Below, piece after piece: positions 1 through 64,000 of a DNA stretch of 64,000 nucleotides. The stretch is from contig JBIJDH010000001.1 of assembly GCA_044344255.1 (NCBI GenBank), forward strand, positions 32,001-96,000, read 5' to 3'. A program made the translations under genes and the position numbers. Positions within the stretch are counted from its first letter, which is position 1, and every line of letters starts with the position of its first letter. The notes under the pieces are model-generated. The model was not told the origin of the DNA. It made no database searches and saw nothing but the letters and a program-made list of their open reading frames with translations. Origin of the DNA: Myxococcota bacterium (GTDB lineage Bacteria > Myxococcota_A > UBA796 > UBA2385).

Positions 1-191
1 GTCCAAAGGTCGGCGGGGTAGGTCGTCTCACAACGCTCCGGGACCGCGAGGGGCTCGCAAAATCCCTCGTCTCCGCACACAGAATCCCAGCCGAAGGCCG
101 ACTTACACTCGTCGTTGGTCGCACACTCGGTGTAATCGAAGCGACTGAAGCTGCAGCCCGACAGGGCGAGCAGCAGAAGGGGGGCGCGCAT
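1..191 (-). CDS. Cys-rich lipoprotein, 5' part only (runs off the window edge); possibly an ABC-type substrate-binding-like protein
   Basis: Not in the ORF track. My translation from ATG 191 gives MRAPLLLLALSG-C-SFSRFDYTECATNDECKSAFGWDSVCGDEGFCEPLAVPERC..., with lipobox LSGC. The ATG overlaps the stop of the upstream TPR gene (TGATG). The product class beyond 'lipoprotein' is a guess. Confidence 0.8.
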   Translation of the reverse strand, partial: MRAPLLLLALSGCSFSRFDYTECATNDECKSAFGWDSVCGDEGFCEPLAVPERCETTYPADLW

Positions 192-991
192 CAGAAGGCT
201 CCCTGCAGGCCGAGGCCGCGGAGCGTCGGTTGGATTCGAAGGCCGCCGGGGAGGAGGGGCGCGGTGTCGAGCAAGATCGCGAGCGTCCCGCCGAGCACAC
301 ACGCGCCGCCCACACCAAAGGAGATGTCCGCGATCAACGACGAGACCTTGTCCTTCTCCAGGGCGTCGGTCGCATCGGGAGGGCAAAAGACGAGGTCCCC
401 CCCCGCGGCGCACATCGTCCCCGCCTCATCCCGCGCCGAGCCGGCGCGGAGCGCGAAGACGGTGCCGGTCGCGAGGCCCACCGCCCCGAGGCTGTACAGG
501 GTGACCGGCGCCCACACAGGCTTCTTCTCTCGCGGCGGCGTGGGAACAGGCTCTGCCTTCGGGGGCGGCGCGGTGGTCGCTACTGGGGGCGGGTCGGAGG
601 CAGGCGGCGAAGTGACCGGCGGATTTGACCTCGCCTCGTCCTGCAAGCGGCGCTCCAAGTTGACGATCCGGCGCTCCAGCGCCTCCCGCTCGTCGGCGCC
701 CGCGAAGGCCCGATATCGGTTCAGGGTGTCGAGCGCCTCCCGCCAGTGTCCGATCCGCTCCTGAGCGTTGGCGACGTTGTAGAGCAAGGCGTGACGGTTG
801 CTGATCCGGTAGGCCTCCTCCCAGGCCAAGATGGCGTCCTCGTACCGCCCCTCTTCGTAGAGGAGGCGCCCATTGTCATAGAGCTCCTTGGCTCGGAGGT
901 CCGCGCTCCCATCGGTTGCCTGAGCGTACGCGTCAGAGGAGAACAAGGTGGGCAGTGTGAGCAAACCCGCGACCAAGATCAAACCCTTCAT
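191..991 (-). CDS. Secreted tetratricopeptide-repeat protein with Pro-rich linker and hydrophobic C-terminal segments
   Basis: Signal peptide MKGLILVAGLL...AYA; TPR-like helices (AKELYDNGRLLYEEGRYEDAILAWEEAY, ALLYNVANAQERIG); Pro-rich linker; C-terminus GLGLQGAF; GGGAGA upstream. Confidence 0.85.
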   Translation of the reverse strand: MKGLILVAGLLTLPTLFSSDAYAQATDGSADLRAKELYDNGRLLYEEGRYEDAILAWEEAYRISNRHALLYNVANAQERIGHWREALDTLNRYRAFAGADEREALERRIVNLERRLQDEARSNPPVTSPPASDPPPVATTAPPPKAEPVPTPPREKKPVWAPVTLYSLGAVGLATGTVFALRAGSARDEAGTMCAAGGDLVFCPPDATDALEKDKVSSLIADISFGVGGACVLGGTLAILLDTAPLLPGGLRIQPTLRGLGLQGAF

Positions 992-996
992 CACGT

Positions 997-2613
997 TCAC
1001 TTCTCCCAAGGATCAACGATGTCGCTCTTCTGCTCAAAACCATCCGTCTTCGGAGGCTTGGCCACCTCGACGGGCGGAGGTGACGCGGAGGTGGCGGTGC
1101 TCGGAGGGGTCGTCGTTGGCGTGCTGGAGCCCTCCGGCGGGGCGGCCTTCGACGCCTTCTCGGAGGGGGCGGCCTTCGCGGTCGACTTCGCCGGTGGGGA
1201 AGACTTCTGCGTCTTGGCGGTCGACTTCGTCGAGGGGACCTCAGCCTTTCGGGGAGGCTCCTTCGCCGCCTTCGCATCGGTCGGCGCGGCAGCTTCGATC
1301 GGCGCGGCAGCCTCGGTCTGCTCGCCCTCCGCTGAGCCCGTGGGCCCCTCGGCCGCGTTGGCAGGGAGCCCCTCGACGTCCGCGGCCTCGTCCGAAGGCT
1401 CGACGCGCTTCGAGCGGTCGCCGGTCACGGGCTCCAACGACGCCGGGGCGGCCCCTCGGCCTCCGTCTCCGCGCGCAAACACCGCCACGATCAGCAACAC
1501 GACGAGGACTGCGAGACCGACGACGACAGGCATCAAGCGGTTCGAAGCCGCCGTTGTCACCCCGACCGTCGCTGCCCGGTCCGTGGTGACCGGCGCGGGG
1601 AGCTCTTCTTCGCCGATGTCGCCCGGGAGGCTGACCTCGTTGTGTCGCTGAAGCGGGAGGGTGCCGTCCACATAGGGCTTCAGCGCGTCCATCAGCGCGT
1701 CGACGTCGGCGTAGCGGTCCACCGGGTCCTTCGAGAGGCACTTCCGGACGATCCCCTCCAACCCACGCGGCAGGTTGAGGTTGGGGTCAATGGTGTCGAA
1801 GGTCGGCACGTCCTGGGTGATGTGCGCGGTCAGGATGGCAGTCGAATTCGGTCCGTTGAACGGGTATCGACCCACAAGCCCACAGAAGAGGAGCACGCCC
1901 ACGGAGTAAATGTCCGCTCGGTGGTCGATCTCCATCCCCTTGGCCTGCTCGGGCGCCATGAAGTGCGGCGAGCCGAGGATGGCGCCGACCTGCGTGATTC
2001 CGGGGTCATGCTCCATCAGCTTGACGATCCCGAAGTCGACCACCTTGACTCGCTCTTCCCCGTTGTCGTCCACCCGCACCATGACGTTCGAGTTCTTGAC
2101 GTCCCGGTGGATCACCCCTCGTCGGTGCGCGTATCGAAGGGCCGCGCAGACCTGGTAGAGCAGCTTGAGAGAGCGAAGCGGATCGAGGGGACGCTCCCGC
2201 AAGATCTCGCTGAACCTCTTGCCATCCACATACTCCATCGCGATGTAGAACCGACCGCCGCCCACCTCGCCATAGTCATGGACCACCACGATGTTCGGGT
2301 GATCCAGCGCCGCGAGCGTCTTGGCCTCAAGGAGGAAGCGCTCTTCGAAGGCCCTGAGCTCCTGGTCAGAAGACTCGGGAGGCGGGACCAGCACCTTGAG
2401 GGCCACGGGCCGGTTCAGGGGCTCCTGATACGCGAGGTAGACGGAGGCCTGCCCTCCCCGCGCCAGCCTTCGCTCGATCCGATACCGCCCCGCGAGGAGC
2501 TCATCGGTGGGCGGAGACAAGCTGCCGTCGGGCACGAGGAGCCCTGGGGCCAGGACTCCGCCTGTCCCTTCAACGCGCGCATCAATTCTGGGGTCGGGTA
2601 CGATGTCAGCCAT
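997..2613 (-). CDS. Hanks-type membrane Ser/Thr protein kinase
   Basis: LARGGQASVY, VALK, HRDVKNSN, DFG and MAPE motifs; one TM helix (LMPVVVGLAVLVVLLIVAVFA); low-complexity P/A/K/T tail ending DPWEK. Confidence 0.95.
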   Translation of the reverse strand: MADIVPDPRIDARVEGTGGVLAPGLLVPDGSLSPPTDELLAGRYRIERRLARGGQASVYLAYQEPLNRPVALKVLVPPPESSDQELRAFEERFLLEAKTLAALDHPNIVVVHDYGEVGGGRFYIAMEYVDGKRFSEILRERPLDPLRSLKLLYQVCAALRYAHRRGVIHRDVKNSNVMVRVDDNGEERVKVVDFGIVKLMEHDPGITQVGAILGSPHFMAPEQAKGMEIDHRADIYSVGVLLFCGLVGRYPFNGPNSTAILTAHITQDVPTFDTIDPNLNLPRGLEGIVRKCLSKDPVDRYADVDALMDALKPYVDGTLPLQRHNEVSLPGDIGEEELPAPVTTDRAATVGVTTAASNRLMPVVVGLAVLVVLLIVAVFARGDGGRGAAPASLEPVTGDRSKRVEPSDEAADVEGLPANAAEGPTGSAEGEQTEAAAPIEAAAPTDAKAAKEPPRKAEVPSTKSTAKTQKSSPPAKSTAKAAPSEKASKAAPPEGSSTPTTTPPSTATSASPPPVEVAKPPKTDGFEQKSDIVDPWEK

Positions 2614-2622
2614 TGCGGGCAA

Positions 2623-2653
2623 AATATACCACGAGATCGGAGGGCAAGGTCAA
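2623..2653 (-). promoter_or_regulatory. Putative sigma70-type promoter of the kinase operon
   Basis: Minus strand TTGACC-N19-TATATT with an extended -10 (TGgTATATT) about 10 nt before ATG 2613; the spacer is longer than optimal. Confidence 0.35.
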
Positions 2654-2673
2654 GAGCGCGGTCCAACCTCACC

Positions 2674-3126
2674 TCAAGTGGGAGCGGTCGGCGACGGGCG
2701 GGGTGCGAGGGTGGCCATGATCTCGGCCTCCGCAACTCGCTTCTCATCCACTTCGGCGAACGCCGAGAACTTCCAAATAGATCGGCGCTCGTAGGTCTTC
2801 TCGCAGGTGATCCGGACGCGATCACCCGGGACGACTGGCCTCCGAAAGCGCACTCCATCCAAACCCATCAGGTAGACCGCGTCGCCGGCGCGATCGAGGT
2901 GCGCAGAGAGCGCGATCACCCCGGCGAGCTGCGCGAAGGCCTCCATGATCAGAACCCCGGGCATGATCGGCATGCCGGGAAAGTGGCCTTGAAAGTGCGG
3001 CTCATTGACGCTGACGCATTTGATTCCAACCGCACGCACCCCGGGCTCGAGCTCCGTAATGCGATCGATCATCAAAAAGGGATACCGGTGCGGTAGCAGG
3101 CGTAGGATCTCGGCGGCGTCCATCAT
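2674..3126 (-). CDS. fabZ: 3-hydroxyacyl-ACP dehydratase FabZ
   Basis: LPHRYPFLMIDRI, FQGHFPGMPIMPGVLIMEA, FRRPVVPGD; follows lpxD. Confidence 0.97.
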   Translation of the reverse strand: MMDAAEILRLLPHRYPFLMIDRITELEPGVRAVGIKCVSVNEPHFQGHFPGMPIMPGVLIMEAFAQLAGVIALSAHLDRAGDAVYLMGLDGVRFRRPVVPGDRVRITCEKTYERRSIWKFSAFAEVDEKRVAEAEIMATLAPRPSPTAPT

Positions 3127-4202
3127 GTCGACTCCGGATCGGAGAGGTTGGGCGAGGGCACCAAGGCAGCCTCGAGCGCCGCCACCTTGGCTTCCAGCTG
3201 GCGGGTCCGGCGCAGGAGCTCGGGGAGCTCAGCGAAGGCCGCGGAGGCGCGCAGCCAACGGTTGTGCTCGATCGCAGGGGTCCCCGTCACCCGCGCGCCG
3301 GCGGCCTGATCATCGCTCACCGCGCTGCCGACGCCGACATGGACACCGTCTCCGAGCTCGATGTGGCCGAGGACCGCGGCGCGGGCCGCGAGGACCACGC
3401 CTCGCCCGAGGCGCGCGCTGCCCGCCACCCCGGAGAAGGCGACGAGCAGCGAGCGCTCACCGACCTCAGCGGCGTGGCCCACCTGAACGAGGTTGTCGAG
3501 CTTGGCGCCCCTCCGCACGAGCGTCTCCCCCAGGGCCGCCCGGTCGATCGTGGTGTTCGCGCCGACCTCGACGTCATCCTCGACGCGCGCCCGCCCCACC
3601 TGCGGGATCTTCTGGTGGCCGGCGGCCGAGGAGGCGAAGCCGAAGCCCTCGGCGCCCACGACCGCCCCCGGGTTCAGCCAGACCCGATCCCCGAGGACGC
3701 AGCCCGCACACAGCACCACGCCGGCCATCAAGCGGCAATCGGCGCCGACCACGGCGCCGGGGCCCACATATGCGAAGGGCTCCACCTCGCTGCCCGCCCC
3801 GACCCGCGCGCCCGGCCCTACCCAAGCGAACGCGCCGATGGTGGCACCCTCGACCTCGGCGTCCGCCGCTACGAAGGCCCGCGGATCGACGCCTGGCACC
3901 TTCGGAGATGCCGGGTGGAACAAGGTCAAGACCTGAGCGAAGGCGAGGTAGGGGTCAGCGATGCGGATCACCGTCCGCCCCCCACAGCCCCCCTGCTCCG
4001 GCGCGACCAGCACCGCCCCCGCCCGCGTGTCGCGAAGCAGGCGCGTGTAGCGCCGATTGGCGAGGAAGCTCAGGTGCTCCGGGCCCGCCTCGGCCAGCCC
4101 GCGCACGCCGGTCAACCGCCGCTCGCCCCCGGATGGATCCTCACCCTCAACCCGACCGCCGAGCCGCTCGGCGAGCTCGGAGACGGTGAAGGGCCCCACC
4201 AC
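3123..4202 (-). CDS. lpxD: UDP-3-O-(3-hydroxymyristoyl)glucosamine N-acyltransferase
   Basis: Hexapeptide repeats, GAEGFGF, KIPQVG, GANTTIDRA, KLDNLVQVGH; canonical skp-lpxD-fabZ synteny. Confidence 0.97.
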   Translation of the reverse strand: MVGPFTVSELAERLGGRVEGEDPSGGERRLTGVRGLAEAGPEHLSFLANRRYTRLLRDTRAGAVLVAPEQGGCGGRTVIRIADPYLAFAQVLTLFHPASPKVPGVDPRAFVAADAEVEGATIGAFAWVGPGARVGAGSEVEPFAYVGPGAVVGADCRLMAGVVLCAGCVLGDRVWLNPGAVVGAEGFGFASSAAGHQKIPQVGRARVEDDVEVGANTTIDRAALGETLVRRGAKLDNLVQVGHAAEVGERSLLVAFSGVAGSARLGRGVVLAARAAVLGHIELGDGVHVGVGSAVSDDQAAGARVTGTPAIEHNRWLRASAAFAELPELLRRTRQLEAKVAALEAALVPSPNLSDPEST

Positions 4203-4205
4203 GGA

Positions 4206-4739
4206 TCAGCCCGGGTGCGCGGCGTCATACCGCTTGATGAGCTCATCCGTCAGATCGGTGGTGCCACCCGCGTAGACCACGGCCCCCTGGCTGACCTCAA
4301 GGATGAGATTGTAACCCTTCTCCTTACCGATCTGCTCACAGGTCACCTTCATCTGCCCCACGAGGCGCTCCATCAGCCCGGCGTACGCAGACTGCATCTC
4401 CTGCTCCGCCTGGCCGGCGGTCTGCTGGTAGACCGCCTCGGCCTGCATGATCTCCTGCTCCTTTTGTTTCTTGGCGGCGTCTGACAAGAGCAGCGCCTGC
4501 TTTTGGTAGTCGGTCTGCATCCCGCCCAGCTTCTTCTCCATCTGGTCGATGGCGGTCTTCTTCTGCTCGTAGAGACCCTTGAGCTTGGCCTGCGCCGTCA
4601 CGCCCTCCTTGACCGTGTTGATCGCGCGCTGAAAGTCGACCGTCGCGATCTTGGGCGCGGCCTGAGCGTGGGCGGTCTGGAAGACGCCCGCAATGGCGAA
4701 GACCCCGAGCAACAGGGCCAGCAGACGGAAGAACCGCAT
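4206..4739 (-). CDS. skp: OmpH/Skp periplasmic chaperone
   Basis: Signal peptide MRFFRLL...AHA; KIATVDFQ, coiled coil, GYNLIL, DLTDELIK; lies between bamA and lpxD. Confidence 0.93.
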   Translation of the reverse strand: MRFFRLLALLLGVFAIAGVFQTAHAQAAPKIATVDFQRAINTVKEGVTAQAKLKGLYEQKKTAIDQMEKKLGGMQTDYQKQALLLSDAAKKQKEQEIMQAEAVYQQTAGQAEQEMQSAYAGLMERLVGQMKVTCEQIGKEKGYNLILEVSQGAVVYAGGTTDLTDELIKRYDAAHPG

Positions 4740-4879
4740 GAACGCTCCAAGATGAGACGGATCAAGAGTGATCGTATCGAGACGGGGCGGCCGCCCCAAG
4801 GAGGACCGCCGAGAAAGTGAGATTCAAGGGAGATTCGTGCGGCCGCACGGGGCCGCCGAGGCGGGGCCCGGCCTCCGCC

Positions 4880-7537
4880 TCAGAACAGAGAGCCGATCGA
4901 GAAGTCGAAGACCGCCTTCCGCTCGTCCTCCTTCGGGTTGATGGGGAAGCCCCACTCGAAGCGGAGCGGCCCCATCGGGCTGAACCAGCGAAGGCCGAAG
5001 CCATAGGAGGCCCGAAGATCGAGCAAGCTGACGTGGCCGTTGCCCCAGGGATCACCGAAGGCGTTGCCCGCGTCGAAGAAGAGCACCGTGCTGATGCCCG
5101 CCGCCTTGATGATCGGCTCTTCGAGCTCGAAGTTGTTGATCCAGGTCTCGGTCCCGCCAACCACCAGACGATCGTCGGGCGCGGTGGGATCGTCGGAGCC
5201 CGTGAAGATCGAGCGCTGCGCCGTCTTGAAGCCCGTCGCCCGCACGGCCGGACCGAGCGTGTACCAGTCGTAGCCGCGCACCGAGTTGATGCCGCCGGCC
5301 CGAAAGCGCTGGATGTAGGGGACCATCGTGCCGTCGGTGCTGCCGATTCGACCCAGCGTCCCGTTGTACTTGAAGATCACCCACTCCTTGCCCGGGATGA
5401 CCGGGTGGAAGGCTCGGAAGTTGATCTTCGTCTCGTAGTAGTTGAAGTCACCGCCGAAGACCTGCACCAGCGTCTCTTCGTCGGAGCGGAACCCACCGGC
5501 CAACGAGGCCGAGGCCGTGCCGTAGATGCCACGGGTGGCCTGGATGCGGTTGTTCCGCTTGTCCACCACGAGCGAGAGGCCACCCGAGCTCGAGAGGCCG
5601 TTTCGGTACAGCTCTCCGCCGAACAGGCGCTCCTTGTAGGCGTCGAGGTTGTTGAGCCCCGTGTCTTCGAAGGTGTAGGTGAACTCCATACGCATGTCGT
5701 CGCGCCGGTCGAGGTAGCGACCGATCGAGATGTCGCCGCCGCGCTGGTACTCGTCCTCGATGAACTGCCGGGCGATCGAGTAACCGTCGATGCGGGCGGT
5801 CCAGCGGGAGTCGAGGAAGTAGGGGTCGTAGAGCTGAAGGTTCCACTGCTGACGGCTGCGGGAGACGTTGGCCGCCGCGCTCATCACGTAGCCGAGGCCG
5901 AGGAAGTTGTTCTTCGAGACGTTCAAGGTGAGCATGAAGTTCTCGATGTTCGAGAAGCCCGCGCCCACCGAGAAGGAGCCGGTGGGCTGCTCGGTGACGT
6001 CCACCTTCATGTCGAGCGAGTCGGGCATCGAGGCCCGCGGGGTGCTGATCTTCACCTCTTCGAAGTAGCCGAGCCGGTCGAGGCGCTGCCGGGCGTCCTT
6101 GATGGCGCTCCCCGAGTAGATGTCACCCTCGTTGATCGGGATCTCGCGGCGCACCACCTTGTCGTAGGTGGGGTCGTTGCCGGTGATGTCGATCCGGTTG
6201 ATCCGGACCTTGTCGCCGCGCTGGATCACGAAGGTGATGTCCACCGTCTCCGAGGCACCATCGGGCTGGGTGTCGGGGATGACGTTGGCGAAGGCGTAGC
6301 CCTGATCGCCGTAGAGATCGGTGATCTCCTGCATCGTGGTCTGCAGGGTGGTCAGCTTGAACCAGTCGCCCGTCTTCATCTTGGCGTTGTCGGGCTCAAA
6401 GTCGAAGCGGAGCTTACCGCCCTCTTCCCAGCCGTTGGGCAGGGGCTGTCCCTCCCCGACCTCTTCGCGTGCCTTGGCCCATCGACTGTGGAGGACCTTC
6501 GCCTTCTTGCCCTCCAGCACCTGCCGAACCGCGGACTCCGTCAGCCCCTCTTCTTCGACGAAGTCACCGGAGATCTTCAGCTTCCCGATTCGGTACCGCG
6601 TCCCTTCGGTGACGTTCATCGTGATGTAGATGTACCGCTTGTCCGGGGACAGGAACACGCTCGGCTCGTCCACCTTGACATCGACGTAGCCCTCCTCGAG
6701 GAAGACGCTCCGCACAACGTCGGCGTCCTCCCGCAGGGAGGCCTCGTTGAAGGCCCCCTTCGAGGAAAGCCAGGGCAACATCCCCGCCTCTTTCGTCTTG
6801 AGGTAGCGGGTGATCTTGCGATCGGCGAGGTGGTCGTTGCCGGTGATGTCGATCCGCTGGACCAGCACCTTCCGGTGCTCGACGATCTGGAAGGTGAGCT
6901 CGACCAGCCCGTCGCCGGTGTCTCGGAGCACGGGCTCCACCTCGGCGAGGTAATAGCCCTTCTCGATGTACTTATCGCGGATCTGTCGGATGTTCTGCTT
7001 GACGTCCGACTCATTGAGGACGCTGAAGGCGGTGATGTCGATCACCTCAAAGAGCGCGTCGTCATCCAGCTTCTTGTTGCCCTCGAGCTTCACCTCGCGA
7101 ATGGCGGGCTTCTCCTTGAGGTCAAAGACGAGGATGACCGAACCCGGCTCGTCGGGGGCCGGGATGGAGTCGACCCGCACGTCGTCCACGAAGCCGGTGC
7201 CGTACACCGCCTTGACGTCGCGCCGCACGGCCCAGTCGCTGAGCTCGTCGCCGGCGCGCAGGCCGATCGCGGCGAGGATCGCCGCCTCCTCGACCCGCTT
7301 GAGGCCGCGGAGGCGAACCGCGGTGATGCGCCCCTTGGCCGCGAGGGGCTCCTCGGAGAAGGGCGCCTCCGCCGAAGCGCTGGAGGCCGGGGCCACCCCC
7401 GACGGGGCGGCCGGGGGAGCGGCCTCGGGGACCGCGGATGGGGGGACCGCGGGTGGTGCGCCCGCGGCGGGCTCCTCGGCCCAGGCCGTGAGCCCGGCCG
7501 TGAGGGCCAACAAACCGAACAAGGACCGCTGGATCAC
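4880..7537 (-). CDS. bamA: Outer membrane protein assembly factor BamA
   Basis: POTRA domains (GLKRVEE, GNKKLDD, IDITGN), RLGYFEEV, EQPTGSFSVGAG, VRGY, SPMGPLRFEWG, terminal F. Confidence 0.97.
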   Translation of the reverse strand: MIQRSLFGLLALTAGLTAWAEEPAAGAPPAVPPSAVPEAAPPAAPSGVAPASSASAEAPFSEEPLAAKGRITAVRLRGLKRVEEAAILAAIGLRAGDELSDWAVRRDVKAVYGTGFVDDVRVDSIPAPDEPGSVILVFDLKEKPAIREVKLEGNKKLDDDALFEVIDITAFSVLNESDVKQNIRQIRDKYIEKGYYLAEVEPVLRDTGDGLVELTFQIVEHRKVLVQRIDITGNDHLADRKITRYLKTKEAGMLPWLSSKGAFNEASLREDADVVRSVFLEEGYVDVKVDEPSVFLSPDKRYIYITMNVTEGTRYRIGKLKISGDFVEEEGLTESAVRQVLEGKKAKVLHSRWAKAREEVGEGQPLPNGWEEGGKLRFDFEPDNAKMKTGDWFKLTTLQTTMQEITDLYGDQGYAFANVIPDTQPDGASETVDITFVIQRGDKVRINRIDITGNDPTYDKVVRREIPINEGDIYSGSAIKDARQRLDRLGYFEEVKISTPRASMPDSLDMKVDVTEQPTGSFSVGAGFSNIENFMLTLNVSKNNFLGLGYVMSAAANVSRSRQQWNLQLYDPYFLDSRWTARIDGYSIARQFIEDEYQRGGDISIGRYLDRRDDMRMEFTYTFEDTGLNNLDAYKERLFGGELYRNGLSSSGGLSLVVDKRNNRIQATRGIYGTASASLAGGFRSDEETLVQVFGGDFNYYETKINFRAFHPVIPGKEWVIFKYNGTLGRIGSTDGTMVPYIQRFRAGGINSVRGYDWYTLGPAVRATGFKTAQRSIFTGSDDPTAPDDRLVVGGTETWINNFELEEPIIKAAGISTVLFFDAGNAFGDPWGNGHVSLLDLRASYGFGLRWFSPMGPLRFEWGFPINPKEDERKAVFDFSIGSLF

Positions 7538-8235
7538 GCCTCCTCCCGCATCTCGTGGAGCCGCCCGTCCGCGAGCACGAAGCGCCGATCGAGGCGCTTC
7601 GCCAGCTCATGGGAATGGGTGACGATGACCAGCGTGCTGCTGAGCTCGGCGTTCAACGCGAGCAGCAGATCGAAGACCTCACCTGCGGTGGTGGGGTCGA
7701 GGTTCCCGGTGGGCTCGTCGGCGAGCAGGAGCCCCGGCCGCCGAACCAGCGCTCGGGCGATGGCCACCCGCTGCTGCTCACCGCCCGACAGCTCGCCTGG
7801 GCGGTGCTTCAAGCGGGCGCCGAGGCCCACCCGGACAAGGAGCTCTCGCGCCGCCCCTTCAGCCTGCTTCGGCGGCTCTCCCGCGATCAGCGCTGGGATC
7901 ATCACGTTGTGAAGCGCGTCCTGATCGGGGAGCAGATGATGAAACTGAAACACGAAGCCGATCTCACGGTTGCGGAGCGCGTCCAGCTCCGAGGGAGACC
8001 GGGAGAAGAGGTCGCGGTCGGCGAACCATATCCTCCCCGCCGTCGGCCGGTCCAATGTGCCGAGCAAGTGGAGCAGCGTGCTCTTGCCGGAGCCCGACTG
8101 CCCGAGGATGGCGATCCGCGAGCCCGGATCGAGGGTGAGGTCTACCCCCCGGAGGATGTGCAGGGCGCTGCCCCCCTTGCGGAAGGTCTTCTCCACCCCC
8201 TCGAGGCGGATCTGGCCGATGCCCGACTTGTTCAT
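7534..8235 (-). CDS. lolD: Lipoprotein-releasing ABC transporter ATP-binding protein
   Basis: GQSGSGKS, GFVFQFHHLL, LSGGEQQRVAIARAL, ADEPTGNLD. Confidence 0.95.
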   Translation of the reverse strand: MNKSGIGQIRLEGVEKTFRKGGSALHILRGVDLTLDPGSRIAILGQSGSGKSTLLHLLGTLDRPTAGRIWFADRDLFSRSPSELDALRNREIGFVFQFHHLLPDQDALHNVMIPALIAGEPPKQAEGAARELLVRVGLGARLKHRPGELSGGEQQRVAIARALVRRPGLLLADEPTGNLDPTTAGEVFDLLLALNAELSSTLVIVTHSHELAKRLDRRFVLADGRLHEMREEA

Positions 8236-9542
8236 TCGTACCGCAGCCCCTCGATGGGATCGATGCGCGCCGCCATCGTCGAGGGGTAGAGCGTCGCCAC
8301 CCAGGAGATGAGCACCGCCAGCGCCGCCACCACCACCACCGTCATCGGCTCCACGATGACCGGGAGCTTGTCTACGAAGTAAATATCGGTATCAAGGGGA
8401 AATTCGTAGCGCGCCAGCGCCCAACAGCCTGCGAGGCCGAGCACGGTGCCGATGCTCGTGCCCACGAGGCCGATGATCAGCCCCTCAAGCTGAAAGATCG
8501 CCCGGATCGCCCCTGTGCTGGCCCCCATCGCGCGAAGGATCGAGATCTCGCGGGTCCGGGACACCACGACGATGATCAAGAAGCCAAAGATGTTGAGCGC
8601 CGCCACGACGACGATCAGGGCGAGGATGAGCCCCATCACCACCTTCTCCAGCTTCATCGCGGAGAACAGGCTCTTGTTCAGGTTCTTCCAGTTCTTCACG
8701 ACGAAGGAGGCGCCGAGCGCGTCTTGCACCCGCTCCGCGATGGGCTCGACCCCGTCGATGTCCGAGACCTTGGCCTCGATGCCGGTGGCGACGTCGCCGC
8801 TCTCGAGGAAGACCTGCGCCCCCTCGATGGTCACGTAGGTCCACTTGCTGTCGTACTCGTACATCCCCGAGTGGAAGACGCCGGCCACCCGGAAGGGCCG
8901 CACCTTGGGCACGGGCATGCCCATCGGGCCCGTGCCGCCGCCGATGGGGTTGATCACGAAGAGGCGGTCACCGACGAAGACCTTGAGCTGATCAGCGAGC
9001 TCCTGGCCGATGACGATGCCGGGGATGACCTCCTTGTCGTCAGGGTCTTGCGAGATGGAGACGGCGGGCGTCGAGAGGCCCTGGAGCAAGGCCAGCTTGG
9101 CCTCCGCGTCTTCCTCCCCGCCGAGGAAGGGCCCCTCCGGGCCGACGGTGAGATCCTGCACGATGTGGGTGACCTTTGGGGTGCGCTCGGGATCGATGCC
9201 CTTGAGCACCACCCCCGCGCTGGCCCACTCGCTCCGCACCATCACCTCGGTGTAGACGAAGGGCGCCGCGGCGGCCACGCCTTCGCTGGCCTCCACCTTC
9301 GCCACCTCGGCCGCATAGTCTGGGATCCCGGCGCCGTACTGCAGCACCACGATGTGCGCGTTGCTGCCGAGGATCTTGTCCCGAAGGTCAATCTCGAAGC
9401 CCTCCATCACCGCGAGCACCATGATCAGGGCCGTCACGCCCACCATCACCCCGATCATCGAGATGAAGGTGATGGCCGAGACGCCCACGTCGTGGCGACG
9501 GGAGCGGAGGTGGGACAGGGCGACCAGCAAGGCGAAGCGCAT
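8232..9542 (-). CDS. lolE: Lipoprotein-releasing ABC transporter permease LolC/E
   Basis: GVTALIMVLAVMEGF, KGIDP, SGMYEYDS, EISILRAMGA, TLYPS...DPIEGLRYE. Start trimmed to MRFALL because the upstream in-frame stretch is a tandem repeat. Confidence 0.92.
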   Translation of the reverse strand: MRFALLVALSHLRSRRHDVGVSAITFISMIGVMVGVTALIMVLAVMEGFEIDLRDKILGSNAHIVVLQYGAGIPDYAAEVAKVEASEGVAAAAPFVYTEVMVRSEWASAGVVLKGIDPERTPKVTHIVQDLTVGPEGPFLGGEEDAEAKLALLQGLSTPAVSISQDPDDKEVIPGIVIGQELADQLKVFVGDRLFVINPIGGGTGPMGMPVPKVRPFRVAGVFHSGMYEYDSKWTYVTIEGAQVFLESGDVATGIEAKVSDIDGVEPIAERVQDALGASFVVKNWKNLNKSLFSAMKLEKVVMGLILALIVVVAALNIFGFLIIVVVSRTREISILRAMGASTGAIRAIFQLEGLIIGLVGTSIGTVLGLAGCWALARYEFPLDTDIYFVDKLPVIVEPMTVVVVAALAVLISWVATLYPSTMAARIDPIEGLRYE

Positions 9543-9573
9543 CAGGGCTGAGCATCCCCCCGAGGGCCTTCCT

Positions 9574-9627
9574 TGTTCCCCTCCGCGACGCTGCTCCCCT
9601 CCGCGACGCTGCTCCCCTCCACGAGGC
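9574..9627. repeat. 18-bp tandem repeat x3, intergenic upstream of lolC/E
   Basis: tgttcccctccgcgacgc / tgctcccctccgcgacgc / tgctcccctccacgaggc. Confidence 0.9.
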
Positions 9628-9763
9628 TTCTCCCGCACCCTCGCCCACCGGTGGCGCGGAGGCCCAAGCCGACGCGGCGCGTTGGAGCGCGGCGACAACC
9701 CTCAAGGGCGAGGGAGGCGAGGAGCGGGGTCATCGGAGCTTCGACCTCGGAGGGGCCGCCGGC

Positions 9764-10930
9764 TTAACCGGGTTCTTGCGCGCTGGCGTCCCCCGCCGCG
9801 GCGTTGACCCGCGCGAAGCGGGGCCGATAGCTGAGCTCGACCATCAAGCGGCGGAAGACCTCAAGCGGCATCGAGGACCGGCCGTGAGCGTCGATGACCT
9901 CGGTCTCGGCGCCCTCCATCCAAGGGGAGACCGGATCGAGCGGGTCTTCGAAGTACACGCGCCCAGCTCGAAGATCGTAGACCCGCACCTTGTGAGGCAA
10001 GGTGCGAAGCGGGTCCTCACCCACCCGTCGCACCGTCCGGTCGCGGCTGGTCTCGGTCTCCAGCGTGACAAAGACGCTCTCGCCGGCGCGAGCCGAACGC
10101 TCCACGATGGAGAGCCCATCGCGAAAGATGTCTGGGAGCGAAGAGGTGTCGAGGCCGAGCGCCGCCAACCGCTCGGCGACGCGGCTCTGCTCGACGGAGA
10201 GGGTCTCCCAGGTCTCACCGGTGACGGCCTCCAACAGGCGGTCGAAGGCGCCGAGCCCCACCCCGCTGCCGGTGTTCCGGTCGCCGCCCGCGGCGCCGGC
10301 TGGGCCGAGGTCCGTGGGTGCCCCCGGCGCCGCGGAGACGGGCTCGAAGTGCCCATCGTCGAGGTTCCGATAGTCCAGGTTCGGGTAAGCGAGCTCCATC
10401 AGCGCCACCTGAAGCAGGCGGCTCACCGGGCTCCGCCGCGCCTCCGCCACCGTCCAGCGTAAGGCCTCTTCGTCGCGCAGCAGCTCCACCCCGGGGCTGA
10501 GCTCGACCGCACCGGTCGGGCCGGCGAGGCCCACCACGAGTCGCGCGTACTCGGCCGGATGGCGGAGGGCGAGGTGAACCTCGACGCAGGTCACGGCGCA
10601 GGTGCCTTTGTGCCCCTGGTTGATGCGCCCGGGCTCGGCGAGGTTGCGCAGCAGCTCTCCCAGGAGGCGGACGGCGCCAGGCTCGAGGGCGAGGGAGGAC
10701 GCCACACCGCCGATCAAGAGCCGATCGACGCTCTGCGCGAGGGTGTCCCCCCGACGATCGGCGCGGACCCAGAGCTCTCGCTCGCAGATCGTGTGGAGCG
10801 CCTCCGCGCAGCGCTGCCGCCAAGTCGCGGCGTCTTCTCCCGGCGGGAAGGGGTACACCCCGACCAGGGGGCCGTCGAGGACCCGAAGGGCCCGCGCCAC
10901 ACAGCGGTGCTCCACGGCCGCCGGGGCCAT
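9764..10930 (-). CDS. Hypothetical protein with papain-like Cys-protease motifs
   Basis: INQGHKGTCAVTC...HPAEYARLVVGLA, later PHKVRV and YFEDP; codon usage looks coding. Confidence 0.7.
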   Translation of the reverse strand: MAPAAVEHRCVARALRVLDGPLVGVYPFPPGEDAATWRQRCAEALHTICERELWVRADRRGDTLAQSVDRLLIGGVASSLALEPGAVRLLGELLRNLAEPGRINQGHKGTCAVTCVEVHLALRHPAEYARLVVGLAGPTGAVELSPGVELLRDEEALRWTVAEARRSPVSRLLQVALMELAYPNLDYRNLDDGHFEPVSAAPGAPTDLGPAGAAGGDRNTGSGVGLGAFDRLLEAVTGETWETLSVEQSRVAERLAALGLDTSSLPDIFRDGLSIVERSARAGESVFVTLETETSRDRTVRRVGEDPLRTLPHKVRVYDLRAGRVYFEDPLDPVSPWMEGAETEVIDAHGRSSMPLEVFRRLMVELSYRPRFARVNAAAGDASAQEPG

Positions 10931-11066
10931 CAGGGAGCCAGCCCCCGGCCCGGCGGCCGGAGAAGATCGGTGAAAAGAGCGGGGCGATAAGGGGGAGACA
11001 TGGAGGCCCCGGCGGGACGCGCGTGCGATGGTGGTTCCGGGTTAAGCCGCCCGCCCGGAGTCTTCC

Positions 11067-11594
11067 ATGCCAACCTCCCTCGTCGGTCACCCCTCGCCTC
11101 CCTCTTCACCTCCCTCTTCGCCCCGCCCCTCGGCCTGGCCCCTCCTCATCAGCCTCGTTGGCCTCCTCGCCGCCGTCGGCTGCGACAAGGCCGAGACCGC
11201 AGACGCCTGCACCGAGATCGGCTGCGAGGACGGCTTCGCCCTCGAGATCCAGCGCGTCGGCTGGGAGGAGGGCAGCTACACCCTCCAGATCACCGCCGAC
11301 GGCCGCCAGACCAGCTGCAGCGTGACCATCCCGCTCCCCGCCGAGGGCGGCGCCTGCGATCGGCCCGGCTACCTCTTCGAGACCTCCGGCTCCGAGCTCG
11401 ACGTCTCCGAGCAGGCGATCACCGGCCTCTTCGTCGCAGGCGCGGACTACGCCTCGCTCACCACCATCCTTTCGCTCGACGGCGTCGAGCTGGCCTCGGA
11501 GACCTGGACCCCCACCTTCGAGGAGGTCCAGCCGAACGGCCCCGACTGTGAGCCCACCTGCGAGAGCGCCGACGACACCTGGACCGTCCCCTGA
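11067..11594 (+). CDS. Cys-containing lipoprotein of unknown function
   Basis: GGAG RBS; lipobox AVGC; ACTEIGC near the N-terminus and PNGPDCEPTC near the C-terminus. Confidence 0.85.
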   Translation: MPTSLVGHPSPPSSPPSSPRPSAWPLLISLVGLLAAVGCDKAETADACTEIGCEDGFALEIQRVGWEEGSYTLQITADGRQTSCSVTIPLPAEGGACDRPGYLFETSGSELDVSEQAITGLFVAGADYASLTTILSLDGVELASETWTPTFEEVQPNGPDCEPTCESADDTWTVP

Positions 11595-11633
11595 GCCGCC
11601 CGCGGCGGCCTACAGGGCCCCGCGCGCAGCCCC

Positions 11634-12713
11634 TCAGAGCCAGCCGCGGCGGCGGAAGCCGTAGATCATCGCCAGGGAGAGCGCCAACATGAGCAGCATC
11701 ACGTCGAAGTAGCCCGATCGCCACTGGAGCTCAGGCATATGTTCGAAGTTCATGCCGTAGATGCCGACGATGAAGGTGAGCGGCATGAAGACGGTCGAGA
11801 CCACCGTGAGCACCCGCATGACGTCGTTCATCCGGTGGCTGGCCATGGCGAGGTGGAGGTCCAAAGCCCAGGCCGCCGCCTCCCGATAGCTGTCGACCGA
11901 CTCGGCGACACGGATCAGGTGATCGTGTAGATCTCCGATGTAGGGCTGCGTCTCGGCACGAATGAGCTCATCGCCGGTACGGTGGAGCGTGCCCACCACG
12001 TCCCGCAGCGGCGCCACGTCCTTCCGGAACCGTTGGATCTCTCGCCGGAGGCGGTAGATGCGCTCCGCCTGATCGGCCGCCGATCGATGGAGCACCTCCT
12101 CTTCGAGGGCCTCGACACAGCCAGCGAAGTGCTCGAGCACGAGGAAGTAGACGTCCACGATCGAGTCGACGAGCGCGTAGGCGAGGTAATCCGCGCCCGA
12201 CCGCCGCACCCTCCCCGTGCCCGCTCGGATCCGCTCGCGGACCGGATCGAAGACGTCACCGGGCAGCTCTTGGAAGGTGATCACGAAGTCTGCCCCCAGG
12301 ACGAGGCTGATCTGCTCGACCCGCGGGGAGGTGCCCTCTCCTTCCGGCGGCTGGATGATCTTCAAGACCATGAACAGATAGTCACCGTAATCTTCGAGCT
12401 TGGGCCGACTGGACGGGTTGAGGACGTCCTCGCCCACGAGCGCGTGAAGACCGAAGGCCTCGCAGACCGCGCTCACCATCTGCACGTCGTGCAGACCGTC
12501 CACGTCCACCCAGAGGACTCGCCCCCCTCCCCTCGACTCCGCGGCCCGGGACGGTGTGATCTCTCGCTCTTCGCGCACGAACCCGTGGTCGTAGACAAAG
12601 CGGTTGACCGCCACTGGGGTCCCCGACCGCTCGCCCGTGTACACCGCCGAGCCGGGCGGCAGCCCGACGTGGATCCCCGCGTGCTTGGCGTGAGCTCTTC
12701 GTTTGGCGCTCAT
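11634..12713 (-). CDS. corA: Magnesium/cobalt transporter CorA
   Basis: GLPPGSAVYTG, QRPK-like SRPKLEDY, GADYLAYALVD, GIYGMNF and MPEL signature. Confidence 0.97.
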   Translation of the reverse strand: MSAKRRAHAKHAGIHVGLPPGSAVYTGERSGTPVAVNRFVYDHGFVREEREITPSRAAESRGGGRVLWVDVDGLHDVQMVSAVCEAFGLHALVGEDVLNPSSRPKLEDYGDYLFMVLKIIQPPEGEGTSPRVEQISLVLGADFVITFQELPGDVFDPVRERIRAGTGRVRRSGADYLAYALVDSIVDVYFLVLEHFAGCVEALEEEVLHRSAADQAERIYRLRREIQRFRKDVAPLRDVVGTLHRTGDELIRAETQPYIGDLHDHLIRVAESVDSYREAAAWALDLHLAMASHRMNDVMRVLTVVSTVFMPLTFIVGIYGMNFEHMPELQWRSGYFDVMLLMLALSLAMIYGFRRRGWL

Positions 12714-12752
12714 GCGCTCACTCCGCGGGCTGCGCGTCGGGGTGCTTGGGGT

Positions 12753-15221
12753 TCATTTGGCGCTGGACCTCCGTCGGCGGGGCGGAGATCGCTGGTGCAA
12801 GGGAGGGAACTCGCCGAGCGGGCCCGCCTCGGGAGCGGCACCGACAGAGAGGAGGCTGCGGGGCACCGAGCCCCGGGGCAGGCCCACCCACTGATCGCCC
12901 CACGGCAGGAGGACCGCCTCGTCGGGGATGGGGAAGCGGGCCCCCGCCTCCTCACCGAGCACGGCGACGATCTCCAGCCAGGCCGGCAGGGCCGACTTCC
13001 CGCCGGTCTCTTTGTCCCCGAGCGAGGCCTGGCTGTCCGATCCGATCCAGACGGCGACGGTGTGCTTCGGCGTAAAGCCCACGAACCAGGCGTCGATGTT
13101 GTCATTGGTGGTGCCCGTCTTCCCCGCCCGGTCGTGGAGGGGGTCCCACGCGCGGCGCGCGGTGCCCTTGCGCACGACCTCCCGCAGCATGTCGGCCAGC
13201 TCGTAGGCGACCCCCGCCGGGAGGGCTCTCGGGAGGGGGCCGCCGGGCAGCCGGCCCCGGCGGACCCCGTCGATGAGGATCGGGCCCCCCGCCCGCCCGA
13301 GCTCCACCCCGGCGCTGTCCCGCAAGAGGTCGATGAAGACGGGATCGGTGGGCACGCCCATCCGAGCGATGGTGGCATAGCCGAGGGCCTGATCCATCGG
13401 CGTCACCTCGCTCGAGCCCAGCGCGATGGTGGGGTCGCGCCGGAGCGGCGACCGGACCCCCATCTGCCGCGCGAGGCGACCCACGGCCTCAGACCCCACC
13501 TCGAGGCCCAAGCGCACGGCGACCGTGTTCAGGCTCTTCGCCAGCGCGCTGCGCATCGGCAGCGGGCCGTCGTAGCTCCCGTCGTAGTTCTGGGGGCTCC
13601 AAATAGCGCCGTTGCCCGCTGGGAGGGAGAGGGGCGCGTCGAGCACAGTGTCGATCTGGGTGTGGCCGCCCAAGAGCGCCGCGCCGTAGACATAGGGCTT
13701 GAAGCTGCTCCCCGGCTGCCGGCGGCTCTGGGTGGCGCGAACGAAGCCCTCCAGACCCACCTCGTAGCCCCCGACCAGGGCCACGACCCGACCGGTCTCG
13801 TTCTCGAGCACCACCGCTGCCCCCTCTCCCCAGGGCCGGGTGTCCAGGCGCAGCCGCTCCCCCTCCTCCACGCAGACCCGCAGCACGTCTCCGGCGAGCG
13901 CGACCGCCGAGAGGGGCGCAACGGTCGGCTCCGGACCCGCGCCCCGCACCTTGAGCGCGCGGTCCGCCTCGCGGAGGGAGAAGCGGAAGGGGCCCGCGAG
14001 GAGGGTCCCGAGGTCTGCAGGCCCCCTGTCCCCTCCGGCCGCTCCGACGACGGCCTCGAAGCAGTGACCGCCCGGGGGCCGGAGGACCGCCCCGCTGCTC
14101 AGGCTGCGAGGGAGCCCGGGGGCCTCGACGAGGAAACGATCCCGCGCCCCGGCGGACAGGTTCCGCGAGGTGGCGCGGAGCCCCTGCCGCTCGTCGAGCG
14201 CGACCAGCGCCCCCCGCACCGCCTGCTCGGCCGCCGCCTGCACCGCCGGATCGAAGGCCGTGTAGACCTGGAGCCCCGCCTCATAGACGACCGAGTCGGG
14301 CAGCAGCCGCCGGAGCTCACGCCGCACCTCGGTGATGTAGGAGGCGTCGGTCCCCCGGGGCGCCTCGGTCCGCCCGCGGAGGGTGACCGGCTCCCGTTGG
14401 TAGGCCTCAGCCGCCTCCGCCGTCACATAGCCCTCCTCGACCATCGCCCTCAGCACGATGGCGCGCCGCTCGGCCGCCCGCTCGGGGCTCCGGCGCGGGG
14501 AGTAGCGGCTCGGAGACGGGATCAGCCCGGCGAGCAGCGCCGCCTGGCCGGGGTCAAGGTCACGCGCAGGGATCCCGAAGTAGTCCTGCGCCGCCGCCTC
14601 GACGCCGTAGTTTCCTGCTCCGAGGTAGATGTAATTCACGAAGAGCTCGAGCAGCTCGTCCTTGCTGAGCTCCCGCTCCAGCCGGAGGGCGAGGGCGGCC
14701 TCCTTGAGCTTTCGCTCGTAGCTGCGCTCGTTGCCCACGAGGATGTTCTTCACGAGCTGCTGCGTGATGGTCGAGCCGCCTTGCGCGACCCCGCCGGCCT
14801 GCAGGTTCGTCCAGAGGGCCCGGGCGATGCCCTGATAGTCCACGCCGTGGTGGCGGTAGAAGCGACGGTCTTCGGCGGCGATGAAGGCGCGCTGGGTGAC
14901 CGTGGAGAGCTCGGACAGCGGGACCCAGATCCGGCGCTCGAGGTAGAACTCGTCAATGAGGGCGCCGTCGCTCCCATAGACCCGGGCGGAGGTCGGCGGC
15001 CTCCAGGTGCGGAGGCTGCTCAGGTCTTGCGGGAGATCGACGAGGATGTTCTGTTTCACCCACCAGCCCGCCCCGAGCGCTCCCAACAGCCCGAGCAGGA
15101 GCAGCACCATCCCCGCCCGCAGCCACCACCAGACCGCACGACCGCACCAGCGGAGCGCGCGTCGAAAGCGGCTCCCCTCCGCGCTGCTCACCCTCGGCTT
15201 GTCCTGCGGCTCCTGGCTCAC
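12753..15221 (-). CDS. Class A penicillin-binding protein (PBP1A family)
   Basis: TM anchor; transglycosylase EDRRFYRHHGVD, GGSTITQQLVK, RKLKE; transpeptidase GSSFK, SLN, KTGTT. Start uncertain (GTG 15221, GTG 15191 or ATG 15110). Confidence 0.93.
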   Translation of the reverse strand: MSQEPQDKPRVSSAEGSRFRRALRWCGRAVWWWLRAGMVLLLLGLLGALGAGWWVKQNILVDLPQDLSSLRTWRPPTSARVYGSDGALIDEFYLERRIWVPLSELSTVTQRAFIAAEDRRFYRHHGVDYQGIARALWTNLQAGGVAQGGSTITQQLVKNILVGNERSYERKLKEAALALRLERELSKDELLELFVNYIYLGAGNYGVEAAAQDYFGIPARDLDPGQAALLAGLIPSPSRYSPRRSPERAAERRAIVLRAMVEEGYVTAEAAEAYQREPVTLRGRTEAPRGTDASYITEVRRELRRLLPDSVVYEAGLQVYTAFDPAVQAAAEQAVRGALVALDERQGLRATSRNLSAGARDRFLVEAPGLPRSLSSGAVLRPPGGHCFEAVVGAAGGDRGPADLGTLLAGPFRFSLREADRALKVRGAGPEPTVAPLSAVALAGDVLRVCVEEGERLRLDTRPWGEGAAVVLENETGRVVALVGGYEVGLEGFVRATQSRRQPGSSFKPYVYGAALLGGHTQIDTVLDAPLSLPAGNGAIWSPQNYDGSYDGPLPMRSALAKSLNTVAVRLGLEVGSEAVGRLARQMGVRSPLRRDPTIALGSSEVTPMDQALGYATIARMGVPTDPVFIDLLRDSAGVELGRAGGPILIDGVRRGRLPGGPLPRALPAGVAYELADMLREVVRKGTARRAWDPLHDRAGKTGTTNDNIDAWFVGFTPKHTVAVWIGSDSQASLGDKETGGKSALPAWLEIVAVLGEEAGARFPIPDEAVLLPWGDQWVGLPRGSVPRSLLSVGAAPEAGPLGEFPPLHQRSPPRRRRSSAK

Positions 15222-16785
15222 GGTCCCTTCCTGCGCGCAGCCGCCCCCTGGGGAGGAGGCACAGCCCCCTCCGGAGGGCGCCGCTGGCGAAGATACTCCG
15301 TCTACCGTCGCCGCGGGGCCGACCCTCCCCGCCGGGCCGCGCACCGTCCTCTTGCTGAAGCTGGATCCCGCAGAGGTCGTCGGGTCCTTCTCCCGCGAGC
15401 CCGAGCTCCGCGGCCTCACCACCGTGCTGATCGAGCTCGGGCTCGCCGATCTCCCCGACGTGGTGCCCCTCGTCACCGGGGCGCCCATCTCCCCGGGCTT
15501 CAAGTACGACCTCGCCGAGGGCCGACAGACCTGGACCGGCGCCCTCCGCCTGGAGGGCCACGACGCCGATCTCCGCCTCGTGCTCACCGTCTGCACCCCC
15601 GAGGGCCCCTGTCACCCCTCCGAGGCCAGCGCCAGCCGCGACCGCCTGGAGGTCGCCGTCGCCGAGGTGCTGGGCGAGACCGCGACCCACCTCGGGCGCA
15701 CCCCCGCCGCGGCGATGCAGGCCGACTGGGCCTCCCCGGTCTCCACCGACCCCTACGCCACCCTCCTCACGGGGCGCTCGGCCGCGGTCTGGTACGGCCT
15801 GCTCCCCGCCGCCCCGCTCGAGCAGGAGGGCGACGTGGGGCGTGATCCCATGGATCGCGCCGCCCACGTCGACCCCGAGATGGAGGCGGCGTGGTGGCTG
15901 CTCGGTCGCCGCGCGATGTCCCGCGGCGACGCCTCGGGCGCCCGCCAGTACGCGGCCCTCGGCCTCGATGCCAACCCGCGCCGCGTCGCGCTGCTCGCCG
16001 ATCAGGCCGCCTCCGTCAGCGGGAGCGGGCGCCCGATCGAGGCCGCCGCCGCCTGGGAGCTCGCCGCCAAGGCCTCTCCCCGCGATCCCCGCTTCCTCAT
16101 CCCCCTGGCGCGGGCCCGGCTACGCGCCGGGCGCCCCGCGGAGGCCGGGGCGGCGCTCGACGCCCTCGCCGCCGTCGCCGATCAGGAGCCCGCCGTCGCC
16201 GAGCTCCGCGTCGCCATCGCAGACCAGCTCTCGGCCGAGGGGGCGAGCGACACCCTGCTCACCCGCTGGCAGGAGGTGGCGGCCGACGACCCCGAGCCCG
16301 TGCGCCGCCGCATCGAGGACCGCGTGACCACCCAGCGATACGAGGAGGCCCTCCTGCTCGTGCCTCTGCTCGTCGCCCGCGGGGAGCTCCAGGCCGGGCG
16401 GGAGATCGAGCTCGCCCTCGCCGTGGCGGTCGCCGACTGGGGCCGCGCCGCCGCCACCGCTGAGGCCCTCGACGACCCCCGCACCGCCGACCGGGTGCGG
16501 GCCCGGGCCGCCCTCGAGTCCGGCGCCGCCACCCCGCCGGCCGAGCTCGACCACGTCGAAGATCCCGTCGCCTTGGTCGTGCGCGGCCGGGCCTGGCTCA
16601 ACGACGGCCACCCCGGCCCCGCCCTCAGCGACGCCCGCGCCGCCCTCGCCCTCGACCCCTGGATGCCTGAGGCCCTGGCCCTGGAGGCAGACGGCTTGGA
16701 GGAGCGCGGGGACGCCGCGGGCGCCGAGGCCAGCCGCGCCCGCCTGCGCCGTGTCGATCCCGACTGGCTCTCCGCGCAGCCCTGA
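15199..16785 (+). CDS. TPR-repeat protein, probably exported
   Basis: Open frame 15007-16785 with TPR-like helices (ARAALALDPWMPEAL, ELAAKASPRDPRFL). The start is unresolved; TTG 15199 is used provisionally. Confidence 0.7.
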   Translation: MSCGSWLTVPSCAQPPPGEEAQPPPEGAAGEDTPSTVAAGPTLPAGPRTVLLLKLDPAEVVGSFSREPELRGLTTVLIELGLADLPDVVPLVTGAPISPGFKYDLAEGRQTWTGALRLEGHDADLRLVLTVCTPEGPCHPSEASASRDRLEVAVAEVLGETATHLGRTPAAAMQADWASPVSTDPYATLLTGRSAAVWYGLLPAAPLEQEGDVGRDPMDRAAHVDPEMEAAWWLLGRRAMSRGDASGARQYAALGLDANPRRVALLADQAASVSGSGRPIEAAAAWELAAKASPRDPRFLIPLARARLRAGRPAEAGAALDALAAVADQEPAVAELRVAIADQLSAEGASDTLLTRWQEVAADDPEPVRRRIEDRVTTQRYEEALLLVPLLVARGELQAGREIELALAVAVADWGRAAATAEALDDPRTADRVRARAALESGAATPPAELDHVEDPVALVVRGRAWLNDGHPGPALSDARAALALDPWMPEALALEADGLEERGDAAGAEASRARLRRVDPDWLSAQP

Positions 16786-16796
16786 GGGCCTTCGGC

Positions 16797-17621
16797 CTAC
16801 CGCCCGCCGGTTGGCGGGGCTCCAGCGGGCGGAGGCACGGGCGGGGGAGCCGGTGCGACCACGGGCGGCGGCTCCGGGCGCGCGGGCGTCGGTGGCGGGC
16901 CGAGCACGGCCGCGGGCTCGACGGGCAAGGGGGCGCAGTCGCAGGGGCCCGGGCTCCAACAGGCGGCCCCGAGGACCAGCAGGGCCCGCCCGTCGGCGAT
17001 CTCTCCACCAGGGCAGACATGACCTCCGCCGACCCCGAGGATCGCGACCCGCGCCGTCCGCTCGGCGGGGGGTCGCGGGGAGGGCTGGGAGAGGCCAGGC
17101 GCCACGCTCAAGGTCACCGGGCAGCCGCCCCAGGGCGACAAGAAGCGCTCCTGCCAGGCGACGAGCTCCTGGTAGCCCTGGCCCCCGGCCTCGACCCGCG
17201 CGTGGAGGCCCTCGACCGCCATTCGGAGCTCCCCGTCGACGAGGGCCCGCACCGTGGGGGCTTCCGCGATCACACCCACCCGCGCGCGCTCCGCCTGCGC
17301 CGCCTGCACGCGGTCTCGGGCGAGGGCGCCGAGGGCGGGCGTCCGCGCGAGGAGGGAGGCCGCGGCCCCGTCGACACAAGGGTCGAGCCCCCGCTGGAGC
17401 TGGACGGCGAGGGCGTTGTGGACCCGCCGGAGGGCCGACAGGGCGGCCTCCGCCGCCTCGACCCGGCGCTCGAGCTCGGTCACCTCCGCGAGCAGCTCCG
17501 CCGGGCCCGGCGCCAGCGCCGCCGGCCCATCATTGGCCCCTGCGGCCTCCGCATCGTCGCCCACGAGCCCGCCGAGGGGGCCGATCAGCCAGAGGGCCAG
17601 CGCGCTCAGGGGGAGGGTCAT
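16797..17621 (-). CDS. Secreted hypothetical protein (coiled-coil N-half, Cys-containing C-domain, Pro-rich tail)
   Basis: Hydrophobic N-terminus; ELERRVEAAEAAL coiled coil; CWSPGPCDC. Confidence 0.7.
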   Translation of the reverse strand: MTLPLSALALWLIGPLGGLVGDDAEAAGANDGPAALAPGPAELLAEVTELERRVEAAEAALSALRRVHNALAVQLQRGLDPCVDGAAASLLARTPALGALARDRVQAAQAERARVGVIAEAPTVRALVDGELRMAVEGLHARVEAGGQGYQELVAWQERFLSPWGGCPVTLSVAPGLSQPSPRPPAERTARVAILGVGGGHVCPGGEIADGRALLVLGAACWSPGPCDCAPLPVEPAAVLGPPPTPARPEPPPVVAPAPPPVPPPAGAPPTGGR

Positions 17622-17699
17622 CCGGGGAGGATATCACCGCGCCCCCGCGGCCATCGACCACCCGCGCCGCAGGGTAGGGAGGGACCGGGAGGCCTCACC

Positions 17700-19040
17700 G
17701 TGCCCAGGCTCACTCCGCGCCGAAGCGCGCTCCTCGCCGCGCTGCCCGCCCTGCTGCTGGCCCGCCCCGCCGCGGCCTGGCAGGACCACTATCTGCTCAC
17801 GGAGGCCGCGCTGCAGGCCGACTGGGCGAGCTGGGCCAACGAGCCCGTCACCGTCGAGCCTCTCGAGCCGCTGCTGCGCGGCGAGGAGGCGGCCCTCCGC
17901 GGTCTCTTCGAGGGCTACTACGCCTGGCTCAAGCAGCGCGGGAAGGGCCGCTGCCGCGTCCAGCGCTTCGAGGGCCCGACCGTGGAGGCCTTCAACCGCG
18001 CCGCGCGGCTCCACCCCGACACCCGCTACGCCCTCGTCGAGCGCGCCCTCCCCGGCGAGCCGGTGCCCGGAGCGCCGGTGCGCGCGGCGGAGGTCTCCGC
18101 CTATCTGCCCGACGACCCCTCCCGCGCCACCTTCGTCGACAGCACGCAGGGCACGCTGCCGGCGCGGATCGTGCTCGCCACCTTCTCCGACGAGCCCGAC
18201 TGGGGGATGGACATCGACCTCTGGGACCCGAGCCCCGGCGAGGGCGTCCTCTCCCCCGGCCCGCCCCTCGGCTACGGGTACGGCCCCCAACCCTACGGCC
18301 GGCGGTGGGGACAAGCCACCCAGGCGCCCTTCCACCAGCTCTTCCTCAACGAGCCGGAGGCCCTCCGCTTCGCGGAGCCCGACCTCGTGGTAGGCATGCC
18401 CGAAGAGCGGATGGAGCTCTTCCGCCGCCTCTCCCGCCTCGCGATGGAGACCGGACACCCCTACTGGGGCTGGCGCTTCGCCGCCTGGTACGTCCATTAC
18501 GCCCAAGACCTCGCCGAGCCCTACAACGGCAACGCGCTGCCGGGCGCGGACACCGCGACGCTCAAGCGCGTGGGCCGCTCGCCCGACGCCCCTTGCCTCC
18601 TCGCGTGCGCGTTCACCCTACGGGAGAACCGACAGACCCTCTATGAAGAGTTCGTCTCCCGCTGGCTCGAGGCCGCGCACCGCGCCGGAGCCCCCGTCAC
18701 CGACCCCCTCCTCTCCGCGCTGCACCAGGGGGCTACGACCTTCCCGGACACCACGGTGGGCGAGCTGCTCGCCCGCCTCGGGGCCCTCGCCCTCGTTCAC
18801 GGCCCCGCCGTAGACGCCGCCATCGTCGCGGCCTTCCCCGCCGCCCTCCACAGCGCCCCCGACATCGACCTCAGGGAGGACCCCCGCTACACCCCCGAGC
18901 GAGCCCTCGCCAGCCTCTCCGAGCCCGCCACGAAGGCCCTCCTCACCGAGGCGGGGGCCGACCTGCAGGCGGCGGGGGTCGCCACCCGCACCGCGCTCGC
19001 CCTCCTGCTGGCCGACCTCCCCTCGTCTCCTCCGCCCTGA
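17700..19040 (+). CDS. Zn-dependent phospholipase C/P1 nuclease-fold protein, exported (Tat-like signal)
   Basis: GGGAGG RBS then GTG; TPRRSALL...AAA followed by WQDH (mature N-terminal Trp plus His); DEPDWGMD, QAPFH, YWGWRF...HYAQDLAEPY. Confidence 0.75.
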   Translation: MPRLTPRRSALLAALPALLLARPAAAWQDHYLLTEAALQADWASWANEPVTVEPLEPLLRGEEAALRGLFEGYYAWLKQRGKGRCRVQRFEGPTVEAFNRAARLHPDTRYALVERALPGEPVPGAPVRAAEVSAYLPDDPSRATFVDSTQGTLPARIVLATFSDEPDWGMDIDLWDPSPGEGVLSPGPPLGYGYGPQPYGRRWGQATQAPFHQLFLNEPEALRFAEPDLVVGMPEERMELFRRLSRLAMETGHPYWGWRFAAWYVHYAQDLAEPYNGNALPGADTATLKRVGRSPDAPCLLACAFTLRENRQTLYEEFVSRWLEAAHRAGAPVTDPLLSALHQGATTFPDTTVGELLARLGALALVHGPAVDAAIVAAFPAALHSAPDIDLREDPRYTPERALASLSEPATKALLTEAGADLQAAGVATRTALALLLADLPSSPPP

Positions 19041-19056
19041 CGGCCCGGGCGGGCCG

Positions 19057-20487
19057 CTACTCGGGATCGGGGATGTTCCCGCCGTACGACGAGCTGCCCC
19101 CCCCGCCGCCCCGTCGGTACCGCGGGCCGCTCGACTCGTGGCTGTGGCGATCGCGGCTGGAGATGGCGAAGGCCCCGTCCAGGCGGGCCATCGCCTCGCG
19201 GGTGGCCGGGTCACTGCGCAGGAGCTGCTCCATGTCGTACGCGAGGCGCACTGGCCCCTGGGCGGGGACGTGGCTGCCCTTCGGCAGGATGATGAGCCCA
19301 CCCTCGGAGATGAAGGGGAACCGAGCCCGGTCTGCCTCGTCGTCCCAGCCGATCACGGCCCCGGGGGCGACGCTCGTGTTCTTGTCGAAGATGACGTTGC
19401 GCACGCGCGAGCCGGCGCCGATGTCGCAGCCCGAGAGGATGACCGAGTTCTCGATCTCGGCGTCTACGTGAACAAAACAGTCGTAGCCGAGCAGCACCTC
19501 GCGCAGCGCCGCGCTCTGCACGATCGAGCCCTCGCAGACGAGGGAGTCTACGATGTCGACGGCCCGGTGGCCGCCGTGGCGCACGAAGCGCGCAGGCGGG
19601 TAGTCGCGCTGGGCGGTGCGGATGCGCCAGCGGCGATTATACAGGTTCAAGGTAGGGAGCGCGCTACGGAGCTCCATGTTGGCCTTGAAGTAGCTGTCCA
19701 CCGTCCCGACGTCGCGCCAGTAGGGGACGGCTCCCTCGGGGTCGCCCGGGATGACGTTCTGGCCGAAGTCATAGGCGAAGACCCGATCTCCGGCGGCGAT
19801 CATCGCCGGGATGATGTCCTTACCGAAGTCATGGGAAGATGTGTCGTCGGCCGCGTCCTCGTTAAGCACCCCTTGCAGCACGTGGGACTTGAAGAAATAG
19901 TTGCCCATGCTCACGAAGGCCTTGGTGGGATCACCGGGCATCGGGGCGGGGTTCTTGGGCTTCTCCTGAAATCCGATGATACGACCGTCGGGGGCACACT
20001 GGATGACGCCGAACTGGGTGGCCTCCTCGATGGGCACGGGCCAGGCGGCGATGGTCAGATCGGCGGACTGCTCGACGTGGAAGGTCTCCATCTGGTCGAC
20101 GGAGAACTTGTAGATGTGGTCCCCGCCGAAGACCGCGACGTGCTCGGCCCGCGCGTCGCGCACGAGGTTGAGGTTCTGGTAGACAGAGTCGGCGGTGCCT
20201 CGGTACCAGTGATCTCCGGTGCGCATCTGCGCCGGCACGATCTCGATGAACTCGCCCGGCCCGGAGAGGTGCCAGTTCCGGTTAAGGTGCTTGATCAGGC
20301 TCGACGCCATGTACTGCGTGAGCAGGAACACCCGTCGGTAGCCGGAGTTCACCACGTTGGACAGGACGAAGTCGATGATTCGATACCGACCGCCGAAGGG
20401 CATGGCCGGCTTACAACGATGACCGGTCAGCGCGCTTAGCCGCGAGCCCTTGCCGCCGGCCATGATCATCACCAGGGTGCCGCTCAT
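19057..20487 (-). CDS. glgC: Glucose-1-phosphate adenylyltransferase
   Basis: MAGGKGSRL, KPAMPFGGRYRIIDF, WYRGTADSVYQN, GGDHIY, EKP, SMGNY, DFGKDIIP, YWRDVGT; GGAGG RBS. Confidence 0.97.
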   Translation of the reverse strand: MSGTLVMIMAGGKGSRLSALTGHRCKPAMPFGGRYRIIDFVLSNVVNSGYRRVFLLTQYMASSLIKHLNRNWHLSGPGEFIEIVPAQMRTGDHWYRGTADSVYQNLNLVRDARAEHVAVFGGDHIYKFSVDQMETFHVEQSADLTIAAWPVPIEEATQFGVIQCAPDGRIIGFQEKPKNPAPMPGDPTKAFVSMGNYFFKSHVLQGVLNEDAADDTSSHDFGKDIIPAMIAAGDRVFAYDFGQNVIPGDPEGAVPYWRDVGTVDSYFKANMELRSALPTLNLYNRRWRIRTAQRDYPPARFVRHGGHRAVDIVDSLVCEGSIVQSAALREVLLGYDCFVHVDAEIENSVILSGCDIGAGSRVRNVIFDKNTSVAPGAVIGWDDEADRARFPFISEGGLIILPKGSHVPAQGPVRLAYDMEQLLRSDPATREAMARLDGAFAISSRDRHSHESSGPRYRRGGGGGSSSYGGNIPDPE

Positions 20488-20587
20488 GGGATGCCTCCGA
20501 GCTGCGCATGCTACCTGAAAGGTGGCTCCCGCGCCGCGCCCCGCGGCCGATCGCCGACACGAAGGCGGCCGGCCACCGAAGATCGCC

Positions 20588-22447
20588 CTACTCGGGAGAC
20601 ACCGCCGTGTTCGCCTCGAGGATGCTGAATTCCACCCGGCGGTTGAGGGCGCGGTGCTCCTCGCTGTCGTTCGGCTCGACGGGGCGGGACTCGCCGTAGC
20701 CCACCGGCACGAGGCGCTCGCCGTCCACGCCCTTGGCGACGAGGTAGCCGACCACCGCGTCCATCCGGCGCTGCGAAAGCGCGAGGTTGAAGTCGTCCGG
20801 GCCCTGGTCGTCGCTGTGGCCGCCGATCTCCACCTTGCGGATGCCCACATTGTCGCGGAGGAGCTGCGCCACATCATCCAAGACGTCGAGGCTCTCGCCC
20901 TTGATCGAGGTCTCCCCGGACTCGAAGTACACGGCCTCGGTGATCACGATGCGCCGGGCCTCCACTCGGGCCTGCAGCGGCTCGAGCACGACGTCCTGGT
21001 CGCGGCGCTCCCCCGCGCCGAGCTCGAGCGTGACGGCCTGATCGCGGTAGCCGGGGGCCCGCAGGCGGAGGCTGTGCGACCCGCCGCCGACCGGCAGCTC
21101 CACGCCCGGAGACGGGTGGCGGGCGGCGCAGGCGGGGTCGGGCGAGCTCCACTCAATCTCCACCCCGGCCACCAGGGCGCCCTCGGGATCGACCACCCGC
21201 AGCCGTACGCGGGCGTCGAGGGCGGGCTGGAGGGGCAGGCTCAGCGTGTTCTCACCCGGCTGGATGTCGAGTGCCCCCTCGGCCGAGCGGCAGCCGAGGC
21301 GGGCGGAGGCGGTCCACCGGGAGCCGGGGCGCGGGTTGATCACCACCGGCTCCGAGCCCTGCTGCTGCTCCACCTTGCGGCCGTTGCCCTCGGCGAGGAT
21401 CGCGGCGCCATCTGCGATCTCGCCGTCGAGCGTCGCCTGGAGGCGCAGCTTGGCGGTGTCGGGACAGCCGTCCTCGTCCTGGTAGCCGTTCTTGGTCTCC
21501 CCCTTGTCGGGGCAGCGGTCTCGGGCGTCGGGGACGCCGTCACCGTCACGATCGCGCCCCATGTCGCCCACGGTGCCGAAGCCCACCCCCACAAAGACAC
21601 GGTAGGCCGCCGCAGAGGCCGCCCCGTTCATCGGGAAGCCCGCCCCGAGGAGGGCCAGCACCCCGCGCTCGGCCCGATAGCGGAGGCTGAGGATGCCCTC
21701 CCCCGGCGAGTCCCCCAGGGTGCGGTCGCTGAAGGGCGTGTCGAGCATCGCCTCGAGGTTGACCGCGAGGTCGGGCCGCAGCCCGTAGCCGACCTGGAGG
21801 CCGAGCTGGAGCTCATCGGCGCCCGGGTAGGCGGCGGAGCGGGTGGCCGGCCGGAGGTAGGCGCCGAGGTTGGCGGAGGCCTCGAGCTTCTCGCCGGTCC
21901 AGCCGCCGACGAGACGCCCGCCGCCCGCCACCCGGCCGTTGCCGAGGTAGCGGCTGGCGTCGCCGGTCGGCAGGTCGAAGAAGGGCACGACGCCGAAGCG
22001 CAGCCCACCCTCGCCCTTCGGCTCGACGAGCTGCACCCCCGCCCCGAGTCGGAGGTCGCCGAGGCCAGCCCCCGCGGTGGCGAGGCCCGATGAGCTCAGG
22101 AACACCGGGAGGCCGAGGTCGAGGCGGACCCGTCCATGGGGCATCCACCCCGCCGATGTGTTGAGCACCAGCAGATCATCGACGAGGACCTCGCGCGCCG
22201 ACTCCTCGCCGGCTGCGTTCTGCCAGACCGAGACGAGGGGCGACTTCGCATACTCGAGCACGCCGCCCACGAAGGCGTCGTTCCGCTCCCAGTCGGCCAG
22301 GCGGTCGACGGCGAGGCCGCCGCGGGGATCGTCGGTGAGGGGGGCGAGTCGAAAGCCGTGCGCGTCGAAGCCCGCCTCCTCGGCCTGGGCGAGGCCGGGC
22401 AGCAGCAGCAGGAGGGCGACGGCGCGGAGGCCGGGGGCCGAGCTCAT
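20588..22447 (-). CDS. OmpA-family outer membrane protein (N-terminal beta-barrel, TSP3-like repeat, OmpA C-domain); TraB-like architecture
   Basis: Signal peptide; amphipathic beta strands; DRDGDGVPDARDRCPD...DEDGCPD; GHSDDQG..NLALSQRR..GYGESRP..NRRVEF. Confidence 0.9.
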   Translation of the reverse strand: MSSAPGLRAVALLLLLPGLAQAEEAGFDAHGFRLAPLTDDPRGGLAVDRLADWERNDAFVGGVLEYAKSPLVSVWQNAAGEESAREVLVDDLLVLNTSAGWMPHGRVRLDLGLPVFLSSSGLATAGAGLGDLRLGAGVQLVEPKGEGGLRFGVVPFFDLPTGDASRYLGNGRVAGGGRLVGGWTGEKLEASANLGAYLRPATRSAAYPGADELQLGLQVGYGLRPDLAVNLEAMLDTPFSDRTLGDSPGEGILSLRYRAERGVLALLGAGFPMNGAASAAAYRVFVGVGFGTVGDMGRDRDGDGVPDARDRCPDKGETKNGYQDEDGCPDTAKLRLQATLDGEIADGAAILAEGNGRKVEQQQGSEPVVINPRPGSRWTASARLGCRSAEGALDIQPGENTLSLPLQPALDARVRLRVVDPEGALVAGVEIEWSSPDPACAARHPSPGVELPVGGGSHSLRLRAPGYRDQAVTLELGAGERRDQDVVLEPLQARVEARRIVITEAVYFESGETSIKGESLDVLDDVAQLLRDNVGIRKVEIGGHSDDQGPDDFNLALSQRRMDAVVGYLVAKGVDGERLVPVGYGESRPVEPNDSEEHRALNRRVEFSILEANTAVSPE

Positions 22448-22481
22448 CTCGAGTCCTCTCTTCATCAGGGGCACGCCCAGC

Positions 22482-25400
22482 TCAAACCGACCCGGCCGGG
22501 GCCCGGCGTCGCCGGAGCCCGATGGCCGCGACCAGGGCCAGCGCGGCGAGCCCACGGGCGCCGAGGGGCCCCGACGCCAGGGTGGGCACGGCGCTGCAGC
22601 CCCCCTTCAGCTCTTGAGAGGCGCGGTCGTCCAGCGCCTTCCAGGGGTTCGTCCCGTCCGCGACCTCCTCGCCGTCGGTTGCGCCGCCGCCGTCGGTGTC
22701 CGGGTCATTCGGATCGGTGCCCAGCGCCGCCTCCTCGAGGTCGGAGAGGCCGTCGCCGTCCGAGTCCAGGCCCACATCATCGCCGACGCCGTCACAGTCG
22801 TTGTCCTGACCATCCTCGAGCTCCGCCGCCCCCGGAAACACCGTGTCGTCCTGGTCATTGCAGTCGCCATCGGGATCGGTGGCCGAGCCCTCTCCCCCAT
22901 CGACACAGTCGAGGTCCGTCGACTCCACCGTGCCGGTCCCGTCGGCGCGATAACCGTCGCCGTCCTCATCGAGGAAGCAGACCTCACCCCCGTCGCAGTC
23001 CTGGTCTCGACCGTCGTCGACCACCTCGTCGGCGCCGGGGTGGACGTCGGGGTCGGAGTCATTACAGTCGCCGCGCGGCACGCCCGCGGCCGCCTCGTCG
23101 TCGTCGACACAGTCGGCGTCGAAGGAGGTGACAGTGGTATCGACCCGCCAGAGATCGCCGTCGCCGTCGCGATAACAGAGCTCGCCGCCGTCACAGTCCT
23201 GATCGATCTCGTCACCGACAAGCTCGGTGGCGCCGGGGTGGACATCGGCGTCGGCGTCGTCGCAGTCGCCGCCCTCGACGTCGGTTAGGGCCTCGCCAGG
23301 GTCGGTGCAGTCGCCGTCCGCCGAGGGGATGAAGGTGTCGTTGCGGTAGCCGTCTCCATCCGCCTCGCCGTAACAAGCCTCGCTGCCGTCACAGTCCTGA
23401 TCGATCCCATCCCCCACCACCTCGGTGGCGCCGGGGTGCACGGCGGGGTCCCCGTCATCGCAGTCGCCGTTCGAATCGGAGGCGCGGCCCTCTCCGCTGT
23501 CGCTACAGTCCTCGTCGAGGGAGGGGAGCGTGCTGTCCAGACGCCAGGAGTCATTGTCGAAGTCAACGTAACAGAGCTCGCCTCCGTCACAGTCCTCATC
23601 GATCTCGTCGCCCTCGATCTCGAGGGCCCCGGGATAGACCGCGCCGTCGGCGTCGTCACAGTCATCCGCGGGATCGGCAGAGAGGGCCTCGCCGGAGTCA
23701 CTGCAATCCGCATCGGTGGAGACCATCGTGGCCGAGACCCGGTAGCCGTCATCGTCGCCGTCCCGGTAACAGAGCTCGCCGCCGTCGCAGTCCTCATCGA
23801 CGGCGTCACCGGGGATCTCCACGGCGTAGGGGTGGACGGTGGCGTTGGTGTCGTCACAGTCGCCGGAGGGCTCGCTCCCCCGCGCCTCCCCCGAGTCGCT
23901 GCAGTCGCTGTCCGACGAGGAGACGGTCGAGGTGATCCGATAGCCGTCATCGTCGGCGTCGGCGTAGCAGGTCTCCTTGCCGTCGCAATTCTGGTCGAAG
24001 CCGTCGCCCGTGGTCTCGGTGGCGCCGGGGTTGACGGTGGCGTCGTTGTCGTCGCAGTCCCCGGAGGGGTCGGCGCTCGTGGCCTCGCCGGAGTCGGTGC
24101 AGTCCGTGTCGGTGGAGGTGCGCCAGGTCGAGACGCGGTAGCCGTCATTGTCGGCGTCGGTGTAACAGGTCTCCTTACCGTCACAATTCTGATCGACGCC
24201 GTCCCCCACCGTCTCGGTGGCGCCGCTGTAGATTGTGGCGTCGCTGTCATCACAGTCATCGCTGCCGCAGTAGCCGTCTCCGTCGGCGTCGGCGCAGCCG
24301 CTGAACACATAGACGGCGCCCGCGTTGCTGCTCACGCCATAGGCGCCCACCGCCACGTCGTCGTAGCCGTCTCCGTCGGCGTCGCCGAGGCCGTCGCACG
24401 ACGCGCCGAGGAAGCCCGAGCCGGAGATGGTGGTCATGTCGGCGCTGCTCAGGCCGGAGGCCGAGCCCGACAGGACGTAGGCCTCGTTCACCCCCGAAGA
24501 GCCGGCGATGATGTCGGCGTAGCCGTCCTGATCGACGTCTCCTGCGTCCCCGAGGCAGGTGCCGAGCTCGGTCGCCGAAGCGCCCGAGTAGCTCACCGCG
24601 GCTGCGCTCTGGATGCCGGCGCTGCTCCCATGGTACACCGCGAAGTAGCCGGCGTTCGCACCATAATCGGGAGCCGCGGCCAGGATGTCGTCGTAGCCGT
24701 CCCCGTTCACGTCGCCGGCCGGAGAGACCACCGCCCCGAAGTTGCTGGCCGCCTCCGGCGAGCTGAGGCGGACGGCCGCGGTGGTGCTGAGGCCCGAGGC
24801 GCTGCCGTGAAAGAGCGAGACCCGCCCCGCCTGCGCGCTGTAGTCGCCGTTGCCGACCACGAGGTCGTCGTAGCCGTCCCCGTTGACGTCACCGGCGCCC
24901 ATCGCCGCGCAGAGCGGGCCCGACGTGAGCGTGAAAGAGGCGTGCACCGAGGTGCTCACCCCGGTGGCGGTGCCGAGGTAGGCGCGCGCGTAGGCGCCCT
25001 GGCAGATCCCCAGCACCACGTCGCCGCGACCGTCGCCGTTGACGTCACCGGCGTGCCCGACCGAGTAGATCCAGGACGTGGCCGTCAGGGTGGTGGTGGC
25101 CGTCGTGGAGACGCCGCTGGCGCTCCCGAGATAGACATAGGCCGTATAGGGGCTGGCGTTGCTGGTGCCGACGATGACGTCGTCGTATCCGTCATTGTCG
25201 ACGTCTCCCGCCGTATCGACGGAGTAGCCGAACCAAGCCGCGGTGTGCGAGGCCGACAGGGTGGTGGCCGCCGAGGTGCCCACCCCGCTGGCGCTCCCAT
25301 GATAGACCCAGGCCCGACCGTTCTGGGAGCCGTACATGAACGACCCGACGATGAGGTCGCCGTAGCCGTCGTTGTTGACGTCACCTGCCCCCGCGAGTGA

Positions 25401-26291
25401 GATGCCGAGCCAGGCCCCGGCGCTGCCGCTGATGGTGGTGGTCGGGGAGCTGTAGAGGGGATCAACCTCAACCGGATAGACCGCGCCCGCGTCGTCGACC
25501 ACGACGCGCAGCGTGTCGCCCTCCGCCTCGAAGTGGATCGGCAAGGGCGCACCCCGGGCGTCCCAGGCGGAGAGGTCACCCACGTCGAGGAGGGCGCCCC
25601 CGGCGCCGAGCAGGCTCGCCCGCTGGCCGGCCTCTTCCAACTCAAAGGTCCCGCCAGGCGCCCGCGTGTCGAAGCGCAGCGGACCCGACCCCGCGGGGGG
25701 CTCTTCCACCGTCCAGCCCTGCTGGAGCCCGGTGTCGTGACCGCCCCACCAGGCGATGAGGCCGTCCTGCGCGTACTCGAGGCGGCGGACGCAGTCGCCC
25801 GACGGATCGAGGGCTGGGCCGAGGCAGGCCCCGAGGGCGGGCGTGGCGGCGGGCAGGGCGATCGCGCGGTCGAGCCGGCCCCAGGCGACGAGCTCGAGGT
25901 CGAGCGCCTCGTCGTCTACAGACAGCGTGGGCCCGCGCCCGCCGAAGCGCGCCGCCAGCCCCGCGGCGGGGAGGCTCACCCGGGCCACCCCATCCAACAC
26001 CTCGATGGCGCTCCGCCCCGCGCTCACCCGCTGGAGGAGCTCCGCCCGCCACACCGCAGCGCTGGAGGGGGCCTGGAGGGAGGCCGGCGCCGGGGCCCCT
26101 TCGCCGAGGTGCGCGGTGTCGTCGCCCTCTCCCGCCCCGCCTGGCGCCCCGCAGCCCGCGAGCAGCGAAGCGCCGACCCACAACAGCAGGCCGCCGGGCC
26201 TCACGCGCCCCTCCCCGGCGAGGCGACAACCGGCGGAGGCGCGCCGGGAGCGGGGCGGGAGGTCGGTCACCGGGCGTCCACTCGCGGTCAT
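22482..26291 (-). CDS. Large surface protein: N-domain, 7 FG-GAP (integrin-alpha-like) repeats, 8 DCDD..PGA.E..DG.D.DCDG Cys/Asp repeats, MYXO-CTERM-like anchor
   Basis: GGAGG RBS; lipobox-like LAGC; seven GDVxxDGxxD motifs; C-terminus KGGCS...LAALALVAAIGLRRRR. Confidence 0.92.
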   Translation of the reverse strand: MTASGRPVTDLPPRSRRASAGCRLAGEGRVRPGGLLLWVGASLLAGCGAPGGAGEGDDTAHLGEGAPAPASLQAPSSAAVWRAELLQRVSAGRSAIEVLDGVARVSLPAAGLAARFGGRGPTLSVDDEALDLELVAWGRLDRAIALPAATPALGACLGPALDPSGDCVRRLEYAQDGLIAWWGGHDTGLQQGWTVEEPPAGSGPLRFDTRAPGGTFELEEAGQRASLLGAGGALLDVGDLSAWDARGAPLPIHFEAEGDTLRVVVDDAGAVYPVEVDPLYSSPTTTISGSAGAWLGISLAGAGDVNNDGYGDLIVGSFMYGSQNGRAWVYHGSASGVGTSAATTLSASHTAAWFGYSVDTAGDVDNDGYDDVIVGTSNASPYTAYVYLGSASGVSTTATTTLTATSWIYSVGHAGDVNGDGRGDVVLGICQGAYARAYLGTATGVSTSVHASFTLTSGPLCAAMGAGDVNGDGYDDLVVGNGDYSAQAGRVSLFHGSASGLSTTAAVRLSSPEAASNFGAVVSPAGDVNGDGYDDILAAAPDYGANAGYFAVYHGSSAGIQSAAAVSYSGASATELGTCLGDAGDVDQDGYADIIAGSSGVNEAYVLSGSASGLSSADMTTISGSGFLGASCDGLGDADGDGYDDVAVGAYGVSSNAGAVYVFSGCADADGDGYCGSDDCDDSDATIYSGATETVGDGVDQNCDGKETCYTDADNDGYRVSTWRTSTDTDCTDSGEATSADPSGDCDDNDATVNPGATETTGDGFDQNCDGKETCYADADDDGYRITSTVSSSDSDCSDSGEARGSEPSGDCDDTNATVHPYAVEIPGDAVDEDCDGGELCYRDGDDDGYRVSATMVSTDADCSDSGEALSADPADDCDDADGAVYPGALEIEGDEIDEDCDGGELCYVDFDNDSWRLDSTLPSLDEDCSDSGEGRASDSNGDCDDGDPAVHPGATEVVGDGIDQDCDGSEACYGEADGDGYRNDTFIPSADGDCTDPGEALTDVEGGDCDDADADVHPGATELVGDEIDQDCDGGELCYRDGDGDLWRVDTTVTSFDADCVDDDEAAAGVPRGDCNDSDPDVHPGADEVVDDGRDQDCDGGEVCFLDEDGDGYRADGTGTVESTDLDCVDGGEGSATDPDGDCNDQDDTVFPGAAELEDGQDNDCDGVGDDVGLDSDGDGLSDLEEAALGTDPNDPDTDGGGATDGEEVADGTNPWKALDDRASQELKGGCSAVPTLASGPLGARGLAALALVAAIGLRRRRAPAGSV

Positions 26292-26369
26292 GCTTCTGCT
26301 CCTCCCGACACAAGGGTGGATCCGTAAGGCGGCGCGGGCGGGATGTCGACGGATCGGGTAACCGCGCCG

Positions 26370-27254
26370 ATGCCACCGATGAACGCCTCAACTGTCGCCG
26401 GGGTGCTGCTCGGCCTCCTGGCCAGCGCCGCGTGGGGCTTCGCCAACATCGTGATCAGCCAGACCGCGCGCGCCCAGGGGCCGGTGCTGCCCCTGCTCTG
26501 GGGGCAGGCCTTCGGCTTCGTGCTGCTCGGGCTCGCCTCGCTCCGCTGGCCGGCCACGGGGCCCTTTGAGGCCTGGGGCTGGCTGCTGCTGGCCGGCGTC
26601 TCCTGCGCGGTCGCCTACACGGGCATGTTCCGGGCCTTCGCCGGAGGGCCGGTCTCGGTGGCGAGCCCGATCATCGCCGGCTGGGCGGCGGTGAGCGCGC
26701 TGCTCGGCGTCGTCCTCTTCGACGAGTCGATGCCCCCGCTCCGCCTGCTCGGGGGCGCCCTCGCGGTGGGCGGCGTCGTGCTCATCGCCAGCCGGTCCGG
26801 CGGGCCCTCGAACCCCGGTGACTGGCGCGCCAGCCGGGCCGACGTCCTGCTCTCCGCCGCCGCCAGCGCCCTCGGCTTTGGCCTCGCCGTGACCGCCACC
26901 CGCCCGCTCGCCGAGAGCCTCGGCCCCATCCTGTCGATCGCCGCGATGTGGCTCGTCCAGTGGGTCTTTGTGGTGCCCTACGCTGCCAGCCGCCCCGAGC
27001 GGCGCGTGTGGCCGGGGGCCCGAGCGCTGCCCCTGATCCTGCTCTTCGGGCTGCTCGAGACGGTGGGCTTCATCGCCGTCACCCTCGGCGCACAGGTCTC
27101 TCCGCTCTCGGTGGTCTCCCCGGCCGCGAGCCTGGGCTCGCTGTTCAGCGTGCTGCTCGGGCGGCTCCTGCTCGGGGAGCTCGTCGCGCCCGCGCTCTAC
27201 GGGTGGAGCATCGTGGTCGTCTCGGGTGTCATCCTCCTGGGGATCTCCGGATAG
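26370..27254 (+). CDS. EamA/DMT-family transporter
   Basis: About 10 hydrophobic helices in two repeats; GPVSVASPI, LFDE, PLSVVSP, LLGE. Start could be 26343, 26370 or 26379. Confidence 0.9.
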   Translation: MPPMNASTVAGVLLGLLASAAWGFANIVISQTARAQGPVLPLLWGQAFGFVLLGLASLRWPATGPFEAWGWLLLAGVSCAVAYTGMFRAFAGGPVSVASPIIAGWAAVSALLGVVLFDESMPPLRLLGGALAVGGVVLIASRSGGPSNPGDWRASRADVLLSAAASALGFGLAVTATRPLAESLGPILSIAAMWLVQWVFVVPYAASRPERRVWPGARALPLILLFGLLETVGFIAVTLGAQVSPLSVVSPAASLGSLFSVLLGRLLLGELVAPALYGWSIVVVSGVILLGISG

Positions 27255-27287
27255 ACCCAGACACCGTCGTCCCCGGGAGAGGTGTCC

Positions 27288-28673
27288 ATGCCGCGCGCCC
27301 CCGATCCCGCCTGGGTCGCCACCACCCGCTTCGGCCTCGGGGCCCGCGGCGGCGAGCTCCGCGCCGCGCGGGCCGATCCCCGCGGCTGGCTGCTCGCCCA
27401 GCTCGACCAGAGCGCCGATGAGGCGGGCCTCAGCACCCTGTCCGGCACCCGCGATCTCCTCGTCCAGGTGGGGGATGTGCGACGCGAGGCTGACCCCGAC
27501 ACCGCGCGCCGCGAGGCCCGCCAGGCCGCGGCCGCCGTGCTCCAGGCCGAGGCCGAGGCCCGGATGCGGGTGGCCGGCACCACCACCACCCCCTTCCGCG
27601 AGCGCTGGCTGCGCTTCTGGTCGAACCACTTCACGGTCTCGGCGCAGCGGCTGCTGGTCACCGCCTTCTCCGGCGCCTTCGAGCGAGAGGCCATCCGCCC
27701 CGCCGTGCTCGGCGCCTTCTCCGAGCTCCTGCTCAGCGTCTGTCGGCACCCGGCGATGCTCGTCTACCTCGACAATTCGAGCTCGATCGGCCCTCACTCC
27801 GAGGCCGGCCTCCGGCGGGGCAAGGGGCTCAACGAGAACCTCGCCCGCGAGATCTTGGAGCTGCACACCCTCGGGGTCAACGGCGGCTACAGCCAGGCCG
27901 ACGTGATCGCGCTGGCGCAGATCCTCACCGGCTGGGGGGTCGTGCGCCGCCCCGACAAAGACCAGGGCCGGGTCGGGCCCTTCGTCTTCAACCGCGACCG
28001 CCACGAGCCGGGCACCAAGCGCCTGCTCGGCCGCGACTATGTCGAGCAGGGCGAGCTCGAGGGCCGGGCCGCCCTGCGAGACCTCGCCGCCCACCCGAGC
28101 ACCGCCCGCTTCATCGCCACCAAGCTCTGCCGGCACTTCGTCCATGACACGCCGCCCGAGGCCGCGGTCGCCACGCTGGAGCGCCGCTTCCTCGACACGG
28201 GGGGCGACCTCCGCGAGCTCGCGGTGGCCGTGGTCGGCCTGGAGGCGGCCTGGACCCGCGGCGGCAGCAAGGTCAAGACCCCCGACGAGCTCTTGATCTC
28301 CACCGCGCGCGCGCTCCAGCTCGGCGGCGGCGAGACGGGGTCGAGCGGCCGCTGGGGCGAGCGCGACTGGGCCGCCACGGCGGTGACCGAGTGCGCCGCC
28401 CTCGGGCAAGCCGCCTTCCAGGCCCCCTCCCCCGCCGGCTGGTCCGAGCTCGCCCGCGACTGGGCCGGGCCGGGGCAGGTGCTCCGCCGGGTCGAGCTGG
28501 CCGAGGCCGTCGGTCGGCAGGCCCGGGCGCGGGTCACCGACCCCCTGAGGTGGGCGGGCGAGGTGCTGGGCGCCGAGCTCGAGGGCCCCCTCACCGAGGC
28601 CGTCCGCGGCGCCCCCGACACCGCCGCCGCCATCACCTACGTCCTCGCCAGCCCTGCCTTCCAGCGGAGGTGA
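27288..28673 (+). CDS. DUF1800-family protein
   Basis: RFGLG, ERWLRFWSNHFTVS, HPAMLVYLDN, GLNENLAREILELHTLG, HPSTARFIATKL, SPAFQRR. Confidence 0.95.
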   Translation: MPRAPDPAWVATTRFGLGARGGELRAARADPRGWLLAQLDQSADEAGLSTLSGTRDLLVQVGDVRREADPDTARREARQAAAAVLQAEAEARMRVAGTTTTPFRERWLRFWSNHFTVSAQRLLVTAFSGAFEREAIRPAVLGAFSELLLSVCRHPAMLVYLDNSSSIGPHSEAGLRRGKGLNENLAREILELHTLGVNGGYSQADVIALAQILTGWGVVRRPDKDQGRVGPFVFNRDRHEPGTKRLLGRDYVEQGELEGRAALRDLAAHPSTARFIATKLCRHFVHDTPPEAAVATLERRFLDTGGDLRELAVAVVGLEAAWTRGGSKVKTPDELLISTARALQLGGGETGSSGRWGERDWAATAVTECAALGQAAFQAPSPAGWSELARDWAGPGQVLRRVELAEAVGRQARARVTDPLRWAGEVLGAELEGPLTEAVRGAPDTAAAITYVLASPAFQRR

Positions 28674-28676
28674 CCC

Positions 28677-29957
28677 CTGCTCGATCGACGCCGCCTGCTC
28701 ACCGGGATGCTCCACGGTGCCGCGCTGCTCGGCGGCGCCTCCCTGCTCGGGCTGCCCGCCCTCCACCCGGGCCGCCTCGCCTTCGCCGCCGGGGCGGGGG
28801 ATCGCCGCCTGCTCGTGCTGATCAACCGAGGGGCGATGGACGGGCTCGGCGCCGTGCCCGCCCACGGTGACCCGGCCTATCGGAGCGCGCGGGGGGCGAT
28901 GGCGCTGGACCCGGTCGGCGGCGGCCCCGGCGGGGTGCTCGATCTCGACGGCCACTTCGGCCTCCACCCCGCGCTCGCCCCCCTCCACCCGTGGTGGGCC
29001 AGCCGCGAGCTCGGCCTCGTCCACGCCGTCGCCCTCCCCTGCCGCACCCGCTCGCACTTCGACGCCCAGGACGCCCTTGAGGGCGGCGCCGCCACCCCGC
29101 ACGGCGCGCCCGACGGCTGGCTCAACCGGGCGCTGGGCCGAATGAAGCCCCGCGGCGCCACGCCCACCGCGATCGGCCCGAGCCTCCCCCTGCTCCTCCA
29201 GGGGCCCGCCGCCGCCACCTCGGTGGACCTCGCCCACGACACGGAGCTGTCCGACGACCTCCTCGACGTGATCGCCGCGCTGTACGCGGGTGACCCGCTG
29301 CTCGGCCCCGCCCTCCAGGAGGGGCGGGGGAGCATGCCGGTAGCGCAAGAGCGGATGCAGGAGGAGCCGGCGACGATGGGCGGAGGGGGACTTCGGCGGC
29401 GCCAGGCCTCCCTCCGCTCGGTGGCCACCGCCGCGGGGGCCCTGCTCGGCCGCGCCGACGGCCCGAGGGTCGCCGTGCTCGAGACCGGGGGCTGGGACAC
29501 CCACAGCGGCCAGGGCACCACCGTCGGGCGCCTCGCCCGCCAGCTCAGCGGCCTCGCGGGGGGCCTCGAGGCCCTCAAGGCCGGCATGGGGGCGGCCTGG
29601 TCCGACACCATCGTCGTCATCGTCTCGGAGTTCGGGCGCACCGTCGCCGGAAACGGCACCGGCGGCACCGATCACGGGACCGGCGGCGTCGTGATGCTCT
29701 GCGGCGGTGCCGTGGCCGGCGGGGTCGTGCGCGGGGAGTGGCCGGGCCTCTCCCCCGACCGCCAGTTCGAAGGACGCGACCTCCTGCCCACCACCGACCT
29801 CCGCGCGGTCTGGAAGGGCGTGCTGCGCGACCACCTCGGCCTCGACGAGGCGGCGCTGGCCGAGGTCGTCTTCCCGGACAGCGCCGCGGTGCAGCCGATG
29901 GAGGGTCTCTGTCGGGACGGCGCGCTCAGTCGGCCAGCTCCGCCTCGATCACCGTGA
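28677..29957 (+). CDS. DUF1501-family protein with twin-arginine signal (probable CTG start)
   Basis: RGAMDGL, FGLHP, RSHFDAQ, GGWDTH, SEFGRT, GTDHG, TTDLR. The frame extends upstream of ATG 28707 to (L)LDRRRLL, preceded by GGAGG. Confidence 0.93.
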   Translation: MLDRRRLLTGMLHGAALLGGASLLGLPALHPGRLAFAAGAGDRRLLVLINRGAMDGLGAVPAHGDPAYRSARGAMALDPVGGGPGGVLDLDGHFGLHPALAPLHPWWASRELGLVHAVALPCRTRSHFDAQDALEGGAATPHGAPDGWLNRALGRMKPRGATPTAIGPSLPLLLQGPAAATSVDLAHDTELSDDLLDVIAALYAGDPLLGPALQEGRGSMPVAQERMQEEPATMGGGGLRRRQASLRSVATAAGALLGRADGPRVAVLETGGWDTHSGQGTTVGRLARQLSGLAGGLEALKAGMGAAWSDTIVVIVSEFGRTVAGNGTGGTDHGTGGVVMLCGGAVAGGVVRGEWPGLSPDRQFEGRDLLPTTDLRAVWKGVLRDHLGLDEAALAEVVFPDSAAVQPMEGLCRDGALSRPAPPRSP

Positions 29958-31824
29958 CCATCTCTTCAAGCTCGAACGCGTTGTTCGCATAGACGACGAC
30001 CCCGTCCGTGCCGATGATCCAGTCTTGCGGATAGGCGGCCGACGGAAAGGCCATGAGCTGGTTGTAGACCTCCGAGACCTCGCCGTCCGCATCGACGAGG
30101 ATCGGGAAGCTCAGCCCATACGCGTCGCGGAAACGCTCGAGCGCGTCCACGGGCTCATGGCTCGCGATCCCCCAGACCACCACGCCCTGCTCTTGATACC
30201 GCTGCCACACGCTCAGCTCGATGTCCGAGACCTCGGACGGACAGGCTGGTCACCAGGTAGCGAAGTAGACCAGCACCACCGGCACCCCGGCCTGGAGGGA
30301 GAGCTGGTGGACCTCGCCGTCGAGGTCGGGGAGCGCGAAGTCGGGCGCGACCTCTCCCAAGGCCACACCCACCCCCCGCTCCTCGGCGACGACCGCGATC
30401 TCGCGCTGGGGGTCGTCGGGATCGTCCGTGTTGAGCCGAACCGAGGCGGACACGGGCTCCCCCGCGGAGAGGGTGAGGCGGAGGTGACCCTCCCCGCCCG
30501 GCGGCACGGTCTCGGCGGTGGACTCGACGGTCAGGCGCTCGCTGCTCGGGCAGACCCCGCGCAGCGACAGCGCCGCGCCGCCGAGGTTGGCGAACGCGAT
30601 CTCCACCGAGCCCCCCTCCGGAGAGAGGTGCAGCGTGTCGGCGCCCAGGCGGAGGTCGGGGCCGGAGCGGCCGAGCGCGGCCTCCTGCACCTCGAGCCAC
30701 CCCCAGGCCGCCACCACCGCGCGGTCACCCTCCGCGGCGAGCCCCATCGCCCACTGATCGGTCCCCTCCGTGCCGATGGGGGTTGGGAGGAGGGGGTCCG
30801 CGAGGTCGAAGGCGACCGTGCCCTGGAGGTCGGCCACCCAGAGGAGCTCCGCGGTGGCCCCCAAGCCGACCGCGCTGCCAAGGATGGACAGGGCGCCCTG
30901 GCTGTCCGGGGCGTCCGGGTCTGACAGGTCAAAGACCTCGACCCCCGCCCCGCCCTCGGCGGCGTAGAGCGCGCCGCCGTCTGCCGACAGGGCGAGGTCC
31001 ATCACCGCCCCAGCGGTGGGGAGCGTGGTGAGCACGGAGAGGCCGCCCGCCGAGCTGTCGAGGACCGAGAGGCCGGCGGCCCCACCCGCGACGTAGATCC
31101 GATCGCCCCAAGCAACCAGCTCCCAGATGTTGCCGAGCCCCGCTACGCTCCCCGCCTCGACGGCGCGGCCCTCGGCGTCCACCTCGAGCCGCAGCACCCG
31201 CCCGTCCAGCCCTCCGACGAAGAGGCTGTCCCCCACGGCGGCCATCCCGGACAGGCCGGGCTCGAGCCGCAGGGGTGAAGTGCGGAGCGCCGCAGGGTCA
31301 CGCGCGTCGATGCGCCACAGACCGCGGTCGCGGTGGGTCGCATAGACCACGGCGTCCGGGCCCCCCGCCTCGAGGTGATAGTAGCGGCCCTGGGCCTCCA
31401 CCGCGTCGTCGTATCCGATCAGGGCCGGGGCCTCGGGCACGGAGAGGTCCACGACAAAGAGGCCCCCCTGTCCGACCAGATAGGCCACCTGCCCGTCCGG
31501 GGAGAGCTCCACCTCCAGGACCTCGGCCAGCACATCCTCTTGAAGGAAGAGGGAGCCGACCGGCCACAGCGGATCGCGCGCGGGGTCCGGCGCCGACTCG
31601 GCCGAACAGTCCGTCGGCAGGGGAACCCACTCGGCCGCCGGCGCGCCGGTGTCGGGGGCGTCGGCCTCGTCGGCCGGCCCATGCCCCTTCCCGCCGCCAG
31701 GGCGGTCGTGGCCGCAGCCGACGAGCGAAGCGCCGAACACGAGCGCCGACAGGCCGGGGGCCGCGCCAGAGCCAGCGGGAGCACAACGGCGAGAGAGAGC
31801 ACGAGTGCGTGGGCGGGAGGTCAT
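29926..31824 (-). CDS. Selenoprotein: lipoprotein with LVIVD-like beta-propeller, Ig-like domain and TlpA/peroxiredoxin-like redoxin domain (UxxC; Sec525 at TGA 30250-30252)
   Basis: ORFs 30250-31824 and 29926-30210 are one frame: APDFALPDLDG...PVVLVYFATW-TGA-PACPSE...GLSFPILVD...YPQDWIIGTDGVV. SECIS-like hairpin downstream; AGGAG RBS; lipobox LVGC. Confidence 0.92.
30223..30238 (-). promoter_or_regulatory. Bacterial SECIS element
   Basis: mRNA reads UGA CCAGCCUGUCC GUCCGAGGUCUCGGAC: 11-nt spacer, stem GUCCGA/UCGGAC, apex AGGUCU as in the E. coli fdhF SECIS. Confidence 0.88.
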
Positions 31825-31946
31825 CCGGTCTCCTGACCGCCCATAGCCGAGCCGGCGGCGTCGGCAAGGGAGCCGCCGGACACGGCCGGCCCAGCGACGG
31901 CGCCCCCCCCGCGGCGCAGGCGGGGGAGCCGCGATAGCAGCCGAGC

Positions 31947-32810
31947 ATGCCGACGCTCAGCCCCCTCCTCCTCTCCCACCTGCTCCTCGTCCGCTCCGCC
32001 GCGGCCGGGCCCGCCCCCACCGCGGCGCCGGTCGAGGCGGTTCGTTTCGACGACGACCCGTGCATCGTCGGGGAGACCGTCTACGTCGTCACGCCGAGCG
32101 CCAATTTTCGCGCGGGGCCGATGAAGGAGGCCGCCGCCTTGAAGGCGCTCCCCCTCGGCGCGCCCCTGAAGGTGCTCACGAAGCACGCGGCCACCGAGGT
32201 CGACGGTCGCTCCGGCGCCTGGTGCGGCCTGCGAGACGCGGACGGCGCGGTGGGCGCGATGTTTAGCCCCACCCTGTCCGCTCACCGCTGGCAGGCGGAT
32301 CTGGACGAGGATGGTCAATCGGACTCGATCTTCGTCTCCTACAACAGCCAGCGTCACCTCCTCGTCCAGGTCCGCTCCCCCGCCGGCCTCACCGGCCTCC
32401 TCGACCTTGGGGAGCAGATGGACATGGGCGGGCCGCTCGACGTGGCCGAGGTCGCCATCGCCACAGGGACGGGCGTTCCCCTGCTGCGGGTCTACGTGCC
32501 GGGCAGCGAGCAATGCGGCGGCTACTCGAAGGAGTACTACGTGTCGTGGCGGCGGGGTCCGGACGGCCAGCGGGCCGCGCGGCTCGCGCTGTCGGGGGCC
32601 ACCGGCGGCGACGCCCCCGTCTACTCTTCCACCGAGTTCACCTTTCATCCGAAGAAGCGGCAGGTTAGCTCTGTACAGACCTTCGGAGAGGCCCTCGAGA
32701 GCGGAGAGACCGCCGAGGACATCACCACCACCACCCTCCGGTGGGATGGCGTGGCCTATCAGGAGGTCTCCAAGGTGGAGACCCACAAGGGACCGCCCCG
32801 CTCGGAGTGA
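31947..32810 (+). CDS. Secreted SH3b-like domain protein
   Basis: Signal peptide; VYVVTPSANFRAGP...LPLGAPLKV...W (bacterial SH3-like); then DLDEDGQSD and a CG motif. Confidence 0.75.
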   Translation: MPTLSPLLLSHLLLVRSAAAGPAPTAAPVEAVRFDDDPCIVGETVYVVTPSANFRAGPMKEAAALKALPLGAPLKVLTKHAATEVDGRSGAWCGLRDADGAVGAMFSPTLSAHRWQADLDEDGQSDSIFVSYNSQRHLLVQVRSPAGLTGLLDLGEQMDMGGPLDVAEVAIATGTGVPLLRVYVPGSEQCGGYSKEYYVSWRRGPDGQRAARLALSGATGGDAPVYSSTEFTFHPKKRQVSSVQTFGEALESGETAEDITTTTLRWDGVAYQEVSKVETHKGPPRSE

Positions 32811-35800
32811 CCGTCGCCCGCCGCCGCGCCGGCCGTCAAAACCGACCCGCACCGGCGACGGCGACCCTGGAGGCCGAGGAGGGCAAGGAGGCCGAGGAGA
32901 GCGGTCGGCCGGGAGCCCGAGCTGCTGCAGCCGCCTTTGCCGCCGCCAGAGCCACCACCGTCATCCTCCTCGGTGATCCCATCGGTGCCGTCTGTTCCAT
33001 TGGTGCCATCGGCTCCGTCTGCGCCATCCGCCCCGTCCGTGCCATCATCGGCGGAGCCGCAATCGACGACTTCGGGGTCGGTGTCATCGCAGTCGTCGCC
33101 GCCGTAGTCGGCCGAAGTGTGCCCGTCGTGGTCGGCGTCGAAGTCGTCATAGGTGCCGCAGTCGCTGTTCTGGCCATCATAGGGCTCGTCGGGGGCCCCG
33201 GTGTAGACAGTCTCATCTGTATCGTCGCAGTCCCCGCCGCCATGTACGGCGCTGTCCTGTCCGTCTCCGTCGGCGTCCCAGTCGGAGCCCTCGTCACAGG
33301 CCTGGTCTACCCCGTCGTACCATTGCTCCGGGGCGCCGGGGAAGCTGTTCTCATCGTGGTCATCACAGTCCCCGGGCTCTGTGACCTCATCGTCGCCGAG
33401 GGCGCAGACCTCGTGGCTGCTGTCGGTGTCGCCCCAGCCGTCTCCATCCGCGTCATCATAAGCGGTGACCGTGGAGAGGCCGTCATCCGTGACTTCGTCG
33501 CAGTCCTCATCTACGCTATCGCAGGTCTCGGTGGCTTCGGGAGAGATGCTGCCATCGCTGTCGTCGCAGTCATCCCCGAGGGCGACGGTGCCCGCGGGGG
33601 CCTGACAGGCTTTGGAGGAGACTGCGGGGTCGCCATGGCCGTCGCTGTCGCTGTCGGCATACCAGGTGCCGGCATCGGTGGGGGTGCCTTCGTCGATGAG
33701 GCTGTCGCAGTCGTCATCGGCGCTGTTACAGGACTCCGTGGAGCCCGGGGACCGCGAGCCGGTGCTGTCGTCGCAGTCGGTGGAGCTGGCGGCATAGCCG
33801 GAGGGCAGGGAGCAGGCCCGGGTGGTGCCGGCGACCGAGCCATAACCGTCCCCGTCGGCGTCGACATACCAGGTGGGGGCGTCACTCGCGTCGGCCTCAT
33901 CGGTGCTGCCGTCGCAGTCGTCGTCGACCGTATTACATTTCTCTGTAGCGGCCGGAGAGACGGCCGAGGAGCTGTCGGCGCAGTCTGTCCCCGTAGACAC
34001 ATAGCCTGTGGGCAGGCTACAGGCGGAGGTTGTGACCACGGGGTCGCCGTAGCCGTCTCCATCGCTGTCGGCATACCAGGTGGAGCCGCCCGAGGCGCCG
34101 GCCTCGTCGATGCTGCCGTCGCAGTCATCGTCGGTGCTGTTGCAGGTCTCAGTGGCACCGGGGCTCACCGCCGTGCTGCTGTCATTACAGTCGCTGGAGG
34201 TGGCGGTATAGCCGGTGGGCGCGCTGCAGGAGACCGTGGTGGGGCTGCTGCCGCCATATCCGTCGCCGTCGGCGTCCCGGTACCAGGTGGGGGCGTCCAT
34301 GGCGTCGGCCTCGTCGATGCTGCTGTCGCAGTCGTCATCATCGCCGTCGCAGGTCTCGCTCGCACCTGGGTGCTCGGCGCTGTCACCGTCGTCGCAGTCG
34401 GTGGAGAGCGTGGAATATCCAGTCGGGAGGCTGCAGGTCTTTGTCGAGCTCGTGGCGGTGCCGTAGCCGTCCCCGTCCGCATCGGCATAATAGGTGGTGC
34501 CGGTCGTGCCGCTCTCATCGATGGCGCCGTCGCAATCATTGTCGACGCCGTCGCACTCCTCCGTGGCGCCGGGGTGAATGGTGTCGTCGGAGGGGGCGCA
34601 GTCGGCGGAGTCGGCGGAGCCGTCGCCGTCGGTGTCCGTGTCGTAGCCCGTATAGAGCGTACAGTCGTAGGAGCCACAGGCGCCTACATCGTCGAAGCCG
34701 TCCCCGTTGATGTCGCCTGGACCGTTGACGGAGTCCCCGAGGTACCGGTAGCCGAGGGCCGAAACTCCGGCGATCGTGGTGCTCGCGGTAGAGGACAGGC
34801 CGCTCGCCGAGCCCTCCAGGATCCAGATGGCCCCGTCATTGCTGGAGAAGGCCGCATCGCCGACCACCAGATCATCATACCCATCTCCGCTGACGTCACC
34901 GGCCAGGGCGAGCGCGGCGAAGCTGGAGAGGCCCCCAGACACACCTGTGATGACCGTACCCGGGCTGCTGGACAGGCCGGTCGAGCCCGCGGAGTAATAG
35001 ATATAGAGGCGGCCGAGGTTGCTGTCGTAGCCATAGGCCCCGACGGCGAGATCGTCGTAGCCGTCGCCATTGGCGTCCAGCACCGCGATGGAATAGCCGA
35101 AATAGCTCCCAGTGGCCTCTCCAGAGAGCCCGAGGCGGAGGGTGCTGCCCATGCCCGAGGCGCTCCCGTGATAGACCGAGACGCTCCCCGTGCTGCTGGA
35201 GGCGGCGCTCCCGCCCACCGCGAGGTCGGAGTATCCGTCCCCGTTCAGATCCCCCGAGGCGAGGGAACCGCCGAAGTCGATGCCGGTCGACGACGCGCTG
35301 AGGGTGGTGGCCCCCGTGGAGCTGAGCCCGGTCGCGGCGCCATAAAAGACATAGACCCTCTCGTTGCTGCTCCCGCCGGGGGCGCCAGCCGCCACGTCGC
35401 CGTATCCGTCTCCATTTACATCCGACAGACCGAGCAGCGCCAGTCCGAGGTAGGTGGTCCCAGAGCCCGTGTAGCTCCAGGCGCTGCTGCTCTCGAGACC
35501 AGCTGCGCTCCCATGATAGACGAGCAGCCCTCCCTTGTTGCTGGAATCCGAGGGGGTGCCCACTACGACGTCGGCATAACCGTCGCTGTTGATGTCGGTG
35601 CCGCTCACCGCGTGGGCGAAGCCGCTGAGGGTCGCCGGCCCGCTGAGGGTCGACTCCGGATAGTCCGGGAGGCCACTCGTGGCGCCATGGAACAGGTGGA
35701 CATAACCCGGCTGATTCGAGCTCACCTCCGACGAACAGAGGGCGAGATCATCGAAACCATCCCCATTTATGTCGCCGACCCGGGCCACGGTGGGGGATGC

Positions 35801-37732
35801 CAGATAAGCGTCAGGGTTGTCAATCGTATCCGCGGTGGAGGATAGGCCGGTCGAGGTCACTCCCGCATGGAAGAAGATATCCCCCTGAGGAGCGTCGCCA
35901 TAGTAGGGGGCGCCAACCAGGAGGTCATCCACCTCATCCCCATTCTGATCGGCCCGGTTCGACAGGGAGTAGCCGAGGTATCGACCGGTCGTGGAGCCCC
36001 GGATGCTGAGGCTACGGGTGGAAGCCGCGCCGCTGCTGCTCCCCTTATAGACCACCACCTCCCCGGTTGAGGCGGAGTATCCGTAGGCGCCGATGGTGAC
36101 ATCGTCGTAACCATCGGCATCCCAGTCTCCGAGGGAGAGGGCGGAGCCGAAATAGTTGCTCGTAGAGTAGCCCACCCAGGAGGCGCTGGCGGTCGTGGAG
36201 GGGCCACTCGCGCCGCCGAGGTACAGATAGACCTTACCCGTGTTGGTACTGAGGGTGGGGTCGCTGATGAGGAGGTCGGCATACCCATCCCCGTTCACGT
36301 CTCCCCCGCCAGCGAGGCCCGCCCCGAAGGTGGCTGAGCCGGACTGGGTGAAGCTGCTGGTCGCGGAGGCTCCGATCCCGGCGCTGCTGCCGAGGTAGAG
36401 GCTCACGGTGTCGGATGTGGAGCTGGTGACGAGGACATCGTCGTAACCATCTCCGTTCACATCCCCCGCGGCCCCGACCAAATAGCCGAGCTTGGGGGAG
36501 CCGGTCCCGCCCGAGACGGTTCGGGCGGGGCTGCTTGACAGGCCCGAGGCAGAGCCGTGATAGACAAAGAGCTTGCCCTTGCTGGAGGAGGCCCCATAGG
36601 CGCCGATCAGCACGTCGTCATAGCCGTCGCCATCCACATCCCCAGCCCCCGCCAGCGCGGCCCCGAAATAATCGCCCGCGGCGGAGCCCGACAGACTCAA
36701 GTCCGACGTGGCGTCCGTCCCACTCGAAGCGCCGAGGTAGAGATCGACCTGGCCATAGAGGCTCCCCGTCGTGCGGGAGCTGATGAGCACGTCGTCATAA
36801 CCATCCCCATCTACATCCCCCGCCGCCGCCACATGGAGCCCGAAATAGGAGCTGAGGTCGTCACCCTGGAACACGGTGTCTGGCTTCTGCGAAAATCCAG
36901 TCGGGCCCCCGAGGTAGAGGTAGGCGCGGCCAGTGTAGCCGCCTTTCTCGTAGCCGCCGGCCAGGGCGTCGTCGTAACCGTCTCCGTTAACATCTCCCGC
37001 GCTGACGACCGTTCTGCCGAAGGCGGAGTCTCCCGCGAGGGTGGACCACGTGGCCGAGGTGTAGATGGGGTCGATCTCGATTGGATATTCTGCCCCGGCA
37101 TCGTTGATGGAGAGGAGGAAGCCCTGTCCGTCGGGGAAGGCTTCGATCGGAAGGGCACGTTCATCCGCATCCCAGGCTGCGAAGCCACCGATGGACAGGG
37201 CCTCCCCGGCGGCGTCGGTGACAGACAGGTGCATGGGGCCTCCCGTGACGGCGGTGGCCCCCTCCAGCCCCACATGCAGCTCGAGCACACCCTCGCCGGC
37301 CGGAGCCTCATCGAGGGTCCAGCGCTGCTGCAGGCCAATACCGAGCGTCTCCCAGCGCTCAACGAGGCCGGGCCGGTGAAGCTCGGCGCTGGGAGCACAG
37401 GGGAGGGAGTCGAGCTCGCAGCCCCGGAGCACCGGCCGCGAGGGAGGATCGAGCTCGAACAGGCGGCCCCCTCGACCCAGACTGCGGGTCTCCACCTGGA
37501 GGCGAGGGAGGGTCTCTCCGGGGGCGCGCAGGGCAAGTCCGCGGGGGTCGAGGGAGACCCGGAGGGGGCCGAGCGACGCGAGGAGGGTGCCGTCCCCGTG
37601 CCGGGTGAAGCCCGTTCCGCTGGGTTCCGGGCTCAACCCTCTCGCCGCGAGGCCGCTGGCTGTGTCGCGGGCGCCCTCAGGGCCCGTGCAGGAGATCAGG
37701 ACGAGCAGGACGGAAGGGGTCAAGGGGCGCAT
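32759..37732 (-). CDS. Large surface protein (1657 aa): N-domain, 14 FG-GAP repeats, about 8 Cys/Asp repeats, GxD linker, MYXO-CTERM-like anchor
   Basis: Start at MRPLTPSVLLVLISC (the upstream in-frame part is the antisense of the HAD gene); 14 DxxxDGxxD-type motifs; WYxDxDGDGYG repeats; KGGCS...LLGLLALLGLQGRRRR. Confidence 0.92.
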   Translation of the reverse strand: MRPLTPSVLLVLISCTGPEGARDTASGLAARGLSPEPSGTGFTRHGDGTLLASLGPLRVSLDPRGLALRAPGETLPRLQVETRSLGRGGRLFELDPPSRPVLRGCELDSLPCAPSAELHRPGLVERWETLGIGLQQRWTLDEAPAGEGVLELHVGLEGATAVTGGPMHLSVTDAAGEALSIGGFAAWDADERALPIEAFPDGQGFLLSINDAGAEYPIEIDPIYTSATWSTLAGDSAFGRTVVSAGDVNGDGYDDALAGGYEKGGYTGRAYLYLGGPTGFSQKPDTVFQGDDLSSYFGLHVAAAGDVDGDGYDDVLISSRTTGSLYGQVDLYLGASSGTDATSDLSLSGSAAGDYFGAALAGAGDVDGDGYDDVLIGAYGASSSKGKLFVYHGSASGLSSSPARTVSGGTGSPKLGYLVGAAGDVNGDGYDDVLVTSSTSDTVSLYLGSSAGIGASATSSFTQSGSATFGAGLAGGGDVNGDGYADLLISDPTLSTNTGKVYLYLGGASGPSTTASASWVGYSTSNYFGSALSLGDWDADGYDDVTIGAYGYSASTGEVVVYKGSSSGAASTRSLSIRGSTTGRYLGYSLSNRADQNGDEVDDLLVGAPYYGDAPQGDIFFHAGVTSTGLSSTADTIDNPDAYLASPTVARVGDINGDGFDDLALCSSEVSSNQPGYVHLFHGATSGLPDYPESTLSGPATLSGFAHAVSGTDINSDGYADVVVGTPSDSSNKGGLLVYHGSAAGLESSSAWSYTGSGTTYLGLALLGLSDVNGDGYGDVAAGAPGGSSNERVYVFYGAATGLSSTGATTLSASSTGIDFGGSLASGDLNGDGYSDLAVGGSAASSSTGSVSVYHGSASGMGSTLRLGLSGEATGSYFGYSIAVLDANGDGYDDLAVGAYGYDSNLGRLYIYYSAGSTGLSSSPGTVITGVSGGLSSFAALALAGDVSGDGYDDLVVGDAAFSSNDGAIWILEGSASGLSSTASTTIAGVSALGYRYLGDSVNGPGDINGDGFDDVGACGSYDCTLYTGYDTDTDGDGSADSADCAPSDDTIHPGATEECDGVDNDCDGAIDESGTTGTTYYADADGDGYGTATSSTKTCSLPTGYSTLSTDCDDGDSAEHPGASETCDGDDDDCDSSIDEADAMDAPTWYRDADGDGYGGSSPTTVSCSAPTGYTATSSDCNDSSTAVSPGATETCNSTDDDCDGSIDEAGASGGSTWYADSDGDGYGDPVVTTSACSLPTGYVSTGTDCADSSSAVSPAATEKCNTVDDDCDGSTDEADASDAPTWYVDADGDGYGSVAGTTRACSLPSGYAASSTDCDDSTGSRSPGSTESCNSADDDCDSLIDEGTPTDAGTWYADSDSDGHGDPAVSSKACQAPAGTVALGDDCDDSDGSISPEATETCDSVDEDCDEVTDDGLSTVTAYDDADGDGWGDTDSSHEVCALGDDEVTEPGDCDDHDENSFPGAPEQWYDGVDQACDEGSDWDADGDGQDSAVHGGGDCDDTDETVYTGAPDEPYDGQNSDCGTYDDFDADHDGHTSADYGGDDCDDTDPEVVDCGSADDGTDGADGADGADGTNGTDGTDGITEEDDGGGSGGGKGGCSSSGSRPTALLGLLALLGLQGRRRRCGSVLTAGAAAGDGHSERGGPLWVSTLETS

Positions 37733-38020
37733 TCGGGGCTCCGAATAGACAAGGTAGCACAGACCCTGGCTGGGGGGCTGATCCTCATCCGCGAGCAGTG
37801 GAGCAGCCCCGAAATGGTAAAACCAACCAATAAACAGGAGAGGATGTCCGCATGCCCCGCAAGGTCTACACCCCCGAGTGCCGGTCTCACCGGATCTCGC
37901 TCGTCCAGGCGAGCCGAACGCTGGAGTCGCTGGCAAACGAGCTCGATCCGTCCGCGGCGGGTCGCTCGACGTGGCCGAGGCCGCGATGCCGAGCCGATCC
38001 GGAGCGGATAGGCCCCCGTG

Positions 38021-38752
38021 ATGCGCGCCCTCCGCCCCGTCGTCCTCGACCTCGACCAGACCCTCATCCGCGCCGAGGTGCTCGACTGGGCCCTCTGGCT
38101 CGACGCGATGGCCGAGGCCTTCGGCCAGCCCGTCCCCCTCGACCAGGACTGGGGCGCCTACCCCGTCCACACCGACCACGGGCTGCTCGAGAGCCTGTCC
38201 CAGCAGCTCCGGGGCCGGCCCTTCGAGGACCACGAGCGGGCCCGCTTCGAGGCCGACCTCTTCTCCCGCATTGACGCCGCCCTCGCGGCCGACCCCGGCG
38301 TCTTCGTGCCCATCTCCGGGGCGGGGGCCCTCCTCGCCGCGCTCCAGGGGCGGTCCTGCCTCGCCACCGGCAACCTCCACCCGGTGACCCTGCGCAAGCT
38401 CCGCTCCTCCGGCCTCGACCGCTGGCCCCTCCCCTGCTCCTGCTCCGGCCCCGGCATCGACCGCGCCGAGCTCGTCCGGCGCGCCCTCCTCCGCGTCGGA
38501 TGGGCGCCAGGGGCCGCGGCCACCTCCTTCGGCGACGGCGTCTGGGACGTGCGCGCCGCCCGCGCCTTGGGCATCGGCTTCGTAGGGGTCGCCCAGTCCG
38601 ACCGCCACGAGGCGCGGCTCCGCGCCGCCGGCGCCGCCCACGTCATCCGCGACTACGACGACCTCGACGCCGTGCTGCAGCTCACCCAGGAGGCCCCCCT
38701 CCCCGGCCCCGAGTCTGCGACCGCCTGGAAGGCGCCGCAGGCCGCCGAGTGA
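38021..38752 (+). CDS. HAD-superfamily hydrolase
   Basis: VLDLDQTL (motif I), ATGN (motif II), FGDGVWDV (motif IV). Confidence 0.92.
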   Translation: MRALRPVVLDLDQTLIRAEVLDWALWLDAMAEAFGQPVPLDQDWGAYPVHTDHGLLESLSQQLRGRPFEDHERARFEADLFSRIDAALAADPGVFVPISGAGALLAALQGRSCLATGNLHPVTLRKLRSSGLDRWPLPCSCSGPGIDRAELVRRALLRVGWAPGAAATSFGDGVWDVRAARALGIGFVGVAQSDRHEARLRAAGAAHVIRDYDDLDAVLQLTQEAPLPGPESATAWKAPQAAE

Positions 38753-39510
38753 GCGCACTCGCCGAGCCGGGCGCCGCCGATCTCGTCACCCTCGAGGTCG
38801 AGCGCCTGCGCGGCCTCCTCCGGGCTGGTCGTGACCCTGACGTCGCCGCCGGACAGACCGCTTATCTCAAGGGCCTCGTCCGCTTCTATGGCTGGAAGGG
38901 CCCCCGGGTGGTGGCGCTCTCCCGCGCCGAGCAAGCGGCGACAAAGGGCTGGGCGCCGGCTGAGCGGATAGACCTCGGCCTCCGCCTCCTCGACTCCGAG
39001 TGGGGAGAGGAGCAGCAGCTCGGCCTCCTGATCCTCTATCGGCACCGCCAGTCCGCCCCGACAGACCTCACCCTCCGCCTCGAGCCCATCTTCGACCGCC
39101 GCGCCACCAACTGGGCCACCTGCGACGCTATCTGCGGCCGCGTGCTCCGCCACCGCCTCCCGCAGGCCGCCGACCGCGCGCGCCTCCTCCGCTGGAGCGA
39201 GTCTGCCAACACCTGGCGCCGCCGCGCGGCCTGCGTCGCCTACGTCAACGAAGCCCGCAAGGGGCTCTACGCCGAGGAGATCCGCCTCGTCGTCCCCCAG
39301 GCCCTGGCCATCGACGAGCGCTTCGTCCAGCTCGGCGCCGGCTGGCTGCTCCGCGAGCGCTGGCTGGCCGCCCCCGACGAGGTGGTGGCCTTCCTCCGCG
39401 CGCAGGGCGGCGAGATGCGGCGGGAGGCGCTGCGCTACGCGATCGAGAAGATGCCGCCGGAGCAGCGAGAGGCGCTGCTCCGGGAGACTGGCCCGGCCCG
39501 CCGCGGCTGA
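38749..39510 (+). CDS. DNA alkylation repair protein (AlkD-like)
   Basis: NWATCD, WSES.NTWRRRA, FVQLGAGWLLRE, REALRYAIEK; GTG overlaps the HAD stop (GTGA). Confidence 0.9.
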   Translation: MSALAEPGAADLVTLEVERLRGLLRAGRDPDVAAGQTAYLKGLVRFYGWKGPRVVALSRAEQAATKGWAPAERIDLGLRLLDSEWGEEQQLGLLILYRHRQSAPTDLTLRLEPIFDRRATNWATCDAICGRVLRHRLPQAADRARLLRWSESANTWRRRAACVAYVNEARKGLYAEEIRLVVPQALAIDERFVQLGAGWLLRERWLAAPDEVVAFLRAQGGEMRREALRYAIEKMPPEQREALLRETGPARRG

Positions 39511-39536
39511 GCGTCGATGGTGCGCCGGCCCGTCGC

Positions 39537-39992
39537 TTAGAACCCAGCCTCCACTGAGCCCACCAGCGCCACCTCGCCCACGCCCGAGGCGCGCGCGGTG
39601 TAGAGCACCTTGCGCACCACGCCGTACTCGACGCGGCGGTCGACGTGGACCTCGACCCGCTTCGAGTTCTTGGTGGCGAGCAGGCGGTCGTAGATCTCCT
39701 TCACCATCGGCTCCTCGGGGAGGTAGGCCGTGGCGATGACGCGGTTGCCGTCGATGTAGACGGCGTCCGTCGAGACGAGGAGCACGAGGGAATTGGGCCG
39801 GGGGTCCTGGCTCGCGGTGTTCGGCAGCTCGAAGACCCCCTCGGGCGGGGCCGGGGAGGGCTCGCTCGAGTAGGTGCGGAGCAGGAAGACGAGGAGGAGC
39901 GTCATCATGTCGACCATCGGCGCGAGGGCGCCGATGTCGAGGCCGGAGGCGGCGGACTCGACCGGGAGGCCAACGAGGCGGCGGCGGCTCAT
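39537..39992 (-). CDS. ExbD/TolR-family protein, AglS-like
   Basis: MVDMMTLLLVFLLRTYS transmembrane motif with the conserved Asp; DRRVEYGVVRKVLYTA. Confidence 0.88.
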   Translation of the reverse strand: MSRRRLVGLPVESAASGLDIGALAPMVDMMTLLLVFLLRTYSSEPSPAPPEGVFELPNTASQDPRPNSLVLLVSTDAVYIDGNRVIATAYLPEEPMVKEIYDRLLATKNSKRVEVHVDRRVEYGVVRKVLYTARASGVGEVALVGSVEAGF

Positions 39993-40501
39993 CCGTCCGC
40001 CAGGGTGAGCTTGGGGAAGTAGGGCGTGGCCGGCGGGCCCTTGATGATGTCCATGGCGCGGAAGAGCTGGTCCATCGAGGTGCGGTCGTCCGGGGCGAGG
40101 GAGGCGTTCTCCTGGGCCGGGTCCATGCCGTGGATCTGAGCCATCGTGGCGTCGAGGAGCACGAGGTCAACCTTGCCGTCGGCGGCGGCGGGGATGAGCA
40201 CCTGGCGCCGCTCCACCGAGGTGGCGGCGGCGGCGATGTCGGTGGACTGCACCTCGAAGTCCACCTGGGTGCTGCCCTCGCGGATCGAGATGGTCACCTT
40301 CTTCAGGAGTCCGGTGTGGGGCAGCAGCGCGAGGTCGGCGGTGGAGCTCACCTTGAGGGTGTGCACGCCGAGGCGCTGACCGGTGGAGGTGGAGAGCAGG
40401 AAGAAGAGCAGGAGGAAGAGGAGCGTGACGATGCCGAGCATCGTCGGCCGGACGTCGGCCGGCTCCTCGCTGTGGCTCGAGCTGAGCAGCCGCCGCTTCA
40501 C
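39989..40501 (-). CDS. ExbD/TolR-family protein, AglQ-like, lacking the TM Asp
   Basis: PTMLGIVTLLFLLLFFLL single TM; PDDRTSMDQLFRAMD; YFP at the C-terminus; lies between the exbB-like and exbD-like genes. Confidence 0.75.
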   Translation of the reverse strand: MKRRLLSSSHSEEPADVRPTMLGIVTLLFLLLFFLLSTSTGQRLGVHTLKVSSTADLALLPHTGLLKKVTISIREGSTQVDFEVQSTDIAAAATSVERRQVLIPAAADGKVDLVLLDATMAQIHGMDPAQENASLAPDDRTSMDQLFRAMDIIKGPPATPYFPKLTLADG

Positions 40502-41103
40502 GACGCGCGGGCCATCTTGATCGCGAGGATGACCCGGCCGGCGGCGTACTCGATCTGCCCGATGAGCTCGCGGCAGCGGGCCTCGGCGATGGCGTGAGCG
40601 CCGAGCGCCGGGATGGCGACCACGAGGCCGAAGGCGGTGGTGGCCATGGCGGTGGCGCTGCCCTCAGAGAGGCGGGCGGCGCGCTCGGCCCCCGCGGCGT
40701 CCCCGACGGCGCCGAACGCGAGCATGAGGCCATAGACGGTGCCCACGAGGCCGATCATCGTCGAGATCGAGGCCACCGCCGAGAGGTAGGAGACGCGGCG
40801 CCGAATCTGGAGATCGGCCCGCACCGCGGCGGCGGTCATCGCCTCCCAGGCGAGGTCCGGGTCCTTGTGGGCGGCGCCGGCGGCGATGACCGCCTCCACC
40901 GGCGTGTCGCCGACGGCGACGGACTCACCGGCCTTGATCTTCGGCTCTACGACGGCGAGGAGCGCGTCGACGTCGCAGCGGGCGCCCAGGAGCGCCACGG
41001 CCCGCTCGATGGCCACCGCCATCGCGAAGGCCCCCACCACGAGCAGCGCATAGAGGAAGGGAGCAGAGGGGCCGGAGAAGGCCTGAAGCAGGTAACCAAG
41101 CAA
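40498..41103 (-). CDS. MotA/TolQ/ExbB proton-channel protein, AglR-like
   Basis: AIER; STMIGLVGTVYGLMLAF; AMATTAFGLVVAIP. Confidence 0.93.
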   Translation of the reverse strand: MLGYLLQAFSGPSAPFLYALLVVGAFAMAVAIERAVALLGARCDVDALLAVVEPKIKAGESVAVGDTPVEAVIAAGAAHKDPDLAWEAMTAAAVRADLQIRRRVSYLSAVASISTMIGLVGTVYGLMLAFGAVGDAAGAERAARLSEGSATAMATTAFGLVVAIPALGAHAIAEARCRELIGQIEYAAGRVILAIKMARAS

Positions 41104-41119
41104 TGGAGCTCCTCGGGCC

Positions 41120-42067
41120 TCAGCCCCTCACGAAATTCAAGCAGCGGATCTTCGTCTCGGCCGACTCGATGCTCTCGCAGAGCGCCACGGCGCGGGACGG
41201 GTCAGACCGCTTCTGTTGATGGGCGACGCCCTGTCGGCAGTTGTCTCGATAGACCCCGTAGGTGTCACAGGCGGCGACGGCGGCGTCCGGGTCGCGCTCC
41301 GCCGCGCCCCAGCCGAGGCCGTGGTAGCAGTTGGTCCGCCAGGACTCGGTGGTGCGGCGACAGGACTCAGCGGCCTCGTTCACGTCGCGCCGGGCCAGGT
41401 ATTTTCCAATCCCGTGCCAGCACGTCTTTCGCGTGAGCGTGTCGCCCTCTTCCTTGGCGCAGAGGGCGATGGCGGACTCGAAGTCGACGAGGGCGATCTC
41501 TCCCACCACGTCGTGACGACAGAAGTCGCGGAAGATCTCTGCCTTCTCACACCGCTCAAAGGCGAAGGCCGCGTCGATCTCGGCGAGGGCCAGGCCCATT
41601 CCAAAATTACACTGCCCCCGCCACTTCACGATCGGGATGCCGACGCAGATGGCGTCAGCGGCGTTCCGGTCGACGGGCGCGGCGGCCTCGGCGACGTCAG
41701 CGTGGCACTCCCAGCGGAGCTCCTCGGCCTTCAGGCGGTCGCAGATGGGGATGGCGCCAGCGGGGTCGCGGGCGGCGATCTGACGGGCGGCGGCGTGAAA
41801 GCAGACGTCGCGCCGCGACTCGTCGTAGTTCTCGATGCACCGCTCGACGGTGATGATGCCTTGCCCCCCCTGACCATCACCGACGCCCTCACCCACCTTC
41901 TCCATGCCCTCTGGCTTGGGGGGGAGCGCCATGCCGGGCTCCCTGGAGGCCGCCACGACCACCTCGGCCTTCGCGGCCACCTCCACGAGCGCCGCGAAGC
42001 CGAAGCGCGCGCCCAGGTTGAAGGCGAGGCACGCGAGGAAGAGGAGGAAGAAAGCCCGGGAGCTCAT
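41120..42067 (-). CDS. Exported protein with about 7 Cys-bracketed helical repeats
   Basis: Hydrophobic N-terminus; repeats such as CWHGIG..D...A..SC and CYHGLG..D...A..AC. Confidence 0.8.
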   Translation of the reverse strand: MSSRAFFLLFLACLAFNLGARFGFAALVEVAAKAEVVVAASREPGMALPPKPEGMEKVGEGVGDGQGGQGIITVERCIENYDESRRDVCFHAAARQIAARDPAGAIPICDRLKAEELRWECHADVAEAAAPVDRNAADAICVGIPIVKWRGQCNFGMGLALAEIDAAFAFERCEKAEIFRDFCRHDVVGEIALVDFESAIALCAKEEGDTLTRKTCWHGIGKYLARRDVNEAAESCRRTTESWRTNCYHGLGWGAAERDPDAAVAACDTYGVYRDNCRQGVAHQQKRSDPSRAVALCESIESAETKIRCLNFVRG

Positions 42068-42083
42068 GAGGTGTGGGGCTCTC

Positions 42084-42314
42084 TCATTCGGTGTAGCCGA
42101 TCTCGCGCATCCACTTCTCGTAGTCGCCGCGCTCGATGTCCTTGTACTGCTGCTCGGACTCGGGCGTCTGCTCAGGCTCGGCGGGGCGCAGCTTCCACCA
42201 GAGGGCCGCGCCGCAGCCCACGAGGCTCGTGAGGACCGCGAGCACCAGCGCGACCCGCTTGGCAGCGGGGGACTTCGTGGCGACCTGCGGCGGAGCAGAG
42301 TTGGGCGTCGACAT
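42084..42314 (-). CDS. Small single-TM protein
   Basis: 76 aa; TM VALVLAVLTSLVGCGAALWW; C-terminus DYEKWMREIGYTE; fills the gap between co-oriented genes. Confidence 0.7.
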   Translation of the reverse strand: MSTPNSAPPQVATKSPAAKRVALVLAVLTSLVGCGAALWWKLRPAEPEQTPESEQQYKDIERGDYEKWMREIGYTE

Positions 42315-42392
42315 GGGGCCCCCGGGGAGGAAGGGTCAGGGTATCACCGCCTCCCGGCGGGCGTCCACGCCACCCTCCAAGGCGCGGCGGGC

Positions 42393-43025
42393 TCAGAACA
42401 CCCCAACGGTGCCAAGCTGTCCACACCACTCGATGTCAAGGCTCCCGCTCACCGAGCCCGCACCTGCGTAGCGCGTGAGCCCCTCGTAGATGAAGTTGCC
42501 CTCCCAGGCGTCGAGCTCGAGGTCGAGCGAGTAGCCCGACCCGTCTCCGCCGCTGAGGCCGAGGGAGAACTGCGTGGGGTGCCCCTGCCACCAGCGCCCC
42601 GACCAGTAGTAGTCGGTGTCGTCGCGGGTCTCGAGCACGAAGCTCCCCTCCCCCATCGCGCAGTTGATGACCGTGCTGGCGCCGACGAGGGGGTCATTCG
42701 CGGCCTCGAGGGGGCTAGAATACCCGTCGAAGTGCAAGAAGATGTCACAGGTGCCGCCGCGGATGAGCCCGCTCGGATCGTAGGGCTCGTCGTCGGCGGC
42801 GAGGTAGTCGAAGACGTCGCCGCAGGTGGAGTCCGGGTTCGAGGAGAGGTAGGCCATCATCGTGCCCCCCGCGTCGACCCCGAAGCCCTTGTAGAGGGCC
42901 ACTTTGCCAGACTCGGCCTCACCCTCGAGGCCGATAGTGCCCGTGATCTGCGGCTCCGCGGCCGCGCCCTCGTCGCCCGACTTGTCCGAGCAGGCGACGA
43001 GGATGAGCAAGGTCCAGACACGCAT
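42393..43025 (-). CDS. Lipoprotein of unknown function
   Basis: AGGAG RBS; MRVWTLLILVAC lipobox; beta-rich acidic body. Confidence 0.85.
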   Translation of the reverse strand: MRVWTLLILVACSDKSGDEGAAAEPQITGTIGLEGEAESGKVALYKGFGVDAGGTMMAYLSSNPDSTCGDVFDYLAADDEPYDPSGLIRGGTCDIFLHFDGYSSPLEAANDPLVGASTVINCAMGEGSFVLETRDDTDYYWSGRWWQGHPTQFSLGLSGGDGSGYSLDLELDAWEGNFIYEGLTRYAGAGSVSGSLDIEWCGQLGTVGVF

Positions 43026-43067
43026 CAGGCACTCCTTTGAGCCCCGCATCCTACCAGAGGCAGGCCC

Positions 43068-44202
43068 TCACTCCACGTCGCTGACCGGCCCGCTGTCCCC
43101 TCCCTCACCGGAGCGCTGGACGAGCCAGGCCTCCATGAAGGGCGTGAGATCGCCGTCCAGCACCCGCGACGCGTTGCCCATCTCGTGGCCGGTGCGGAGG
43201 TCCTTCACCATCTGGTAAGGCTGCAGCACGTAGCTCCGGATCTGGCTCCCCCACTCGATCCGCTTCTTGGTCGAGTTGACGAGGTCGATCTCGGCCTGGC
43301 GGCGGGCCTCCTCCCGCTGGTACAGGCGGGCCTTGAGGATCTTCATCGCCTTGGCCTTGTTCTTCGTCTGCGAGCGCTCGTCGCGGCAGTTGACCACGAT
43401 GCCGGACTCGAGGTGCGTGATGCGCACCGCGGAGTCGGTCGTGTTCACCGACTGACCGCCGGCCCCCGAGGCCCGCATGACGTCGATGCGGATGTCGACG
43501 TCGCGGACCACGATGTTGATGTCTTCCTCGATGTCGGGGACGACGTCGACCGAGGCGAAGGCGGTGTGCCGGCGCGCGTTGCTGTCGAAGGGGCTGATGC
43601 GGACGAGGCGGTGGACCCCGATCTCCGCCTTCATGTAGCCGTAAGCGTAGGGCCCCCGCATCTCGATGCGGCAGCTCTTGATGCCAGCCTCTTCGTGGAG
43701 CTGCTCGTCGACCACGACGGCCTTGAAGCCCTCGCGAAGCGCCCAGGCGAGGTACATCCGCTTGAGGATGGCCGCCCAGTCGGCGGCGTCGGTGCCGCCG
43801 GCCCCGGAGTTGATGTCGACGATTGCGTCGGTGTTGTCGAACTCCTCCGCCAACATCTGGTGCACCTCGGAGGCCCGCACCTTGGGCTCCAAGACCTCGA
43901 GCAGGGCGACGGCCTCCGCCTGGGATGCCTCATCATCCATCTCTCGGCCGAGCTCGAAGAGCGTCTCGGCGTCGTCGATGCCCCGGACGAGCTCACTAAA
44001 ATCGATGAGGGAGCGTTCCAGCAGACCTTTTTGCTTCAACACCGACTTGCTGCGCTCTGCGTCCGACCAGAAGTCGGGGTCAGAGGCCTTGTGCTCGAGG
44101 TCGGTGATGCGCTTCTGCTTTCCATCTACGTCAAAGATGACTCCGGAGGGCTTCAATACGCCCCCGAAGCGACCTGCGAAGGTCATAATATTCCATCGGC
44201 AT
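43068..44202 (-). CDS. prfB: Peptide chain release factor 2 (programmed +1 frameshift)
   Basis: Frame 0: MPMEYYDLRRSLRGRIEALRSHL-TGA; +1 frame continues DVDGKQKR... and contains SPF and GGQ. Confidence 0.97.
44130..44144 (-). promoter_or_regulatory. prfB frameshift site (internal SD-like GGAG followed by CTT TGA C)
   Basis: Minus strand CGG AGT CAT CTT TGA C. Confidence 0.93.
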
Positions 44203-44237
44203 CGGGACTCCCTGCCTCGCCGCCCCGGCGCTCGGCT

Positions 44238-44708
44238 TCAGGCCGAACGGGTGAGCAGCGGAGCGCCCTGGCTATCCGGTGCGAGGCGTTTGAGCAGGTC
44301 CCTTTCTCGCGCCGCCATCTCCTGAGCCTCGGCCTCCCCCCGCTCGTGGTCGTAGCCGAGCAGGTGGAGGAGGCCGTGGATCGTGAGCACCCGCAGCTCA
44401 TCCTCGAGGGTGTGGCCGAGCTCGCTCGCCTGGCGCGCCGCGGTGTCGAGGCTGATCACGAGGTCACCAAGAACGGGATCGTCCGCCTCGGCCTCCTCTC
44501 CTTCGCGCATCGAGAAGGAGAGGACGTCGGTGGGAGCGTCCTTGCCGCGGTAGTCGCGGTTCAGCGCCTGGATGCGCGCGTCGTCACAAAGCACGAGGCT
44601 GAGCTCGACCTCGTCGAGCCCGAGCAGCTCGAGGAGGCGGAGGGCGTCGGCCTCGACGCGGTCGAGCGGGTGCTCCACGCCGTCGGCCTGCCCGTGGATG
44701 TGGTTCAC
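44238..44708 (-). CDS. ybeY: rRNA maturation endoribonuclease YbeY
   Basis: LNRDYRGKDAPTDVLSF, LGDLVIS, HGLLHLLGYDH; GTG overlaps the upstream stop. Confidence 0.96.
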   Translation of the reverse strand: MNHIHGQADGVEHPLDRVEADALRLLELLGLDEVELSLVLCDDARIQALNRDYRGKDAPTDVLSFSMREGEEAEADDPVLGDLVISLDTAARQASELGHTLEDELRVLTIHGLLHLLGYDHERGEAEAQEMAARERDLLKRLAPDSQGAPLLTRSA

Positions 44709-47269
44709 TTGCCCTCCTCCCCCTTGGGGCGGGTGCCGATCGGCAGGTGCTCGGCGCTCTCGTAGTCGGTGTCGGAGCCGTACTTGAAGCCGGGGTCGGT
44801 GCGGGTGTGCAGGCGGGGATCGGTGGGCTCGGCGCCGAAGGGGCTCGCGAGCTCGAGCGTGATGATGGGCCCGGTGGGCTCTTCGGCGCTGCGGAGGTCG
44901 GTGCGCTTGGGCACGCCGGGGTACTCGATGCGGTGGTGGTAGATGGCGAGCAGCGTGTCGGTGAAGGCGTCTACGATCGTGTAGAGCTCCTTCACCGTGA
45001 GCGGGCACTTCACGAGCTGGCCGTCGGTGACGGCACCATTGACCAGCTTCTGGATGAGGGCGCGGATGTTCTCGGGCGACTTGTCGCGGAGCGTGCGGCA
45101 GGCGGCCTCGACCTTGTCGGCCAGCATCATGATGCCGGTCTCGCGGCTGTTCGGCAGGTCACCGGCGTAGCGGAAGTCGGCCTCGTCGACCACCGAGCCC
45201 GGGGCCGCCTGCTCGACGGCCTTGGCGTAGAAGTACTGGATGAGGCCGGTGCCATGATGCATCGTGATGCCGTCGAGCACGGGCTGCGGCAGCTTGTACT
45301 GCTTGCCGATCGCGAGCCCATCGACCACGTGGGCGACGATGATGCGGGCGCTCGTGCGGGGGGGCAGGCGGTCGTGCGGGTTCGGCCCGCCCCGCTGGTT
45401 CTCGATGAAGTACTTCGGCTGGACGGCCTTCCCGATGTCGTGGAAGTAGCAGGCCACGCGGGTCTGCAGCGCGTTGGCGCCGATCGCCTCCGCCGCCGCC
45501 TCGCAGAGCTGGGCCACGGTGACCGAGTGGTGGTAGGTGCCGGGCGCCCGCAGCATCAGCTGGCGCAGCAGCGGGTGGTTGAGGTTGGCGAGCTCGAGCA
45601 GCTTGTAGTCGGTGACGAAGCCCATCACCTCGAACATCGGCACGAGGCCGAGCACGAGGATCCCGGAGCCGAGGCCGCCGAGGAAGGCGAAGCCCACGTC
45701 CCAGAGCGGCTGCGTGGCGGCCGACCGGAGGCTCGCGCCCTCCCCGAGGTGGGCGGCGACGAGGTTGAGGAGCAGCGCCATCGCCGCGTTCACGAGGCCG
45801 GTGAGCAGCCCCGCCCGCAGCACCCCCACCCGCTCCCGGGTCTGGGCGACGCTGCCCACCGCGGTCACCCCGGAGACGGCGAAGTAGAGGCAGAAGAGCA
45901 CCTGCTGGTCCATCAGCACGCCGAGGAGGGCGGCGGTGACGAGGATCCAGACGAGGGCGGTCTCGCTGTTGACGAGGATGCGGAGCAGCATCGCCCCGCC
46001 CGCGAAGGGCACGAGGTACCAGAAGGTGGTGGGCGCGGTGCCGAGGCCCATCAGCGCCGAGAACGGCGCCGAGACCTCGACGGCCACCCGCCCGAGGGCC
46101 AGCACCAGCAGCACGATGACGGCCTGGGCCTCCACGTCGCGGGTGCGGGTGGAGTAGCGCTCGATCTGACCCGCCGCGAACTGGTAGATCGCGACGTAGA
46201 CCACCCCGGACAGCGCGGTGAGGGCGAGCAGCAGCCCGAGCGTGCCGAAGCCGGAGCGGCTGTTGCGGAGCGCGTTGAGCATCTCCACCTGCTGCCGGGT
46301 GAGGACGTCCCCCTGGCGGGCGATGCTGGCGCCGCGGTTCACCCGGTTGACCACCTCGGTCACGCTGTTGCGGGCGTCCCGGCGGCGCTCCTCGGTCTTG
46401 AGCTGATTGTAGGAGAAGTTCGGCCGAACGGCGGCCCGCGCCACGGCGACCGCGCAGAGGCGGGTGGACTCGTCTTGGATGTTCTCGAGCGCTGTGAGCG
46501 AGATCGCCGATCGGGCCCCCTCCGGCGTGTGGATCTGGTCGAGCTTCTCGAGCTGCAGCTCATCGTCGCCGTCCCGCATGATGCGGAAGACCGAGACCGG
46601 CCGCCCGTCTGGGGGGAGGACGTTGGCGTCGGCGACGACATAGCTGCGCATCGCGAGGCCGATGAGCTCGCGGGCCGCGGTCTCGACCTCGCGGCTCCAA
46701 CGGGCAGAGATGATGCGGTCCAGCTCAGACGGATCGAGGGAGAGCTCGAGCACCTTGAGGAACTCTCGCGCGATCGCCGAGAGCTCCTCCGGGGAGGCCT
46801 CAGGGCGGCTCGCCGACTTGGCCCCCATCAGCGCGTCCGAGTACCGCGCGCGCGCTACCTCGAAGGCCTCGGTCACCCGCGCCTGCACCCGGGGGCCGAG
46901 GGTGGTGTCGTAGTCATAGACCGGCTGGACCGAGCCCTCGGCGTCCCGCTGGCGCGCGTAGGTGTCGTCCCAGTCGACATAGTCGAAGGAGGTGCTCGCG
47001 CGGACGTCCCGCTCGGCCACCTCGCCGGGCTGCCAGTCGTCGGTCGGGACCCGAACGTACTCGACCACGAGCAGCGAGGTGCCGACGGAGAGCAGGACGA
47101 GCGAGACCGCGCGGCGGAAGACCTCACTCTTCACGAGGGCGCGCACACGCACGAGGAGCCCGGCGAGGCCGGTCAGCCCGGGCCCCGCCCCCGGCGAGGG
47201 GGCAGACGGAGGCACCGGACCGCGGGCGGAGCCCCCCGCGGCGCCCGGCTCGGGGCTGTCAGCCCCCAC
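44705..47269 (-). CDS. 7TM-HD (HDIG) phosphohydrolase, PgpH-like
   Basis: N-terminal TM, extracytoplasmic domain, multiple TMs, APGTYHHS, HDIGK, FIENQ, HHGT, MLAD..EAA.R. Confidence 0.93.
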   Translation of the reverse strand: MGADSPEPGAAGGSARGPVPPSAPSPGAGPGLTGLAGLLVRVRALVKSEVFRRAVSLVLLSVGTSLLVVEYVRVPTDDWQPGEVAERDVRASTSFDYVDWDDTYARQRDAEGSVQPVYDYDTTLGPRVQARVTEAFEVARARYSDALMGAKSASRPEASPEELSAIAREFLKVLELSLDPSELDRIISARWSREVETAARELIGLAMRSYVVADANVLPPDGRPVSVFRIMRDGDDELQLEKLDQIHTPEGARSAISLTALENIQDESTRLCAVAVARAAVRPNFSYNQLKTEERRRDARNSVTEVVNRVNRGASIARQGDVLTRQQVEMLNALRNSRSGFGTLGLLLALTALSGVVYVAIYQFAAGQIERYSTRTRDVEAQAVIVLLVLALGRVAVEVSAPFSALMGLGTAPTTFWYLVPFAGGAMLLRILVNSETALVWILVTAALLGVLMDQQVLFCLYFAVSGVTAVGSVAQTRERVGVLRAGLLTGLVNAAMALLLNLVAAHLGEGASLRSAATQPLWDVGFAFLGGLGSGILVLGLVPMFEVMGFVTDYKLLELANLNHPLLRQLMLRAPGTYHHSVTVAQLCEAAAEAIGANALQTRVACYFHDIGKAVQPKYFIENQRGGPNPHDRLPPRTSARIIVAHVVDGLAIGKQYKLPQPVLDGITMHHGTGLIQYFYAKAVEQAAPGSVVDEADFRYAGDLPNSRETGIMMLADKVEAACRTLRDKSPENIRALIQKLVNGAVTDGQLVKCPLTVKELYTIVDAFTDTLLAIYHHRIEYPGVPKRTDLRSAEEPTGPIITLELASPFGAEPTDPRLHTRTDPGFKYGSDTDYESAEHLPIGTRPKGEEGK

Positions 47270-48359
47270 CCGTCTCTCCCGAACCGGGATCACCCGAGCG
47301 GGGCCCACCACCCCGATAGGGTCGGCCTCGTCTGTCTTCTCGCGAGTCCCCCCCCGGCCGGGAGTGGCTCGCCTCGTAGCGGTCGTAGGCCCGCACGATG
47401 GTCGAGACCAGCGGGTGACGGACGATGTCGGCGTCGCTGAAGTCGATGCGGGCGAGGCCCTCGACCCCGGCGAGCACCTCGAGCACGTGCACGAGGCCGC
47501 TCTTGGCCGGGTAAGGCAGGTCGATCTGGGTCACGTCGCCGGTCACCACCACCTTCGAGCCGAGGCCGAGGCGGGTGAGGAACATCTTCATCTGCTCGGG
47601 CGTGGTGTTCTGTGCTTCGTCCAGGATGACAAAGGCGCCGGACAGCGTACGACCGCGCATGAACGCGAGAGGAGCCACCTCGATGACGCCCTTCGCCACC
47701 ATCTTCTCGGAGCGCTCGATGCCGCAGAGATCGTTCAGCGCGTCATAGAGCGGGCGGAGGTAGGGGTTCACCTTCTCGACGAGGTCACCGGGGAGGAAGC
47801 CGAGCTTCTCGCCGGCCTCCACCGCGGGGCGACAGAGCACGATGCGCTGCACCTCGCTCTTGTAGAGGGCCGAGAGGGCCATCGCCATCGCGAGGTAGGT
47901 CTTGCCGGTGCCAGCGGGGCCCACGCCGAAGACGAGGTCATTGTCGCGGATCGCCTGCAGGTAGGCGCGCTGCCGGGGCGAGCGCGGGTGCACGGCCCGC
48001 TTGCTCGAGCCGAGGGGGATGTTGTCCTGGTAGAGCTCGACCAAGCGGGCGCCGGGCTCGGACTGCAACATCCGGCAGGCCTGGTCTACGTCGGCGCCGG
48101 TGAGGTGGTAGCCGGTGCGTACGAGCTGGTAGAGCTGGACCAGGGCGTCGGCGGCGAGGTCAACCGAGCGGTCTTGCCCGCCGACGTGGAGCTCCGCGCC
48201 CCGCTGCCCGACCCGGACGCCCATCGCCCGGTTCAGCACCTTGAGGTTCTGGTTGAGCTCCCCGGCGAGCTCTCGGAGCGCGTCGGGATCGGCAAACTCA
48301 AGGGTGATCCGCCGAGGGAGCGCGGTGTCACCCGTATCGACGGGCTCACTGCGCAGCAC
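47259..48359 (-). CDS. phoH: PhoH-family ATPase (YbeZ-like)
   Basis: [47 protein letters not shown]; start uncertain. Confidence 0.96.
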
Positions 48360-48597
48360 GCCGGGGGCAGGGGCGCTCTTGGGTGGGGACCCCTCCGCGC
48401 GGCTCGAATCCGATGGGATGGCACACCTCGAAACCGGTCATCAGGACGGTCAACGCTCCAGCCTACCATGTTGGCAGGGGGCGTGGAGGCCGACGAGCCC
48501 GGGGCTCCCGTGACACGGCGCGGCGGGGCGCCGCTTGAGCGGGGCGCCGCGTTAGCGGGGGACGCGTGAGCGGGGCGCCGACGGGCGCGGCGAGGCG

Positions 48598-49698
48598 ATG
48601 ATGCTGTTCGGCGTGCCGAAGGAGATTCAGGCCCAGGAGCGGCGGGTGGCCGTCACACCCGCGGGGCTCCGGCAGCTCGTGCACGCGGGCCACCGAGCCC
48701 TGGTCGAGCGTGAGGCCGGGGCCGGCTCCGGCTACGCCGACGACGACTATATCGGCGCCGGCGCGGAGATCGTGCCCACCGCCGAGGAGCTCTGGGGGCG
48801 GGCCGAGCTCGTCTGGAAGGTGGGCGCTCCCCTGCCCTCCGAGTACGGCCACCTCCGCCCCGGGCTGCTGCTCTTCGGCTTCCTGCACCTCGCCGCCAAC
48901 CGAGCCCTCACCGAAGAGCTGCTCCGGCGGGGCGTCATCGCCTTCTCCGCCGAGACCGTCGGCCACCTCGGCCGTCGCCCCCTGCTGGCGCCGATGAGCG
49001 AGGTGGCCGGCCGCCTCGCGGTGCAGGCCGGCGCCCGCTGCCTGGAGCTGCACCCGGGCGGCCGAGGCCTCCTGCTCGGCGGCGTACCCGGGGTCGCGCC
49101 GGCGCGGGTGGCCGTGCTGGGCGGGGGCGTCTCCGGGCGGGCGGCGGCGATGCTCGCCGCAGGGATGGGGGCCGAGGTGACCGTGATCGACCCCGACATC
49201 GAGGCGCTGCGGCGCATCGACGAGCTGGCGCGTGGCCGGGTCGGCACCCGCTTCTCCTCCGACGAGGCCCTGGAGCTGGCGCTCACCGAGGCCGATCTCC
49301 TCATCGGCGCCGCGCTCATCCCCGGCGCACGCGCCCCTCTCCTCATCAGCCGGGCCCACCTCGCGCTGATGAAGCCGGGGGCCGCGCTGGTCGACCTCGC
49401 GGTCGATCAAGGGGGGATCGCCGAGACCACCCGCCCCACCACCCACGCCGATCCCGCCTACATCGTAGATGGCATCGTGCACTACGCGGTGCCGAACATG
49501 CCGGGGTCCGTTCCGCGGACGAGCACGCCGGCCCTGGCCATCGCCTCGCTGCCCTACGGCCTGGCCCTGGGGCGAATCGGCTGGGCGGCGGCCGCCGCCG
49601 CGGACCCTGGCCTCCGCGCCAGCCTCACGGTCGCCGAGGGCCGCGTGCGCTCCGCTGCGGTCGCCGAGGCCCACGGCCTGCCGCTCGCAGGGGGCTGA
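48598..49698 (+). CDS. ald: Alanine dehydrogenase
   Basis: GVPKEI..ERRVA, HLAA, LLAPMSEVAGRLA, GGVPGV, AVDQGG, YAVPNMPG. Confidence 0.96.
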   Translation: MMLFGVPKEIQAQERRVAVTPAGLRQLVHAGHRALVEREAGAGSGYADDDYIGAGAEIVPTAEELWGRAELVWKVGAPLPSEYGHLRPGLLLFGFLHLAANRALTEELLRRGVIAFSAETVGHLGRRPLLAPMSEVAGRLAVQAGARCLELHPGGRGLLLGGVPGVAPARVAVLGGGVSGRAAAMLAAGMGAEVTVIDPDIEALRRIDELARGRVGTRFSSDEALELALTEADLLIGAALIPGARAPLLISRAHLALMKPGAALVDLAVDQGGIAETTRPTTHADPAYIVDGIVHYAVPNMPGSVPRTSTPALAIASLPYGLALGRIGWAAAAAADPGLRASLTVAEGRVRSAAVAEAHGLPLAGG

Positions 49699-49738
49699 CC
49701 CGCCGCCACACTGGGGGGCTGCCGCGGGCCGACTCGCC

Positions 49739-51007
49739 CTACTCGCTGCTGCGCTGCTTGAACAGACGCGTCGCCGCCTGGCTGACGACGCTCGAGATGT
49801 TGCGGTTGCGCAGCAGGGACTGCAGGTCCTTCTTCTGGAGCTGGCTCACCATCGACACCGCGAGCGAGACCGGGGTCTTCGGGTTGTTCACCAGCGCCAC
49901 CTTGACGGGATACTTACGGGTCCACTCTCCGTTCATGGCCACCTCGCGGAGCACGTCGCCGTCGAGGTTCTTGTTGCCCGCCACGTTGAGCACCTCGTTG
50001 TCGGTGAGCCGCCCGGACTTGATCACCGCGGAGGCGACCATCTTGTTGGAGTCCCGCAGCAGCACCTTCCGGCTCTCCTTGTTGCCGAGGTAGGCCAGCT
50101 TGATCTTCTGGCCGATCGTCATCTCGGCGATCTTGGCCTCGAGGCTGAGGCGGACCGCCTCTCCACCGGCCTCGTCGAGGGCGCCGTCGGCCGTCAGGTT
50201 CCAGGAGAAGACGTCGCTGTCGTCCTTGAAGTTGAACTCGAAGCGGCTGCCGCGGGCCCCCGGCGCCTCGGGCTCGACCACGAACATGTCGAGGCCCTGC
50301 TCTGCCGCCTTGATGAAGGCCGGCGAGCGCTCCCCGCGCAGGGCGGCCTCGATCTCGGCCATGAGGTCCATCTCTGCGGCGGCGCCCGAGGGGGTGGGCG
50401 CGGGCCCGTCCTCCGCGATGAAGCTGTCCCCGCCGCCGCCGAGGGCCGCCAGGGCCGCCGCCTTGAAGGGGCGCTCGGGCGGGAGCTCGGGAAGCTGGCG
50501 CTGCATGCGCAAGAAGGAGCCCGCTCGCTCGATGTCGACGTCCTTGCAGTTCGGATTGGCGTGCAGGGCGAGGAAGACCCCGGGGGTCATCAAGAGCCGC
50601 TCGTGGTTGTTGCACAGCTTCTCGCAGAGGGCCTTGTCAGCGCGGGCGGCGATGACCGTGGCGGTGCGATCGTTGGTGACGCGCAGCATGCCCACCCGCT
50701 CATCGAGCTCAAAGTCGGGCTCTCGGAACTCGATCAGGAATTCCAAGACCTTGGCGTGCGTGCGGGGGCCCACGGCGGTCACGACCTGCTTGAGGGGCAC
50801 GCCCCGCGCGGTCTCCACCGCGAGCTCGGAGACCTCGGCGTCGGGGTCAGACGCCAGCACGTAGAGGGCCCCGAGCTGAGCGTCGGTGGGCATGGGCAGC
50901 AGCCCGCGCGCGATCGCGAGCTTCACTGGCCTCGGGGCGTCCCGCTCCAGGTTCTTCTCGATCTGGGGCGGGATTCCAAGCTTTCCAAACGGGATGACGT
51001 CCGACAT
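49739..51007 (-). CDS. Conserved hypothetical alpha-helical repeat protein
   Basis: KIKLAYLGNKESRKVLLRDSNK, ALVNNPKTP; strong coding bias; co-oriented downstream of the EF-G paralogue. Confidence 0.85.
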   Translation of the reverse strand: MSDVIPFGKLGIPPQIEKNLERDAPRPVKLAIARGLLPMPTDAQLGALYVLASDPDAEVSELAVETARGVPLKQVVTAVGPRTHAKVLEFLIEFREPDFELDERVGMLRVTNDRTATVIAARADKALCEKLCNNHERLLMTPGVFLALHANPNCKDVDIERAGSFLRMQRQLPELPPERPFKAAALAALGGGGDSFIAEDGPAPTPSGAAAEMDLMAEIEAALRGERSPAFIKAAEQGLDMFVVEPEAPGARGSRFEFNFKDDSDVFSWNLTADGALDEAGGEAVRLSLEAKIAEMTIGQKIKLAYLGNKESRKVLLRDSNKMVASAVIKSGRLTDNEVLNVAGNKNLDGDVLREVAMNGEWTRKYPVKVALVNNPKTPVSLAVSMVSQLQKKDLQSLLRNRNISSVVSQAATRLFKQRSSE

Positions 51008-51048
51008 GCCGCTCGTCTCTCCGGGGGGCCCCGGGCGACCCTCCGCCG

Positions 51049-53178
51049 TCAGTCTTCGTCTTCTTCCTCTTCCTTCCGCTTGAAGGGCGAAGAATGGACG
51101 ATCTTGTCGGTGAGGTGGCCCGGGACTTCTTCATAACCATGGAGCTGGAGGGTGAAGGTGCCCTTCCCGCCCGTCAGGCTGCGCAGCTCCGGTGCGTAAC
51201 GCTGCACCTCGGCGAGCGGGGCCAGGGCCTCGATCACGGTGTTCTTGCCGCGGGTCTCCATGCCGCTCACCCGCCCGCGACGCCCGTTCATGTCGCCCAG
51301 CACGTCGCCCATGGTCTCAGACGGGCAGACGATCGAGACCTGCATGATGGGCTCGAGGATGCGGGTGCCGCCGCGCTCGAAGGCCGCCTTGAGCGCTTTG
51401 GAGCCGGCGAACTGGAAGGCGATGTCCTTGCTGTCGACCGAGTGGTACTTGCCGTCGGTGAGCTCCACGACGATGTCGACGATGGGATATCCCGCGAGGA
51501 AGCCGCTCTTCATGCGCGCGACCACCCCCTTCTCCACCGAGGGGATGAATTGATTGGGGATGGCGCCGCCCTTGATCGCGTCCACGAAGCGGAAGCCCTC
51601 GTCGCGGTCGAGCGGCAGCACGTTCACCACGCAGACGCCGAACTGACCGGCCCCGCCGGTCTGCTTCTTGTGGCGCCCCTCCACGGCGGAGACGGCCTTC
51701 TTCAAGGTCTCGCGGTAGGGCACCGGCGGGATGCTCGTCTCCACCGAGACCTTGTACTTCCGCTTCATCCGCTCGATCGCCATGTCGAGGTGGGCCTGGC
51801 CCATGCCGTGCAGCACGAGGTGGTGCGTGAGCTCGTCGTGGCCGAGGGTGAGGGTGGGGTCCTCCTCGAGCAGGCGGTCGAGGGCGCCGCGGAGCTTGTC
51901 CCCGTCGGCCCGCGAGGTAGGGTTGACGACGTAGGACATCATCGAGGCCGGATACAGCAGCCGCTCGATCTCGAAGGAGTGGTGCGGATCGCAGAGGGTG
52001 TCGCCGGTGTGTGTGTCCTTGAGGCGCGAGACACCCACGATGTCGCCCACCACCAGCGCGGCCACGGGCTCCCGCTCTCGACCGCGGAGCGCGAAGACCG
52101 CGCCCAGCCGCTCGGTGCTCTCCGCGCGCGGGTTCAGCAGGCCGCCGTCTGCCGGGACATGGCCCGAGAAGACGCGGAAGATCGAGGTCTTGCCCTGCAG
52201 CTCATCCACGGTGGTGTGGATGACCTGAGCGAGGAAGGGGCCATCGACGCTGGGGGCCACAGAGGCGTCCGCGCCGGCTCGCCGGCCGCGGATCGGGGCC
52301 GACTCGAGCGGCGAGGGGAAGGCCCAGGTGATGAGCTCGAGGAGGGCGGCCGCGCCGACCTGCGCCGTGGCGGCGCCATAGATCACGGGCACGATGTCAC
52401 CGCGCTTCACGGCGCGCTGGAAGCCGGCCTTCACGTCCTCTGGGCTGAGCTCGAAGGTCTCGAGGTACCGCTCGAGCAGGACCTCGTCGCTCTCGGCCAC
52501 CGCCTCGAGCAGCGTGTGCCAGGCGGTCTCAACCTCGTCTTCCAGCTCGGCGGGGACGTCGACCTTGTCGTACTTCCCGCTGCCATCCGCGCGGTAGACG
52601 AAGGCCCGCCGCTGAAACAGGCTCACCACCCCGCGGAAGCCGTGCCCGGCCCCGATCGGGACCTGCACCGGCACCGCCTTGACGCCCAGCACCTCGCGGG
52701 CCTCCGTGAGGCAGGCCGCTGGATCTGCCCGATCGCGGTCCATCTTGTTGATGAACAGCGCGCGGGGGAGGCCGAGGCTCGCGGCCTCGGCGTAGAAACG
52801 CTCGGTCTGCTGCTCGACGCCGTCCGGCGCGCTCAGCACCACCACCGCGGCGTCGGCGCCGTGCAGCATGTGGATGGCGTCGAAGGCGAAGTTCTGGTCT
52901 CCCGGGGTGTCGAGGAGGTTGATCTTGTGCCCCTCGTGCACCATCCAGGCGAGCTTGCTGGCGATAGAGCCCTTGCGGCGGTGCTCCTCGGGCTCGAAGT
53001 CGAGCAGGGATGTCTCATGATCGACGCTCCCGAGGCGGCTGGTGGCGCCGCTGCCGAAGAGCAGCGCCTCGGCCACAGACGTCTTGCCGGCGCCTCCGTG
53101 GCCGACCAGCACGACGTTTCGGAGCTGGGAGGGAGAGGTTGGATTCACGGGCAGATTCACGGGCAGATTCACGGGCAT
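51049..53178 (-). CDS. fusA2: Elongation factor G paralogue (EF-G2-like)
   Basis: GHGGAGKT, RKGSI, DTPG, NKMD, HKKQTGGAGQFG, YHSVDS, ILEP; not in an rpsL-rpsG-tuf context. Confidence 0.92.
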   Translation of the reverse strand: MPVNLPVNLPVNPTSPSQLRNVVLVGHGGAGKTSVAEALLFGSGATSRLGSVDHETSLLDFEPEEHRRKGSIASKLAWMVHEGHKINLLDTPGDQNFAFDAIHMLHGADAAVVVLSAPDGVEQQTERFYAEAASLGLPRALFINKMDRDRADPAACLTEAREVLGVKAVPVQVPIGAGHGFRGVVSLFQRRAFVYRADGSGKYDKVDVPAELEDEVETAWHTLLEAVAESDEVLLERYLETFELSPEDVKAGFQRAVKRGDIVPVIYGAATAQVGAAALLELITWAFPSPLESAPIRGRRAGADASVAPSVDGPFLAQVIHTTVDELQGKTSIFRVFSGHVPADGGLLNPRAESTERLGAVFALRGREREPVAALVVGDIVGVSRLKDTHTGDTLCDPHHSFEIERLLYPASMMSYVVNPTSRADGDKLRGALDRLLEEDPTLTLGHDELTHHLVLHGMGQAHLDMAIERMKRKYKVSVETSIPPVPYRETLKKAVSAVEGRHKKQTGGAGQFGVCVVNVLPLDRDEGFRFVDAIKGGAIPNQFIPSVEKGVVARMKSGFLAGYPIVDIVVELTDGKYHSVDSKDIAFQFAGSKALKAAFERGGTRILEPIMQVSIVCPSETMGDVLGDMNGRRGRVSGMETRGKNTVIEALAPLAEVQRYAPELRSLTGGKGTFTLQLHGYEEVPGHLTDKIVHSSPFKRKEEEEDED
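53142..53177. repeat. 12-bp tandem repeat x3 at the 5' end of the EF-G paralogue (PVNL-PVNL-PVNP)
   Basis: gattcacgggca x3. Confidence 0.9.
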
Positions 53179-53228
53179 CGGGGAGCTCCATCCGAACGGG
53201 CGGGTTCACCAGCGGGCGCGAGGCGCTG

Positions 53229-53257
53229 ACTGTAGCGATCCAGAGACCGCAATTCAA
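53229..53257 (-). promoter_or_regulatory. Putative sigma70 promoter of the EF-G paralogue
   Basis: TTGAAT-N17-TACAGT, about 50 nt upstream of ATG 53178. Confidence 0.55.
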
Positions 53258-53307
53258 CCTCCCGTTCGGGCCTTCCCCCCAAGCCTTGACCGGCGTCACC
53301 GCTCCGT

Positions 53308-54105
53308 TCAGCGAGGCTTGCTCCGCCCGTGGTTCCGCTCCCAGAGGATGCGGAGGCCCTGCAGGGTGAGATCGTCGTCCACCTCCTCGACCTCCTCACA
53401 GGAGCCACCGACGAGGTGCGCCAGCCCGCCGGTGGCGAGGCAATGGATCTCGGGGGTACCGCCGACCAAGGTGGCGAGCTCGGCCTTGCAGCGGCGGGCC
53501 AGGCTGTCGACCAGCCCGACGTAGCCCCAGAACAGGCCCGACTGCATGCTCTCCACGGTGTTCGTGCCGATGGCCTTGTCGGGCTTCTCGACCTCGACGC
53601 GGGGCAGCTTGGCGGTGCGGGTGAAGAGGGCGTCGGCCGAGATGCGGAAGCCGGGGGCGATGGCCCCGCCCACATAGTCTCCCTCCGCGTTCACGCAGTC
53701 GAAGGTGGTGGCGGTGCCGAAGTCGACGATGACGAGCGGGGTGTGGAAGCGGTCCCAGGCGGCGACCGCGTTGACGATGCGGTCGGCCCCGACCTCGCGG
53801 GGGTTGTCGGTGCGCACCCGCATGCCGGTCTTGATGCCCCGCCCCACCACCATTGGCTCCGGCCCGAGGTAGCGGCGGCTCGCCTTCTCGATCGCATAGA
53901 GCACGCTCGGCACCACGCAGGAGACCGCGACCCCCTCAATGTCCTCGGTGCGGATGCCCCGGTGGTTGAGGAGCTGGAGCATGAGCAGGCCGAGCTCATC
54001 GGTGGTCCGAGAGACCGTGCTGACCCGCCAGGAGTGGGCGACCTTCTCGCCCTCCATGGCGCCGAGCACCGTGTTCGTGTTGCCGACGTCGATGACGAGC
54101 AGCAT
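53308..54105 (-). CDS. coaX: Type III pantothenate kinase
   Basis: IDVGNTN, EVGADR, VDFGTATT, GGAIAPG, ATGG. Confidence 0.97.
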   Translation of the reverse strand: MLLVIDVGNTNTVLGAMEGEKVAHSWRVSTVSRTTDELGLLMLQLLNHRGIRTEDIEGVAVSCVVPSVLYAIEKASRRYLGPEPMVVGRGIKTGMRVRTDNPREVGADRIVNAVAAWDRFHTPLVIVDFGTATTFDCVNAEGDYVGGAIAPGFRISADALFTRTAKLPRVEVEKPDKAIGTNTVESMQSGLFWGYVGLVDSLARRCKAELATLVGGTPEIHCLATGGLAHLVGGSCEEVEEVDDDLTLQGLRILWERNHGRSKPR

Positions 54106-54106
54106 C

Positions 54107-54640
54107 TCAGGTCGAGGCCTCCCCTTCTGCGCCGTCCGCGTCCTGCTCTTCTTCGATCAGGACCCGCAGGACGTGGGTGCCGATGGTGAGCCGATCCGGG
54201 CTGAGCAGCCGGGAGGCCGCCCGGTGCCGGGCCACGAAGACCTGCTTGAGCAGGATCGCCACCATCTTGGGGGCCGGCACACAGGGGGTGAAGGTGATGG
54301 CGTCCACGTAGCGGGCGCCGTCCCGCGTCTCCTCGAAGATGTGCTCGTGCTCGAAGCGGCTGAAGAGCGCGTTCGTGGAGCTGTCGCGAAAGCGCCGGCC
54401 GGGCTCGACGGACTCCAAGCGGACGGGCCAGGCGGTGCCCAGCAGGCCGACCTTCCCCGCCGTCTCGAAGGAGCGCCCCGCCGCGAAGGCCGCGCTCAGC
54501 CCCGCCTCATCCTCTACCCGGAAGGGCAGCCAGAAGGGGAACTCGCCCCGCAGGTTCTTGGGATCGGTCTTCACCGCCCAGACCTTGGAGACGGGGTCGT
54601 TGTAGCGGGTCCAGACGCGCAGGTGAAATGTGGTGGACAT
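54107..54640 (-). CDS. SRPBCC-superfamily protein
   Basis: VWA.., FRD...FSRFEHEHIF...YVDAITF, FVARH. Confidence 0.75.
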   Translation of the reverse strand: MSTTFHLRVWTRYNDPVSKVWAVKTDPKNLRGEFPFWLPFRVEDEAGLSAAFAAGRSFETAGKVGLLGTAWPVRLESVEPGRRFRDSSTNALFSRFEHEHIFEETRDGARYVDAITFTPCVPAPKMVAILLKQVFVARHRAASRLLSPDRLTIGTHVLRVLIEEEQDADGAEGEAST

Positions 54641-54649
54641 CCCCGCCCC

Positions 54650-55378
54650 TTATCCAGCCCCCCCCACCAGTTCCACATCCCCGGCGAGGACGGGGTGACC
54701 TTCGATGAGCAGGGCGCCGTCCTCGCGCAGCCCGGTGGCCAGCCCCTCGCGGTCGCCCACCCGCACCCGACGGCCGAGGGTGCGGGCGCGGGCCCGCCAG
54801 CGGTCGAGGCCGCAGGGATCGGCGGGGTCCACGGCTTCGATGGCCTGGACGAGCTCGATGAGCAGTGAATTGCGGTCGAGGGGGCCGCCGCGGAGCAGGG
54901 CGAGGGACCGCACGAACGGCAGGCCCGGGAAGGCCACCTGGTTCACGTTGAGGCCGACGCCGAGCACGAGGCGCCGCTCACCCCCGGGGCCGCTCTCCGT
55001 CTCGGCGAGGATCCCGCCCACCTTGTGATCGGCCTCATCCACCAGGTCGTTCGGCCACTTGAGCCAGAGCCCGGTGCGCTCGGCCATCGCCGCCGCCCAG
55101 ACGAGCACAGCGCGGGGGGCGAGCTGGGGCGGCATCTCCATGGGGAGGATGAGGCTGAAGAGAAGGTTCTTCCCTGGCTCCGAGCTCCAGCTCCGCCCGA
55201 GCCTCCCCCGCCCCGCCTCCTGGGCCTCGGCCACGACCAGGCCCCCCGGGCCAAGGCTGCCCTCCCGCACCGCCGCGCGCGCGACCGCGTTCGTAGACCC
55301 CGTCACCGCGAGGCAGCGCACCCGCCGGCCGAGCCCCCGCTCCAGCCGCTCCGCCGACAGCGCCTCCAGCTGATCCAT
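54650..55378 (-). CDS. birA: Biotin--[acetyl-CoA-carboxylase] ligase (no HTH domain)
   Basis: GSTN, QEAGRGRLGRSW, KWPND, KVGGIL, GVGLNV; GGAGG upstream. Confidence 0.95.
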   Translation of the reverse strand: MDQLEALSAERLERGLGRRVRCLAVTGSTNAVARAAVREGSLGPGGLVVAEAQEAGRGRLGRSWSSEPGKNLLFSLILPMEMPPQLAPRAVLVWAAAMAERTGLWLKWPNDLVDEADHKVGGILAETESGPGGERRLVLGVGLNVNQVAFPGLPFVRSLALLRGGPLDRNSLLIELVQAIEAVDPADPCGLDRWRARARTLGRRVRVGDREGLATGLREDGALLIEGHPVLAGDVELVGGAG

Positions 55379-55459
55379 CTCCGTCCTCCCTCCTGGAACC
55401 GATCGGGCGGGACGGGTAGACCGAGGCCAGGGTCGGTGGACCCGACCCAAGGAGACCCG

Positions 55460-55813
55460 ATGCGCACCCCCACGCTGTCCCGCTTCCCTATCCTCGCCCT
55501 CGTGCTCCCCCTGTCGATCGCGTGCCAGGGCAAGCACGTCAACGACATCCTCGACCTCGAGGGCGACCCCGTCGCCGGCCAGGCCCTCTACGTCGACAAC
55601 TGCGCGGGCTGCCACGGCGACGACGCGCAGGGCGCGAGCGGCCCGAACATCGTCAATGAGTCGGCGGAGGGCGAGGAGTTTGTCGAGGTGGTGTTGAGCG
55701 GCGAAGAGGAGATGCCCGCCTTCGACGGCGACCTCGAGGATCAGGAGATCGCCGACATCCTCGCCTACGTCCAGGCCCTCGCCTCGGGCGGCCTGGGCGA
55801 CACCGGGGCCTGA
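55460..55813 (+). CDS. Monoheme cytochrome c lipoprotein
   Basis: AAGGAG RBS; lipobox SIAC; CAGCH; distal Met in MPAF. Confidence 0.92.
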   Translation: MRTPTLSRFPILALVLPLSIACQGKHVNDILDLEGDPVAGQALYVDNCAGCHGDDAQGASGPNIVNESAEGEEFVEVVLSGEEEMPAFDGDLEDQEIADILAYVQALASGGLGDTGA

Positions 55814-55853
55814 GCCGCAGGCACCCGCGCACCCTCCTCGGCGCGGCGCACGG

Positions 55854-55879
55854 TCCTCGAGAGACTCAGTCCTCGAGGA
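55854..55879. terminator. Hairpin between convergent cytochrome c and Hsp70 genes (possible terminator)
   Basis: TCCTCGAG-a-GACT-c-AGTC-CTCGAGGA inverted repeat; no U-tract. Confidence 0.35.
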
Positions 55880-55881
55880 GC

Positions 55882-57147
55882 TCAGTCGTCGAGGAGCCGC
55901 TCCCCGGCTTCGATCCCGAGGCCCTGGCCGATCGAGGTGAACTCCTCTTGGGCCACGATGCGCCCCGGGAAGCGGGCCTCGAAGATGGCGCGCACCACGG
56001 GCACCCGCGAGGAGCCGCCGGTGAGGAAGACGACGGAGACGTCGTCGGCCTCAACCTTGGCGTCGAGCAGCAGCTTGTCGATGCAGCGATGGAAGGACTT
56101 GACCTCGTCTTGGATCGCCTCCACGAACTCGGGCCGGGTGACCGGCTCGGCGATGTGGATCGTGCCCTGCTCGAATCGGAGCACGGCCTCCTCTGCCGCC
56201 GAGAGGTCGACCTTGTTCTGCTCCACCGCGCGGAAGAGCATGAAGCCGTAGCTCTGATCAAGCAGCTCGCGGAGCCAGCCGAGCCCGCGCTTGTCCTCCG
56301 AGCTGCGCAGCCAGGAGTCGAGCAGCTCGAGGTTCTTGTCGGTGCTGGCCAGACAAAGCGTGTGCCAACGGCAGATCGCGAGGTGCAGGGCGGAGGGCAG
56401 CGGCACCCGCTTCAACATCGGCCGGTACCAGGATCCGTGACCAAAGCTCGGGATGACCTTCTTCATCATGAGGCGCGCGTCGAAGTCGGTGCCGCCCACC
56501 GGCACGCCGCCGACGGCGAGCACGTCGCCGCTCCGGTCGCGGAGGCCGGCGCGCTCCGGCGAGAGGCGCATCAGGCTGAAGTCGCAGGTCCCGCCGCCGA
56601 AGTCGCCGACGAGGCAGAGCACGTCGCGATCGAGCCCGCGCTCGAAGCTGCGCGCGGCGGCGATCGGCTCAAGCTGAAACTCCACCCTTCGAAAGCCGGC
56701 TAACTTCGCAGCCTTCTCCAGGCGCCGCTGCGCGAGCTGGTCGCGAGCCTCCTCGGCGTGGAAGCGCGCCGGACGGCCGAGCAGCACCCGATCGACCGGC
56801 TCCCCCGCGGCGAGCTCGGCGCGGCTCCGCAGGTACGCGAGGTAGCCGCCGACAAGCTGCTCGACCGACCGGAAGCGCCCGCCGATGACCGTCCCCTCGA
56901 AGTGGGGCGAAGCGAGATGCTTCTTGACGGCCTGGAGCAGGCGGCCCTGCATGCCGCGCTGGATGTACTCCTCGATGGCGGCGCCGCCGAAGAGGGTGTC
57001 TCCGTCGTCGGAGTACCAGAGCAGGGTGGGGCTGGTGCCCGGGATCGCAGCCATGGGGTCAATGTCTACGGGCTCGATGCCGCCGCGTCGGGCGAGGGTG
57101 ACGGAGGAGTTGGAGGTGCCAAAGTCGATGCCGCAGGCGACGGGCAT
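55882..57147 (-). CDS. yegD: Hsp70-family protein, YegD-like (ATPase domain only)
   Basis: GIDFGTSNS, LGRPARF, EPIAAA, DFGGGT.DF, GGTDFD, LTGGSS, EEFTSIGQGL. Confidence 0.9.
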   Translation of the reverse strand: MPVACGIDFGTSNSSVTLARRGGIEPVDIDPMAAIPGTSPTLLWYSDDGDTLFGGAAIEEYIQRGMQGRLLQAVKKHLASPHFEGTVIGGRFRSVEQLVGGYLAYLRSRAELAAGEPVDRVLLGRPARFHAEEARDQLAQRRLEKAAKLAGFRRVEFQLEPIAAARSFERGLDRDVLCLVGDFGGGTCDFSLMRLSPERAGLRDRSGDVLAVGGVPVGGTDFDARLMMKKVIPSFGHGSWYRPMLKRVPLPSALHLAICRWHTLCLASTDKNLELLDSWLRSSEDKRGLGWLRELLDQSYGFMLFRAVEQNKVDLSAAEEAVLRFEQGTIHIAEPVTRPEFVEAIQDEVKSFHRCIDKLLLDAKVEADDVSVVFLTGGSSRVPVVRAIFEARFPGRIVAQEEFTSIGQGLGIEAGERLLDD

Positions 57148-57359
57148 GGAGGCGCTCGGGTCAAGGGGGTCGGTGGCGGGGCGGCCATCGGGCTGGGGTG
57201 GCGTGAACACCCAAGCCCCGCCGGGGGGCGCCCCCGTACCCCGGTCGCGGTGGGGAGGCTGGCCGAGGGAGGCGGGCGCCCGGCGCGACCGGTCCCTTGC
57301 GAGCCGAACGTCCCCGGGCCCACTCCCAGTCGCCGATCCTGAGCTATCCTCGGGCTCCC

Positions 57360-59906
57360 ATGCCTCCTCACCGCCCCGTCCCCGCGCTCGCCCGCCCCTC
57401 CGCTCGCGCGGTCTTGGCGCTGGGGCTGCTGGTCGGGGCGGCGGCCTGTGAGCCGGAGGGGCGGCTCGAAGATCCCGTGGCGGTCGATGTCTTCCGCCCG
57501 GACGCCGCGACGCTGCACCGGCTGACCGACGCCCAGTACCGCGCGAGCGTGCGCGACCTCACGGGGGTGGAGTACACGGGCGCGCTTCCCGTCGACTACA
57601 CGCTCTACGGCTACACCAGCGTCGGCGCGGGGGCCCTCGCGGTCGCCCCGCTCGACCTCGAGCAGTACGAGACCGCCGCCTGGTGGCTGGCCGAAGCCGC
57701 CCTCCCCACCGCCGCCGCGCGGGACACCTTCGTCGGCTGCGCGCTCGAGGCCGCCACCGGCGCCCCTCCCCTCACCGAGGCCGACCGCGCCACCTGCCTC
57801 CGCACCTGGCTCGCCGGCTTTGGGCTCCGTGTCTGGCGGCGGCCGCTCAGCGGGGAGGAGCTCGACACGCTCAGCGGCCTCTACGGCACGCTCCGCGGTC
57901 AGGTGGGCGACCCGCTCGTGGCCGCCCGCGGGGTGCTCGCCGCCCTGCTCCTCTCCCCCGACTTCCTCTTCCGGGTCGAGGTGGGGGTTGACGATCCGGC
58001 GCGCCCCGGCTGGCGCCGCTACAGCGACCATGAGATGGCGAGCCGGATCTCCTACCTCCTCACCGGCAGCACGCCCGACGAGGCCCTGCTGTCCGCGGCC
58101 GCGCGGGGGGTGCTCACGACCGACGAGGGGCTCAGCGCCTACGTCCGCTACCTGCTCGCCGAGCCCGAGGCCCGGGGCGCGCTCACCACCTTCTATGACG
58201 AGACCTTTGACCTCGCCGATCTCGAGATCGCCGAGAAGGACAGCGCCCTCTTCCCCACCTGGAGCCCCGAGCTGCGGGCCGCGCTGGGCGCAGAGTCCCA
58301 GCAGCTCTTTCAGCGGTACGCCTTCGACGAGCCCGGCGATCTGCGGGAGCTCTTCACCACCGAGGTCGCCCCCTCCGATCCGCTGGTGGTCGCCCTCTAC
58401 GCCGGTGACGCCGCCGCGGGGGTCCAGCGCAGCGGCATCCTGTCGCGGGGCGCCTTCCTGGCCCTGAACGCGCACAACACGCTGAACTCGCCCACCCTGC
58501 GCGGCAAGTTCGTGCGCACCCGACTGCTCTGCGCCGCCATCTCCCCGCCGCCCCCCGGCGTGAACACCGACCTCAGCGCGATCGCCGCCGAGGGCACCCT
58601 CCGCGACCGCATCGAGCAGCACATGGAGGAGCCCGCCTGCGCCTCCTGCCACACCGAGATGGACCCCATCGGCTTTGCCTTCGAGGGCTTCAACCCGATC
58701 GGCGCGGCGCAGACCACCGACAACGGGCTGCCTGTCGAGACGGTGACCGAGCTCGACGGGGTCGCGGTGGCCGACGCCGCCGCCCTCGGGGCCGCCCTGG
58801 CTGCCCACCCGGACCTCGTGCCCTGCCTCACGCGCAACCTCTATCGGCACGCCTCAGGCTCCCTCGAGGGCGACGCGCTGGTCGATGGTCTGAACGAGCT
58901 CGCCGAGGCCTCCGCCGCCGGCGGCCTCCGCTTCCCCACCCTGCTCGAGTCGATCATCCTCTCCCCCGCCTTCCGCAGCACGCGGGCCCCCGCCACCGAT
59001 CCCTGCCCCGAGGCGGACGAGGGAGAGACCCGCGCCTGTCAGAGCGCCTGCGGGGAGGGCGTGGAGGTCTGTCAGTCGGGGGCGTGGGGCGGCTGTACGG
59101 CGCCCGTCGCCGGGCCCGAGGCCTGCGATGGGCTCGACAATGACTGCGACGGCGCGGCAGACGAGGCGGTGGAGCGGGCCTGCGCCGAGGGCCTGGGCGT
59201 CGAGGTCTGTCTGGCGGGCCAGTGGGGCGCCTGTGAGAGCCCCCTCTCCTCGGTCGAGCAGTGTAACGCCATGGATGACGACGGCGACGGCCTCATCGAC
59301 GAGGGCCTCTCGGTGATGAACCTCGTGCTCACCCCTGAGGAGATCGTGGCCTCCCACGGGGACTGTGACCCCGCCGCCGACAGCGACTCCCGCGCCTGCC
59401 ACGCCGCCATCCACCGGGCTTGCGCCGCCACCGGCTGCAGCGCCACCGGCTTTGGGGTGGTGGCCGAGGACGCCCTCGACACCGAGGCGGCGGTCACCTG
59501 CCTCGACGGCGCAGAGGGGGTCGTGGTCTCCACCACCTACAGCACCCTGTCGGCCTATCACGCGGGCTGCACCACCAGCACCCGCTCCGGCCCAGACTGT
59601 AACGCCGCCATCAGCCGCTTCTGCAGCGCGAGCGGCCTCGTCACCGGCTATGGCCCGATCGAGAACAGCGAAGACACGGCGGTCACCTTCTGCACCCCGG
59701 GGGCGACCGTGTTGGACGCGGCCTACAGCGCGCTGCTCGCCTACGACAGCGGCTGCGACGGCTCTACCGAGCGCGCCGGGGCCCGCTGCACCGCCGCCTT
59801 CCACGCCTGGTGCCAGTCCGAGGGCTTCGCGAGCGGCTTCGGCCCCCTCGAGAACAGCGGCGACCTCGCCGTGGCCGCCTGCCTCGGCGTCGGGGGTGCA
59901 GAGTGA
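57360..59906 (+). CDS. DUF1587/1595/1592/1588/1585-type lipoprotein with Cys-rich C-terminal extension
   Basis: LHRLT..QY..SVRDL, LLLSPDFLFR, EMASRISY, RSGILS, SPTLRG, CASCH..MDPIGFAFE. Confidence 0.92.
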   Translation: MPPHRPVPALARPSARAVLALGLLVGAAACEPEGRLEDPVAVDVFRPDAATLHRLTDAQYRASVRDLTGVEYTGALPVDYTLYGYTSVGAGALAVAPLDLEQYETAAWWLAEAALPTAAARDTFVGCALEAATGAPPLTEADRATCLRTWLAGFGLRVWRRPLSGEELDTLSGLYGTLRGQVGDPLVAARGVLAALLLSPDFLFRVEVGVDDPARPGWRRYSDHEMASRISYLLTGSTPDEALLSAAARGVLTTDEGLSAYVRYLLAEPEARGALTTFYDETFDLADLEIAEKDSALFPTWSPELRAALGAESQQLFQRYAFDEPGDLRELFTTEVAPSDPLVVALYAGDAAAGVQRSGILSRGAFLALNAHNTLNSPTLRGKFVRTRLLCAAISPPPPGVNTDLSAIAAEGTLRDRIEQHMEEPACASCHTEMDPIGFAFEGFNPIGAAQTTDNGLPVETVTELDGVAVADAAALGAALAAHPDLVPCLTRNLYRHASGSLEGDALVDGLNELAEASAAGGLRFPTLLESIILSPAFRSTRAPATDPCPEADEGETRACQSACGEGVEVCQSGAWGGCTAPVAGPEACDGLDNDCDGAADEAVERACAEGLGVEVCLAGQWGACESPLSSVEQCNAMDDDGDGLIDEGLSVMNLVLTPEEIVASHGDCDPAADSDSRACHAAIHRACAATGCSATGFGVVAEDALDTEAAVTCLDGAEGVVVSTTYSTLSAYHAGCTTSTRSGPDCNAAISRFCSASGLVTGYGPIENSEDTAVTFCTPGATVLDAAYSALLAYDSGCDGSTERAGARCTAAFHAWCQSEGFASGFGPLENSGDLAVAACLGVGGAE

Positions 59907-61252
59907 GCGGCGACCGGACGACCGGGCGGGGGCGCCCGGGCCTCGACCGCCGCACCCTCCTCCGCGGGGTCTTGCGGGGGGCCGCGGTCGCCGTCGCGCT
60001 GCCGCCCCTCGAGGCGATGCTCAACCTGAACGGTGACGCCTACGCCGACGACAGCGCGCTCCCCGACCGCTTCGGCCTCTGGTACTGGGGGAACGGCACC
60101 CGCCCCGACACCTGGACCCCGCTCAGCACCGGGCCCCTGTGGACGCCCAACACGGCGATGGCCGGGCTCTCCGGGCTCGTCGAGTATGTGAGCGTGCTCT
60201 CCGGCTTCGAGATCAAGACCGCCACGCACCCGCACCACAGCGGGATGACGGGCGTCCTCACCGGTCAGAAGTACGAGCAGCTCGGCACCACCCGCGACAC
60301 CATCGTGTCCACCTGCGCCCGACAGACGATTGACCAGGACGCCGCCGACTGGTTCGAGGGCCTGTCTCCGTTTCGGTCGATCGAGATCGGCGTCACGCGG
60401 TTCCGCGGCACCGACGAGGGCACGACCTTCCAGCACCTCTCGCACAACGGGCCCAACAACCCGAACCCCTCCGAGTACGATCCGGTCGCCCTCTATCGGC
60501 GGCTGTTCGCCGCCCCGAGCGACCCCCAGATGAACCTCGCTCGACAGAGCGTGCTCGACGTGGTGAGCGGACAGGTGGGCCGGCTGCAGCAGCGCCTCGG
60601 CAGCGCCGACAAGGCCCGCCTGGAGCAGCACCTCGACAGCATCCGCAGCCTCGAGCTCCGCCTCGCGGCCTCGGCGGCCTCCTGCGAGCCCATCGAAGAG
60701 CCGACCAGCTTCCCCGACATCGACGGCTACGAGCAGATCGAAGAGACCAACGCCCTGATGGCCGACCTCCTGGCCTACGCCCTCGCCTGCGACCTCACGC
60801 GGGCCTTCAGCGTCCAGTGGAGCACCTGCGGCTCGGGCGTGGTCGTCTGGCAGGTCGGCGCCACCGACAGCCTGCACGCCACCTGTCACAACGAGTCGCC
60901 GCCCCAGCCCGTGGTCGACGCCGCGGTCGGGTTCACGATGGACCAGCTCGCCGTCTTCCTCGAGCGGCTCAAGGCCATCCCCGAGGGCGACGGCAACGTG
61001 CTCGACCGCTGCTCGATCCTCTGCACCTCCGAGCTCTCCGACGGTCACACCCACTCGAACCAGGAATTCCCCCTGCTCATCGCAGGAAAGGGCTCCGGGC
61101 GCCTCCACGGCGGCGTGCACTACCGCTCGGCCGGCCTCGAGAACACGAGCAAGGCGGGCCTCACCGCCCTCCAAGGCGCCGGCGTGGGGGTGACGAGCTG
61201 GGGCGTCGATGAGGGCTATGTCACCGAGGCCGTGGGCGAGCTGCTCACCTGA
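59903..61252 (+). CDS. DUF1552-family protein with Tat-like N-terminus
   Basis: LDRRTLLRG...LPPLEAM, SVLD, DKARLEQHL..IR.LE, ALACDLTR, EGDGNVLD; GTG overlaps the upstream stop. Confidence 0.93.
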   Translation: MSGDRTTGRGRPGLDRRTLLRGVLRGAAVAVALPPLEAMLNLNGDAYADDSALPDRFGLWYWGNGTRPDTWTPLSTGPLWTPNTAMAGLSGLVEYVSVLSGFEIKTATHPHHSGMTGVLTGQKYEQLGTTRDTIVSTCARQTIDQDAADWFEGLSPFRSIEIGVTRFRGTDEGTTFQHLSHNGPNNPNPSEYDPVALYRRLFAAPSDPQMNLARQSVLDVVSGQVGRLQQRLGSADKARLEQHLDSIRSLELRLAASAASCEPIEEPTSFPDIDGYEQIEETNALMADLLAYALACDLTRAFSVQWSTCGSGVVVWQVGATDSLHATCHNESPPQPVVDAAVGFTMDQLAVFLERLKAIPEGDGNVLDRCSILCTSELSDGHTHSNQEFPLLIAGKGSGRLHGGVHYRSAGLENTSKAGLTALQGAGVGVTSWGVDEGYVTEAVGELLT

Positions 61253-61330
61253 GCGGGTCAGCGCGGACATCGAGCCGCCGTCGCTCGCGAAGGGAGCTGG
61301 CCCGACGAAGCGCGCCGGCCTCGGCCGAGG

Positions 61331-62398
61331 CTACTCCTGCACAGGCGGTCGCGCAGCGTCTCGCTGCTGAACCGTACAATCGGGGAACATCGACTCCCAC
61401 ATCTTCGTCGGCAATCCAGCCAGGGAGGGGGGGTTCGGAGCGCGGGCACTGCCCGCCTGGGCGGGCTCGACGAGGCCCTCCACCTTCGCGCTCATCAGGC
61501 GAAAGAGATCCCCGCCCGACGCGCAGGACCAGGGCTGTGCGCCCAGCGACCGCGGCTCGCACTGTCCGACGGCCGGCGCCGACAGCTCGACGATGGTGTC
61601 GTCTCCACCTTCCACCGAGAGCTGAGTCACCGTTCCACAACACTCCGCTCGGCCCTGTACCCCACAGACCTGAACATCACAGGAGCCCGCCTCGGTCTCG
61701 AAGAAGAACTGACCGTCCTCATCGAGCACGGACGTGCCCTCACAGGAGAGGACCTCAACTCCTTGGGCCTCCCCCGACAGGCCCACGACGGAGCCGTGAA
61801 CTCCACCCACCCGCGCCGTTGGCGAGACCGAGTCACAGACCCCAATCCCTGCCGAACCTCCACTCGAGCTCCACTTCACTCGCAAAACACCGACTCCATC
61901 GACGTCAACCTGCGCCTCAGAGGCCGACTGCGGAGCGAAGAACGCGAGCTGTCCAGCGCCGAAAGAAAGGGGGATCGGGTAGGGCGGACCTCGGCTTCCG
62001 GCGGAGGTGGCCTCCACATACAACCGCCCGACGGAGTCCGCCTGCACCTCCGGCGCGGAGCAAGTGACCAGCACCAACCCCGCCCGATGGGCCACATCGC
62101 CCAGCGACGGACGATAGAGCCCACTGCCGGCCGGCCGGAGGAGGCCCTCCACCTCCGCACTCTCTCCCGACAAATCGCCAACACGCGACTCCCCGACACG
62201 GATTCGCTCTCCCTGAGCTGCGGCCTAGGGCTGGAGAGCGCCATCAACCTCACCCGCTCCACGTGGAACCACGCCAGGAGCCCCATCGGGCCAGCTCGGT
62301 ACCCGGTACAGAGCTGTCCAACACAATAAACACAGAGCTGACAGAATCGCCAACCCCACGAGCACACCGACTCTAACCCTTTGACGCTCATCTTTCAC
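61331..62398 (-). pseudogene. Membrane-anchored beta-rich protein gene interrupted by one in-frame TAG (62225-62227)
   Basis: ORFs 62225-62437 and 61331-62173 share a frame. The N-part has a TM (VGVLVGLAILSALCLLCW); the C-part has a carboxypeptidase-regulatory-like stretch (GGVHGSVVG...DEDGQF). Confidence 0.55.
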
Positions 62399-62467
62399 GC
62401 CGCGCTCCGAGCGAGTCCAACCGAAAAAGGTTTGCACAATGGACCCCCTGTGAAGGTCCAGGGCGAA

Positions 62468-62869
62468 TCATATCAGGCGCGCTCCGCCCGTCAACGGCGA
62501 CCCGCAAAGGCGCGTGAGGGATGACTCGAGCGTGACTTCGTTGATACCGCCAAACGGCTCCCCGCGTGCGAAGAGCTTCAAGAGCAACATCCCCGCCATC
62601 GCGCCTGTCCAAGCCAACCCATGTCTCCCAATCATTCGAACCTGAGGGTAGTCCACGCCCTCGGTGCCGAGGACCCTCCGAACGTGGTCGAACAATCTCC
62701 CAGCGGTGGTCACGAGCACGAGCAGCCCGACGAACCCGCTCAGGCACACAAGCTCGAGGAGCTCGCGCGCGTCAATTCCGGGACCGAAGACGACCTGAGC
62801 ACCCAACGTGAGGACCGCACAGTAGATCCATCGTCTGTAAGAAATCGCCGCGCCGAGGAGCTTACCCAC
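62468..62869 (-). CDS. Small hypothetical membrane protein
   Basis: Three hydrophobic segments; extended -10 TGaTAGAAT about 20 nt upstream; atypical composition. Confidence 0.5.
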   Translation of the reverse strand: MGKLLGAAISYRRWIYCAVLTLGAQVVFGPGIDARELLELVCLSGFVGLLVLVTTAGRLFDHVRRVLGTEGVDYPQVRMIGRHGLAWTGAMAGMLLLKLFARGEPFGGINEVTLESSLTRLCGSPLTGGARLI

Positions 62870-63013
62870 CTCACACCCCCAGGTGCGATTCTATCACAGC
62901 GAGCGCTCTTCAGGCGAGCACCCTCCTACGAGGATGTCTTCGTCGTGCCCGCGGAGTGATGCACGAGGCGGTTTGGGACCTGAGGCTGAGCGATGGAGAG
63001 GGTCGCTTCTGGG

Positions 63014-63832
63014 CTACCTCACCCAGTTGTGCTTCTTGATGAACCTCGTCGCATTGACCAGCGCCGAAAGAGCATGGACCGCGAAACTGTAGGTAGTCAC
63101 ACCGCCAATGCTGACGGGACAAGCGAACGTCTGGAGGTCGAGCGGGTGAATGAACGGGCACCCGATGATAACCAGCTTTTTTTCGGCACCTTCGGAAAAG
63201 CCGTGGAGATCATCGGTCCTCACAAAACCGCTCGCGATCACACGGGGCTCTACGGCGTTGAGCGCCTCACGCCAGCCGAGGTCATCGTCACAGTCATCGT
63301 CGCAGTCATCGTCACATCCTCTCCCCTCACAGGCTGCGAGGGCCGGATCTCCGCTCGGAGCCGCGGGGGCTCGGACGTCGATAGGGTGGTCCAGAGCCTC
63401 AGTGGTCAACAGCCGGACCACATCGCAGGCGTCGATCAAGCAGGCGAGCGAATTTTGCCCAACAAAGGAGCGCGGGCCCATAAATGGGGGTATTGACAGC
63501 ACGGAGACCCACCCCTCCAGAGCAGGGCGGGGATCCCATAGCTGGACCCGACATTCATGGACGACCCCCGAGAGCTGGAACTCCAGGACCAGCTCAAGGA
63601 GCGGTGTTCCAACCGGCTCCGCGAGGGGCATTCGCCGCACCAGATCCCACAGACGCCCGTCGGGGAAGGAGTAGAGCGGCCTATTTTCTTGAAGTTTGTC
63701 CATCTGGTCAAAACCCGTTGCAGAAGTTGGTCTGACAGAAGTTGCTCCCGAGCGGAGCCGAACACGTCGCCGCCCTGCACTGCGGTCGAAGAGCCGTATC
63801 ACCTTCCGGGGTGAAGGGAATTCGTCGTGCAC
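63014..63832 (-). CDS. Hypothetical protein with two similar small domains (DUF6968-like) joined by a CDDD repeat
   Basis: ...WVSVLSI...GQNSLACL and ...FACPVSI...AVHALSAL; the real start is probably downstream of 63832. Confidence 0.55.
   Translation of the reverse strand: MHDEFPSPRKVIRLFDRSAGRRRVRLRSGATSVRPTSATGFDQMDKLQENRPLYSFPDGRLWDLVRRMPLAEPVGTPLLELVLEFQLSGVVHECRVQLWDPRPALEGWVSVLSIPPFMGPRSFVGQNSLACLIDACDVVRLLTTEALDHPIDVRAPAAPSGDPALAACEGRGCDDDCDDDCDDDLGWREALNAVEPRVIASGFVRTDDLHGFSEGAEKKLVIIGCPFIHPLDLQTFACPVSIGGVTTYSFAVHALSALVNATRFIKKHNWVR
63281..63316. repeat. 12-bp tandem repeat x3 encoding CDDD-CDDD-CDDD
   Basis: gtcatcgtcaca / gtcatcgtcgca / gtcatcgtcaca. Confidence 0.85.
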
Positions 63833-64000
63833 GGACGGGCCTCGAGGCAGCCGTCACCGGGAGCGGGGAGGCACGGGCCTCGCGGAGGAGGCGCGCCGGT
63901 CGCGGCACCCGGGTGGCGGGGCCGCGAGCAGGGGCACGCCCCGGACGCGGGCGCCGAGGACGGGGGCGCCAGAGCGGTTAGGCTGCCGGCCATGTCTTCG

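Follow-up and report, generated by a model that had tools for sequence, protein, structure and literature searches.

Redoxins with selenocysteine (Sec) first in a UxxC motif, a PF00578 or PF08534 domain and a bacterial SECIS element (bSECIS) inside the open reading frame are a catalogued kind of selenoprotein, and exported lipoprotein selenoproteins have been described in SaoX and SaoC. Among Cys-based relatives of the same fold, the extracytoplasmic reductases of the CcmG/ResA group are marked, in the account given in PMC5909903, by a proline within the motif, a glutamate three residues past the second Cys and a small aliphatic residue before the cis-Pro. A further comparison is offered by NHLRC2 and SOQ1, which join a TlpA-like domain, a six-bladed NHL propeller and a β-sandwich in one chain. 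These domains are lumenal in SOQ1, which has been reported to be a methionine sulfoxide reductase (Trx, propeller and C-terminal domain; bioRxiv 2024.11.01.621559); in NHLRC2 the propeller cup is described as facing the Trx motif, and the protein as inactive in an insulin reduction assay (PMC6107167).

The gene described here (see the table) lies in a 64,000-nucleotide window, the whole stretch of DNA that was analysed, from a member of the Myxococcota. Like the catalogued UxxC selenoproteins, its product has both Pfam domains over cut-off, Sec in the first position and an in-frame bSECIS; unlike them, it carries the redoxin as the C-terminal quarter of a longer chain, a lipoprotein that also contains an LVIVD-type propeller and an Ig-like domain. 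The original prediction did not recognize this architecture among characterized selenoproteins. That part stands for the propeller fusion, which is absent from Table 1 of a 2026 selenoprotein review (neither the word 'propeller' nor 'lipoprotein' is found in its main text, although one of its representative sequences, HEU0032618.1, MGB1650493.1 and WP_010940744.1, could still be a member), whereas the exported lipoprotein type and the UxxC redoxin are known kinds. The architecture exceeds no NCBIfam cut-off, and a literature search returned no paper containing both 'selenoprotein' and 'LVIVD' and none on the family, members of which may be held in the supplements of PMC12013277 and PMC2398784.

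Features of the selenoprotein gene (positions are those of the window)
Feature	Positions	Strand	Basis or remark
Shine-Dalgarno-like AGGAG	31830..31834	−	5 nt upstream of ATG; read from sequence
Full CDS, 632 aa, U525	29926..31824	−	True stop TGA at 29926-29928
Predicted lipoprotein signal, residues 1-37, ending in lipobox L-V-G-C37	31714..31824	−	Sequence motif
Low-complexity Gly/Pro/Asp linker, residues 38-72	31609..31713	−	Sequence; weakly conserved, length varies
Seven-bladed LVIVD-type β-propeller, residues ~84-382	30679..31575	−	AlphaFold strands
Ig-like domain (HYDIN/ASH/choice-of-anchor D type), residues ~389-480	30385..30660	−	Structure model and profiles
TlpA/ResA-like redoxin, residues 486-632	29929..30369	−	PF00578, PF08534; ResA-like
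In-frame TGA, read as Sec525	30250..30252	−	TGA/Cys in homologue column; other assemblies
SECIS upper stem-loop GUCCGA-GGUC-UCGGAC	30223..30238	−	Loop starts 18 nt past UGA
Extended SECIS region, lower stem included	30213..30249	−	−14.6 kcal/mol

The upstream reading frame (31824-30250, minus strand) encodes 524 residues ending in YFATW, where it meets the TGA; past this codon the frame runs on unbroken through PACPSEVS...FPILVD...YPQDWIIG to the true stop, so that the TGA opens a U-P-A-C redoxin motif, as originally predicted. Database entries split the gene into 524-residue and 94-residue pieces, an outcome that had also been foreseen. The TGA is not an assembly error: it is present in contigs of two runs, one of which (X13, record 3) covers 29900-30883 with 0 letter differences, while the other (X10, record 1), possibly the source of the window DNA, covers the entire gene with no difference listed at the TGA. 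A 239-base RNA contig from one metatranscriptome (30410-30648) does not include the UGA and is too weak to use, and no promoter-like or terminator-like sites were found in 29700-33000. The Sec machinery is complete in the genome, with selA (481 bits), selB (268) and selD (260) all over cut-off and a tRNA-Sec(UCA) (selC); selA is present in 59 of 61 genomes of the order.

Homologues were predicted to carry Cys or TGA at the catalytic column, and this is what was found: among 81 family ORFs from the host's order the column holds TGA in 78 and Cys in three, and TGA occurs in all 20 further ORFs from a search of the phylum and in each of 16 metagenome loci where the match extended as far as this position. 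A count of 80 out of 80 among GTDB loci is biased, the search pattern lying within the SECIS-coded peptide and the loci overlapping earlier ones. Cys rows number ten among 149, with five changes on a FastTree tree; eight of ten full-length representatives are Cys forms, and two full-length homologues (P0057 and P0102) do not have the redoxin motif. No relative was found in viral contigs.

The hairpin starts 11 nt past the TGA, as claimed, with a 6 bp stem and a 4-nt loop. Published bSECIS limits are a loop of 3-9 nt, a stem of 4-16 bp, G in loop positions 1-2, a distance of 16-37 nt from the UGA and an MFE of −7.5 or lower (PMC13188914, Fig. 2 legend); the element lies within all four constraints (GGUC loop, 6 bp, 17 nt, −14.6 kcal/mol). 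However, a 63-nt stretch folds no better than its shuffles (z +0.75), a 37-nt stretch scores z −1.85 with nine of 200 shuffles equally good, and a filter for a hairpin plus coding potential is passed by 365 of the 162,072 TGA triplets of the genome, so that in a genome of 71% GC the hairpin taken alone is poor evidence; an Rfam search gave no meaningful match. It is conservation in homologues that places the hairpin beyond chance. Pooling all 78 SECIS rows (78% paired) mixes two registers, so the registers were counted separately, with one sequence (L072) grouped with the wrong one. The complete 6 bp Watson-Crick stem is then present in 51 of 54 SEVS-type genes, whereas shuffling of synonymous codons would leave about 3.1 pairs. 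In these genes pair 15-30 is GC in 48, CG in three and AU in two, pair 18-27 is CG in 43, GC in eight, UA in one and UG in one, and the Val codon is GTC in 53 of 54 against a background of 46%. A second subfamily has a shifted stem of 7 bp, complete in 20 of 24 where about three pairs would be expected, and other subfamilies have shifted stems with loops of GGU, GUU or similar. Two-sided stem changes number 14, with kin not independent, and the three Cys forms retain only three or four of the six pairs. On these comparisons the hairpin is maintained by synonymous codon choice and compensatory changes and has been lost in the Cys forms.

The likeness to the SECIS of Escherichia coli fdhF on which the prediction drew extends to the 11-nt spacer, the AGGUCU apex with its GGUC loop and the energy (−14.2 kcal/mol in fdhF); it does not extend to the apex start, which at +17 is one base nearer the UGA than in fdhF (+18), or to the bulged U, which is found in the stem of fdhF but not here.

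There seems little room for doubt that codon 525 is decoded as Sec, with SelB reading the in-frame hairpin, and the locus is almost certainly one gene for one exported 632-residue selenoprotein, predicted to be a redox enzyme. The contrary view, that the TGA is a genuine stop, a pseudogene lesion or an error, leaving two genes or a dead one, could appeal to the two pieces stored in databases and to the insignificance of the hairpin by itself. It has to contend with a codon that recurs at this catalytic column in family members of the order, of the wider phylum and of a second clade, a hairpin that covaries and is gone where Cys returns, full-length Cys homologues, the agreement of other assemblies and a modelled thioredoxin fold that would be cut within its active site; the comparative data already contradict it, and we regard its probability as negligible.

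The predicted order of lipoprotein signal, LVIVD-like propeller, Ig-like domain and redoxin is upheld by sequence, profiles and an AlphaFold model of the full chain (pTM 0.93), which implies that the three domains would be held in a fixed arrangement. Lipidation at Cys37, with the protein extracytoplasmic on a flexible linker, is very probable from the sequence, and a heuristic finds a lipobox Cys in 59 of the 79 family ORFs for which a start is present; two members (L204 and L205) have ~500-750 residues of Cys-rich repeats in place of the linker. The propeller scores below cut-off with the LVIVD profile (16.4 against 20.2) and homologues score above it; in structure it aligns with WDR61 (VIA Z 32.9, r.m.s.d. 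2.0, 277 aligned). Structure-wide searches were dominated by generic propellers and named no function. A single Ig-domain Cys probably forms a structural disulfide with a Cys of the N-terminal arm: in the family alignment of 140 distinct sequences both are present in 90, only one in 16 and neither in 34.

The redoxin is over cut-off with PF00578 (83.7 against 26 bits) and PF08534 (60.8 against 26.6), and its nearest solved relative is ResA (E 1.5e-13). Its motif reads W524-U525-P-A-C528-x-x-E531, and Y598-P599 stand at the cis-Pro position after an insertion of ~7 residues. In the redoxin modelled alone the inserted loop has a pLDDT of 81, compared with 89-94 in the full model, and the active-site block shows the opposite trend, the compared blocks being offset by five residues. 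Coupling analysis of the 140 sequences recovered the within-propeller pairs E101-R147 and Q119-R147; the between-domain signal was noisy and confined to isolated pairs, L333-A527 and E101-A597 among them.

We propose, as somewhat more probable than otherwise, that the protein is an exported disulfide reductase of the ResA/CcmG/TlpA type. The Pro-containing motif and the glutamate at CxxC+3, kept in 136 of 140 sequences, point to this type; against it, the residue before the cis-Pro is Tyr (105) or Phe (32) in 137 of 140 and not small aliphatic, and the score with the NCBIfam ResA model falls far short of the cut-off (67.9 against 170). None of the ResA, DsbE, TlpA and StoA models, nor any of the 12 families listed, is over cut-off. 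Fold, extracytoplasmic membrane anchor, proline inside the motif, glutamate and cis-Pro position are shared with ResA, CcmG (DsbE), TlpA and StoA; the differences are Sec as the attacking residue, the aromatic pre-cis-Pro residue, the insertion, the fused propeller and Ig-like domain, the lack of a maturation operon and the many paralogues. In the proposed mechanism the U525 selenolate would attack an oxidized sulfur of the substrate, most likely a disulfide, C528 would resolve the mixed selenenylsulfide, and DsbD would re-reduce the U-C bond, directly or via a small Cys redoxin. Such a relay may be served by a DsbD-like gene in the genome, unlinked to the selenoprotein gene, and by a Cys redoxin gene that adjoins the family gene at eight of 111 Myxococcota loci; the other 103, many on short contigs, have none.

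The substrate may be bound in a cup on the propeller top face (E101, R147, R165, W374), kept close to the active site by the Ig-like domain, by analogy with NHLRC2 and SOQ1. In favour of the cup, family-specific polar and aromatic residues are conserved on the top-face loops (F99, E101, Q119, R147, R165, W234 and W374 in the 140 sequences), while on the bottom face the repeat Asp residues alone are conserved. Together with the pTM of the full model, this pattern is compatible with a redoxin active site that would face the cup. Against it, mean conservation of the two faces is nearly equal (0.43 versus 0.40), and positions D247 and D373 belong to the usual LVIVD repeat consensus; this gene has lost both Asp (G247 and A373). 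NHLRC2 and SOQ1 share the domain kinds and the conservation of propeller-cup residues. The order is reversed here (propeller-Ig-redoxin), the blades are seven of LVIVD type rather than six of NHL type, the motif is UPxC rather than CCINC, and superposition on the whole SOQ1 chain fails (r.m.s.d. 22); they are analogues and not orthologues of the present protein.

That the protein is a true CcmG/ResA/TlpA maturation factor for cytochrome c or a copper site, with an extra domain, could be argued from ResA as the nearest solved relative and the conserved glutamate; this is very unlikely, given the ResA, DsbE and TlpA models below cut-off, the absence of a recurring ccm/ccs/sco cluster or any other conserved operon among the 111 Myxococcota loci, relatives bearing type IX secretion (T9SS)-type tails and many paralogues per genome (nine matches in G049). 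The same paralogue expansion suggests several substrates for the proposed reductase.

An envelope or surface peroxidase or SOQ1-like repair enzyme, its Sec redoxin reducing peroxides or oxidized Cys/Met and its propeller merely positioning it, would suit a domain that falls in AhpC-TSA, hosts that are lake and river bacteria, the reported activity of SOQ1 and the sporadic Sec-to-Cys changes. We consider it unlikely: the peroxiredoxin motif PxxxTxxU is absent, the motif being YFATW-U-PAC, the PrxQ (38.9 against 260) and BCP (32.1 against 140) models are far below cut-off, and the Ig-like domain does not have a Cys pair like that of the SOQ1 C-terminal domain, its one Cys co-occurring with the N-terminal Cys and absent in 41 of 140.

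A disulfide isomerase or oxidase for the Cys-rich surface proteins of the host is likewise improbable. Isomerization without net electrons would suit the surface, the genome encodes at least 150 MopE-type Cys repeats, and the Cys-rich stalks of L204 and L205, the second clade's T9SS-type tails and the atypical cis-Pro loop fit such a role; but the glutamate and the Pro-containing motif favour reductases, the residue preceding the cis-Pro is neither Thr nor Val, and the median number of repeat candidates in genomes of the order is 445 where no family match exists (n = 15) and 557 where one does (n = 45; p = 0.34, with related genomes not independent). A foldase dedicated to MopE-type repeats was rejected on the same ground, repeat load being unlinked to family presence.

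Across the Myxococcota the family consists of lipoproteins. The second clade, known from metagenome contigs and represented by ~90 truncated database proteins, has a plain signal peptide, no lipid anchor and, past the UGA, a tail of T9SS type; the predicted membrane anchoring thus holds for this gene, by its lipobox motif, and not for that clade. In six of these tails scanned (within L222-L235), TIGR04183 is over cut-off in four (L224, L227, L233 and L235), below it in L222 and without a match in L226. The present protein, which ends with the redoxin, has no match to a C-terminal type A sorting domain. A surface location of the proposed reductase, which the tails suggest, would put it out of direct reach of inner-membrane DsbD. 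A tentative extension of the proposal is a cell-surface selenoenzyme that two lineages deliver by unrelated means, a lipid anchor and long stalk in the Myxococcota and a type IX tail in the FCB-like clade, with cup and Sec forming a composite active site convergent with SOQ1/NHLRC2 and acting on outside substrates, for example disulfide-bonded prey or particle proteins.

Should the surface location be true, it would raise the questions of what supplies reducing power to a redox selenoenzyme situated outside the outer membrane and on which substrate it works; in the tailed clade, whose export tag is encoded after the UGA, the cell would release only enzyme that carries selenium. The family may also provide a bacterial analogue for Trx-plus-propeller chemistry such as that of NHLRC2, and it supplies a clean natural data set on covarying SECIS stems, spread over three registers. 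The family is large and multi-copy, and because gene callers truncate its selenoproteins at the active site, the use of Sec by freshwater and marine Myxococcota is under-counted.

The gene encoding the propeller-Ig-redoxin lipoprotein is almost certainly a genuine selenoprotein gene and belongs to a widespread family. Its frame runs for 524 residues to YFATW, meets a TGA and continues from PACPSEVS for a further 107 residues, giving the 632-residue redoxin-containing protein with selenocysteine at position 525 (U525) that the original prediction had proposed. An assembly error was also considered, but the identical TGA codon is present in contigs of other runs: X13 record 3, which covers 29900-30883 without a differing letter, and also X10 record 1, which is possibly the source of this DNA. 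The environments carrying the gene are lake, river and freshwater metagenomes. A convergent gene pair shares roughly 30 bases with the 3' end of the selenoprotein gene; this pair is not a recurrent neighbour among the 111 family loci examined. MopE-type Cys repeats, found in two large proteins of the window, number at least 150 genome-wide.

Coordinates of the selenoprotein gene, its surroundings and selenium- or redox-related genes elsewhere in the same genome (G000; L, loci; C, contigs)
Feature	Position	Strand	Remarks
Full frame, 632 aa with U525	31824 to stop 29926-29928	-	Read from sequence
In-frame TGA (U525)	30250-30252	-	
AGGAG, Shine-Dalgarno-like	5 nt 5' of ATG	-	From sequence
DUF1800 + DUF1501 gene pair	27282-29957	+	Convergent
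ORF, 287 aa	31947-32810	-	Directly upstream, same strand; no Pfam match
Large exported-type protein	22482-26291	-	FG-GAP + MopE-type Cys repeats
Large exported-type protein	32759-38758	-	FG-GAP + MopE-type Cys repeats
Ndh-SelD fusion	L004:235-2583 (C52)	+	SelD with Cys CxxC site
Second Sec lipoprotein	L303:1446-2162 (C26)	-	Stand-alone redoxin, THAT-U-GHC
Third Sec candidate	L304:1288-1917 (C51)	+	RHYG-U-TFC + hairpin
DsbD-like gene	L305:477-3488 (C36)	+	1004-codon frame

The genome (8.18 Mb, 71% GC, 95% complete) contains the machinery that Sec insertion calls for: selA, selB and selD above cut-offs and a tRNA-Sec with a UCA anticodon. Across the order, 59 of 61 genomes have a selA above cut-off. 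The Ndh-SelD form of fusion has been described for aquatic bacteria (PMC2398784, in part). The redoxin of L303 matches NF053656 (TUGYCR (seleno)protein; 199.5 bits, cut-off 100), and the L304 candidate scores slightly below cut-off with NF040769, a SelL-related redox protein (108.5 bits, cut-off 120).

Searching 60 relatives with the whole protein gave full-length matches by the dozen, almost all of which contain a single TGA, and by our reading of the match table 45 of the 60 genomes have a family member. Among 80 loci sampled from the top of the match list, including the window gene and the three stop-free matches of full length in that list, the column of residue 525 is TGA in 78 of 81 ORFs and TGT/TGC in three. 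Across the phylum, 31 of 301 genomes gave matches at E <= 1e-20; all 50 matches listed carry one TGA, with some overlap with the search of relatives, and 20 of 20 further loci show the TGA and the same domain order. That annotation would split such genes is borne out by a 50%-identity library, from whose best 150 profile hits 55 single-stretch matches were picked (the remainder being multi-repeat LVIVD/Ig giants): 45 stop just before the Sec position, 40 of them in FATW, and downstream pieces are deposited as separate 71-108-residue proteins, some labelled 'peroxiredoxin'. The other ten are full length, eight with Cys and two (P0057 and P0102) with both redox residues lost, the latter being possible non-catalytic members. 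On an unrooted FastTree tree of 151 rows, the ten Cys rows need five changes among 149 scored rows, which we interpret to mean that these proteins usually have Sec and have gone back to Cys sporadically. Family genes occur in tandem pairs at L076, L105 and L121, with a TGA in each copy; copies at L067, L094 and L025 are frameshifted or contain a stretch of N close to their end, reflecting either assembly errors or decay.

Eleven bases after the TGA lies a hairpin with a 6 bp stem and a GGUC loop, which agrees with each of the four bSECIS constraints set out in PMC13188914 (legend of Fig. 2). The expected likeness to Escherichia coli fdhF holds for the spacer and the AGGUCU apex of the real fdhF sequence, but the apex here is one base closer and the bulged U is missing. 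Taken alone, the hairpin is weak evidence: against shuffles its fold has a z of +0.75 for 63 nt and -1.85 for 37 nt, and 365 of the 162,072 TGA triplets of the genome pass a similar filter. Comparison is more telling, with pair counts that come from related, non-independent sequences. Genes of the S-E-V-S type have a complete Watson-Crick stem in 51 of 54 cases, against about 3.1 of six pairs expected when synonymous codons are shuffled according to the codon use of the gene concerned; two of their stem pairs change on both sides (GC48/CG3/AU2 and CG43/GC8/UA1/UG1), and for the Val in the loop 53 of the 54 genes use GTC (background 46%). In L-E-x-P-type genes (n = 24) the stem is shifted by one base and is full in 20. 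The three Cys genes retain three or four of six pairs, the chance level. Second and third stem registers built from different codons are hard to obtain without selection on RNA structure. By this comparison UGA 525 appears firmly established as a site of Sec recoding, and the chance that the TGA is a true stop is minute.

The predicted layout is recovered by an AlphaFold model of residues 61-632 (39 sequences; pLDDT 93.6, pTM 0.93). Its strands trace a propeller of seven blades, with an N-terminal strand completing the ring, then an Ig sandwich and finally a redoxin of the TlpA type. The propeller resembles WD40-type propellers (VIA Z of about 33, r.m.s.d. 2.0), and the nearest solved relatives of the redoxin are ResA. 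A lipobox Cys, heuristically assigned in 59 of 79 family ORFs, marks the protein as one predicted to be exported and lipidated. Over 140 distinct sequences, P526, C528, E531 and P599 are 97-99% conserved. Within the propeller, conservation is 1.00 for W374, 0.82 for R147, 0.81 for E101 and 0.77 for R165, all of which lie in loops of the top face by our assignment from the strand list; the bottom face retains only repeat Asp residues, and on average the two faces are about equally conserved. One Cys near the N terminus and one in the Ig domain are both present in 90 sequences, only one of them in 16 and neither in 34, a co-occurrence that suggests a structural disulfide.

A weak match, P0010, led to 97 close proteins among 120 listed; W is the final residue in 87 of them, usually as part of FANW, and only three match a lipobox pattern. 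From 80 metagenome loci, we took the 16 with a match extending to the very end of the query; all go on with TGA, U-P-x-C and a hairpin, and 12 represent this second clade. A C-terminal tail occurs in all 11 second-clade loci that do not run off their contig, and four of six tails scanned score above cut-off for TIGR04183 (T9SS type A sorting domain). The nine second-clade loci included in the tree are set apart from all other rows by a branch with support 99. Atlas clusters of second-clade length are commonest in Fidelibacterota (few members have taxa); the ESM Atlas cluster nearest to the window protein is commonest in Myxococcota, and its host is probably an uncultured member of that phylum. 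In two Myxococcota loci, L204 and L205, the lipobox is separated from the propeller by a stalk of 500-750 residues made up of Dicty_CTDC-like Cys-rich repeats. These tails and stalks may point to a position outside the outer membrane; the window gene itself has neither.

The catalytic module is of a known kind, since Table 1 of PMC13188914 (119 families) includes UxxC selenoproteins with PF00578, PF08534 and cd02966. No propeller fusion appears among the families of that table, as far as available, and its main text lacks the words 'propeller' and 'lipoprotein'. Lipoprotein selenoproteins (bioRxiv 2022.07.06.499078, in part) and, in ocean data, other Trx-fold selenoprotein fusions (PMC2398784) have been described, the available main text of the latter mentioning neither propeller nor LVIVD; a term search of the accessible deep-Sep main text gave no match. 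The June 2026 NCBIfam recognizes the L303 redoxin and has no model above cut-off for the window protein. We found no publication on the family, and the architecture was not found in print, within a literature search of main texts that included few subscription journals.

With moderate confidence, we propose that the protein would run a ResA/CcmG-type reductase cycle, because a Pro within the motif and a Glu at +3 are hallmarks of this enzyme type (PMC5909903, in part), E531 being present in 136 of 140 sequences, and because the genome has a DsbD-like gene, whose frame contains two N-terminal β domains, each with a CxxxxC-type pair. Several differences count against a plain ResA role: the residue preceding the cis-Pro is aromatic in 137 of 140 sequences, scores fall far below curated cut-offs, no operon is conserved at the Myxococcota loci among the 111 examined, and paralogues have expanded. 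A function as a cytochrome maturation factor is quite improbable. A small Cys redoxin gene adjoins the family gene in eight of the 111 loci (six second-clade, two Myxococcota). An isomerase or oxidase acting on Cys-rich surface proteins is somewhat less improbable, but no link was found between the family and MopE-type Cys repeat load. Peroxide or sulfoxide repair is an equally unlikely role. In the proposed reductase, the propeller cup may bind the substrate, by analogy with SOQ1, which is reported to be a disulfide and methionine-sulfoxide reductase, and with NHLRC2, whose cup is turned towards its Trx motif (PMC6107167, in part).
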